A stretch of 63,174 nucleotides of DNA, counting the filler, from Choristocarpus tenellus KU-1152 (lineage: Eukaryota > Protista > Phaeophyceae), in the NCBI GenBank assembly GCA_964200185.2. It is 10 parts of 10 records of this genome, joined end to end, with 100 filler letters (N's around TTAATTAATTAA, not from the genome) between each part and the next. Parts side by side here need not be neighbours in the genome. Positions count along the whole stretch, not along the records: positions 1 to 10,983 come from CAXNAD020002584.1; 9 more parts are not named here. One strand, 5' to 3'. This document shows, piece after piece, positions 1-63,174 of the stretch (position 1 is the stretch's first letter; each line of letters opens with the position of its first letter). A program made the translations under genes and the position numbers. The notes below the pieces were generated by a model. That model searched no databases, was not told the origin of the DNA, and saw only the letters and a program-made list of their open reading frames with translations.

Positions 1-1700
1 ATACGGAAATAACGATAATAACAGACAAACATGCTTTCCACATCACCCCCCCCTCTGATCGGCCTTGAAGCCATGTAAACATGATTCAAGGTCAACCAAA
101 AGGTGAGCTCTGAGAGCGAAATGGGAAACATGTGTCATTGTTAGTATACATTGCACCATTCATTGTATTACACGACTTCATTAACACGATATGAAGTATA
201 CAATATAAACGAGGCTAACGATGTATATCTGATCAGGATAACATAGCCTAAAGGTTGATGGTGTGTGGTTGATGGTGTGTGGTCAGCACACCAATCAAGC
301 TTATGAACGAGGTCTGAGTGTATGGGATCAGCATATCAGTCAGCCCAAAGACGAGGCGAGAGGTATATGTGGCCAGCATAAAGGTCTCTAATATCTTGTT
401 TAAAACAGAGGATATACTCAGAATGGGGATACGAGGAGCAAACACTATATACACGATGTGAACAACACGATTTGACTAGTGCTTGTGATTCGACCTTGCT
501 ATAAGTGTTATATGATGATTTGATCACCACTCCGATGCGTGAAAACAACATCGCGTGTTATGCAATCAAAACAACACAGCAAACGAAGAGATCAAATGTG
601 TGCACCCATTCTCCTTCCTCAATTCTGACTTCGATTGGAAATATTGCTCACGACAACACTATTCCAAGTGGACAACTTGGACAAACGTACGATGTTGGTG
701 GCTCAACTCTCCTAAGACGATACGAGGTGGCTGTACGGTCATTACATCATGTCGGGGGATCATGCCACACGAAATAAAAAAATAGCATGTATGGCTCACC
801 TTAAGTCTCCATCTCTTACCTGGTGGTAGACTTGAATCTTCTCTTCTCTTTTTCTGTTTGAGGATAGGGTTAGTCATTTCCTGATGATCAATAAATCCAT
901 TTCATGAAATCATGACATGATGTACTGAACAGCCACCTTTAGCATACACGAGCTAAAATAATGTGCCCGGTGATAACGGTCTCTTCACCACCGCATGTGT
1001 CCACTCATGCAAACGAGGAGAGTAGAGAGATAAAATTAATTGTATATTAATTTATCTAATCCACCAACATTTATTTATAGTATATTTGCAAGGATTGATA
1101 AACCTGGTAAACACGAGATGCCAAGTCAGAGCTGGACGTGAACAGTTAACTGGCATCTGTTACCAGTTATCTCATCACTTCAAAGAACGATAGACTATAC
1201 CCATCTATGACAAAATGACACAAACACGATTTGTCTAAACTAGATGGACAACCTATGTAAAGGATTATAGTATGTGGATACAACGAGATCTGGCCAAAAG
1301 ACACTAGACTTAAATCAAGTATACAAACACACAATCAAACAACCAAAAAAAGAAAAGAAAGAAAAAAACCATAACAAAAAAATAAAAATGGCCATCTGTA
1401 CCACACATTCACACGATAATCTCTTTACTGACACGATAGGTTATGGCACGACAGCAATGCATGATATACAGACTATGCAAAGGAGTATGATAACAGTAAA
1501 CACGAATTCTCAAGTCAACAACACGAGGGATGATAATTGTTTTTACTGGTTATCCAATCCATTTACTGCACGATAGGCTGCAATCATTTCACGGCATTGT
1601 GGGATCTGTTCTATTCTTTTGTCCTAATTGGAACATACTTCCAAATTCTACGTAGAACAAATACACGAGATATGCAATCTCCAGAAATTGATAGCCTCAC
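1..1700 (+). repeat. Region with strand-biased dispersed (A)CACGA motif
   Basis: At least 16 CACGA by eye (e.g. 171, 185, 452, 466, 649, 768, 947, 1112, 1225, 1412, 1432, 1447, 1501, 1522, 1569, 1664). No reverse-complement TCGT seen. Confidence 0.6.
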
Positions 1701-4099
1701 CAACAAGCAATGCTTAGTGGGAGATCGCGGTTGCGGGGAAACCGATTGAATCAATACTCAGTCAACAGACAAGAGTTTATCGCCCAGCTAAGACGGTTTC
1801 AAAGTGGGATGAGGAAACGAATATTTTGACGCCACATCTCCTTTAGATCCTGGATACATTGGACTACGTGTGAGTTCTCGCATCAGACCCATTCAGACCC
1901 CCCTTGCCTAGGAGCAAAGCGTATAGTCGGAAGGACCGAACGAAGGTATGACATGGCCGTCATGTCAGCGATACGCCCATCCAGCATGCCGACGGGTTGT
2001 TCTCCGCCTCACCTCTGAAAGGGATAGAGTGGTCTTGTGGTGACAAAACCAAGCACCACAGTGCGGCAATAGGGAGTGTTAGGTTTACCGGGGTCGCTCA
2101 GTCTGGGATCGATGGCATTGGAATCCTTTCGAGAGATCGATACGATCCCAGATGGCAGCCCACCTCGCAAAACATCGCGATGACGCCTACAGTCCCTATT
2201 ATCCGTCGCTTTCACTCCTGATGCTCTTCTCCGTTCCGTCGTTTCGCCGGTAGGTCCACGATCAACATGCTTTTGCTGCGCAACCTCTTTCTCCTTCTGG
2301 GAGTACTGGCAGTCACCTTGCTGGGTGTGACACATGGCGAGGTGAGGGTCGGGGTCTGACGATTTTTGGTGGGCTGAGAGTGTGCCCGGGGTGTCTAGGG
2401 TCGTAGCAGACTCTCACCTCCCCATGTCAAGTCGCCACATTTTGTTTTTCTCATTCTGGCAAGTAGTCGTCTTTCTCCAACACATTTATTCCCGGGGGAA
2501 TTAGACTCTTCACACCCTCTGATTCCTGATTTCGACTTACCCCTGGAAGTTGTTTCTCGGTTTGCCGAAGTACGCATAACGCAGTAGAAGCTCATCTTTG
2601 TTGACGTATTGCTTCCATTTTGTCTCGGACCAAGACCGAAACGGAGCAGAAGAGAGTCCGAGATATTCACCCAAAGAGTGGTATTCTCACCCGTCCAAAG
2701 AGGGCCTGGAGCTCCATTCATCACAGCGTCTGTCGCTTCTCTGGGTGCTGCAAGGCAGACCAGAACTCTATTGCAAAAGCCTTCCGGGAACTCCAAAACG
2801 TGAATCAACAGAAAGTGAGTAATTTCCCCCCTTACAGCCTCAACCTCGCCATTGCGAGTACGTTATATTTTATAGGCCTTTGAGAAGTGATCAATTCACT
2901 CTCACTTCTACGCCTCCAAAGCGATTCCCCCCTCCAACACCCCGTTACCCCTGCTTCAATTTGGTACCCCAACCGCCCTTTGGGGCTCTACTGTGTATTC
3001 AAGGGAAAAAATCTAGACCGCGTACGCAGCCTGTTCCAATATCCACCGGGATATACGTGTGATGCATGTCCATATTCTTACCAAGAGAATGCTTGGAATA
3101 ATTACATTTAACCCGCCTACAACAAAACAAGTCCTCATTGCAGCCAAACAATGAGTTGCTATAGTGTGCATCACCCACCTCTCTCCTTTCAGCCTATTTT
3201 TCCTTCTTCTTTTCTTTCTTCCTTCAAGAAATCTTTGTTCCTCGCCACCTTCTTCGGCATTCCCTCCTTTCCACCCCCAGCAGCGGTGGGCCTTGTAAAA
3301 CCAAACAAGTTTTGAGGAGATATTTCCTCATTGTATACTTACCAATGCTGTAGATAATCCACACCTACATGTCGAACGATTTTTATGATGGTGCCCACTT
3401 GTTCTGCCTGTAGATATCCAGATCCATACTCTAGCGGCCTTGCTGACAGAAAACTGAGGAACCCTCTACTATCTACTGCACAAATCATCCATCTATGATC
3501 AACTAAATATTATGCCATGCCTACTACCTGTAGAATTTTATTTTTGTTATCTTGCGACACACATCATTAGTCTGAACTTCTCAAAACCGCCCCAATGTTT
3601 AAGCCAGTGTGTCTGATGGAAATCTGCTGAAGAATTAATTGTTTTGTGTGAAAAGAGGAACTTGTACATTCTCGATTTTGTACCCAAGGCGAAGAATGCG
3701 GACGCCCATTTTTTTTAGGTCATCCATCAATGTCTGATATTATCACTTCTTGAAACAAAGCTAGAACAGAGCGCAAATGATAAGTGGGAACTAAAAAAAA
3801 ACAGTCATCCTTATTCCTGAGGTGTGATTCAGTTGGGTAGGAAGCCAAGCAGGATGAGAGCCGGCCCTAAGGGCACGTGGTCTTAATTGAATCCTTCAAC
3901 GGTTGGGGGTTTGAGGCCATTATTCTTTCTTGGGCCTTTCCGCCGATCTCTACAGCCTAACTCACTATAGTTGGGATTGGTCAGCAAGCAACCAACTAAT
4001 GAAAAGTCTTAGGCTCACCTGATCCACAACTGACACAACAGAAATTTGCACAAAATCACAACTCAAGTCTACAACCCTTAACCTCTCGATCAAGACCAA

Positions 4100-4900
4100 C
4101 CCTTGCCTGCAACATGTCCATCATACGATTTCTCCCCACCAACCAACCTCCCCTGCATCATTCCCAATCCCAGGGCCTACTATTTACTCATTTGAAGTAT
4201 CACACCAACATACCCAGCTGAACCTCTCCCCCAATCGCTTCCCGAATCATGCTCTCAACGTGAGGGCATGGCATCAGCGATAGATGTCTTATTCAATACC
4301 TGCCAATAAGAGGCTATCCTCCCCTTCACCTTCCCTAACCTTCAGAGATTCCTATGCAGTTGTTGTATGTGAAAAAAGTGCCTGCTCCACCATGAGCTCA
4401 CCCACCCACAAAGACACATTCACACTCACCCCCACCAACACATGTTCAACCCCTGTTCTTCTGTCCTGTGTAATATATTATTAGGTGTCGGTGCAGTACA
4501 TCATCCTTTCGGCAGGCTACTTTGTATTGGCAATCTATGCTTTATTCATGCACTCAAAGGTGAGGCGGTGGCAGCACCTGCTGGGCCCCGTATTTCTACC
4601 ACCTCGAGTGTTTGGATGTCATCCCACGGTCTCTCTTTGATGCAGCCCTGAGGCATACCAGCCAATGTAAACTTACTTATCTTTGGCTGACCTCTTCTCC
4701 ATTCACATCCCTCACCACTCCCATCTGTACCAACAGTGTAGGCATGCACGGATAGGCCCAGTAGTGGTAGAGCTCCCTATTCCCAACTGCAGTGCTTACC
4801 CACATAGCTTGTTCCATCAAGCCCACGAGAGCAATCCCATCGATCCCTAACCAGTACATTTTGAGGATGGGAATCCAAGCCTTGACTCCATCCCTAGTCA
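4100..4900 (-). mobile_element. Possible decayed non-LTR retrotransposon (LINE) 3' remnant
   Basis: Minus strand has a degenerate Cys/His-containing segment resembling a LINE ORF2 C-terminal zinc knuckle. It has many stops and no RT motif was recognised. Confidence 0.25.
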
Positions 4901-6546
4901 AATATATTTCTCATTGACTGCGAGGCAGACAGCATGGCAGTAAGTCTGACCGTGAAGCTGTCACCCACGACCGCTGTGAGAAAGAAGAGAGAGTAGGTGT
5001 GTGTGGGTTGATCGTTTTGAGTTTTGAGGGTTCATTAGCTTTGTGTAAAGAAGATGAAGACACTTGCAAGAGGGCATCGATAAGGATAACCAAAGATAGC
5101 CCCCAAACAGTCAAAATGCACTCCACGCCTGTGGGCTGATTGCTCTAAGGTACGTGTCACCAGAAAGCTCCAAGAAAGCTCCGAGGGTCCTTACGACTCA
5201 GCGACACCCCTCTCTGGGCTACATTGACTCAGACATCACTGCTCAAAGGTCACCATAAGGAGGGCTAACTCTCAATCTCAAACCTGACACGATCCTTGGC
5301 CATATCTATATTCCTCCTTTTATCTCGTGTTGCAATGGTAAATCACTGCACATTTTGTGCAAACCTCTTGAAGAGAATCGAGAAAATGTCGATCGAGAAA
5401 CTGGTGCTTGGCAGGGTGAGACGGAGGAGTCGGTGCAGCACAACGCTGTGTGCCCATGTGTGGATAACCAAGTGAGTGATAGGACTGGCGTGAGAATAGA
5501 GCGGGCCCCCTCCCTTGCCTTGAGCATGTAACATCTCAAATGGAGCTTGTCAATAGTTAGGGGAGGAAATGTACCACTGGTTGGTGAGAATAGTGGTGTA
5601 GGACTGCTTTGGTGGTGTGAATCTCACGCCTCAACAGCCAAAGTGTATGGAACCCGCATTATCAGGACAGAGCATAACTATTTGGATTTCTTAGAATACT
5701 GTGATATATCGATTGGGCACGGTTTGGGGTTTGAAAGTTTAGATACTTGCCCAATCTAGGGCACCTGGGTCATATACAATGGTGCCCAAATGTTGACAAG
5801 GATCCGCTAGCACTGGAGTGCTGAGGTGCTATTGAGCGTTGGTTGAATATTTGTCCCACCTCATACCCCCCCTCGCCCCAATTCCCCTCCCGTGTGTACA
5901 TCCTTACCTCAAAGCTAATCTCATTTCACAAGGGTAAGGCTCCGGAGCAGTATTAGGAGGGAAGCATACTGCAATTCTCAACTGCAAGCTGTGCAGGAGG
6001 GGATCAAAAAAGCGTTGAGGAAAGCCGATGAGGCAAGTCCCTGGGGGTCCTCAGTCCTGAATTTCGTCCCGATTCTTGCCCAATTTAGTAAACCCCTCTG
6101 CCCCAAGCCCTCAATGACCCTAGAATTGACCCTCAACTAAAAACAACCCACTAGGATGACGATCACGACTCAGGAGGAGGCTGCCAAGCAGCGCTGCGAA
6201 TCAAAGATAAAATCCCTGGAGGACCAGTTTGGGAAAGCTCTAGAGGCGGTGAGAGGAGAAAAGCAAAAGGGCATCAGATCCCTGGGGGTCCTCAGTCCTG
6301 AACTTTGTCCCGATTCTTGCCCAATTTGAGTAAAGCCCTCTGCTCCAAGCCCTCAAACCCCCTAACATTCATTGACCCTCAACTAAAAACACCCCCCCAC
6401 TGGGACAACGATCATGACTCAGGAGGACACGGGCAAGCAGTGTTATCAAGCTGAAATTAAATATCTGAAAGACCAGAACAGAGAATTGATCGGCATGGCT
6501 CTAGAGGCGGGTGAGAGGAGAAACGCAAAAGGGCATCAGGTCCCGG

Positions 6547-6849
6547 CAAGATCAATAGAAAAAATATTTTCTGATAGATTTTTTTTTAAATACCTAAAAG
6601 GACCTGAAACTGCTTCTACATCTATTTGATCATTTTCCCCATAGTATGACAGAATACTTTCCAAGTATAGCTCTCAGAAAATACTTTAAAAGTTATATCC
6701 AGTTTTGTAAGAATATGTGCTTTTTTTGATAAAATGGTAGCTGAATTACACCAGGGCAAAAAACTAGGACAATTTTCTATATCCCTAATAATTTCCTTTA
6801 TCAACTCAGCTTTACAAGCTAAAACTTTGTTATCACTATATGAATGCAT
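6547..6849 (-). pseudogene. ratA: Bacterial RatA/PasT (Coq10-like START-domain) pseudogene, alphaproteobacterial-like
   Basis: ORF 6622..6849 has DIENCPSFLPWC (family motif DV..YPEFLPWC) and FSESYT. After a frameshift it continues IDVEAVSGPFRYLK..FSID. AT-rich, truncated. Confidence 0.85.
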
Positions 6850-6902
6850 GCATAAAAAATATATATATATTAATTAAACTGCTTATACATTTTTTTGCCT
6901 TA

Positions 6903-6980
6903 CTAATTGCGTTTTTTTTTATTGTTACCTGCATGATAAGAAGAACAAGTTAATGGAGAAGCTACAACCCTTGAAAAACC
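6903..6980 (-). pseudogene. lipA: Lipoyl synthase C-terminal fragment
   Basis: Translates GFSRVVASPLTCSSYHAG, matching the LipA C-terminal motif GF..V.ASPL(T/V)RSSYHA. Lies directly upstream of ratA on the same strand. Confidence 0.8.
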
Positions 6981-7171
6981 GTTACATTGAAAAAAATAAT
7001 GCTTATCCATTATTTAGTAAGAATTTCTTTTAAAAAAATTGTGCAGTTCTTGCGATTAGCAACTCAGATGCAACTCTTGAAACTATTTCCCTAGTGGGAA
7101 TAATGATTTCTTAATTTGAAAGAGCTGCAGTCCAGAATATTGAAAGACATTTCTATTTTAGTACAAATCCT

Positions 7172-7348
7172 CAGTCCGGTATCCTAAAAAAATGTTGTTT
7201 ATAGCATGCTAAATTATAACTTTTATAGGTAGAGATGTAGAAATCCCATTTGGATAAACTGTAGAATTATCTAATCCTTCTGGTTCCAAGAATATTTGAT
7301 GACTCTCTTTGTTTGAAAAATTTACTATTTTATCTTCTATTGATGGAC
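7172..7348 (-). pseudogene. mnmG: tRNA-modification enzyme MnmG/GidA internal fragment
   Basis: Translates [40 protein letters not shown], the highly conserved GidA block. A stop and frameshifts follow. Confidence 0.92.
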
Positions 7349-8773
7349 TGGAGTTCCTCAGTCCTGAAATTCGTCCCGATTCTCACCCAATTTGAGTAAA
7401 CCCCTCTGCTCCAAGCCCTCAATGACCCTATCATTGTACCTGAACTAACAACACCCCACCGGGATGATAATCATTACTCAGGAGGAGGGTGCAAGGGAAA
7501 GTTACCAACAGTGAATAGAATCCCTGGAGCATCAGAGAAGAGAACTGGCTCAGAGGGTGAAGGAGATGGAATCCCTGCAGAGGCGCTCTTCCAGGGTATC
7601 CAGAGCAACCGTAACCAAGAAAGGTAATGAAAAATCCGTCGATTGTACAAGAGGAAAGAACAAAAACCACGCACCAATTCCAACAGCTGGGACTTTGCCC
7701 CAGCAGAAGGAAAAGGGTAGGGTCTCGTTGATTGAGGATGTAGCATTCTTACACTGGAGGGTGTATATTTGGGCAGGGTCAATGCATGTGTTTACACCAT
7801 GCTTGGGTGGGACAAGGTTGAACCATGAGAAAATTCACAAGCACGCATGCGCACAGAACAACACACACGTATATCAGGTCAGATAACACAGAGGTGGATC
7901 AACACGGTAGAGTATGACACGTGCAAAGAAGAGGGGGCTAGTATACTGATGCGCAGCTGCCATGCCTCCATGTTCCACAGTATCAAGTGGTGCAGGCAGC
8001 ACTATTGAAAGGGATAGAGGGTGCCCCCATTGCCATCCTTGTTCTAGCCGTGAACCACCCCTTCAAGGCAGACCACTTTCAGTACAGTTGTGCTATCATT
8101 AACCACGAGAAATTTGAGAAAGAACAGGCTGGGATGTGGACAGTAGAGCAAACTTGGCAGGCATTTACCAGTATGAGGCAGGACAACCGCCTTCACTCAG
8201 CCATTCACCCCACGCTCTGATATGGTTGTTTCATGTCCTCAACTTTGTATCCCTCTCAGATCTTCTCCCTGGTGTCAGCCTGAATGGTGGCGGGTCCACC
8301 CCTCAGGGCTTGAGTGGTCATCTACGGTAAGATGAGCTTGTATTGTCTGGGGCTATTTTTATTAGTGTGTAGAGCAGCAACAAAATGTTGGAACCAGTTG
8401 TGCACAACAAAGAAGCACAAGTGACGCCCGCCTGTGGGATTCCCAAAAAGCAAGGAGAGTCGTTGCCTGCTTATCAGAGGAGCAGCAGCACCAACTACAA
8501 CAACACAATTTTCTGCCGGATGCCACCTCCTTCCAGAGAGATCAGTACATTCACAGCTATTTTGAGTTCAAAGCCAATTCACAAACTGACTGCAGAGGTT
8601 TCATTTCTCCACCATCCCAACGGACTTTGAACTACCCCTCCGCTCTATCTTCACAGGCGGATTGACCCTGAGATTCAGTTGGGAATCAGGAACCCTAAGA
8701 ACACTAACTGCTATGCGTGCAGTACCGTCCAGACGAGTCAGGGGTTACATTGTAGTGTGTGCAGTGTGCAGGA

Positions 8774-8810
8774 GGGAAGGGAAGGGAAGGGAAGGGAAGG
8801 GAAGGGAAGG
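8774..8810 (+). repeat. (GGGAA)n microsatellite
   Basis: About 7 perfect pentamer units. Confidence 0.95.
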
Positions 8811-10770
8811 ACACAATATTCATTCATTGGGACAGACTGTATGACTGATTCCTATTGCACAAGACCAAGTGATTGCCCCGGGTTATGATTCATCTCTGTA
8901 TAGCAGGCTTGACAGCATTTCACCAGTGTTCTCTTTGGCTGTCCCAGGGTCTGGCCAACTCAATCCCGCTCACCAACTATCCCATGACCTGGACCCAATG
9001 CTCAGGCCGTGGCTTCACTGCCAAACTTTGTCAACACCCTACAGAAGAAGGACGTTGTGCAATCAATGCTTCGGCCGGAGGAAGGTATCATGTGGTCTGC
9101 ATGTCCTGGGGTCCCTATCTTGATTTGTTGGACGTGTAGTCCTTGCACACCTGATTATACCCTCAACCCCGAACTTCAGTACCACGAGAGCGCAGCCTGT
9201 GGTTGTGTCCTTGTAAGAATAGCTACCAGATGGAGTATACTACTGAACTGTTGCAAAATCGTTATCATGCTCAGGAGTACATGGCATAGTGTGTACTTCT
9301 TTTATCCGACGCGACAAGAGAGATAGTTCCTAATCCTTCCCAGATGTCCCCGGAGGATGCTTGCATCAAGATGTAGTTGCCATCCCATTCCAGTCATACA
9401 CATCCAAAGGCGATCCCTATGTTTTCCCACCCATTGTATATAACATAAACCCTACCTTATCACCCTTGCCCAGGTGACTCCCCGTACCGTCACCTACTTC
9501 ATTTCTCCCTCTCTCGAGGAGAATTGGGAACTATTGGGGCACATAAGATCCTGGAAAGTGTCAACAGGTGAGTTTTCAACATGAGCGATCTCAACCCTGA
9601 TCCTATTGATTGGTCATCTGAGAACCATGGCTGCAGCTTCCTCTTCCAAGGCGGCGTTGTAGGCCTGGTTGGGGAGCTCATTGGTTGCACGAGATTTTTC
9701 TGGAAGTACTGCGGATGATAGTACACCGGTATGGTGCACAAGGTGCAGACATGCCAAGCGTTCAACTCTCTTGGTTCAACGGCTACCTTCAGGTCCATTC
9801 AGTCACATCAATCAAATACATTCCAAGAGGCAGAGGATTTGGCATACCGAGGAGGAAGAAGGGAACAACAGAGATCAGGACTATCAGCAACGTAACAATG
9901 GCCTTGGTGTGCTGCTCTTGTTCGGCACTTAGCCCCTCTTGTAGATGTTAGTTGTGTGCCACCAAGCGAAATATCTGCAATGCCAAGGATACTCTCGCTG
10001 CAACAGCCTCTCATGTTGTGTATTTCTCTTTCTTGGTGAAACTCTATCGCTAACAAAAGTCATTCCACAGTAGTACGCTTTGAACGGGAGATTGGAGGGA
10101 GCTTCAAGGGTTGATTTATCTCTTGCCTGAGCTTCATGGTAACGTAAAAACAAAACGATGATACCCTTGCCTCCGCACAATTGCCCATCGCTCCAAGATA
10201 GGACCACGTAGGGGATGATCCACCTTCTGCCAAGCATCAAGCCACGGGTCTGGCTCGTCTCCATGCTAACGATGCTCCCACTGTCAAGCTCCAAGTGTTG
10301 TGGGACTTTGGAACCCAACTATCTCCTCCCTCAGAATACAGGCATTGAACCCCTCCCTTTGGAACGCCTCAAAAAGTGTGTGTGCGCAAACAAGCGCATG
10401 CATTAGCCATACCCCCCAGACTCGGCCTGCATCACACTCATGGACATGTACAACAATGACCCCCCAAACAAAAAAATATCCTCTACAGGGGTGGTTGCAC
10501 TGACCCAAATCGAGAAGGGTTTGGGCAAGGTCGTGGGGAATATGCCCAGGAGTTTTTGTCTTGTCTCCTGAGAACAGTGGCAATGGAGGAGGACCGGACG
10601 GGCACAGTCCCAAGGCCCACATAGCACCTTCAGGGGAAGGTTGAGGTAAGACAACTAATTCACGGCGCTTGATAAAACCATTTGGGGATACCAGTTGATT
10701 GAACACAGTTAAGGTAGATTGTCACCTCACGCTAAGAAATTCACCCAGAGTCTGCTCTTGAGGTGTGTTT

Positions 10771-10983
10771 GAGTGAAAGTATCTTAGAGGGTACGAGTTA
10801 TTCCCTGTTTGTCCATTTGGGGCTTGGCTTCCCACGGGTTTTTAATGACATTTTACCTTCTCCAAAATGTTTTGGAGTATGTAAAATGTGTATGTTATGA
10901 AAAGGTGTGTCCGCAACATGGATATTGACATCTCCTAACAAACATGATACCCAAAATTACATCAAAATTGCAACATTGGATTT
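10771..10983 (+). mobile_element. MITE family A copy, truncated by contig end
   Basis: Starts GAGTGAAAGTATCTTAGAGGGTACGAG; collinear with the complete copies. Confidence 0.9.
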
Positions 10984-11083
10984 NNNNNNNNNNNNNNNNN
11001 NNNNNNNNNNNNNNNNNNNNNNNNNNNTTAATTAATTAANNNNNNNNNNNNNNNNNNNNNNNNNNNNNNNNNNNNNNNNNNNN
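10984..11083. other. Artificial contig linker
   Basis: N44-TTAATTAATTAA-N44, with stops in all six frames. Confidence 0.98.
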
Positions 11084-11149
11084 ACACCAAGCAATCTCGC
11101 CAGGTTTATCACCTTTATGTTCTTTGATGATTTTGGGGATACTTTAACA
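11084..11149 (+). mobile_element. 3' end of a Copia-family LTR
   Basis: ACACCAAGCAATCTCG..GGTTTATCACCTTTAT..TTTGATGATTTTGGGGATACTTTAACA. Near-identical to 55102-55167 and similar to the reverse complement of 20163-20230. Confidence 0.8.
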
Positions 11150-12564
11150 GCTTGCCGTCTCATTACTGCCGTCACACTTGGATCACCACACTTCACTGGG
11201 TGTGACTGACGGTGAGGAGACTACGCTTGATGGAATTGTTTCACCATGGATCCGGATGTGAACAATGAGATGAAGAGATAGTGCTTTGACTGTCACACTA
11301 CTGAGGAGAGGACAAGAGGGGCACAGGCACCACTGACAATAAGGTCATCATCGTTGTGTCTACGGACGCCTTATTCACAACTGGAAACAACCACTGCTTT
11401 GTGCCGTGTAACTTTTGTACAAGTGACTAAGATGTGGTTGAAGGCTTCTCGCAAGACGGAAGGGGTGAGCTGCTGGATGTAGCTTGTGTTACAAGCACTG
11501 CTAGTGTGGCTGACGATAGGAAGGAGGCGAATTGTCAGAAGACGAGACTAACACACAGGGGTGGTGAGGGTGATGGTATGGAAGGACGTTTAGTCTTCCT
11601 CTGCCTCCCTTTCTTTGTAGAGGTGCTACCACCTTTTTTGTATATTTAGAGTTGAAGGGTAAGGAGAGTGGATCATTAATAGAATGTTCCTGCATACCAC
11701 TCCACAAGGCGGAAATGAGTACTTCGAGCACTTTTCCTTAGAGACCTGCGTTGTAGACGGATATTAGAAAGTAATCCCTTGACTTACAACTCTTGTGATA
11801 CGTTGTTCCTGCCCTCTGTACCAACATTTCTTACAAATTAACTTCAACCTGGTGTCCCAAACATTCAACCACATCAACCCAATCATTATTTTCGTGTACA
11901 GATACTACACAGAGGTAGGGTTTCTTAATCTATGTATAACTAGATATCTCCTTCTTTGATCCAAACCCGAAAGAGCGATATCCCAACTTCAACCTTCAAA
12001 CCCTCCACCCTACAGTATTGAAAGCTTTTGTGTTATTGTCTAGTTTTCCGACCCCTTCAGAGACGACGTACCCAATTCTATAGAATGCGTAAGCCAAACA
12101 TTTACGCTTTGAAGTAGTTTATTCTGAACACATGTCAGTCAATGATAAGGCGTATGTTTTCTCGTTCTTATCAGTTGGGTTAGTCCATCTCTTGGCTCGT
12201 CGCTCCACTTCTTCCCTCGCATCTTTCTTGCGCTCAGCTCACCTTGCCGTCGCTCGGAAGTGAAGCCGATCTGGGTCCAACTTTTTTGAGGTATGGGGAC
12301 AGATAGGGTAGTCAAGATTTCTACGGTTGGCCGTGCTTTGGATTGTTGAAACTAGATCATTTACATGAAAAGAGAAGTCTGGTTATTGTGGGCTCTGAAC
12401 CTATAAAATTGATCTAGGGTACAATCTCATCAGTCACTGAACTACGTTGTCGCTCAGGTGTTCTCTCGTCCTTCCGCTCCAATGATTAACCCTGTTCTAC
12501 CTTCATACTTCGAAGTATAGTACAATAACTTCAGCGTGTTAACAGCTCATATGATAGAAAAATA

Positions 12565-12862
12565 TATTATGCCGTCGGACATTTTGCAGATGTGTTAGCT
12601 AAAGGGTCAAAAGAAAATCATGGAATAGGAAAATCATTGCCAATTTGGACGATAGTTTACAAGTCAACAGGAACTGAATCAGAATCCCTGCAGGGTTTCT
12701 CCATTTATGCTGCAAAATACTCCCATGGCATTATTTTGCTGAGTCGTATTGTACCTGCATAATATTCAAAATTGGCTTACAATATATTGTTCAGACATTA
12801 TTAGAATGTTTTTCCATTGATTTTTCTCCTGACACACCTCCAAAATGTCAGAGGGCATAATA
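12565..12862. mobile_element. MITE family C (~300 bp, ~34-bp imperfect TIRs)
   Basis: TATTATGCCGTCGGACATTTTGCAGATGTGTTAG versus right-end reverse complement TATTATGCCCTCTGACATTTTGGAGGTGTGTCAG (29/34). A related arm occurs at ~25652-25710. Confidence 0.7.
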
Positions 12863-13507
12863 ATAAAATGTGATGTATCCTTACTACTCTTGTGCTACCG
12901 ATTACGCAAACCCATACATGTGAACGTCACTCTGTGTATTTATATGCTTGTACCATCAGTCACAAAATAAAAACACACACAGTTTACTTCGACATGTAAG
13001 GTCAGCAGTAGTACCTCATTATGTAAGGTTGGCAAGGAGACATAAGGGTACTTCACACAAGAATTGCTCAACAGGATTGTCACTCAGCTACTGCCTGTTC
13101 GTGTGTAAATCCTCTTTGACAGATAAGTGGTGCAGCCAGACAAATTGCAAAGAAGTTAATGCAATGTGAGGTGCAGGGATCAATCCTTCAAGAGGATATT
13201 GCACGGGACGCCCAAAAGAGAAAGGAAGAGCAGCCTTGAGACATATGTTCCTCTGAGCCATAGACACAAACACAACAACAAAGATCACGGTCCTACCTCA
13301 CTTCACCTGGTTTGGTTGATTAGATTGTAAAATACCTCACCTCTTATTACCAACATTATCCACATGTCGAAAGGCGGTCTGATTTTCCTTACCCCTATTT
13401 CCGCACATAAATATTAAAAACGATATCCTTACATTGTCCAGTTCGAGCGGTAGGAAGTACGTTACAAAAGTAGTTTGTGCCAGGACAATTGACTTCAAGC
13501 TCCACCT

Positions 13508-13765
13508 GAGCCAAAGTATCTTAGAGGGTAGAGCCGCGTCCACTTAGGGGTCAAAATCCAATGATGCAATTTGATGTAATTTTAGATATCGTGTTTGTTA
13601 GCAAGTGTCAACATGTATGTTTCGGACACACCTTTTCACAACATACACATTTTATCTACTTGGAAACATTTCGGAGTAGGAAAATGTCATAAAAAACCCC
13701 ATGGGAAGCCAAGTCCCAAATGGACAAACAGGGCAAATCTCGTACCCTCTAAGATACTTTCACTC
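13508..13765 (-). mobile_element. MITE family A, complete, Sola-like
   Basis: TIRs GAG(CC/TG)AAAGTATCTTAGAGGGTA; 4-bp TSD ACCT on both sides. Confidence 0.92.
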
Positions 13766-16700
13766 ACCTTCACCTCGAGAGAGACGTCCTCGTCGCACTG
13801 GGAACAAAGAGTGCGAGTGGAGGGGAAAGCAGTACCAGACTGCTAACAAGCATTGATTCGCGAGGGTACCAAGAGCTAACCACGTCAAATATCCTTGAGG
13901 GATGCTAGAACATAAATAAGGACATCCCATTGTACAGGAGGAGCACATACAATTCAAACACTTGAGTCTGTTGAAACATATATTATCACACTTTCTATAT
14001 ATTATTCGCAGTTCATAGAACCCGACACACCCAGGTGTCAAACAATCGCAACTGACTGACCTGCACAGTACATCAGTCCAATACTGAGTCATGATTGGAC
14101 AAGACTATGTAGAAGGGTCGATGTCCTCCTCTACCAAAGAAGATTTGGTTCAAGCAGACACTGACTCAGGAGAAAGACAAGGGCATGAGACAGACAAGGC
14201 TGCTCCCTTACCTCCTCTCCTGTCACTCTCGTTTTCACGGGTTCTTAATCAATGTAATATGCACAGTTAGAGGCAGAGTTCCCCTTACGTTTAATTTCCC
14301 TGTCCCTCCAGTGACCATCTCAAAAGCCCCTTGAAAGCAACAACTTCAACGTGAATGGAGTACGCTGGTGGAGTAGCAGCAAGCACAGTGGGCTGGGAAA
14401 CAGGTCGCATGTATGCATGAAATCGATCACCAGGATTCTTGGAGGTTTTTGATTGGTTGATCGATGAGTCAGTGGCACTCGTGAGGGCCATCTATTTCAT
14501 ATTCATCCCAAGGATTCAAAATGTAATATCCTCTGTTCATCCAGAGCCTCCAACAAATATATCTATAGACACTTGCCTCTTAAATGGAGTACAACATGCT
14601 ACAATATATATTGTACTGTTAACAATGAACCCAGAGGATAATAATGTGATTTTTTTGTAGAGATACTTAACAGCCAAATTTGATGGAGGCTAATCTTTAC
14701 TACTCTGTTGTTAACAAGAACTAAAAATTTGAGACAAATGCATGTATATTGGAAAAATAACGTTTTTTGCTCAGCATGTCATGTGCAACTCACCCACACA
14801 CCACAAACAAACTGACTCAGCCCGTAAGGCAAGAGACAGGCCTCTACTATATTTACTCTACATCTCCTGCACACCATATTTACTACTATACCACCTTCAC
14901 AATATACTACTGGCGCTGTAGTGTCCAAGACCACACTACGAAACTACCTTATCTTGCGTCGTGTCCTTCAAAACATTCACTAAGCATATTATGTTGTGCA
15001 CAGTGTAAAAAAGGAAGAACATGTAAACCTCACACAAAACCAAAAACAAGACTAAGCTCTCAGAGAAGGCAAAACATTACTGTTCCACCTCCTCTTAGGG
15101 TGTTACTGATTGCCGTACATGTAATCGCGAGATATTGGAAGATCCCCCCCCAAAAAAATAATCCTGCCTGGGGAGCCACATCACACATAATTCTGACTGA
15201 ATACCACGACAATGGGAGGAATACAGAGGCAGGCATACATACACATCTATCTGTTAGAGGGATCATACCTAACAGCAAGACGCTGATAGAGCATGCAATC
15301 AAGTCCTACTCTATCCAGCACCATACATTATTGCTGAAGTATTTGTCTACGTGACATGCCCTTGGTATCACAATCTCTTGCAATGAAAGCTATACATTGT
15401 ATCGGAAAAAGAGAGCTTTTGGAGAAGAAACAGAGAAAACGTATCTTCTTGATAGTCTGTTGTCAATACAAGGGAATGATATCTTACCCTTCTAGCATTG
15501 GTGCCCTAGATTCCAGCCTATGAACCTATACCACTAACGGTGTTCAATCCTTTACAAAGGGAAGTTGCTTGGTGCTCCTGGTGAGAGGCAGTCCGCTTTG
15601 ACCTCTGTCAGTCCCTGGGTTGCAACCATACTGTTTGGATGCTCCCACAATAGATGTTTTCGAGCCTTGATCATGTTATTGTATAGAGGCCTCATCCTAG
15701 ACTCTGGGAGGGTGTAGATGTAGTGCACTGCACCAGTTGGGTCCTGGTTCCACATCTGTGAGGTCAATCAATAATTTGAAGCTTGGGTTCATTTAGCGTG
15801 CATGGCCACATTAATTGCTTAGTATTGACAAAAAACAGCATTGGGTATTGAAGGGAAAGGAAACACAGGTGTTAAGGTAAGTCAGCAGCTGGTACCACTA
15901 GGCTTGACTTCTTTGAACAAATACTTTAACACTTGGTTGCACCCAAGCACTTCAATACATCAACTGTCAGAGACTAATTGTACGTTTTTTCTGCCACAGC
16001 AACAAGCAATATCGTGGAACTGGAACTTTGTCTTGTTGTACCATCAATTTGTTAAGTATGGCAAAGTCACACAGGGGGTAGTGGCTGCCAGAACTGGGGA
16101 CGATGCAGGAAGAATACAGTTTGATGTCTTGGGTTGAGCACCACACTTGTGGACTCCGATCTCAATGCTGGTTACTCTCAATGATGAGGATAGCACTTAC
16201 GTTGGACGGCACAGTAATCATTATCTTATCCAAATTTATCCACCGGTTGAACGGAGCAGCTGACAAGCGGAACCCACTGTCGACGACGAGGGGCATGCAC
16301 CCAGCTGCCAAGGCATCAGTGTACCTGTTTAGAGCGACGAAAATATGTACACATGGCCAGGAGGAGATAATCGCCATTCACATCTCAGAAACAGGCCAGG
16401 TCATTCAAGAATGGTCGACTTCAGCAAAACTGACTTGAAATGTTTTTCGACAACCTGCCAAATTCCCCCCAATCCTACTGAACTTATTCCAGAGCGTATT
16501 GAAGCTGGTCTGAGATATTCAGGACCATGTTGTCGAATCAAATCCAACATTGTCAACTGTGATTATATTTCAGGATTCAGAATTGGAGACACTGAGCATT
16601 GGGGAAAAATATCATTTGCGCTCTCACCACAAAACTGTACTGTTCAAACACTATCCTACCTACGAACTTACCTGCTTGTCTGTGGGTCATCACATTCCAT

Positions 16701-17569
16701 TACAAGACAAAATTGTGCATCTTGGATCTCCCTGACATACTCCTGCGGGGAACAGAGTGGCATACCAGATCAACTTTATAAGGAACATGCAGTACTTGCA
16801 AATATGTTTTGGAGGATGGGATGAATCCTCTTATTTCTTAACAATACATATTACCGCAGTAATTTCAAGCATTTCCATGATGAAGAAACTACAAGGAGCA
16901 TTTCGACGCTCGAAGTACATGTGATAGTGTCCACTCCCCAACCATATTATACCCACGCCCTGTTTGGATCAAGTAAAAGAATAATCTCCATTGGTGTGTG
17001 ATCTGCATCTTGCAAGCCATTGGAATGTCAACCCATAGGCAATGAACAATTTGCAGAACGTAACACCAAAAACACTTCAGCAGGCTATCTCCGCTCCACA
17101 TCATATATATGATACTTGATAGAAGTCCAGACAACTCATCACCAGCTCATCTGTACATTGTTATATGGTGTTTTTGTCCAGAGTAGAAAATGGATAACCA
17201 CATAATGCTGTGTGGCGTAGAGTGACTGCACACAACAGACTGATTCTCATAACATTGAGGTTATTGGAAATGGGAGACAAATGTTCTGAGGAATAATGTG
17301 TTGCAAACATTATCCACAAAATTACGGCCTTCATTGTGACTGGTACTCCAATGTTGCTCCCAATAGTGATTTTTTTCTTTCTTAGCTGTGGGTGGTATCC
17401 TCTCTGTACATAAGTGGAGGGCCACAAATTGCAACCCCTCACCTGGGTGCTGTCTCAAGGAGATAGATTTTGTGTTTGTCTCAAGCAGTCAATAAAAAGT
17501 TCACACCCACGGGATCTAGCTACCCAGTTCCGCCACGGCAGACCTCGCCTGTCACTCCACTATACATCA

Positions 17570-17596
17570 GACCCAAAGTATCTGGGAGGGGGGGGA
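17570..17596 (+). mobile_element. MITE family B terminus at contig end
   Basis: GACCCAAAGTATCTGGGAGGGG, as in the complete copy at 32146. Confidence 0.8.
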
Positions 17597-17696
17597 NNNN
17601 NNNNNNNNNNNNNNNNNNNNNNNNNNNNNNNNNNNNNNNNTTAATTAATTAANNNNNNNNNNNNNNNNNNNNNNNNNNNNNNNNNNNNNNNNNNNN
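17597..17696. other. Artificial contig linker
   Basis: N44-TTAATTAATTAA-N44. Confidence 0.98.
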
Positions 17697-17750
17697 AGCC
17701 CCAAATGGACAAAAAGGACAAATCTCGTACCCTCTAAGATACTTTCACTC
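17697..17750 (-). mobile_element. MITE family A terminus at contig start
   Basis: Ends CTCGTACCCTCTAAGATACTTTCACTC. Confidence 0.88.
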
Positions 17751-17789
17751 AAGGCTGGCAGCTAATGAAGGTTTATCAATAATACCCAG

Positions 17790-20477
17790 CATGTGTTCAG
17801 CAACCCCATTAAATTGAGGGCTGCCTGCACGTGTAAAATCCTGTTTTATCCCGTGATCACGGCAAAGAGCACCGAAAGCACCCTCTTAAAATCCCCCCCC
17901 ATTAGCAGACCGCACACACATGATCCGAGAGGGAGTACCGCCAGCCCGGACACCAGCCAGGTACTTCTTGAAGGCTTTGGCAGCATCCGACTTAGCACAA
18001 AGGAAACACAGCCAAACAAAACGAGAATAGTCGTCCCGGATTATCATTGTGTATTGTTTACTGCCGACTGAAAGGGTAGCCCTCTTTGCACTTAGATTAA
18101 CCAAACTCCGACCCAGCTTTCTCACTACCCTTGTAGAAGTGCTGGACCGGACGCCCTTCCGTATGCCCTTGCTCATAGAGCAGCCCACACATGGTTCCAG
18201 ATCACCCACTAATGTAATGGCCATTGAAGTGGCGGTGGACTTGAGCAATGTCTCGTGTACGTGGCCATAAGAGTGATGGAAGAATTTAATGTTGACATCG
18301 GTGTGGGGAGCGTGAGGTACAAGTGAGGGGGCTATGGGGGCCTTCACAGCAACTTCAGCATTTTGACCCGGTCGTGGCAATATGCATTGACCATGGTGGG
18401 AATAATGACAACCAGGATCTCTTGTGAAGAAAAGTTTGCCATCAAGTAACGAAAATCTACTAACTGTGCAAGTGCATTTCGACTCATATTTGCTGTGGTT
18501 TGGCAAGAAAAGGGATTAAATCCAAGATCTGGGACATGCGCAACATTATGGAGGAGTATCTCTACCCCCTTGTTGTCACGTGAGGGAAACAAGATGGTTA
18601 GATCACTTTGACCAGCAATGCGAAAGGAATTCTGACTGGCAGTGACTATCCTTCAATCTACTACACAAGGCTTGTAGTTAGTCATGTATGTCATCATGTT
18701 TGTCATGTGACATGCAGCTGCACTATCAAAAACCCATTCTTCTCTTTCGCGGCCCACCCCAACACTTGTCACCAAACATTAATTTACCCCACACTTTCCT
18801 GGAGTATTGCTGCTCGGAGAGTAATCAGTGGCGGCCAGTAGTGCGTACCGCTCGTTGTCATTGTTGCTGGTCACACTTTCCACAGTAGTATGAGAAGGTT
18901 TTGCCTCGGTCTCATTATTTTCTTCCCCAGACTCCACCGTAGTCATGAACACTGAAGTATATGCTGTAGCGTCACGGGCACGTCTACCATACCTGGTGCA
19001 AATGCGACCTGGGCAAGCTCCCTTCTCGTGTCCATTCTTACCACACATCCCATTTTCTTTCTTTGACCATGAAATTTATGTTCCACCCCACGATCTTGGC
19101 TGTTGCAATGAGACCTATTCTTCCTCTGTGATGAGCTGCAAACAACCAAAGCGTGGCTGTTCTTGTGTCTTGACTGCTTCCCCTCATGAAGGGAATCGTA
19201 TCGCTCTCTAACAGTTTTCTCTACGTCTGCTCAACATAGTGTCCTCTACAAGGCCATCATGCGTTTCTTGGTATCGTAATCTGATCCGAGTGCACTCTCA
19301 GAAACTGTATGAGCAGCAGCTTGTCCGAGATGACGAGGTCCATTGATAGCATCCTCCCCCGTAACTCCTCCAATTGGGTTGAGGTCAGGAGCGGATTCGC
19401 CCCCTTCTCCACCTTCGAAGAGAAAAACTCACGGAACAAATGTTGGCTATTACCCACTGCATTAGGCATGAACCAATCATCTAACACTCGGAAAAGCTTG
19501 CTCGGGCTTTGATGCGTATAGCACAGAGCCCTGGTGGTGGGTGCGACAAGAGCAACAGTAAGTGCATCGTAAGCCTCTTTGGTCATCCAGATACCATTCG
19601 CACTGAACCCATCCAAGAGAAGTTGCTCGTAGGAGCGTTCCTGGTTAACTGGTCTTTCGCTTGTCAATGCACCCAGGCAATAAGTATATCAAAAATGTAC
19701 GCTATGAAACGCCTCCGCCAGTTCCGGTAGTCCGAGTCATTCAGTAATTTTGGAGGCTGAGTCATTGACCTCTTAGTCTTAGGGTGAACAATATGTGCGC
19801 CTGACCCCGTACTCACCGAAGAACCAGCTCGCCCTACTTCTGATGCTCACAGCATCCGAACTGTTTAACCCTCTCTGAAAAATTCCCCTCGACATGGGTT
19901 CCATAGGACCCACTTCGACTGATACATGCCCAGCCAGAGGCCGTGTGCTGGACACAGTGGACTGGACAACGGGATGATTTATGTTGCTGACTCTATCAAA
20001 CTGCAACAAGAGATTGCTGACGTTTCTGGACAGATCCACTACCGACGTCATAAGCTGCTGGAATTCTTGAACAGATAGCCCTCGGCAGGAACAGGTAGAA
20101 TCTCATCTCCATGTGAAGACAAGATGAAATGAGGGGTTAGAAACCTAAGGTCCAATATATTGTGTTAAGTATCGCCCAAATCATCAAATAATAAAGGTGT
20201 TAAACCCAAGGAAATTGCTTGATGTCTGTAGAGTGATTGATCAAAGCTAAGTGGGACAAGCAGCACCCCTTCAAACCAGAAATATTTCCTTTTATATGAG
20301 AAATATTCTCATATAGCTAATTGCTAATAAAAGGTTGTGGCCGGTGTGGAGATGATATCGAAAAACCCCCCAAGATTTCCGAACATCTTTCTAACGCCTT
20401 TTTGCAGACTTTCTGTGAGCACCCACACACGTGACTTACACAGTAACATAAACCGCGACGGTGAGACAAGGAGAACC
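17790..20477 (-). mobile_element. Decayed Ty1/Copia LTR retrotransposon (5' LTR, gag, protease, integrase)
   Basis: Minus strand, in order: LTR ending ..AACA at 20163; gag from ~19765 (DYRNWRRRF; FREFFSSKVEKG); zinc knuckle CGKNGHEKGAC; protease WVFDSAAACHMT and LHNVAHVPDLGFN; pre-integrase HHSYGH..CVGC; integrase IRDDYSRFVW..VRSANGGGF..PQFNGVAE. Frameshifts and stops throughout. Confidence 0.93.
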
Positions 20478-20577
20478 NNNNNNNNNNNNNNNNNNNNNNN
20501 NNNNNNNNNNNNNNNNNNNNNTTAATTAATTAANNNNNNNNNNNNNNNNNNNNNNNNNNNNNNNNNNNNNNNNNNNN
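20478..20577. other. Artificial contig linker
   Basis: N44-TTAATTAATTAA-N44. Confidence 0.98.
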
Positions 20578-20849
20578 GGAATACCAAGGTGAAAAGATTG
20601 ATAGGGGGGTGTCATGGAAAAAGGAAGGTAGAAGTTCCCAAAAATGTTCTGAACCACCACCGGAAATATCAGAAAAAATTCGAGGCACAGTCCCGAACCA
20701 ACTATCTTCACAAAAAAAAAAGTTCCAGATCGGTCCGGTCCCGGAAGAACCTTTTCCGTAGAGGTAGGAGGAGGAGGAGGAGGAGAACGGGCACGAAGGC
20801 TGGATTCGAAACAGCCTCAACACCTTCCTCTTTCCTCTCCCTCTCTCAC

Positions 20850-23397
20850 CCTTGTGGTGAGCTCCAACGTGGTTGGACCCCATAAGAAGCGAAACTCAGT
20901 ATGGTGGTCCGGGTCCGTCCACATGAAGTCCGAATGCTTTTCTGCCGAGGTGTTGTGAGCCATGGGGGTTGGACCACCTGTGACCCCTCGAATCATAGAG
21001 TAGTACATGAAGCGACTCACGGAGTCACCGACCAGGAGTACGCGCTTACCTGCATTACAAGAACGGATGCATTTGAAAAAACAAACAAGAGAATAATTAA
21101 TCATTGCGTCATGGTCTCGCAGAATGGTTAACAGACTTGACACTGTTTATGGGGTCTCCTCCGGGAGGCTTGGGGAAGCCCCGTCTGTGGCATTGAATCG
21201 AACCCTTTCTAAGCAGTATGGGTCTCCAATAAAATACAAAAAAAAGAGCGATCAAACTTAAGTTTAAATGGCCTTGGTGTATGTGTGTCATGTCACCATC
21301 ACTGGCACACCCAGGGGACTTCCTCACCTCCAGATGACGCTTTGCATCAGTGCAAAGAGATAGAGAGGGGTGTAGGGTTGAGATTGACACCACTCGAGAT
21401 ATCCAAGCGCCCCAAACCAGAGAGTGCCCTTACAATGTCTATTCATGTCATCAATAAAAAGGTGATAGAAACATCAAAAAAACATATTTTCAGTCAAACA
21501 CTAAACTAAGCAAAGTGCAACTCTTGCCAACTCCCATTGAAGTACAAAGTAGTAGCAGCAAGGAAGGTCTCTGTTACACAACTCTCTCACTGCAAGCAAG
21601 ACACCCCCCCAACCTAAGTCTAACCCCCAATGGCCTTAAATACCAACTAAGCTTGAGGGGGAGCACACATACTCCAACACAGTTCACCGGTCATGGTCTT
21701 CTGGACTGCATCAGGAGTCATATAGTGGAAATCACACTGGTCAGGTATGTCCACCCAAGTCCATGAATGGCTTTCGCAGTAGGCAGCTTCATGAGAGTCA
21801 GCGCCCCCACAAGCCCCCACAGTCGATTGCCAGTGACCCCTGTTGATACCCTGGAGGCATGCGTCATGGGGACCCACACTGTAGGGTGCTACATTAGATT
21901 GACGTGTAGAGCAACTCAGGAGCAGGAGACAGACTGCCATCCACCCCATGGACATGACCACCTGAACGGTTTGTATGTGTAGAGCAGGGAAGGGCAACAA
22001 AGACGTAACTAGGATGGGGGTCACAAAAATTAACACGCAGGAGGGGGCCTGGGTGGCATGTTCAAGCTCTTTCTTGCCAGTGCAATGCAGCATACTCTTT
22101 GTATCATGCAATGATTGACCTTCCCATTACAGGGATTTTACTGCTTGAGTATAGATTTGCTGCTGCATCTATCAAGGGATATTTTCGCTCATTTTCTTGT
22201 TAAGCAACTCTTGTCAAAGAATATAATAGGGATGGAGAACATTATGCCAGCACACTTTGAAGAGGTAGCGGGCAAGGGGATTTCAGCAACCATGAAAGAA
22301 GGACCCCTTCCCACGTGCAGATCCTCCCATACTTCACCCCACATCAGATAACGAAAACTTGATAGAAAGGGCTCAGCAGAGACCTGTGAAGGCCTAAAAG
22401 TAGTGCAATCAGCAGATTATCAAAGCAACCCACCTGTGCCAGCAACAATGCCTGCATGAGACGCGACAATGACAAGAGTTGAGCGTGTCCGCTGCACAAA
22501 ACACAGAAGGACAGACAGGGGGGAGGGGAGCAACAGGTCTCCCTGACACCACAGGTGTGCACTCACAAAATTCTTGGGGCTAAGGAGTCCGCCATTGTAG
22601 GAAGTCACTGCTGGTGTGGGAGTTGTGGAAATGCATGATCGCGTACGTTTGGCCCTGCAATCCAGCACAAGGTGCAGAACGGCAGTTATTCCAACCCCCA
22701 ACGCCGTGACCGTTACACCAACCGCAACCCAGGTTGCGCCACAGAACTTGAGGATCGCTGCAGTCACCGCTGCAATGCAAAGGGTAACCCCCATGCCGGC
22801 AAGATTTCGCAGGCAGTCTCGTAGAGAGTCCGGAAGGAACATACCCCTGAGGGACATGGTCAGGCGATAGAGCTCTCGGCTGATGAGCACATACCCGCAG
22901 GTGACAACCAGCAGGTTGACCTTGTGGTTTCCAGGAACCACAACCAGCAGCGTCTTGGCATTGCTCGTGAGCCATACGTGGTGCTGCATGAGGTAGGTCT
23001 CCAGGGTGATCTTACCCAGCGAGTGAAGCGGCTCTAGGTAGTGAGTGCGAAGTCCAGGCGTCAGGTTGCGCAGGAATATATACGTCAACACCGGGATAAC
23101 CACACCAAAGTAGGCGTTATTGGTGTTGTACTCGATCTTTTGCTGCGTCAGGATGTTGGCAGACCACCATACTGTAGCGGACACCAAAACCACGGACACT
23201 GCGCCCTTGATGGTCCACTGACGCAAAGGCGACATAGACTCCACCCTCTTCACCCAGAGGGCAACGGCTGGGTAATTGAGAGCAAAGATCATTCCCAGGA
23301 ATGTGGACCAGTGGTCCAGTGAGGTACGGAAGTACCATTCCCACAACGTGCCTGAACCAGCGCCCACTGTGGGTTCCTGGCCCAAGAACCCAAAGAT
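20850..23397 (-). CDS. Cas1p/CASD1/RWA-family O-acetyltransferase, partial at both ends (membrane acyltransferase domain followed by GDS/SGNH-like domain)
   Basis: Predicted GT-AG exons 23397-22567, 21961-21688 and 21049-20850 splice in frame. Cas1_AcylT motifs WEWYFRTSLDHW..GMIFA, YIFLRN, LGKITLETYLMQHHVWL. Then CLQGINRGHW..CDFHYMT..KRVLLVGDSVSRFMYY. Confidence 0.88.
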
Positions 23398-23461
23398 CTG
23401 ACAAGAGTCATCAATAAGCAGTAGCCATATGTAGGGGGGGGGTTGGGGAGGAATTAAGAAC

Positions 23462-23561
23462 NNNNNNNNNNNNNNNNNNNNNNNNNNNNNNNNNNNNNNN
23501 NNNNNTTAATTAATTAANNNNNNNNNNNNNNNNNNNNNNNNNNNNNNNNNNNNNNNNNNNN
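23462..23561. other. Artificial contig linker
   Basis: N44-TTAATTAATTAA-N44. Confidence 0.98.
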
Positions 23562-23631
23562 GCATCGTTTTAAGGTCGTTGGATTTGAGTTGTACATCCT
23601 GGAAGGTGAGCATTGAGGGGCGCCTGTAACA
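23562..23631 (+). mobile_element. 3' end of LTR-like family D
   Basis: Near-identical to 25360-25429; ends CGCCTGTAACA. Confidence 0.8.
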
Positions 23632-24240
23632 TTTGTGCCCACTCCATTGTCGGTGGTGCCCTGTGTGCTTGTTACGAGTGAGGAGGGATGTGGTTATATT
23701 AATTTTGGGGGAGGTGTTTGCACCCAAAGCGTTCACTCTGGCGGGAGGTTATATGGCCATCTACTTTGTTTCGGATATGATTTAAATGAGGATCTGTTCG
23801 TGTTTCTTTGGGGCTTTGTGAACACAGACCCATTTTATGGATCTTTCCGCATTCCTATGTTTGCTCTTAGGGGGGATTCATGGCCACTTTTCGTGCATAT
23901 TTGTGCCTGAATGTCCACTTTTGGGAAAGGGTGGGTCACTTCTGGTGTGGTTGCTCCAGGAGGAGGTGTAGACCCACTTTATCTCATTTTTATGTGTACT
24001 TGTGTGTGACGTTACTCTCAGGACGGGGTACATCCACTTCCTTTTTGAAGCCTTTTATTTGTGTTCACACATCCAATTTTGCTTCAGACACAGGAGGTTA
24101 TCTTTACTCTGACTGGAGCCTTGGGAGGCCATTCCATTTCATTGGGTGCAACTTGAGCACCTAGGTTCTTATGAAGTTAGATTCCGACGCTACCTCCAGC
24201 GCCAACTCGCTCATGAGCCTGTCTCAATCGAGTTGAACGA

Positions 24241-24499
24241 GAGTGAAAGTACCTCAGAGGGTACGAGTTTCGCCTTGTTTGTCCATTTGGGACTTGGCTT
24301 CCCACGGGCTTTTAAAGACATTTTACCTAATCCGAAATGGCTTGGAGCAGGTAAAATGTGTATGTCATGAAAACGTGTGTCCAGAACAAGGACATTGACA
24401 CTTCCTAACAAACACTATAGCCAAAATTACATCAAAATATCAACATTGGATTTTGGCCCCCAAATTGACGCGACTCTACCCTCTAAGATACTTTGACTC
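24241..24499 (+). mobile_element. MITE family A, complete
   Basis: GAGTGAAAGTACCTCAGAGGGTA ... TACCCTCTAAGATACTTTGACTC; flanks CGA / CGAG. Confidence 0.92.
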
Positions 24500-24813
24500 C
24501 GAGGTGTTACACTCAACTTCGACTTTTAGTTGAACCTGGAGATGGGAGTAGATAACATAACCATCATACACAGGAAATCAATACGTGCAATAAGCATTTG
24601 ACATAAGTTTTCTCCTTTGCCCCTTGGCGAAATCTTGGACTCATACTTCTCAGGAGGTCCGAGCTTGTACCCGAACCCCTTTTGTGCCGGAGAGGATTTT
24701 TTTTTGTCTGGGTGGGCTGAGAGATCTTTCCGTTCCTTAAGATGTGCATGCCAACACCTGCAAGGTTTGTATGTACTATTTCTAAGGCCATCGTATTATT
24801 TTTGTCCTAGGTA

Positions 24814-25429
24814 TGTTACAGGCGAATAGTGTGAGCGTTTCTTATTGTATATCAACGAAGTGCAAGCATTTGTTACACGCGAATAGCGCGAGCATTTTAT
24901 CCTCATGTTTCAGGATATACGAACATTTGTGACAGACGTATAGTGTGAAGATTGTTTCTCGCGTTCTGACAAGTACGAACTATAGACGGTATTAGTAACA
25001 CATAGGTATGTAGCCTTACTGGATAAATGATTATTTTGAGAAGATGCAGAGTAAGATTTGGAATATCTACGTAACAATACAGAGGAAAATGTCAAAGTCA
25101 CTAAGAAGTTGAAGGATAAAGGCTTACGATTTGAGTACCTATAGAGTAAGTAGTTGACAATAGAACAACGAAATTGGGTGAATGGTGAAAATAATAAGAG
25201 AGCTTCTTAGTGATAACACACTTTTTACCTCGCTTATGCCCCAGTCTTTTATCTTTGAACGAAACATTGAGTCAAGCTTTGAGCTAAGCACTGAGTGGAG
25301 TATCAAGAGAACGGCTATCTGACACCCTACAACCCGTTGTAAAAGGCAACGCCCCCATAGCGTCGTTTTGAGGTCGTTGGATTTGAGTTGAACATCCTGG
25401 AAGGTGAGCATTGAGGGGCTCCTGTAACA
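24814..25429 (+). mobile_element. Solo LTR-like element, family D (616 bp)
   Basis: TGTTACAGG...CCTGTAACA termini; 4-bp flanks GGTA / GGTG (one mismatch). Confidence 0.75.
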
Positions 25430-25489
25430 GGTGTTTTGCACCTTCCAAGCCGGTAGAGCATTGGAATATGGGAGGGGGGGTCCTAAAAT

Positions 25490-25900
25490 CTCGAGGCTTG
25501 TCACAGTAATAACTACCGTGGTATGGAGTACCATATTTGGGTAGTAATTTCACTGTAATGTAGAAGTTTGGCGACGGTAGTCACTACCGTATCGTACCAT
25601 GGTAATTCCAAAACCCTCCACATTTACTGTCAAAAACATTCAATCGTAATTTTTATTATCTTGCCCTCAGACATTTTCCAGATGTGTCAGGGGGGAAACC
25701 AATGAAACCTATACACATTGTCAGTATAAGCCCTATAATATATATGTCGTAATCTCCCTACCATACCGTACCATGGCAATTCCAGAATGACTATACTCTT
25801 ACTAACCAAAAGCTTCAATGGCAATCGCCACCGTACCTGAAGGTGGAAATTCCTGAAATACCATAAACACCTCCCGTACCAAACGTAAATGACTTGCCGT
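25490..25900. repeat. TACCG/TACCA motif-rich segment, DNA-transposon subterminal-like
   Basis: Recurrent CTACCGT / CCGTACCATGG(T/C)AATTCCA motifs; contains a family C arm. Confidence 0.45.
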
Positions 25901-26341
25901 ATTGCTGCCTAACCGCACTACTTGGATATATTACTGTACCTTATGGACGGATAGATATGGGAAAGTTTATTTGAAGCAATATGAGTTTTGTAATCGTGAC
26001 GTGACAATTCCAAGTCGTAGATTGGTAAAACAGGTGACATAGTGGCTAAGGGGGAAATAAAAGGGTAGGGAGGGTAGACGATGGGGTTAATTAGCGGAAG
26101 GCCTCGAAGAAGACTGGATATCCTGTAAGTTAGAGGGAAAGGAATGGATAAAAGGAAGATAGGTAGGGAGTAATCGATGGAACAGAGTCAAACCAATTGA
26201 GACGACCATTTTGTATATTTGGAGAAAAACCTTTCCTGAATTGTGGTGTCACTTTGTGTGTAAAAAAGGGGGAATATCAATTTCAAGTCAACTATGGTGC
26301 ACTCAAATCGATGAAGTAGTAGAGTGTATTGCACAGGGTAA

Positions 26342-26473
26342 GGCTGAAAGTATCTGAGGGGGGGGGGGGGGGGAGGGGGTCTACACCAGGGTGTCCATTC
26401 GGACCCTGACCAGGAAAAGTGCGCTTACGTTATCGATCCGACACATGCAACCAAATCACGCAAAAATCGCGAC
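26342..26473 (+). mobile_element. MITE family B, truncated by contig end
   Basis: GGCTGAAAGTATCTGAGG(G)n..CACCAGGGTGTCCATT..AAAAATCGCGAC, collinear with 32146-32324. Confidence 0.88.
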
Positions 26474-26573
26474 NNNNNNNNNNNNNNNNNNNNNNNNNNN
26501 NNNNNNNNNNNNNNNNNTTAATTAATTAANNNNNNNNNNNNNNNNNNNNNNNNNNNNNNNNNNNNNNNNNNNN
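26474..26573. other. Artificial contig linker
   Basis: N44-TTAATTAATTAA-N44. Confidence 0.98.
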
Positions 26574-26602
26574 CCCCCCCCCCCCCCCAGATACTTCGGG
26601 CC
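26574..26602 (-). mobile_element. MITE family B terminus at contig start
   Basis: (C)nAGATACTTCGGGCC. Confidence 0.7.
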
Positions 26603-26605
26603 TTA

Positions 26606-27708
26606 CTCCCTCTACAATCTGTTCCACACAATAAGGAATTAATCGAGTCATTTACATACACAGGTCTTGGGAACATCAACTTCTTTTTGGAAGCCAGTCC
26701 TCTCAGACCAGCAGAAAGTCAACAGGGTGGGTCTCGTTATCAGTCGCATGCACAGGAGTTGGGTAGTAGGGTGTTAGTGGGCGATCTATACGACCGGGTA
26801 CATGTAGATGAGAAGTGGTTTTACATCCTCAAAGATGGGCAAGGTGTGTGCCTGCACCCCAATTAGGACCTCCCCAAATCCCCATGGGCACAGACTAAGC
26901 GTTTCATTACAAGGGTGGTCTTTCTTGCGGCTGTTGCCCACCATGAAAGTTCTCCTGCAGGGTGTGGATCAATGTGGGAAAATCGAGATTTGGCCAATCG
27001 TGGACACTAAGGTCACTTAGTGCCCCAGCAATCACCGCCCCAAGGGCACCAAGGTACTTCTGCCAGCCATGGTAGACCGGGAGAAGTATAATAAGTTCAT
27101 GGTCGAGGATGTCATCATGGCAACCAAGGCCCCATGCCTAGACTGGAAGGACACAATATCATCGTGCACCAGGATAGGGCAAAGTCACACACCAAGAGGG
27201 GGATCATGGCGCCAATAACGGAGGTGGGGGGGATGACATTGTCATAGAGACCCAGCAAGCCAAATCACCCGACCTCAACGTCAACGACCTGGGATTCTTC
27301 ATTCCGTCCAGCAACTGAAGGAGGATGGGGGTGTGACCAACACAGAGGAGCTGGTGGAGGCCACAATGGAGGCGTTCAATATTTATCCCCGGGACACTCT
27401 GGTAGAGCCTCTTCGCAGACTACAATGAAGTGCTGGGGCCCAAAGGTGGCAACCTCTTCAAAATTCATATCTTAGCAAGGAAAAGGGTGAGAAGGCAGGC
27501 ATGCTCCCCCCGAATGCCCCAGTTGATAAGGCGAAATACTGCGGTGGAATGGAGTTGCGGTGCAGGCTACCTCAATTTGCTTGAGATTTTGATGGGGAAC
27601 CTTTTTGTGTACACAATACACCAATAAAATATGAACTCGGGGAAAAAGACTTGCTTCTTCATCAGGGCTATATAATGTTATATTACATTAAATTCCGAAT
27701 GGAGGAAG
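26606..27708 (+). mobile_element. Plant-type (DD39D-like) mariner transposase pseudogene, 5' part deleted
   Basis: VHVDEKWFYI, KRFITRVVFLAAVA, GKIEIWPIV, HQDRAKSH, SPDLNVNDLGFF with frameshifts. Possible Stowaway-like ends TA|CTCCCTCT ... GGAGGAAG|TA; boundaries tentative. Confidence 0.88.
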
Positions 27709-29055
27709 TATCATTTATCCCAAAACCTAATTACTGCCCATTTTCACTGGTTACAAGGGTATCGATACACAACAGGCACCGTCCATGAGCCTCATAATTA
27801 GTCTATAGGCTTGTGGATTGGAACTACACACCCTCTTAAGGTAAGTTGTGGGAGTATTTGTAGCAATCACAAGCGAAACAAACAGGTTGCATGGCTTGAG
27901 TCTGGAACAGTGAATGTGGGGACAAAGTAAAGGACGAAGGAATTTGAGGTTGAACAGCAATCAAGGATCGTTGTGGACGTTTCTATATAGTGACAATTTC
28001 CTGTGTGTATTTGGTACTTGGACGGTGAGAGCTTACCTACATAAATGGACTGGCGAAGATATGTCATCGACTTACTATTGATTGACCTTGCGTTTTTTGT
28101 TCACATGCTGTATATATCTATGAAGAAACGTAAAAATACAGATACATTTTTGGAGAAGATGTAATACATGAAGGATGGAATATTTTAAGTTTCCTTTTTC
28201 GGAGAAAAGATGTTTAGCACATTTGATTATAGTAGGTAGGGTTCATGGAAATTTTACTACTTAAACATTTCCAAAGACAAGAACTATCAGTGATAGAGGA
28301 AGCTGGAAGCTAGCCCGAGTGTGTCAGAGGTAGATAAGAGATACAGGCACACAATTAAAAATGTTGAAGGGTGTTTGTATTTTGTGCTCTACATACTTGT
28401 ATTGAAGATAATGAAAGCATCAGATGATATGTGATTAAATAAAGTAGGAGTTGAACATGAAATCGTTCTTTCCAGAAATGATATTTCCAGTGTTTTGGAG
28501 AACATTATGAGAAAAGTCTAGTTTTCTAGACTTGTCATGTGGAAGTATATAGCAAGATCAGGACGCTTGGCACTTCTGGATACAGGGTTCTTCAAGACGA
28601 CTGTCAGTGGGAGTGGTAGTACAAAAGACCCTACCAACTCACTTCCAATGTTGACCAAGTAGTTCAATTTCAGTAGAGAGACTATTGGAGAAAGGGTAGC
28701 TGTGTGGGCAAATTAGATATCAATCAAGTATTATACATCAACAATCTTCTAGGGTATGCCTATGGCCGTCAGAGTTTTGTTAGGCTGTCCTTGACGATCT
28801 GTTGTCTCCAGAACCAGTTGTATTATTGTTTATTAGCTTGTATCAGAGTTGAGAAGAGAATGAGACACCATCACCAAATGGGGCTTACTAAACCTTACAG
28901 CTAATAACTCAGAATATCAAATAACCCGACAGTTCTCTAGAACACTTCAAAAACACTCCTATTCTAACATTCCGCGGAACTTCTTCCGGTCAAATATACC
29001 CTATCTCAATACCCTGAATTTTCCGCATCATCGTTTGTGTGTACATCCAATATGA

Positions 29056-29272
29056 CTTCGAATCTTATTCTCACAAATGGACAAGCATGATCTTGACACA
29101 TACCCCTGCTCTAACCACGCAGTGAGGATCAAATCAGTCCAAAATAAAATCCCAACATCAAATCAACTCAATCTGCATACCTCGAGTCTTATTCCCACAA
29201 ATAGACAAGCTGATCTTGACACACTCCCCTGCTCTGACCATGCAGTGAGAATCAAATTAACTCAATCTGCAC
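29056..29272. repeat. Imperfect tandem duplication (~125-bp period)
   Basis: TCTTATT..CACAAAT(G/A)GACAAGC..TGATCTTGACACA..CCCCTGCTCT..GCAGTGAG occurs twice. The minus strand resembles a polypurine tract/LTR junction (GCAGGGGAG-TGTGTCA). Confidence 0.7.
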
Positions 29273-29677
29273 ACTACCCCTTAGTCACAGTGCATGATAG
29301 TTCTAGAGTGGAATTCAAAAACGTTACTGCTCAAAGCCTTCGTAAACAAATCTTCATGTTGTTCTCATTGGAGGTTACGTATACATTCTGTTTCTTCCCC
29401 TCCTTGCTAAATCACACAACCACACATACTTAGCCTCAGCGGGAGATATAAAGTAATAGTCTTCTGCATTCGAGACCAACAGTTCACACATGCACCCCCA
29501 AACATTACCGCTCCACCAGACACAGAAAAACTTGAAATCTCACAATTGGCGTAGTTCTGCATCAGCATAGTCAATGAGTTGGTCCTTAGGTGCATCATCA
29601 TAAAGACTGAAATTACATAAGGTCAAGCCCCTCTTAGTTGTCCACAACAAATTAGCAATCGCTCTTTCTGCCCCTTT

Positions 29678-29934
29678 GAGTGAAAGTATCTTAGAGGGTA
29701 CGAGGTTGCCCTGTTTGTCCATTTGGCGCTTGTCTTCCCATGTTTTTTTCATGACATTTTCCTACTCCAAAATATGTTGGAGTAGATAAAACGTATACGT
29801 TATGAAAAGGTGTGTCCGGAACAAGGATATTGGAACTTCCTAACACACACAATAGCCAAAATTACATCAAGATCGCAACATTGGATATTGGCCCCCAAAT
29901 GGACGCAGTCCTACCCTCTAAGGTACTTTAGCTC
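29678..29934 (+). mobile_element. MITE family A, complete
   Basis: Both TIRs present; 4-bp TSD CTTT. Confidence 0.92.
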
Positions 29935-30309
29935 CTTTCCAATCCATAACTGTGGGATTCACGCACTTCATCGCTAGGCTCCTTACCGCAGATGCTACAT
30001 CTGGCCTGGTCATGACTGATACCCACATTTATATACCACCAATCATAAATCTGTAGTCATCCGGAACAGGTGCCTCCTGCTCCATTCTATTTGTCCTTCC
30101 AATTGTCCTATTCCCGCGTTGGACGTCTGCACTCTCCCTTTCCCATCACCCTCCTTAGCTCAAACAACTCTTCAGAACTGACAAGGTACAATTATAGATC
30201 CTAGGAGGCTCCTCAGGGTCAAATCCTGTATGAGAAGATTACAACCAGCTACTGAACTCACTGAAAAATAAATCCAAACTCAGCAAGAAACAAACCACTA
30301 AACATAGTC

Positions 30310-30690
30310 TAAATTTAGCAAAGTCCCTGCATACCTCCAAAAAGATTATTCTACTAGAGGCTTAGTCAACACATCTGCATGCTGCTCATCTGAGTTAACA
30401 TGGACAATCCTTATTTGTCCATTTGCTACCAAGTCCCTTAGGAAATGATGTCGCACATCTATGTGCTTAGTCCTGCCAGAAATCAAGGGTTGTTAGCCAA
30501 ATGGATGGCTCCTGTGTTGTCCTCATACACTACATAACACGACCCAGCCCTATCAAATTGTAAGAACTCCCACACACCTAGCAGAAACACCTCCTTCACG
30601 CAGTCCCCCATGGCTATGTATTCTGCCTCTGCAGTCGACTGTGCTATGACACGTTGGGTCCTAGAAAGTCAAGCAGCAACTGTTGCTCCC
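30310..30690 (-). mobile_element. Ty1/Copia RNase H remnant
   Basis: QSTAEAEYIAMG..YEDNTGAIHLANNP..RTKHIDVRHHFLRD..QHADVLTKPL, with a frameshift. Confidence 0.93.
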
Positions 30691-32145
30691 CCAGACATTT
30701 ATCTTTGTGTTGTTGTAGCCTGGCTGTTTTGATGAAGATCGTATCAAAATAACGTATGGAAGGCCTCTCCGTTTTGACCTGCTCTAGAGTTATACTCGAC
30801 GGATTGCTGTCATCGACTGGAATGTCCAACATACCTGCTCTTCACCACGAACCCAATGGTTACCATCGGCTCTGATTCGTTCAACGGGAAGATATCTTTT
30901 TAGCTAGTGCTCACTTTGTCACAATTAGTAGTGCATGTTTTAGCAAATGTACAAAATCACAACGTTGCTCTGAATGGTGTTAACCGACTCTGCAATTAGC
31001 CCAAGTAAACAAGAGGTACCCAAGTTTCGAACGTTTTGCATTTTAAGCCAATTATTTCATCTTTCGCATTTCACCCTTGTTTTTATGGATGAAGTGCCAA
31101 GACTGACCTGAAGGCGTTAATTTCTCAATGGTTACCTCTTATTTACATTGGCTCAGTATTCCACCGAAGAAGGTCCGAACTACTTCATTGGTTCAAGGCA
31201 TCGCGTCCAACCTTGATCGTACTATATGCAATAAGTCACTACTATTACACTTCGAAGTACAACATACAGAATGTGAATTTACTATGGGTAGAAACTAGAA
31301 ACCATATTAACATGTTGCAATCCAGTCACGGATGTGTGTGCATAAGTGTATAATCCTTGAGAAGGCGCAAATAATAACATTATGATCGTGTACAAGAAAA
31401 CAGAACAGTGAGTTGCATCACAGCAGAAGAGAGATAAACCAAAATGAACGAAGATAGTCAGTTTGTGGATAATGGTTGACAGTGTTTACTTACTGAGTGT
31501 AAAATTTGAGGAATTTCGAGTTGTAGGAGAGGCATCATATAGAGTCTCTGGGCGGCTAAAAATCCTGCTCTTGAGGCCAGTCAGTGTAGAGCATTTTTTG
31601 CAATGAAGGCATGGCCGGCAATAGAATGTCTTTTCTTAGTTAAGCAAGGTTACAAAGCTCTTTGTGGGAAATTTTGAGGAAGACACAAGTGACATACATA
31701 CTATGAATAATAATAATGTACCTCTACGGGTACAAAATAGTGGAGTGGGCTGATGTTATATTTTTGGGGAGAAAACCAGAAAGAAGGTGTAAAACAGTTT
31801 ATGTTACTACCAATAGCATATCTCATACCACTAAACCAACTCTCATACCCCTTCAACAATTTGTTGACGGGAAATTGAAGTTTGGGAAAACGATGCAACC
31901 CACAACATAACCTCCAGGCATATTTTATGCCCTGCTAACCATATTGTCAGTGTTCCAGAATATACTACAAGATTTGATTCGATGAGGACTGCCTTGGGTG
32001 AATCCTTACAGTGATAGGTTGGCCGTTCAAACACACGGCCATCGTCTCAACAGGTGCAAGGTAATAATAGCTGATCTCAAACTTTAATGTCAGATCACGA
32101 ATGTGTCTATTTTGCGACGTTGTGCTTTTTTAGTTGCATGCTTCT

Positions 32146-32324
32146 GACCCAAAGTATCTGGGTGCGGGCGAGGGGGTGTACACCAGGGTGTCGATTTGGA
32201 TCAAGACCAGGAAAAGTGCACTTGCATTATCCATCCGACATATGCAACCTAATCACCCAAAAATCGCGACATAAAAATTTGACTCCAAATGTACAGCCGC
32301 CATCCTCCCCAGATACTTTGAGCC
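32146..32324 (+). mobile_element. MITE family B, complete (179 bp)
   Basis: GACCCAAAGTATCTGGG ... CCCAGATACTTTGAGCC; 4-bp TSD TTCT. Confidence 0.9.
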
Positions 32325-32896
32325 TTCTTGCGTAAATTGGGTTGTCCATTTGCGTCTAACACTTGGGGAGGTGAAAGGTTGAAGAGTCATCGAAAACAAA
32401 TTTATGTATGTATGTATGTTCTTGCAGGAATCAAGCAATTCCTAATGAAAAGGGAATGTTTATGAATTAATTTGAGTTTGTGGACGGAAGAATTCTAGTT
32501 GGAGGGAGGCACAGGGGAAGGAAGAGGATAATAGGGAGAAAACTAACAATTATCAAGAGGGTGAATGAAGAGTTAAGTACTGAGTGGCTAGGAGAGGGAG
32601 GAGAGAAGTTAAAGAAATGATCGATAGATGGAGGCACAAGGGGAGACGGAATGGGCAGTATTGAAAATAATACCAAGGGCTGGTGGTACAAGACGATGAG
32701 GGCTAGAACAAGGCAACCTCTGAGCAAGTATTCCCTTCCACCCACCCTGTCACTTGCTTAAGACCAATGGGGATGCTGGGAAAAGAGAGGGGAGGTCAAG
32801 TTCGGGCGGGGTAGATGTCTTCTAGCTCAAAGGCACGGTATGAAGTGGATGGTGAAGGGGTGTTCTTGGATGATCGTCGAGTGTTGTTGAGTGTTA

Positions 32897-33035
32897 TGGG
32901 GTTGAATGGTAACTGGTGAAGTGGTAAATGGGGTGGGGTTGAGTGGAAGGGTAACTGGTAGGGGGTTGAGTGGAGTGGTAGCTGGTGTGGGTTGAGGGGA
33001 GTGGTATCCTGTGTGGGGTTGAGTGGGGTTGAAAG
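32897..33035 (+). repeat. Degenerate G-rich ~25-nt tandem repeat
   Basis: About 5 units resembling GGGGTTGAGTGGA-GTGGTA-CTGGT. Confidence 0.7.
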
Positions 33036-33039
33036 GTGA

Positions 33040-33248
33040 GGGGGGTGACTGGAAATAGGTGACGAAGGGGGTTCACACTGGTTGGTCATCAGATGTGGGG
33101 GTGACTGGAAACGAGTGGCGAAGGGGGTTCGCCCTGGTTGGTCATCAGAGGTGGGCGTGGAAATCAGTGGTGAAAGGGGTTCGCATTGGTTGGCCATCAC
33201 AAAGGGGGGGGAGGACGGGAAATCAATGGCGAAGAGGTCACACTGGAG
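33040..33248 (-). repeat. ~56-bp minisatellite, reverse orientation
   Basis: GTGACTGGAAA..GTGGCGAAGGGGGTTCGC..CTGGTTGGTCATCAGA, about 4 units. Confidence 0.85.
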
Positions 33249-33348
33249 NNNNNNNNNNNNNNNNNNNNNNNNNNNNNNNNNNNNNNNNNNNNTTAATTAA
33301 TTAANNNNNNNNNNNNNNNNNNNNNNNNNNNNNNNNNNNNNNNNNNNN
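33249..33348. other. Artificial contig linker
   Basis: N44-TTAATTAATTAA-N44. Confidence 0.98.
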
Positions 33349-33424
33349 CACCCTCTGAGGTGAAAGAGTTCAGTCCGGTGATTGTGATTGCCCCCTTGAG
33401 CAAAAAAGAACTTGACACTTTCAC

Positions 33425-33426
<2 letters not shown>

Positions 33427-33477
<51 letters not shown>
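33427..33477 (+). repeat. (TAT)17 microsatellite
   Basis: Perfect trinucleotide run. Confidence 0.97.
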
Positions 33478-33478
<1 letters not shown>

Positions 33479-33504
33479 TAATGTTTGCCACCCCCATTGT
33501 ACAA

Positions 33505-33780
33505 TCAGTGCGAACCCCCTTTTCCACTAATTTCCAGTCACCAGCCACATCCGATGACCACCCAATGCGAACCCTTTTCCACACTTATTTCCAGTCACCA
33601 CCCACATCCGATGACCAACCAGTTTGACCCCTTCGCTACTGATTTCTAGTCACCAACGACATCCAATGACCTACCAGTTTGACCCCTTCGCTACTGATTT
33701 CCAGTCACCAAGGACATCTGATGGCCAACTAATGTGACCACTTCGTCACTAATTTCCAGTCACCAAGGACATCTGATGAA
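33505..33780 (+). repeat. ~55-bp minisatellite, same family as 33040-33248
   Basis: ACCCCTT..CACT.ATTTCCAGTCACCA..ACATC(C/T)GATGACC, 5 units. Confidence 0.88.
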
Positions 33781-33961
33781 TGGGTTACTTTTCCTATCTT
33801 CCATTGTAACGAACGCGCGATTTTTTGCGCGACAATGCGCGGAAAACGTGGATGGCCTCGCGAGGGTTATGAAACCCTTCTTTTCCTCACATACAAAAGA
33901 TCCTCCCCAACATCTTCAGACATACTACACTATCAATAGGTGTTTGGGAAAAGCGGTCACA

Positions 33962-36900
33962 ATGACGTTGCCCACCCCAGGCCTATCCAGTGATCTCAAC
34001 AAGGTATGCTCCCGGCAGAAGAAGAATCTTGTCGCAACTCTCAAAGCAATAGATGGGCTACAGGCAAAGTTGAACAAGACCCAGGCAGATCTTGCTGGAG
34101 TTGATTCGGGACTTGCTCAAGTTGATCAAGAAGGGAAAAAGCGGGAACTACTGACAACGCTTGACCATGAGTGTAAAGAAGCTGGTGTGCTCGAAAGCGT
34201 AGGGTCTGAGCACAAAAATTATCACGCTACAATCTCCAAGCTGGCAAAAGCCATCGAGAAGGTGAAGTGTATGGTTTTGTAGGGAAATTAATGACGGGGT
34301 AGACAGTGGTCGTGGTGAGCGGTAAGGATCTAGTTCGGTGATATTTATGAAGTGGTATAATGCTAGCATCTCAGGAGGAGGAGACCAGCAAAGATGACTT
34401 TCTGTTCACGTGAGTGGAAAATTATGCTCTGCTTTTCCAATGATCACTTTTCCATTGCTTCCACTGCAAATGTTCAACTCCGACTACCTATCTTCTGTAG
34501 TTTACAATTTTGTAGAATACCTTTTGTTGTATTGTCGTATTGCAGAGTCTGTCGAGACAGAAGTCGCTGGTCAGAGATTTCGCCATTCTCTATGTTGTGA
34601 ATTTCTAACTCACCAGCTACCGAGATGGCAAATGAGCTTCTAAGGAGAAATGCTTGGATGGTTTGGTGAATTCCCTTCGATCGGGAATGTATACTTCCTA
34701 TGGATGTTGCACTATTACATTAGAGAAGCTAAGCGTGAACTGAGCTACTTTGAATTCTCACATTATTTTTGACTTGTCCTAGTGCAGGGACATATTTTGA
34801 GCTTCATGCCGCAAGTCGAAAATATTTACAAAGGGCTGGTGCAAACCCAAATGATAAGGATTCGGGAAAAGCAAGGAAGAGAGGTTGATCCATCGGTTAA
34901 AGCAAAGTATAGTGGGACAGAGCCAGATATGGGCCGATGATGACCTTTGTAATAGGAAGTATGAAGCGACCTGAGGGGGCTGAGTCCAGGTTTTCCAATA
35001 GAGTTATGAATCGGCACCAGTTATATTCGTTAAATATTTGTGCAGATTATGCTGTGTTGGTGGCATTCTGCGTTTGTACTCCACTGATAACATCTGCAAA
35101 ATGTTGCCATCTTATAATACACATTTTTTGGTGACCTTTAGTTAATGACTTCGAATTTGGGGGGGTGATTATTTGATTTCTCTGTGCAGATCGCAAGCTG
35201 TGTGCTTAAGATTCTTCAAGGCACAATTATCACAACTGTATGAAGGAGTTTGGTCAAGGGTTGGACAGGGGTACGTTTAATCCCTGTGCATGTAGATTGA
35301 TCAGCCTATTGTAGGAAGGGGCATGAAGGAATATGAGATGAGGATGGTCTATGCTACACGATTTTCACAAAGGGTGTAGGCACAGGTCAGACAATATTGC
35401 ACGACACAGAGCCCACGCCACAAGCTCAAGAGTGACTGAGAGCTTATGTTCAGGGCAAAGACTCCGTGTGTCCTTACCTCAAAATCTAGGTTTTTACCCA
35501 CAACTCATACAAGGTTACATCATAGATGTAGTTTAATCTTCCTCAAATCACTGTCAAAATGAAGATTTGTGGTCTAGTAGTACAATTACTCTCAGCAAGA
35601 GAGCCTTGAAATATCTGGAGAAGAAGTTTTGACCATTTTTCCCTGACCATTTTATTATTTAACTTTAATGATTTAACTTTTATGATTTAACTTTCTGGAA
35701 ACAGTGGCATTTTCAAAGTTGATCTGAGTCCAGTGCTCCAATCATTTCTCGAAGAGTTGTTGGCTAGATGAATATTAACACTGGCAGCCTGTTGGGGCGG
35801 AATGATTCCGGAAAAAAGGACGGAGCTATTTTTGTTGGATCTGAAATCTTCTGACTTAATGAACGCTTCTTTGTCGATGTTTTTTGCGTTACCACTCTTT
35901 GTTAACACCACTCTTTGTTAATATTGCGACATGTCGTTGGTGGTTATTGTGAAAATTGTGATGCATAAACCGCACGCAATCGGAAATGTTTGCCTCCGAT
36001 GGGGCTTCTCACACTTGGAGAGGGTGGGCTTGGTTCTTTTATGGATGTGCACGGGTGCCCTTGCACCAGGACCCAAACAATCGATTGACTTGGTTCAGCC
36101 AGCCCTCAACAATGTTCTTAATCCACAAATCCAGTCGGTTTATAAGTACAGATTTCTTTGCATGTGTTGTAGGTCATTATGCTGCTGGAAGGGCAAGGTA
36201 CTTTGACCTCACAGACCTTTTCTTCTAGTCAGAGGTCCTGCAATTCACCTATATTGAAATACTACGTAGTATTGTATTGTCGCTACAGAGGACACCCCAA
36301 CCTTCTCAATGCTGACACTAAAAACATCTCACACAGCACAAGTCTTGAAACAGTGCTCAAGGAAGTTGTGGTTCCTTGCACACTATTGGTGAGGATGAGA
36401 GAATGGTTATCTCCACATTCAATGCCCATGTTCACCTTTGGACAATCCAGTCCGGACAGGAGGGTAGATTTACATACAAATACCAAGGAGATAGTTTGAA
36501 CTTGTTGACTTTGTCCTACTTCCCTCCCCCGCTCCCATCACCCCCAGAGGCTCGCGGTTGCAAGGCTTGTGGACTGGTTGTGTGTGCCATCTTTTTCAAC
36601 AGGCTCCTGTTGGTTTAGTTGTAATGGTCAATCAATATTCATTGCTCTCCCACTGCCTTCAGCAATTTGGCACAGATGTCGAGGAGGCAGGCCGGAGTGC
36701 AAAACTGGACGAGAAAGTGCTTCATGAGGTCATCACTGCCCACCTATACCGCAGGGGGTCCTTCAAGGCTGCAGCACAGTTTGCCAAGGTGTTTGCTATG
36801 TTGTATTTAGAGTGTGTCCATGGTCTTTGAGTCTTTCCTCTCCTAAGGTTGACTTGTCTTTTCATACCAACCTACATTTTTTTCCGTGTCCTGATTGGGG

Positions 36901-37875
36901 GTGTTGCCAGTCGGCAGGATATCTGCTTGAACAGTTCCTTGAGTCAGTCAGTCACCGCATCTGCTTTTAAACTCTCACACACATATTATGTCGCTTTTGA
37001 AGTCTCCACAACCCTCATTTCATGTTTGGCATTAGTTTATGTCAAAATCTCCTAAACTCAATGGACATCTTTGCTATTATGCACACAGTCACCTCAACTA
37101 TGGTGATCTACACCCACCTGTTTGTGTTGTGAATTGCACCCAGACTACATACAAGTACTTTGAAATATTGTGGTTGGATGTTTTTTTCTCATCCCCAGTG
37201 GATGACAAATCCACCCTTCTAAACAATACAAACATGTGTGTGCTTGGTGTGTTGTCTTTGCCCTGGTCCTGTTGGTGGGTCCACATTTCAAATTTGGTCA
37301 CAGGATTTGTCGGTGAATGTACAGACTTCAATGTGTGAGGTGCTAATGGAGATGCACAGGGTAGTTAGGGCACTTCGAGAGCGAGATCTTGAACCAGCAC
37401 AAAGGTATGGCATGCTTGAGGGTGGCACTCAATGTGACACCATACCGTTCTCATTGAGTTACAATGTAATCTCATTTTGTACGTTTGTGCATGTGTTGCC
37501 TTGATCCTGTATTGCCTTGTCAGTGCATGTGTTGCCACTGTGAGATGATTCATGTACATGGTATGTGTGCAGATGGTGAAGGTGGTGAAGGTGTATTCTG
37601 TGTGCTGCACAGGAGGTCACTCGTATCACCTGTCTCCCTTTTGGGAATTGTGCTGAATGGATGGGAACTGCTTCCAAGTATGGCCATGCCCTCAGCAACA
37701 ACAATTGCGGGGAGTGACTAGGGTTTCACTTGTCAATACATATCAATATGCTGTAATGTCCCCCTGCTGCTTTCCACCTGGTAGATGGGCGGAGGAGCGT
37801 CGGTCCTCCCTGGATAGCATTAGCAGCACCCTCATCTTTCAACTCGAACGATTGAAGTTCATTGAAATACTTCAG
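33962..37875 (+). CDS. RMND5: GID/CTLH E3 ligase subunit RMND5/Gid2 homolog, 3'-partial
   Basis: In-frame GT-AG exons 33962-34261, 36663-36788, 37304-37404 and 37785-37875. HKNYHATISKLAKAIEK; LisH-like VLHEVITAHLYRRGSFKAAAQFAK; CTLH-like MHRVVRALRERDLEPAQRWAEE..STLIFQLERLKFIEIL. CRA and RING exons not found in the contig. Confidence 0.87.
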
Positions 37876-39058
37876 GTGGGAAGAGTCGATATTCAACCAA
37901 GAGTGCTCTTGTAGCCAGAAGCAGCTGAGCTACTCAGTGTGGGTAGATGAAAATGAGTTAAGAAGGTATAGACTCCCTTGCGGAGTCCTTTCCAATCTAT
38001 CTGTCCCCAAAGCAGTATTACGGCAATGTGATGTGCATATGCCATGACGTCGTGCCCTTAGCCTTAACACTCCCACAGTTGTACGGTTTTGAGTGATGTC
38101 GTACAATGACAAAAATCAATGACGGTTGAGGGCTGTGTTTGGTAGATATTTCTATTTTTTTCAGGCGATGATGACAGGTATAGAGCCGTGATATTGACAT
38201 TAACATCTCTTTTTTGGTAGGGGGGGGGGGGAGGATGGTGGAGGGAAGGAACTGATTGTGGAAACAAAATGTTGTGAGTTGAAGCATTAAAATATTTTGG
38301 GCCTTTTGCACCAAATGTTCAAAAGGTTAAAAGTGCGCAAGTGGTTAAAGGCCTCCTTGCTATTGTATTGAATGTCTTCACTGTAAGTGGGAGTATAAGT
38401 GTGGAGTATTTGTTGGTACAGCCTGGAAACAAGGACATTACTTAGTGCATTGAATGGCAGTTGTTAGGAAGTACCTTGCTTCAACATTTAGGAACCCAAG
38501 CAATAGCCAAATCAAACTTACAATGGGAATGAACAATATGCTGCTGTCGGTGAAGTTTACTAACTCTTATTAATTCTTGTTTCTAAGTGTGTGAAGGCTG
38601 TTGGTTGTTGAGAAGATCGATAATCCCCCAAGCAGTGCATGTTCGCATGTATATATTTATTTTATTTCTTACGTGGTGTTTGTTGTGTAGGTATACTATA
38701 TGTGTGTAGGCTCTGAGTCACCCCTTGCGAAGGGGTTTGCTGCCTAAGATGCTTGTTGTTAATTGTAGTGAGAGTGCAAAAGACCTTTGCAGTGTATGAC
38801 CATTACACCATTACATCAGCACATCAATATATCAATACATTAATACTTTAATACAGAGGGGGTGGGAGTGAGTTCGGGAAGGATACTCGTTGATGCCATT
38901 AGGTTGGTCTAATGTTTGCTTTTAACCTATAACATCATCATAGGAACGGGTACCATGAGCAGAGAGGGGACCAAAGCAGCCCATGCAAAATGTGTGCAAA
39001 TCTTTTTGTTTCCCCCCCCCCCCCCATGCCTATTGTCCTCTGGTAACTGTCATCCCCT

Positions 39059-39158
39059 NNNNNNNNNNNNNNNNNNNNNNNNNNNNNNNNNNNNNNNNNN
39101 NNTTAATTAATTAANNNNNNNNNNNNNNNNNNNNNNNNNNNNNNNNNNNNNNNNNNNN
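39059..39158. other. Artificial contig linker
   Basis: N44-TTAATTAATTAA-N44. Confidence 0.98.
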
Positions 39159-39198
39159 CAAATGGACAGCAGCCACCCCCTCCCAGATACCTTGTGCC
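39159..39198 (+). mobile_element. MITE family B right end at contig start
   Basis: CAAATGGACAGCAGCCACCCCTCCCAGATACCTTGTGCC. Confidence 0.78.
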
Positions 39199-40579
39199 AG
39201 TGTTATGTTACTAGACAGCTAGATGCGACACTAGACGAGTCAGAGTCAATATTGGTTGAAGACTCCATGTCCTCTGTAGACTCGTGACCTTGGACCTCTT
39301 CCTCTGGTGTTCTGGATGGTTCCAGATGTGGAGTCAAGCGCTCCTGTGCACAACGTCTTCGTCTCAATCTTGAATTCGGCATATTTCGTCCGTGGTCAAA
39401 CAAAAAATTCATCGTCACCTTATTTCTGAGGTCACCGGTGTGACCAATGTGAATCATGTGATTCTTTGGCGGCATGGTTCACTCAGGGAAGGGTGGCGAA
39501 GAGAATCACCGGGCAAGACGGACCAGACGAACAAAGATGAATCGTAACCAAGGGTACGAGATTAAGGTTGGACAAGTGCAAAACGAGGTGTGATGACCAT
39601 CTTCAAAGATGGGGCTTCATCACCACAAGTCAAGACGGGAGAACAAAGTGGATCTTCCATGCGTGACAACTCTGAATGACGAGCTGTCCCAAGTCTGTGG
39701 GATTGGTCTCATGAAGAGATTCCGTGGTTTCATTCTGACGGAAGGTCTGCCAGTGGAATCATGGATGCTTGACAAGGAACCTCAATCGGTATAACGATAT
39801 AACAGTATGATGGTATGACGATATGGCGGTATGGCGGTATGACTACAGATGAACGTCCTTTCCAAATTTTTGAGATATATGAATAGAATTTTAACATCGG
39901 AATTAAAAGTTTGCTTCTCTGTGTTTGTTAAAAAAAAGCACCTGTTCTTACATCACAAATAAACATACACAATGGAATTGAATTTATCACGTCCTCTTGT
40001 AGTGTGATATTTTACATGCAGCGGTCCTTGCACCCTACATACAAACACAATCAACAACGAGCCCACATTCATCTCTCCCAGATATCGTACTTAGGAGGAA
40101 ATTGATATGACATTCTGCACTCCATAAAGAACATAATTATATCCCTCAAAAATACAAACGCGAATATATACCTGCAAACAACTCGTCCCCTTGCATGCTC
40201 TAGTACATACAACGCACAAGTAGTCTCCCTTCACGCCCTCAGATGTATTGATGAGGCCCCAAGGTCAATTGACAAACAGATATGGCTTACGGTACATAAG
40301 ACATACTCTCTCGTACTTCGTAACACATTCCAACTACCAAGGCGATAAACCTACAAGAGAGATAATCCCTATAACCCACACTTCATAACAGCAACACCAA
40401 ACACACGACTCAAGAAATAGACGTACAAACATCCTACTTTTGCAACATCATCACACAGTCCCATCTAAATCTAAGCACTAAGAACATATATCCAAAGTGC
40501 AGGATATGCCATATTCCATTAAAATAAGACCAACTCTCCATGACTAAAGACACTCAAATATACAATTTTTCCAACACTT

Positions 40580-40641
40580 GATCAGGATCCAAATGGACAC
40601 CCCAGTGCAGACCCCCCCCCCCACCACACGTACTTTGGCTC
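40580..40641 (-). mobile_element. MITE family B fragment with family-A-type tip
   Basis: Reverse complement reads GAGCCAAAGTA..(G)nTCTGCACTGGGGTGTCCATTTGGATC. Confidence 0.6.
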
Positions 40642-42563
40642 TATGATACATACATCATCATGATCTCAACACAAGACATACCTTCTCTTATTGCCTGTGA
40701 CAACTGGCGCTATATAGCATGCCCCACAAGCAAAGACATGGTCCAAAGCATCCAGGGCTTACGATCACAGCCTGGCCCACAGCTTGACCATGTTATTACA
40801 GTTAATAGTTATGGATTGGCCCTTTACTAGATCAGATTACATTGAAGTAAGGGAGCGGGCTCGTTATGTCCAGGTGGGTGACTCGAGTGACAACCATGTT
40901 CAAAATATTATCACTAACAAAATATCTATAACATTCATATCTGCTGTAGATGTCGCCTTGCAGCACCAGAAACAATGTTGGCAGTGTTGGACACAAGTCA
41001 GGTCATAAGTAGACCTTCGTCCTGTTGCCACCAAAAGTCTTACCCCGTCTTCACATAATCCTCACCATCTACTTAAAGGAGCTGGGTACATCAAAGTCAC
41101 AAAAATATGGACATTCTTGCGTGGGTGGGCGACTTGCTGTGCATTCATCAATTAAACATAAGAAAAACGTACGTGATAGAATTAAAGAGTCTACATAGAT
41201 GAGAATGAAGGTTTCAAAAAAATTAAGAACCAGTCACACAAGCCCCACCATTGCCAGAGCCGAGGAGATCACCTATCCATTTCCCACCAAACATGCCCCC
41301 ACAACCATACTTGCCACCTCCCTAACTGTTCAAATATTACTCCTGGTCTACTACTCCCCCAAATAACAGTATCACCAAAAACACTGGCCAACCGAATCCC
41401 CTTACCCTGGACACCACTTGTCCTCCCCATCCACTGATAATGTCCTCCAACTCACACATTTGCATCAAATATAACTATCATCACTGTGCCCAATCAGAGC
41501 GTAAGGGATAATGGGCATCAGAGCATAGTTGTGCTAGGAGGTTGTCCAATCCCTTCTTAGCTGCATAGCCATGCTATCAATGACCACATCTCATTGTGTC
41601 ACTGGAATTTGGTCAACCACATATACTGGGAAGGATCAACGAAAATCTTTACCCAAAAATTGTACATTTGAGAATTGTTCAAGGGGCATCACTGACCTCT
41701 CTGCTCAGCTCTAAACCCCATTTGATCACCTTCTTCTAGAAAGCGGGTAGGCACAGTGACTAGAGCTACAACTGGAATGAGAAGCTCGGCTTAAGTCACA
41801 GATATCAACACCAGGTGGTGGAAGAGACTGCCCCATTTCTGAGCAGACATATCATCTCATGATGAAGATGGTTGAAGAGCTTGGTTGAGACTGGACATTA
41901 TTGGTGGGAGTGACAGTAGCAACACAATTTGGAGATCCTCAGAAAGCAGCAGCATTTTCTTTGGGTGCGATAGACATCCTGTCAGTGGAAACAGGCCTGG
42001 GAAACTAAGCATCTTCCGACTTGCTTGCGAGAAAGGCAATCAGCCGAGGTAGATGACCCTGTCATACTATTCCTCCGAATTTCATTGACCGGTCTGTATC
42101 TCTGGTCAAAATTGCTTGGAGCTACAAAGAGAGGTAGGCAAATACCTCGAGAATTTGATAGAGTTATCCAGTTCTAGGTGAGGAGAATTAATAGCGCCGA
42201 TCTGGAATACCTGCCAAGTACTAAGGAAGAGCCGCATTACTTCCCTCTTAAACTGTTGTCCATGACTTTCTGGAACATCACTCACACCAGGGCTCCAATT
42301 CAACATCACTATCAAGCGATGGTCCATACTCTTGCTTCCTTCTTGTCTTGATCCTGATAGTGACATCAAAGGAGGTCTTGGGAGGACAAGGGTTCAGCAA
42401 GACTGCGTAGCACACCCTTCCTTTGAAACCAAATACGCAAAGGTGCTTACAAAAATGCTACTATCATGGTACTCCGAACAGTATTCCTAAGCCAATTGAC
42501 AAAAGGGTGGAAAGGTGTCCTCAACAGACAGTTTTGATACATCGCTACAGTTTGTGCTGCCTT

Positions 42564-45500
42564 CTAATCTATCTTCGTGTGTATACTTTTCACAGGGCAA
42601 TTAGCTTCATCTGCCCCTGGGCTGAGCCTTGAGCCATGCCTATCTCCATCACCTTCACCTGTACATGCCACACCAGGCTTGCGCTTGGCCCATAGACTGG
42701 CAAGATCCCCAACAAAATCTCGTTCACAGACTAAAAACACCCTCCCCACACAACCCAGGCATACCACCCCAATCCCGAGATGCCTTCCTGCTGTGCCCCA
42801 GGCATCCATTTCCGCTCCACTCCCTGTTGAGGAGAAAGCTCCTGTCACAAAAAAGGACAACCCCATTGCCCCTAAAACATAGGGATGGGGAAGGGCTCCC
42901 ATAATCAAGCCTTCCAATGGTTTAGCACCCCCAACACCTGTTGCACCCCCAGGTGTCCTCTGAGAGGTACACCTCCCCGTATCCCTGCAAAAGTATCGGC
43001 GAATGAAATAGGAACTACAGAGCACACGGCAGGCCATGCCGACTGTGTTTGCCATGACAAGCCCACGTGTTCCAAATCTGTCGAGGAGGGGAGGAAGTAT
43101 CCATGTGAGGAAAGTAACTGACTGAGAGGGTTGGCAGACGCGAATGGAGAAACTGTGCCATGGAACAGTACAATGTACTCCAGTCATCTCAAGGTCTCGA
43201 GAAAGGGAGGAATGGTCCAGTTGGAATGATAGAAAGGATTCTGCACTATTGAGTGCGACATATCCTTCATATTTCCTTGGCGATTGTGTTGGCACAAGTA
43301 TTCACAACAGATAGCACCCTCCTGGGATCCCTACGAGGTCAATCTTTGTAGCCCCTGTGACTGCTCAATTTGAGATGTCTAAACAATACCGTTTGACAAA
43401 ATGGGCGGTATCAGTGGCTTAGTCAATCTTCTTTGCAAGAAATGACCTCCTTCTACAAGAAAAATGGCCTTAGTACACACCCACACACCCTACTCAACAT
43501 AGCCCAATCAGATAATCATATATGTAGAGCAACAGCATAGGTCCATTCCACCTCTTGTCCCTTCCCTTGCAAGAGGAAAAAGCCCAATGGTTGTACTCTA
43601 CAGATCTCAGCGACAATTTAGAGGGGAAGTAAATTGAGTGAAAAATCTCACCTGCTCATTAGTGGCCCCACAACGGCCCAGAATGCCACAAATGAGGCCA
43701 CAAGACCAGCACCCATACCCTCAACCTGGTTCCGCCGAGCAACAGCCCCAACAAAGGCCTCACACATCCCATTTGCAGCAAGGAACAGGACATAAATGCA
43801 GTACCACGACAACACTCGGGCAACCTCAGATGCCGCCACAGCAGCAGCAGTTGAGGTTGACTCACCCAGCCCTCCACGGCGCATCAGTAGTATTCGCAAG
43901 AGCAGCTCGGTGTAATTGAAACCAAAACACACAAACACGAGCCCCACCATCAGCACTAGCTTCAGCAAGGTTGCCAGCAGGAGCGCTATCTTCATTCGAT
44001 CGACCTCCCTACCTCCAGCTTTTGAGTCTTCTATCTCCTCTTCAGCCCCAAGCTTACTAAACATGAGCCGTGCAGCCTCTTCCAGGGGCTGAAACAGAAG
44101 CCGCGCTGCCAGCGAGCCATAGGCGTTGGCCACAGCATACACCCCTTGATCATGGAGCGATGATCTTGCCCCCAGGTCAGTTGTTATCCCATTTCCAGGT
44201 CCAGTCGCTACCACATTACTGCTATTACCAGATGCATGAGCAAGCACAATTTTATCTCCTTCTGTCAGCACGTGCTTGAGAAGAGACTGTGCTGTTAAAG
44301 ATTTTGCCAGCTCAACCTGGATTTGGTTGAACCAGCCTTCTCCCTTTGTTGTCTCCACCCCTGACTCTTCTGGTGTCTGCTGTATGGTTGGGTTTTGTGG
44401 CAACCATGCCTGTACACTGGCAAAGTCTCCATCACCATCAGAGCTGCCCCCGCTACCCCTACTTGCAGTAGTCTCACGTCCCACAAACCACAGGTACACA
44501 GCAGCAAGAGTAGCAGAGTGCATGATCTGTGCAAAGCCAAAGGAAGCCACGCCCATGCCAGCTTGTGTTACCAAAAGGAACCGTGATACCCCAAGCACGA
44601 GAACTGCAGCAGCTTCAGCTCGTACTGTTTAAGATTTGACAAGGTGACAATGCAGATATGGAAAGTGTTGGGTATATGGATTGTGGACAGTGGAGGGGCA
44701 GAAAACATGTTGTCTCGGGTGTGCAACAGAGCATTGCTGCAATTTCCATCAGTGACCCCCTGATTTGAGATCGATTATTGTACCTAAGAGCAGAGGGGAT
44801 CACAAAAGGTGTGCTTTATCAAGACCTTCCCCTTCAATCTCCTCATTCGATCCATGCCACTCTCAACCTTCCCCTCTCTCGATCATCATCAGCGACGTGT
44901 GTTCCATACCTCTGACGCTTACAAGGAGACGGTTTTGAAAAATAAGAGACAATGGCTCGCACATTAGTTCCAGTGCTGCAGCTCCACATACCATTGTCAC
45001 CGCCTGGTCTTAATAGTAGCAATCGAGGAGACGGAGACATCGAGCGAGGACGAGCTGAAGATTTCATTTTGAGCGAAGTAGTCAATGTTGTCCTCTGCGC
45101 ATCCTCTCTGAAAAATGTAAGCGGCAATAAGATGGGAAAAAGATTGGCACACATGTATTATACTCCCTCACCTGGCGGTTTTCCTTCACCCCGATGAAGT
45201 CGTCATTGCGAATGACCCATGGGTATAGAGTGTGCACAAGCACAGCAGAGAATAGACCCACAGGAGCTGCCAGCCAGGCAGTATTAACAAGTCTCCGTCT
45301 CATAGATTCATCTGCCCCCTGGGATAAACTCAACACGCGAGAACGGGCAAGAGCCAACCGGAAGGGCTCTCGAGCCAGGAACAACACGGTGGATGAGATG
45401 AGCTCAAGAGTGATACAAGCGGCACCATACTCTTCCAAACCGAAGGAGCGTCCAGCTCTGCCTCCTCGTCCCTGCTCCTCTGCAATCATTTCACGCTGGA

Positions 45501-45830
45501 GGAGAAGGTTGAGCACAAACGTGGAGCCCCGCTGACAAGGAGGGAGAGAATGGATATTCAAAGGGTGGTGCACTAATTAACTGGATACTGTACTTTTGGG
45601 GGCAAGGCATGAGACTTTGGGCTTGTATTCAGCGTCAGTGCATCACCTATCTCTCAGTAACGACCGTTCTGACATACCTGTAGAAAAGCCAGCAACATGA
45701 GAAGAGAACCTCCGCGAACGGCAGCCCCAACAACCGCCTCCTCGACTGAACCATGAGAGTGGGTTAAGGAGCCCTCTTCTTCACAAGGAGCAAATTTCGT
45801 GGTTTTCTCACTGCCATTGCGGACCACCAT
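42564..45830 (-). CDS. RFT1: RFT1, Man5GlcNAc2-PP-dolichol translocation protein (complete, 5 exons, 697 aa predicted)
   Basis: Exons 45830-45678, 45531-45172, 45003-44910, 44624-43652 and 43077-42564 splice GT-AG in frame (2094 nt). Motifs: FLQRGSTFVLN, LELISSTVLFLAREPFR, LELMCEP, QSLLKHVLTEGDK, DQGVYAVANAYGSLAARLLFQPLEE, YCIYVLFLAANGMCEAF, GLVMAN. Confidence 0.95.
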
Positions 45831-46004
45831 GTCTCAGGGTATCTCGTTATATCCTGGAGCATCTGGGCCTACCCGAGCAAGCTGCGTATCCTGAGCACTA
45901 TCTCACCCATGAATCCTCACAAAAACTATGTGCTTGGTGAACAAACATCCCATCCCAACCCTCAAGATGTTAATATATTTTGATGGTCCAATCGTACATT
46001 CCAA

Positions 46005-46077
46005 GCTTGCGGAGCTCCGTTGGTAGAGCGCGGCTCTGATAAAGCCGAGGTCCCGGGTTCGAGCCCCGGCGTGAGTA
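46005..46077 (+). tRNA. tRNA-Ile(GAT), atypical and possibly degenerate
   Basis: 73-nt cloverleaf. D stem GCTC/GAGC; anticodon stem CGGCT/AGCCG with loop CTGATAA; T stem CCGGG/CCCGG with loop TTCGAGC; acceptor GCTTGCG/CGTGAGT with 3 G:U pairs; G8 and C14; no encoded CCA. Confidence 0.85.
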
Positions 46078-46078
46078 C

Positions 46079-46084
46079 TTTTTT
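46079..46084 (+). terminator. RNA polymerase III T-run terminator
   Basis: T6 immediately after the tRNA. Confidence 0.7.
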
Positions 46085-47014
46085 GTGGAGTCTGGCCGTG
46101 TAGTAATTAAGGGCAATTGTTTCTCAACTTTGGGAGGTTCAAACCTTGTCGAAGCGAATCGTTCTTTTTGGAAACCTAGTCCATTAGGGTATCGAAGAAG
46201 ACTGTCAGGTGCAGTAGTCAGCGATAACACAGATGGGCAACTCTCTGTAGATTTGGATCTGCGAGCAACCACCCTTGCCTGACTGGATCCAACTATTTCT
46301 GTCGTTTCTCTCACACGCACTGACTACGATCACATAGGAGGGTGGGCAGGAAGTGTGGGGAGTACGAATTCAGCCCAAAGTATAAGACTGTCCATGGATG
46401 GAGGTTGGGCAACCTTTCAACAGTCCATGACTAGTGAAGGGAAAACAATGTCAGCAGGGGAGGGGACTGTAGTACAGGCGTCTAGGGGAGGAACTATAAC
46501 CTCAGGGTCGACTGACCTGTTCATGGCAGAGCTGTTGAACAAGACGACAAAATCTACGGGTGCAGGCTCCGTGATTTAGCGGGACCAACTGTAAGAGGTG
46601 AGAAAGGGGATGAAGAACCTCTATTGGCTTCAGGAACATTAAGGAAGGACCAGGCAATGTTGCCTAAGATGGGTTCATACACTTTTTTTTACAGACATAT
46701 CAGGTGAGAAAAGGAGAGGATGGTTGAGGTGCCCAAAACTGTGGAGCAGTTAAATAAAATAGAGGCGAAAGGTCCTAGATTTGGACAGGGTGAGAGGCGA
46801 CGTAGGAATTGGGTATTCGGAACTTTTTTCTCAGGGAATTGAATGGAAGGATAAGGGCGATGTGATAGGGGAGGAAGAGGTGCAGGGAAAAAAAAAACAA
46901 GGTCAAGGTACTGCACTCATAAGGTAATAACTGCTAAGGGGCAGTTGGGTCATGATCCTTGAATGAAGAGGCGCTCTCAAAGGGGGTTATGCCTGCTAAG
47001 GAGAAGGCAAATAG

Positions 47015-47284
47015 GAGTGAAAGCATCTTAGAAGGTACAAATTTTGCCTTGTTTGTCCGTTTGGGGCTTGATTTCCCGCGTTTTTCTTAATGACATTTTC
47101 CTACAGCGAAATGTTTCTAAGTAGGTAAAATGTGTACGTTTTTGGAGTAGGTATCATGTATATGTACGGAACAAGGGTATTGACACTTAGTAACAAACAT
47201 GAAATCCAAAATTACATCAAAATCGCAGCTTTGGATTTTGGCCCCCAAACGGATGCCACTCTACCCTCTAAAATACTTCGACTC
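47015..47284 (+). mobile_element. MITE family A, complete but diverged
   Basis: GAGTGAAAGCATCTTAGAAGGTA ... TACCCTCTAAAATACTTCGACTC; no clear TSD. Confidence 0.88.
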
Positions 47285-48099
47285 TCAAGGTTTACAGTCA
47301 AGGTGACTAGTCCTGAGGGGGGGACTTTTCAGGTACGATCTAAGTACCGCACGCATAAGATATTGACTGCCAAGGGGTAGTTGGACGATGATGTGTTACA
47401 GGGAGCAAGTCTAATACAACAGTTTCATTAACACCCTTACGAACTTTCACTGTATGATATGTTCTGTTGAACTTTGTTGAGTAATTATTATTATTTGATC
47501 CCACTGTCATTTCAGTCCTAGATAAGAGAGTCTTTAAACCCCTCTGTGGTTCTCATTTTTTACGATCAAAACAATGAATACTCAGCGTCAGGACCTTAAG
47601 AACTGTTAACTGATGCTCATCTCGGCATCAGCACTTGCTTCCGATATTGTTCATTGAGGGCGGCGGCAGCAAACAAACAAACACGAGAGTTCACTTGAGC
47701 ATTGTTTGCAACAGATCCGTGGCTGAGGAGCAAAGTTCAAAAGGGCTTGCCAGCTAAGGAGCACACAAGTTATGGTTTGGAGCAAGGTGTATTTCCTATT
47801 GTGGTGCTGTCGTTAAAGAATGGGAGAGTCAGAGGGCAGTATCTGCCAAGAGGCAGTTGGGCTACGACAAGCGGCTGGGGAGTCAGACTAAAAAGGGGTT
47901 ACTTGCCAAGGAACAAGCATGTGCCCTTTTCTAGCTAGGTATCCCTGTCCATAGTGAGCACCTCCCAGTGAGAGGGGGAGTCAGGATTCGGAGTTAAAAC
48001 TAGGGCTCATACGTAATATCAGAGGATCATGAAGGGGTGTAATCAGAATGAGGTTGGACAGAGTCAAAAGGAAAGGGATGAGATTTGGGAGACAGGAGC

Positions 48100-48155
48100 A
48101 TCTCAAAAAGAGAATGACGTACTATGTATCTCAAAAAGAGAATGACGTACTATGT
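48100..48155 (+). repeat. Perfect 28-bp tandem duplication
   Basis: ATCTCAAAAAGAGAATGACGTACTATGT x2. Confidence 0.95.
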
Positions 48156-48414
48156 AGTAGGTGGTTATGGACCAGTTGCATATTGGGGGGGGGGAAAGAT
48201 TCACCGACTGAGAGTGTTGGCCGAAATGACAAGAAATTTGCTGGAAGATACTCAAGGAGATGTTAGGGGCAGTGGCAAGAACCGTAGAAGGGGGGCTCTT
48301 AGCTCCTTACGTCGAGCTTTTCAAAAATATTTTGGGAAAAAGAAGGAATCCCCGTGCGTCGACAAGTTGGTATCAGTAACAGAAGACAGGTTGCGGTATT
48401 CATTCACGTGTATT

Positions 48415-48722
48415 TGTTACAGGCGATATGTCTTGATGGCGGTTTCATAAACACCATTATGACATTGAAGTTCTAGAATTGATATATTTGTACTTCTTGA
48501 TTATTTATTTATTACTTGATCATTATGGTCTCCGACTGTGATAAGACATCGTTGATCAGTTCCTTTCTTATACAATGATATTGATGATAATTCAAGTGAG
48601 AGATCCAGCATACTTGACGACTTGTGCATCAGGAGTCCTATACGCACATCAGTATCATCTATAAGCCCGTAGATTGGAGCTATTCATCCTGTGGAGGTAA
48701 GCTTTCGGGGGCGCCTGTAACA
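48415..48722 (+). mobile_element. Solo LTR-like element, family D relative (308 bp)
   Basis: Perfect 11-bp inverted termini TGTTACAGGCG/CGCCTGTAACA; 4-bp TSD TATT. Confidence 0.85.
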
Positions 48723-48998
48723 TATTTAGGCTCTGAAGGCAGCTTTATAGCATACGGAAACCACGTGAGTGCCAATAAAGGAGACATCGGAACGAGGTAG
48801 GTTGTTACGTTTTATTGGTGGTGTGGATACTTGTTTTCCTGAAGGAGAGTGCATTTAACGTACCAGGTAGGGCTAGGGTTAGGTAATTGGGAGGTCCCTT
48901 TTTAGGTGTCGTGTGGAAACCGAACAAGGTCAGGATAATTTACGACTTTAGCTTTGGGGAGGCAGAAACATTTGGGATATGGGGGGTGTTAATGGAGA

Positions 48999-49062
48999 GA
49001 CCCAAAGTATCTGGGAGGGGGGGGGGGGTCCACACCAGGTTGTCCATTTGGACCAAAATCAG
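48999..49062 (+). mobile_element. MITE family B, truncated by contig end
   Basis: GACCCAAAGTATCTGGGA(G)nTCCACACCAGGTTGTCCATTTGGA. Confidence 0.85.
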
Positions 49063-49162
49063 NNNNNNNNNNNNNNNNNNNNNNNNNNNNNNNNNNNNNN
49101 NNNNNNTTAATTAATTAANNNNNNNNNNNNNNNNNNNNNNNNNNNNNNNNNNNNNNNNNNNN
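49063..49162. other. Artificial contig linker
   Basis: N44-TTAATTAATTAA-N44. Confidence 0.98.
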
Positions 49163-49240
49163 TGTTTTGGGTGGGGCTTAGGTTTGAGGGGGATTTTTTT
49201 TTTATTGGGTGGCGGGGGGTTAAGGGGGGGGGGGGGGGGG

Positions 49241-49402
49241 GGTGGTTTGTGGGGGCATCCGTTTCGGTCCGGACGAAGTACTCAAAAATCATTGGAATTG
49301 CTATCTTCAGTCACGGAGAGAGATGGACTGAAGATAGCAATTCCCATGATTTTTGAGTATTTCGTCGTCCGGATCGAAACGGACGCCCCCTCACAAACCA
49401 CC
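49241..49402. repeat. Long inverted repeat / foldback element
   Basis: Arms 49241-49312 and 49326-49402 are near-complementary; 13-nt loop. Confidence 0.92.
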
Positions 49403-52400
49403 ATCCCCTACATTACTTGCACTCGGTCACCGTCCTTGTATGAAATATTTTGGCCTAAAACGCATTAAGGATGTACGCTTGGCGCTTGAGTGGGTGTTAG
49501 GCTATGTTGTTATGACTCAGGGAGGTTGTCCTCTGGGTTCAAATCCTGGAGTCTGCCTGGTTGCCGCCGCTTGGTTAGGGTGTGTGTTCAGGGAATCACA
49601 GTTCATACAGTAGCTTCAGCAAGCTGGGAAGAGCTGAAGTTTAGAAATCCTTGTCGAAATGTGACTCTCGATACATGCATGTATTTCTCCCTGCATCTCC
49701 AACATAATTCACATCTATTTTAATATATGTATGCGATGTAAGCTATTGTGTCATCAGGTCGATCAATGTGCTGTGTAACGACATTGCATTCAAAGCTCGT
49801 CACGTAACAAGAATAAAAATTCAGGTAACCCGCATAAGGGCAAGGAGTGATGCAGGCTTTGTGTTTCTGATGGGATGATGAAAAAATACAGGCATGTTTG
49901 CAAAAGAGAAAAAGAGCTCTACTACTTCCAAGACATTGTTTCAATAGTTGAATATTGTAGGTGAGTATAACAGCAGTATAGCAATTAGATGTTGGGGTCA
50001 CGTCACGTTCCTTGTTGTGGAAGTACTGTTTTTGTGAAACCTCGATCCTCGACAATGAAGAACAAAAATGTTGCCCCTCGTTTTCTTCTTTTTATTTTTA
50101 AAACGAAAGATATCTCTGCACATAACATTATGGACAAGTCGCTAAATTGCCGTATGAGAATAAGGTTCAACTTCCTTGTAGGGCACACCTAGACCTAGGT
50201 TCCCTAGATGTTACATTGTTTCAGACATCATACTTTCCACTATTACCATGATTTATTGTGTGATAGTTGCTGACAATGCTTGTGTCTCCGTTTTTGTCGC
50301 CATCGCTACTACTACTGTTGTTCTTGCTGCTGACATCCCAGGTATCCTACACAAGGATATGTTTTTTCTGTTGAGGGCATAGAAAGGGGTTGGGCGGAAA
50401 AACCACATCACACTTCATCATCGTCGTTTACTATTTCTTCAAACAACTAGTATTTTCACTGCAAACTCAACGAGGGGAGGAGTGTGCCCCACATATCCCT
50501 TGTGTACATGAGATATCATATTCAAACATAGCATAGTCGGGAACACTCAGTTATTTCTAGTTCATTCAACGTGTATCAGGAACCAAACAATGTTTTAAGG
50601 ATACATTACCCCTTCTTTGTCACTGTGTCAAATTGACTGATTCTATTGTCGGATCCCAAATTTGATACAACATAATACGGCAATTCGTACTCTGTGGTTC
50701 TTGCTTACTTATTGACGCACAGCGTGTCCCAATACTTCTTCGTATGGGGTTTCTAGTTTCCATCAAGGTGTAAACAGGGCAGAGCACATCGAGGAATACA
50801 CCAGAACTATACACAGCGCATTCATATGGACTGCACCTTCGGCATCAACAGAAAATAGACCAAAGCAGTCTATTAGTGTCATAGAAAATGCGCAGGACAA
50901 CGGCAGGAAATGATCGATGCCCAAATTCGCTCACTGTACACCATACCTCACCAAACTAGCGCCTACATACATATATATATATTCATTCAAGTTGGGTTCA
51001 AGTTTTCAGGTTGTGTGTGTATCTAGAAACTATGTGCAGAGAGGTCTGTAAAGAACCCCCCCGAAAGACGTAATTTCTCTCCCCTTCAAAGTTTGACGTG
51101 CATGTGATATATCATACATTCAGAAAGTACCCTTTACTTGTTTCTGTGATACTACCGATAATTGATTTACTTGTGTAGTGTATCTTCATAGAAAAATTGC
51201 CGCACACGTTCTGCCTAAAAGTACTTGAGGAAGTGCCATCCCTTGAAGCATACGCACACAGGCACGTCAAATTTCATGTTTGGGGCGTAGACTAAATTGT
51301 AGTTGTACAGTGGAGTCCAGTGCATGTTATACTCATGAAAAGCACGAAAACGATACACCGAATACGAGCCACCGATTCCTGAATCAAATCATGATTAACA
51401 TAAAAAATTTCTTCGAGATGTATGGAAAGGAAGGCTATTATGGGACAAGAAGAATGCGATATGTATGGTCACTTGGCGTAGCATGACATAAGAAAAACAC
51501 AAATACTGTAAATGTGGTCCGTTATTTGCTACGATGAATACATGTCTCCGCATTGTGGTGCCAAACTATGATTGATGAGGACACAGGAGCGCATGATGAT
51601 ACAGTGGAGGTGGGAGGTGGGTGGGGGGGTGTTGTAAGACAAGGCTGACCTGTAGAGCCACTATTGCAACCATTAGGACAAGTAGCACGACCTCCACAGC
51701 AAGTATAGCAAGGAGATAATCCCTCTCTCTCTCCGACTGATGAAGGGCTACCTGTACAGCCAGGAAGGAAGCAATGTGTGTAAGATTTTGAAGGATCTTT
51801 ACATCTCAGGAATCGTAAGCAATCTTCACAACATAGAATGAAAAGGTATATCAGCATTAATGACATGATTCATTGATGGGTAGAAAGACTAAATGGAAAA
51901 CAATTTTGGTACTTGCAATTCAAGCACATCTCTACAGTTAGGTACGATGTATATCCAGTTGTTCCCTACTTTAAATACTACAATTTTGTAACCCCGTGAA
52001 AATATATATACCAAAGTACAAAGATTAATTCGTATCAACTGTGTATCACAAGAATGCAATTCTATTGTAACATTATTATCCCCTTTGCCATGCACTACCC
52101 CCACAAAAAACTTATGTGTTACCAAGTTTGATGGAATGTTGATAACGCAAAATTGCTGATCTATATTTGAACAGACTCATTCATCCACCGTATAATACTA
52201 CATTTTAAAATCCTTTGAAAATCACTATTAGGACAACTCTATGCTTACATCTGTTGTGACTACAATGGCAGAGGTACACTCTACCACGAACACATATAAT
52301 TCAATACTTACGTGATGGACACCAACCTATATGCTCTAGCATGAGCCAACAAATTTATTGAAATTTTGAACACTCAAAGTAATTTCTCACTGAAAAATTT

Positions 52401-53542
52401 TCAACCATAGCCACACAGATTCCTTGATATGATCTGTGTGTGTTCACAATCAGCGCTTGTAGTACACGGTATGATGGCTATTGCTCATGTAAAAGCAGTT
52501 ACCCACAGCAAGAGGTTTGCTACTCCAAAAAAATACCAACCCTTGAAGAATGTGAGGTTGTACCTCCATATTCTTCAGTAAGTGCTCCTCTTCTGTAAGC
52601 TCATAGTGATCCTCGAACAGTTCCCTCAGAAACAAGGTGACCTCCCCGAGAACTCCCTTTTCCTGTGATTGCATCAGGAGTTTTTTAGTTCATGGAAACA
52701 CTGGGGAAACCTTCTACAGAACTATCCCTGTTCAAGCCCGTTTTTTTTCAAATTTGGGTTGAAACTTGTCAAAGGCTAGGAAGTAAAGAAAAGTTGAAAG
52801 ATGGCGTTTATATATTTGTCAACCCTTCTCCGCCCATGTTGTCGTAGCACACCATTAGAGCCATGAACGATTGTACATACTACAGAGAAGATATACTACT
52901 ACGTAGAACAAGTACTACTTAAAATAAATACCACTGCAGATTGATTACCCAAGGAGAAAATATAAAACGGGAGAGATAAACCACTAATTGATACAAGGGT
53001 TGTTGTGTCAGAAGCGGGCAGAGGAACAAGCCAGCCATCATCGTTACCATTAAGAAAAGGGCACCAAGAAACACAAAAGATTGTACTGGCTTATTAGTTT
53101 TCAGTTTATCAGAACGCTACAGAACAATGATAGTACCAGCGAGCAATCAGAAAGTAATGCATCTCGTTTTATATGCTCAATTATAGCAGCACATAATATA
53201 TCGAGGGAGTGCATTGATATCAATAAATAGGTTGGGCAAGTAGAAAAGGAAACAAAGTGTATGGTTGCACAGGTGGTAACGATCAAACAGTAATTTAGAT
53301 AGCTTGCAACAAGTTGTAGGTTCTCTTGCGCACCAGGATGTGTACAAATTGCTTCCATTGCAAACCACATGCAAACTCAATATTTTCCCGATAACAGAAA
53401 CGTGTTTGGCTTCAGTAAGGGGCTTACTGATGACGGTTGCCCTGTTCTTACCTCCAAATCAATAAGAGGAGAATGATTAGCTGCATTTGACGACCAGTCC
53501 GTGATTGCTACTATAGTTCCATGTTCAACACAAATATATAGA

Positions 53543-53789
53543 GAGCCAAAGTATCTTAGAGGGTAGGGCCGCGTCCATTTGTGGGTCAAAATCCAATGTT
53601 GCGATTTTGGCTATCATGTTTGTTAGGAAGTGTCAATATCCTTGTTCCAGGCACATCTTTTCAAATCGTATATACTTTACCTACTCCGAAACATTTTGGA
53701 GTAGGAAAATGTCATAATAAATCCCATAGGAAGCCAAGCCCAAATGGACAAACAGGGCAATACTCGTACTCTCTAAGATACTTTCACTC
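53543..53789 (-). mobile_element. MITE family A, complete
   Basis: GAGCCAAAGTATCTTAGAGGGTA ... CTCTAAGATACTTTCACTC; flanks AGA / AGAG. Confidence 0.92.
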
Positions 53790-54158
53790 AGAGTAGTACA
53801 ATTGTAGTTGACACATTGTACTACTATGAGACCTCTACACCAGTCTTTAGAACACTCCGAGTGATAGTGGCAAGGATCAGCTTGGGGAGGTATCCACTAT
53901 AGAATCGATTAGTATCATATATTCAAAGCGTGCACAGTGGACCTGAAAATCAGAGGGTTTGGGTCCTACTGCTTACCACATATCTCACCATTCAAAACAA
54001 CATAGGTTTGAGCAGAATTATGACATACTTGGCCCAGGATCTTATGTGAGGGATTCATAACCGCCAAGCAATTTTCACGGCAGAGATGAGGATAAAACAA
54101 GGGCAAACAATACAGTGTGGGTGTTAGAACCCATATAAACTTTGAAATAGAATAAATA

Positions 54159-55967
54159 CTACCTCGGTACCATAAGTTTGTGCCGCGAAACATCTGGGCT
54201 CACCGAGCGAGAATGGAGTTTTGAGTTGACAATCTCAGCTTTCAGAAACGGTGGGGGTCGAGGATCATCAGGTGCAAACTCGAGGTGCTTCAAGCCATCA
54301 AAGTAGGGGTGTTTTGGGGCGATTTTGAGGCCAGAACTGAGCACTTCAAGGGTCAGAACATCGGCATGGTAACCCCCCTGCCGACCCCCCCATGCAGGAA
54401 GGGTGCTCAAGTGTCCCTGAATACCAGGATTGCGCTTGTAGTGCGGCACGCTCTTGCGATGGTCCCTGGTGAGCATATACTGCCACGGCACATTGCGCCG
54501 GCCCTTGCAGCGGAGTTTGGAGTATCTGAGCGTTACATGCGACGGCTCTAGGAGGACGTCGCTGATCAACTCGCCCGTGGCCACACGCTTGACCTAGGGG
54601 TGGCGGCACGTAGTGGGCGACCTTCGGAGCTCACACCGACCAAGATGGCTGCAATACATAGTATCAACTCCGATAATCGGCCATCCACATTGCGCCAGGT
54701 GACAATGAAGATGGCCACCAAGGGGCTGAATTATAGCACAAGCACCATAAACAGGTGGTTGAATGATATGGGGACCATGCCGAATCACCGCTGCATCAAA
54801 CCCAAGTTTAAATCGTGGTAAAAGGTATGGAGAATGGAGTTTGTTTGTGATTAAGTGGACCGGAAACATGGTATGTACGCCTCCATGGCAAGCATGATCC
54901 ATGTGACTGAACCTGGTTTTACGTGATGGCTGATGGGGAGAGAGTTAGGGCATTTCCGCATGAGGATAATAGCGACCTTCCAGGGTTCCCTACTTTGCAG
55001 CACAAGAGTGATATCTGTTCGATTAGGCTCTTCCAACTCTATCGGACAGTTACAATAAATATGTATAGAGTAATGGAACAATCAATTNNNNNNNNNNACA
55101 GACACCAAGCAATCTCGTCGGGTTTATCACCTTTATCCTCTTTGATGATTTTGGGGATACTTTAACAATATCCCCAAAACATGATCATTTGCAGCGAACG
55201 CCCGCCCAGATTCGACTCGCAACTGTGTTTGAAGGCTTGGTGTTTGACGTGTGTGTGCGTCAAAAATGGCAAACAGGACAAGCAAGAACTATAAATAGGG
55301 AGATGTGCATGAGCAGGACTGTATTTTATATCATTTGTGGTACAGGAAGTGGTGCACGGAGGAGTTACTGCCTGCAATCAAGACCAAGATGCCTTGGTTG
55401 CAGCAAGACGGTGCCAACCCCCACACGGGCAAGGGCAACTCAGAAATCTTGTTAGGGGCAGGGAAGACTGACGGGTGGTCGATTAGGCTTGTGACACTGC
55501 CATCTAACTCCTCCGGCCTCAATATTATGGACCTGTGCTTCTTCGGGTCTTTGAAATGTTGGCGATAGGGGAGCAGTTTGGGTCCGTTGAGGAGATTGGT
55601 CAAGGTCATTATGAAACAGTATGAGGAGTATGATGAAACCACGCTTGAGAGGGCTTGGCAGCTCCTTTTTGTGGTGTAGAATCAAGTACTTAGATACAAA
55701 GGGGGGAATGACTTCAGTGTGGAGCACACAGGGGTAAGGAAGAGGCAGTTATCTGGTGAGCTTGAAAACACGCTGAAGGTAGACATGGAGACTTTTTCCG
55801 TGGCTGATAAAATTGTGATATGGATGGGGAGAAAAAATTATATCAAGATCTGACCCAAACCAGAAATTCGTCAAGGATTTCAAAATCTTCTTTCAGAAAT
55901 GAATTTCATCAACATCTTCAAAAGTTATGGACAACGCGGAACAGAATTAATTCTGGCACTGGGGCAG
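54159..55967 (+). mobile_element. Near full-length plant-type mariner element; transposase is a pseudogene
   Basis: TA on both sides. Degenerate TIRs CTACCTCGGTACCATAA..TGTGCCGCG versus CTGCCCCAGTGCCAGAA..TGTTCCGCG. Motifs RSGRP, STLRQ, IKP, LLPAIKTKMP, QQDGANPH, LNIMDLCFF (40 aa between the last two Asp). Contains stops. Confidence 0.9.
55016..55167 (+). mobile_element. Copia-family LTR (solo or collapsed element) nested in the mariner
   Basis: TGTT...AACA termini, 5-bp TSD ATATC, internal 10-N gap at 55088-55097. Confidence 0.88.
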
Positions 55968-56099
55968 TATAATATTGTAATACTATGTTATGGAAGATTT
56001 CACTGTTTCCTCTGTGGCGTCACAGAGCTCTGGTCTGTCAAAGCTCGTTTGTTTGTTTTTTATCCCGGCATTTGGGATTGCTTTTGCTTCAGTGTCCCC

Positions 56100-57350
56100 T
56101 GCACTCCCCAAGCCTTACCCTATCTTTAATACGTGGGCTTGGTGTGCTCGACTTAACCACCTCGGAGTTGTTGGAGCACAAAATCTCTTTCTTCCTCTTG
56201 ACCGTTAAGGTACATGATACACGTTTTGGACACATATATTTTAAACCTGTGAGCTTATGTAGGGCTCTTCTTTGTTTAATTCGCCCTCGTTTCCCAATAA
56301 GTCCCCGTACCACCATGAATTGTGAACACTCTTTTGTCTCCCAGGCACCAGGGCTGTGTGGTCGCTAACAAGCTCAATGACAATTGAAGTATCTGGTCGA
56401 GTGATTGCACACGCAAGCCTACAACTCAAGAAGTTAATCAATTCAATGCGCAAAGGCAGAGCTATGTTCTCTTTGAAAACCAATTAAGGCAATCACCTCA
56501 TTTCTTATTTTAGGGCTTTTCGATAACTTGACAGCAGAACTCACACACCATGTGCAGTAAGAAACACACGTTTTCATCATCGTAGATATATAGGTATCAC
56601 CTTCAAGGCCTCTTCTCCAGGAGCTCCAGGACATTCCTCAGCGATACATGGTGGGTCAACCATCGCGTTCCATGACTCCCATGGCATTAGTTGTGTGACA
56701 CCCTCGCACACTCTAGTCTCCGTTGCGGGGCCGCACGCAATCTGTATCATGCGCGTCCTGACCCTACCGAACGCTTGACCAACACTTTCGGCCTACGATG
56801 AGGGGGCGAAATATAGATCGAACGACCAGCCAAGTACCACGATTAGCTTGAAGTACTAGGACTTCGCTGATCTCATATCATTCATGCGAGAACAAGAACA
56901 GCCTCGGAATCTCTGAAGCTGCCTTCAGTGACGAAAGGTAAATTTGGTAGGTATCCGCCAATATCGCCGAAACAGAAAGAATTTAGTTATACTTGTCACA
57001 AATGCTTGAAATCGTGCATCCACAAATTGATGAACGCTTCTGAATCACAGCAGACGCATAGGTTTGGCTATCTCGTTAGTGATTTTTCAGGTAATGGAAG
57101 CTAGCGGCACCCCAACCATTACACAACCGACCAAGAACAAAGGGGACTGAAGAAAGGCTTGACTTGCCTTCAAGGCGTTGATAACCCCCCTTTTCCCAAT
57201 GACCACACACAAGCAAAACACTTTCGGGATCGAAAATGGGGAGGCTGTATTGCGCTTTCGACCTGGGAGTGCCACATTCATCCTTCTATCCGAATGATTC
57301 GAGGGGGGCTGTATGATGCACAACACGAGACACTGTGGATACTATAAAGT
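56100..57350 (-). mobile_element. Probable decayed hAT transposase
   Basis: Fragments in hAT order: LVGCVMVG..ASIT (cf. LVG..TDGASVM), FINLWMH..HL (cf. C.AH.L), GTRWLTH, FQRE. Heavily disrupted. Confidence 0.5.
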
Positions 57351-59368
57351 GAGGAGATTTGTTACTGGTGATTTCAGATTTCGACGCGAAAAACATATTG
57401 TGCGCAGCGCGCATTTTCGCACGATCACGCCGTTTTTGGACTGAATGAATCTGAAAACAACAGGTGGAATTGCGAAATTTTGGAGGTTTAGCCCCCTCTA
57501 CTCTGCTGTAACCACAAAAAAAAAGTGGCGCGGGAAATCAACGAGGTGGCAAGACCCGATGTGGAGCGACTTTAGGCAGGTCCAGCACAAGTATTGAGAG
57601 AGGAGGCGGAAAAACAACTGGTGAGATAGAAGAGCCCAAATGCCCGAGAAGCAAGGCATGAGCAGAAAGGCAGTGCAAGGAGTCCTAGTGCAGCAGGTAG
57701 ATAAAGGGTCGTCCATAGCGATGAGAAAAAATGCATTGCATAATGCCCCGGAAAACAGATCAGCTTCGTCCCTTTGAGGCATAGGATGCTTTCATTTAAA
57801 GTAAGAGGATTGACCAGGATTGAAGCCAGGAGGAGGAAGGAGATGGGAATTTCACACGGCCTACATTCACTAGAGAGCGTAAAAGTCTCATGATGGTGGA
57901 ACAGAAGAAGAAAGAGTGACCTCACAAGGTGTACTCTTTCCATCGGTGTGTCGTTTTGTTATATTCAATCTACCAACGATGGCTCCATCAACACCATCAC
58001 ATAAAATATATAGAGAACAACATAACCGCGTATATGTATGACCACATGTCTGCTAACTTGTCAGTATATTGGTCGTACAGGAAACGTAGCACATCAAAAA
58101 CATGAACATATTGCAGGATGTCATGAAGGAGATCAAGGTCTCAAGTTCGAAGGTTCAGGATCCAAAATCCACTATCAGGCGTCGTGCATATAAAAAATAA
58201 AACAAAACAAAATATCACTCAACATATTATATATGCCATTAAATTATTGTATGTTACTCTATCTTCATGTAATCCGTAAATTTTCTTTCAATTTGTAGGC
58301 CTTTATGTTGTTCTATTTATGCGTTTGATTGATTAGAAATCTCGTAGAGTTTATAGACCCACTGCTATCAGATCTCTCTAGAGAAGGACGAGGCCCTATC
58401 CAGCAGGTGCCTGGTAGCCGAGTGCAAGGAGTCACGATGTCGACACCCAACATGCTCGCACCTATCCTAGGGCAGGAGGACAGGTGCTCCAGGGCATGGT
58501 AATGGTTAAGTGTCTAGGCTAACTCTGCAAGGGAATGTGGGAATCCCTTGCACCATGGAGGATGGTAGTCCATTCACAGTGGACTTAAAACTTCTATCTG
58601 AATGATGCGGTCTTCCATGCTGGACCACTTGCGGATGCTGGTTCGGCTCACTGTTAGGACAAAGACATCTTCTGGATGTTGCGTTTTGCTGAAATGCAAG
58701 CAGCCTCCCGTCTAACCCACTCGTCCACAACAATGGTGTAGGTGCTGCTGCAGCCAAGCCGCGAAAGCTCTCTCACTAGGAGGAGTTTTTTTACTTGCCC
58801 TCCTCGTAGTATTAATTTCACACCTTCGCGGTGGACATTTTTGTAACCGTTGAGTAAGCAAGCAGAAAGTATTTTAGCTGAGTTGTCTAACAAATGCAGT
58901 AGGATGGAGAGGGGTAGGAGCTTATAGCTGTAAAGGAGCTGTCAGGTCCCGTTTACGACAGATAGTGTCCGTCACTAAATGAGGGACTCTCTCAAGATAT
59001 GCTATGTGTTTGTCGAATAACTTAGTGTTATCCTTACGTTGTATGTGCTGACACAAGTATATAAAACATAGTTTCGTGTACGATTATCTTTAGTTTGGTA
59101 CAACACAAAATAGTAACGTTCACATAGCGGTATGATGGGTCAGTCGTTGGTCATACGTCAGAGATAACTGATGGCTAAGACAAAGGCTCAGTGGATGATT
59201 AATATTCGGTGTAAGTTTTACCATGTAAACTCAACCAGCAACTTTGGGTGACAAGCCTTACATGCGCTAAGCTTTCCAACACGCTTATAAGTGCCTAATA
59301 TCAACAAACACTAGCTAGGGGAGGCGCAGCCGAACTGGATTGGTTTGAGTTGGGCTAACATCACTCAT

Positions 59369-59470
59369 ATGCCTTCAGATGGGTTTCATACCAAACTCCT
59401 CCAACTAACGGATGACAACTATGCTGATTGGTTAGTTACAACCCGCGCATTTTTGGTGCAAAGGGCGATA
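59369..59470 (+). mobile_element. Copia gag N-terminus interrupted by a MITE
   Basis: MPSDGFHTKLLQLTDDNYADWLVTTRAFLVQR resembles the Copia gag L...NY..W...M.A.L motif. Confidence 0.6.
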
Positions 59471-59600
59471 GGCTCAAAGTATATCTGAGAGGGGGTGGCG
59501 GCTGTCCATTTGGGGTGAATTTTTTTCACATCGCGATTTTCGGGTGATTTGGTTGCATACGTCGGATGGATAATGTAAATGCACTTTTCTCGATTTTGCC
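59471..59600 (-). mobile_element. MITE family B, truncated by contig end
   Basis: GGCTCAAAGTAT..GGCGGCTGTCCATTTGG..TCGCGATTTT..GTCGGATGGATAATG is the reverse complement of the 32146 copy. Confidence 0.88.
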
Positions 59601-59700
59601 NNNNNNNNNNNNNNNNNNNNNNNNNNNNNNNNNNNNNNNNNNNNTTAATTAATTAANNNNNNNNNNNNNNNNNNNNNNNNNNNNNNNNNNNNNNNNNNNN
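59601..59700. other. Artificial contig linker
   Basis: N44-TTAATTAATTAA-N44. Confidence 0.98.
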
Positions 59701-60745
59701 CCTCCCCCCCCCTCTTTCTCTCTCATTTGCATGCTCTCACATGCAGACCACTCATTTGCTTGGTTTGAATCCCTTTGAGCTGGTTTTCCTATGCATACAA
59801 ATTTTTATTTATTTTTGTATCTTTGGATTCTTGCAGGCGTTCCATTGAAGAAGCTTCCTCGGCGGTGTCATACTGAATTATTTTTGAATTATTTTTTTCA
59901 TTTTTGTGTGGGTTCCATTGAATTGAACTGAACCTAAGGTCGTACCGGAATGTGTGATATAGGTGTGACAACATGTTTTACTTTTTTTTGTGTGAGTTCA
60001 TGTTGCGCATTACATGTATGATATATATACACACATTAATATGTACAATTATGTAATTTTCCATTTTTTTCAGTTTTTTTTTCAGTTTTTTGGAAATTAT
60101 TTGAAACCATCTCGTAGATTTAATATTTTTTTATTGTTAAAGTGGTGACATTTCTTTGTGCATTTGTATTTTTTTAAAAGAAATACTTGTCCATGTTGCT
60201 TAGAGAAAAAAAAAAAAGCCATTTTGTTTTCTTGAAAATTTTCTTTTATATAATGGTGACGACTTTTATATAACTTTCCTCAAAATATTAGGTGAAGGGC
60301 TTATCTATTCCTTTGCATGTGGATAATATATGTTTTTTTTAATTTGCAGTAGATACAATGTTTTTTTAATTTGCAGTACATACAATATGTATTATACAGT
60401 GTTACCGTTATTTTTTGTGTAGTATTAAAGAGGCGGTCTAGACTGTGGTATTCAGATGGTAGGTGAAAGGCTTAAAGGGGAGTTCTATACAATGTTTAGG
60501 AGGCGTTCCTGTTTGTTCTGAGGACTGACACCCTCTCCATAGGCAATAGCATCGTGCCTTTCACTCCCATCCCCTCTTCCATTCTATCTGCTGTCATGTC
60601 ATACCATACCATACCATACCATACCTCTCTGTGATGATGGCATACTCATATGACCTAATTTGGATGAATTAATTGCCCTTTTATGGGTTTGGTTCATGTC
60701 CCCCCCCCCAATCTCCTTTTGTGCGTGTCTGTGTTTTTTTTTTAG

Positions 60746-62501
60746 GTGGTGAATTGTGTCTTACGTCACCTTAAGAACTTGGCGGATGATTCGATGACCT
60801 TGAAGCTGTTGGAGCTGTGGCATCTCCAGGTATTAATTTGATAATCTTTTTTTATTTTTGTTACTGTTGTATATATATATATATATTTTTTAGATGAAGT
60901 GTAAATAAAGTGGGGTGTTGAGAAGTGTGTGGCGTTTGAATAAACAATTCATTGTTTTTTTAATCAATGGCGACTCTTCTACTTCATTTTTTGTTATTTT
61001 TATTATTGTGTAACTGCTTCCCTGTGTCATGTAGGGTGGCCCATTGTGTGGGGCTGGTTGTGTTGTGAGAGAGGTGGAGGGTAGATGTACTGGTGGTTGC
61101 ATTTTGTTTGTATTAGATACGAACTATTTATGAACTATTTGTGAATTATTTATGAACTATTTATGTACTATGTTTATGATAACTATTTATGATAACTATT
61201 TATGATAACTAGAGAGATGGTGGGAAGGATATTATCAGTGACTCAAGAGTAAGCACAGTGGTGAAGCGACTTGAGTGTGTTGATGGAGTACACTCAGGGG
61301 AGGGAGTTGTGTTAGTCCTTAGTCCCTTCTCAAATGTTTTTTTGCTCTGCTTTGTCTCTCTGTAATTGGTTGTTCTTGACATGTGATGCCTCCTTGCTTG
61401 CTTGTTTGTTGTTTATTGTTATTCTCTTTTCTTGTTACATCTTTGCAGGATGTGAATGGACCACTCACTTTGGAGAAGTACACAAAGATGGCCAAGAGGG
61501 TCCTCAGTGACCGTGTTGATAACATCTACAGGTTGGAGTTATTACTACAATACAATAATAATAGTTATTATTGTTATTGTTATTGTTATATATTATCATT
61601 ATTGATTTTGTTATTACACTATCATTGTATTGTTATTGTTATTATATGAATAAAACAGTGAAACTTCTTAGGTTAACTTAATTTGATAAAGGGTGTTGGG
61701 GTATTAATGGTTCTGAGGTTGAAAGCTTAAAAGAAGTGAAAATTGTTGTTGTCCTTCTGGTGCTTTAAAATAAATATATATATATGTATGTATCTTTTTT
61801 TGTTTTTCTGTATAAATATTTTGAATTTTGAAGTTTTACTGGAATTTTCTATTTTTATGAATGAATGAATGAATGTGTGTGTGCACTTGCACTGCCTTCT
61901 TAGTTTATTCAAAGTGTTTTTTGCTAGTTGCTACTTTTTTCTCAATTATTTTCTTTTTTTATAACTTTTGAATTACCCTATGTATGGTCTTACTCTCTCT
62001 CCCTAAGGTTTTCCCTTCAGTTCCATCTTTTTTTCTTTACTTTTTTTAAGAATTGAAATCTCAGTGTTGTCAGTGATGAATCAAGCACCCATGACGCACT
62101 GTACCTACCTAACTTCCTATTATTTTTGAATTATTATTTTCATTTTTTTTGGTAATAGGTATATTATTATTTGTTCTGTTATTATCATCTTTATTGTTAT
62201 TACCATTAGTTCATTATCATTACAATTTTTTTTTGCTACATTATTATTACCAGTACTTAATTTTTTGTAATAATGTTATTATTCTTATTCTTATTCTTAT
62301 TACTATTGTTATTATTACTATTGTCATTGTTACTGTTATTGTTATTGTTATTATTATTGTTATTGTTATTTTTATTATTATTTTTTATGTGGCAGGTTGC
62401 AGTGGTCATCCAGCGATTGTCCTGATGAACCTAAACTTCTTATAGAGCTATTGGGGCCGATGGACCCGGATGAGACCGTCACAAGGTCAACTGTTTCCAA
62501 G
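60746..62501 (+). CDS. SIN3: Three internal exons of a probable SIN3-like corepressor (C-terminal domain)
   Basis: Exons 60746-60829, 61449-61531 and 62396-62501 splice in frame: VVNCVLRHLKNLADDSMTLKLLELWHLQDVNGPLTLEKYTKMAKRVLSDRVDNIYRLQWSSSDCPDEPKLLIELL. Resembles Sin3 C-terminal L..L..D....KLL.L..Y...A...L....NIYR. Confidence 0.65.
62150..62388 (+). repeat. Degenerate (ATT/GTT)n low-complexity intronic tract
   Basis: Visible trinucleotide periodicity; a similar tract lies at 61540-61645. Confidence 0.85.
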
Positions 62502-63129
62502 GTATGGTGATGGTGACAAAAAAAATTATAAAATTTATATCGAAATGCACTGCCATCGTCTCTTGAAGGTCAAAGGTCATGATGAAGAGGAACGTCATTT
62601 GAACCAATTCCGAACAAAAGAGGTTTATGATTGTGGATTAGAGGGGGAGGAAATGGGAGCAGAGATGTTGACACATTTATTTTTTACTTATATATAAATA
62701 CACATATAAATATATATGTATATATATATATTTTTTTAGGCATCTTTGCTACCACTGTGTATATTTTTTTTTTGTCTTTTGTCTTTTGGAGTGCCTGCCT
62801 CTTGATGGTTTGACAGAATAGTTTTTTTCGTTTCAGGTTGTCGTGTGTGTGTGTGTGTTTTGTTTTTGTTTGTAATGAAATGGATAAGAACATTTTTTTG
62901 AATTGTATTCTTTGCTGTCGTCTTGTACTCTAACCACAGCAGAGGTTGTCTCTTGCAGTGGGTGATTTATTTCATTTTACATGGTGATTATTTCATTATA
63001 CATGGTGCACAGGATGTGGTGACTCAATTTTTGTTTGTTAGGCCATTAGTGATAATGTAAAATGTTTTGATGTGAACAGGATTTGATTGTTGTCGGCTAG
63101 TGGAAACTGTTCTTGCCCTATCTTATCGT

Positions 63130-63161
<32 letters not shown>

Positions 63162-63174
63162 CCCCCCCCCCCCC

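Follow-up and report, generated by a model that had tools for sequence, protein, structure and literature searches.

Decayed fragments of bacterial genes, probably from a Rickettsiales-like donor, within host DNA of the brown alga Choristocarpus tenellus

Structure of the locus

The window considered here is the entire contig C2584 (10,983 bp) of the brown alga Choristocarpus tenellus, one of 27,310 contigs that make up an assembly of 164 Mb. Within it lies an AT-rich block of 803 bp, at positions 6545-7347, with a GC content of 28.8% as against 48.9% in its flanks; along the sequence, GC runs at 27-31% over about 6550-7350 and at 47-52% on either side. A block of this kind, some 800 bp long and with edges at 6547 and 7348, had been described at this site, and those edges are within 2 bp of the ones determined here. 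All the recognisable gene pieces of the block are on the minus strand, in the order mnmG, about 200 bp without a match, lipA and ratA. The features of the locus are as follows.

4875-6226 (no strand): left host flank, collinear with a second contig, C16660, at 96.2% identity over 1353 bp
6041-6281 (plus strand): host repeat unit 1, of the direct-repeat families D1-D4
6282-6544 (plus strand): host repeat unit 2, running up to the left junction and closing with ...CATCAGGTCCC
6545-7347 (minus strand): inserted AT-rich bacterial block, 803 bp, 28.8% GC, single copy
6545-6640 (minus strand): continuation of ratA in a shifted frame, with a deletion of about 8 codons (tblastn match 6551-6625; RatA HMM positions 79-98)
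6625-6849 (minus strand): ratA/COQ10-type SRPBCC gene, residues 1-66 and 9 out-of-frame codons, with its own ATG at 6849
6850-6905 (minus strand): spacer of 56 bp between lipA and ratA, genes that are likewise adjacent in the Rickettsiales genome G283 and at 16 other loci
6906-7013 (minus strand): 3' end of lipA, its last 26-35 or so codons, with the stop codon at 6903-6905
7014-7211 (no strand): AT-rich stretch of 198 bp without a match
7212-7347 (minus strand): internal fragment of mnmG (gidA), residues about 281-325 of about 620 (TIGR00136, E 3e-18)
7348-7600 (plus strand): host repeat unit 3, in register at the right junction and sharing 88% identity with unit 2 in its initial 88 nt
7536-10120 (no strand): right host flank, collinear with C16660 at 94-97% identity

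The mnmG piece is open over 45 codons, with neither a stop nor a start codon, and matches positions 272-314 of TIGR00136 (E 3e-18) as well as an MnmG HMM built from 79 alphaproteobacterial loci (E 2e-26). It is 84-90% identical to alphaproteobacterial MnmG and has a third-position GC of 0.11, the coding pieces of the block ranging from 0.11 to 0.25. An apparent extension of mnmG upstream of 7348 ('SGRISG') was dismissed as a chance resemblance, as it lies in a host repeat that is also present without mnmG. The AT-rich stretch at 7014-7211 matched none of the LipA, MnmG and RatA HMMs and nothing in NCBIfam; it is either a third piece or else lipA or mnmG in an advanced state of decay. The lipA piece is recognised by NF009544 (E 0.002) and by an HMM built from ten Rickettsiales LipA sequences, of which it covers positions 284-309 of 322 (E 1.4e-6), and it is 61% identical to the LipA of G283 over 23 residues. 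The N-terminal part of ratA (6625-6849) matches PF03364 (E 8e-6) and an HMM built from 30 RatA sequences (E 2e-22) and is 48% identical to the G283 protein; its frame is lost after residue 66 or so, and the gene is cut by the left junction at about residue 109 of 147. A complete START/SRPBCC domain would occupy about 145-155 residues in a single frame, and the remnant falls short of this. The co-oriented fragments of mnmG, the lipA C-terminus and a frameshifted ratA that were originally proposed are thus upheld by the HMM matches, with the qualification that only the last 26-35 or so codons of lipA are recognisable. The pieces are decayed and, given their stops and indels, do not represent a living gene; judged from its sequence, the block would encode nothing usable and be non-functional. 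Because the assembly is Nanopore-based, sequencing error could account for single-base frameshifts within AT-rich runs.

Bacterial origin of the block

The block is of bacterial origin. Its pieces match bacterial mnmG, lipA and ratA, and the best 80 mnmG loci retrieved from species genomes, with identities of 72-90%, belong without exception to alphaproteobacteria. Furthermore, of 45 alphaproteobacterial loci, 17 have lipA immediately upstream of ratA in the same orientation; G283 provides one of them, with a gap of 4 bp between the two genes, and the lipA-ratA junction can therefore be taken as native to the donor. The claim that lipA followed by a RatA/Coq10-type gene is a common alphaproteobacterial gene order is borne out by the same count.

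An origin nearer to hand would be that the pieces are decayed copies of host MTO1, LIAS and COQ10, or organelle DNA moved to the nucleus, since mnmG, lipA and ratA all have eukaryotic nuclear counterparts of alphaproteobacterial ancestry. The host lipoyl synthase (lipA/LIAS) genes, on C4012 and C2589, are multi-exon and the host MTO1-like exons are set in sequence of about 45% GC, which is host GC, whereas the block keeps a bacterial operon junction, in which the lipA stop, a 56-bp spacer and the ratA ATG follow one another at 29% GC, and has neither the composition (third-position GC 0.11-0.25) nor the exon-intron structure of host genes. The organelles are represented by contig C1, the plastid, with two inverted rRNA operons carrying trnI and trnA, and by contig C71, the mitochondrion, with nad7, rns and a permuted mitochondrial 5S rRNA; the plastid RpoB and the mitochondrial Nad7 agree exactly with database entries of C. 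tenellus, which identifies the host. The block has no match to either of them and matches only itself in the assembly, these two contigs included, i.e. it is single copy. Because host lipA is intron-split, the MTO1-like exons are at host GC and the block is single copy, it is neither a host gene copy nor organelle DNA, and an origin of this kind is considered extremely improbable. The original prediction was right on both counts, in denying that the block was a NUMT or NUPT and in preferring a bacterial source to host MTO1/LIAS/COQ10.

Host DNA on both sides and an insert-free contig

On either side of the block are units of a host direct repeat of about 241-262 bp, which begin at 6041, 6282 and 7348; the unit expected at 6545 has been shifted by exactly the extent of the insert. 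Unit 1 ends with ...CATCAGATCC and is followed directly by CTGGGGGTCC..., and in the same manner unit 2 ends with ...CATCAGGTCCC at 6544 and the next unit opens with CTGGAGTTCC... at 7348. As the block is flanked by the end of one unit and the start of the next, the insertion is exactly at a repeat-unit boundary, with an ambiguity of at most one base. The flanking repeat family is also found on C513, C15076, C12165 and C16660, and on C513 (2400-4700) copies of this repeat of about 250 bp, some 72% identical to one another, are strung into longer tandem arrays.

Along its full length, contig C16660 (4015 bp) is collinear with window positions 4875-10120, at 94-97% identity, and is without the insert. 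It lacks window positions of about 6227-7535, which amount to two repeat periods and the insert, so that it has one repeat unit versus three in the window. Since C16660 is collinear with both flanks, the flanks belong to one host locus of which an insert-free copy exists. That copy differs from the window by 4-6% and may be an allele or a paralogue/recent duplicate; the insert could have been lost from it by recombination between repeat units, or could never have been present.

A rival account is that reads from a culture bacterium have been wrongly merged into host contigs, in which case the block would not be in the algal chromosome at all. According to the genome paper, C. tenellus is among the long-read assemblies and bacterial contigs were removed; this deliberate filtering means that bacteria were present in the cultures, and an assembly in 27,310 contigs is a fragmented one. 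Against such an artefact, host sequence adjoins the 803-bp block at either end and continues the host repeat in register, and a single further contig runs collinear with the two flanks. Host DNA on both sides of the block is thus found on one molecule at the level of the assembly, from which all the evidence for integration is drawn, and at that level the sharp tandem-repeat bounds of the insert, and its integration as opposed to chimera or contamination, are as had been claimed.

Further bacterial fragments in the assembly

A survey in which a handful of bacterial families was searched against the assembly revealed, elsewhere than on C2584, four or more additional bacterial fragments of AT-rich composition, some of them with stops: a dnaE piece on C1559, a uvrA piece on C1321 and two rpoB pieces on C16841 and C7107. 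The dnaE piece is open over 71 codons (NF004226, E 4e-30). It is contained in an AT-rich island of 23-33% GC with flanks of 45-55%, at about 300-1000 on that contig. The island also gives a weak match to the RimP C-terminus (the 3' end of rimP; E 0.004) followed by an apparent nusA start, and it may combine, as the block does, part of the interior of a gene with an operon junction. The uvrA piece (C1321:6279-6580; NF001503, E 7e-22) has two TGA stops and a frame-shifted continuation, and lies in a short stretch of 31-38% GC. Of the two AT-rich rpoB pieces, the one at C16841:1755-1916 has one TAG stop and no similarity to plastid rpoB, and the one at C7107:1166-1255 gives a weak match of 28 residues, at 50% identity, to plastid rpoB. 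Other rpoB-family matches, on C11929, C6396 and C525, turned out to be host nuclear RNA-polymerase exons and were set aside.

Neither a donor genome nor any fragment of virB4 was found in the assembly, in which there is no bacterial 16S apart from that of the organelles, none that is donor-like, and no full-length dnaE, uvrA or rpoB apart from the plastid rpoB. SSU-like pieces on C3948 and C5273 were rejected as donor sequence. The piece at C3948:7515-8301 shares 69% identity with the host mitochondrial rns across 674 nt, resembles it more than it does Rickettsiales 16S, and looks like an old, diverged transfer, and a further SSU-like piece at C13979:600-978, 97% identical to the host mitochondrial rns and unlike Rickettsiales 16S, is a recent one. 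Separately, the ATP/ADP translocase family (PF03219) gave 20 matches in the assembly, some with many stops, those with up to five stops being at C1768:6099-6488 and C679:6006-6311 and on C18994 and C17617; multi-exon host transporter genes are present alongside on C6531 and C8337. Should the PF03219 matches with stops prove AT-rich, they would represent what is left of a gene that is a hallmark of energy-parasitic intracellular bacteria.

The multiplicity of loci also bears on the question of a merging artefact. Truncated genes from loci that lie far from one another in related genomes make up the block, other fragments carry in-frame stops, and in both respects they are unlike the reads of a living bacterium, from which, moreover, no 16S and no full-length dnaE, uvrA or rpoB remain in the assembly. 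Taken with the flanks, this makes misassembly of culture bacteria a quite improbable source of the block.

Affinity of the donor

The mnmG and dnaE pieces are too conserved to separate the alphaproteobacterial orders. The nearest counterparts of the RatA piece are only about 50% identical; among 1.84 billion representative proteins its best true match was 51% identical, its own ORF was found in this genome only, and a related-locus search with the piece found no relative. A second representative match to a window ORF (P0002) was to a tandem-repeat protein and was discarded as spurious. RatA was compared in two samples, one of 401 genomes of the order to which a named Rickettsiales endosymbiont belongs and one of 401 genomes from across the whole class, and the best scores were 57.6 bits (G283) and 55 bits (G381) in the former versus 47 bits in the latter. 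In a careful RatA tree the window falls in a group of 14 rows together with G283, G381 and G135 (UFBoot 85, SH-aLRT 87), and no strongly supported clade in that tree holds the window. The G135 RatA is the database protein of Ca. Megaira polyxenophila, and another subgroup of the RatA tree consists of Midichloriaceae. A quick RatA tree, in which Pelagimonas, SAR116, Pseudokordiimonas and Micavibrio were the four named genomes from outside Rickettsiales, has a branch with an SH-aLRT of 97 that parts these four from the window. It could be that an AT-rich amino-acid composition pulls the fragment towards AT-rich genomes in such trees.

The remaining fragments were placed by identity. Compared with a fixed panel of 16 genomes, the uvrA piece shares 90% identity with G283, G381 and G135, 84% with G001, 75-76% with G079 and G103, which also belong to the order Rickettsiales, and 71-73% with the rest. 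The rpoB piece on C16841 is closest to G283 (75%) and the dnaE piece, within the order sample, to G135 (83%). Across the fragments, the nearest genomes are G283, a Rickettsiales genome of 1.48 Mb (1,479,996 bp), and Ca. Megaira polyxenophila. As fragments from different contigs rank the same genomes, they point to the same Rickettsiales neighbourhood, and the pattern fits, on sequence grounds, one donor lineage near the Megaira group without a sampled close relative. The donor thus looks like an AT-rich member of Rickettsiales, its closest available relatives being the Megaira group of Rickettsiaceae and G283. The suggestion of a Rickettsiales-like donor in the original prediction is in this way favoured by the best matches of five fragments and by a RatA tree of moderate support.

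The insert might be real and yet derive from an AT-rich alphaproteobacterium of another order than Rickettsiales, be it a free-living marine lineage like SAR11 (Pelagibacterales) or a member of Holosporales, and if this were so it would say nothing about a Rickettsia-like endosymbiont. The about equal scores of the mnmG and dnaE fragments against many alphaproteobacterial orders, the RatA matches of 45-47 bits in the class-wide sample and the moderate support in the RatA tree are all compatible with such a donor. What speaks against it is that the RatA, uvrA and rpoB pieces, from three contigs, all rank G283, G381 and G135 first, that the gap for uvrA is a clear one (90% versus 71-76% lower in the panel), and that the SH-aLRT 97 branch of the quick tree stands between the window and the four named genomes, the careful tree being without a strong clade. 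A donor from another order is accordingly judged unlikely, and it is likely that the block is real nuclear debris from a Rickettsiales-like bacterium. The best relatives, the Megaira group and G283, are host-associated Rickettsiales, and the donor may likewise have had an intracellular lifestyle; the searches of the assembly yielded no donor genome, virB4 or donor-like 16S.

Mosaic structure, mechanism and age

In G283, G135 and G381, the three closest genomes, mnmG and ratA are 680-790 kb apart, and the claim that separate loci have been joined is in agreement with these distances. The mnmG piece comes from inside its gene, so that its position beside lipA reflects either the joining of distant fragments or large deletions. 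Break capture of ligated pieces is known for organelle and Wolbachia DNA, and a comparable series of events may be envisaged here. Bacterial DNA would have been set free within the host cell and broken, and pieces from loci hundreds of kb apart, an internal part of mnmG and the operon junction of the lipA 3' and ratA 5' ends, would have been joined end to end. The joined product would then have been captured, presumably by end joining, at a double-strand break between two tandem-repeat units without loss of target sequence, after which the inserted DNA would have decayed neutrally, with a frameshift and a deletion in ratA.

The 10-mer ATCAATAGAA occurs in the window only at 6551-6560 and 7335-7344, in inverted orientation. 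The two copies are six and three bases inside the respective ends of the insert, 0.04 matches being expected by chance, and if a 3-base gap is allowed about 16/19 bases agree. Each copy lies within sequence homologous to its own gene (ratA 'FSID', mnmG 'SIED'), and the pair may be a coincidence or may be microhomology used in joining.

An old germline integration had been proposed. The integration is supported by the collinearity of C16660; the word "old" is less well founded, as a third-position GC of 0.11-0.25, far below the composition of the host, argues against great age.

Comparison with known systems and significance

Nuclear transfers from Wolbachia in insects and nematodes, like NUMTs and NUPTs, are fragmented, often mosaic and non-functional, are captured at breaks and decay neutrally. 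The C. tenellus fragments differ from them in that the donor is neither Wolbachia nor an organelle and in that the host is an alga. A closer parallel is provided by Volvox carteri strain EVE, which is endosymbiont-free and has in its nucleus a rickettsial insert of about 9 kb with four genes (Kawafune et al. 2015, PMC4324946). Here too a multicellular, non-phagotrophic alga carries Rickettsiaceae-type DNA in its nucleus, and this DNA has been read as the trace of a past infection (PMC4324946), but Choristocarpus is a brown alga (stramenopile) and its pieces are of 0.1-0.8 kb, scrambled and spread over at least five contigs.

Several Rickettsiaceae are associated with ochrophyte algae. MegNdeciBESST is a Megaira-group member of the family recovered from Nemacystus decipiens data, with 31.75% GC and 1.27 Mb (Davison et al. 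2023, PMC10132079); by its description it can be set beside the Choristocarpus fragments as a brown-alga-associated, AT-rich Rickettsiaceae, although it is a near-complete bacterial genome bin and the Choristocarpus DNA is integrated in the host. Ca. Phycorickettsia of eustigmatophytes and Ca. Penulousia baltica of the dictyochophyte Ciliophrys are also Rickettsiaceae of ochrophyte algae, a group of associations described as scarce, and unlike the Choristocarpus debris they are living endosymbionts with complete genomes. Specialised intracellular bacteria have seldom been recorded from ochrophytes; a 2026 preprint knows of just two earlier cases, a single one of them in a brown alga, and adds a third. 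The searchable literature contains no report of endosymbiont-to-nucleus debris in brown algae and no paper linking Choristocarpus with such bacteria or inserts. What is described here is most likely a known kind of event, endosymbiont-to-nucleus debris, in a new host lineage, and it is probably genome-wide.

As to how far it extends, five fragments, about 0.8 kb, were recovered from four test genes totalling about 12 kb, from which a rough extrapolation gives donor DNA of the order of 100 kb. It is a tentative proposal, to which we would give somewhat less than an even chance, that the C. tenellus nucleus contains dozens to hundreds of small fragments of one undescribed Megaira-group Rickettsiaceae or, alternatively, that this bacterium is still in the culture and its contigs have been filtered out. 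If true, the fragments would constitute a fossil record, kept in the genome, of an endosymbiosis in the order that branches earliest among the brown algae.

For annotation, the implication is that such islands should be treated as debris, neither removed as contamination nor interpreted as functional horizontally acquired genes. The fragments can serve as markers datable by comparing strains and sister species, and they would be independent, heritable evidence of a Rickettsiaceae-like bacterium inside cells of the Choristocarpus lineage. All this suggests that an early-branching seaweed lineage carries, or once carried, an undescribed intracellular bacterium.
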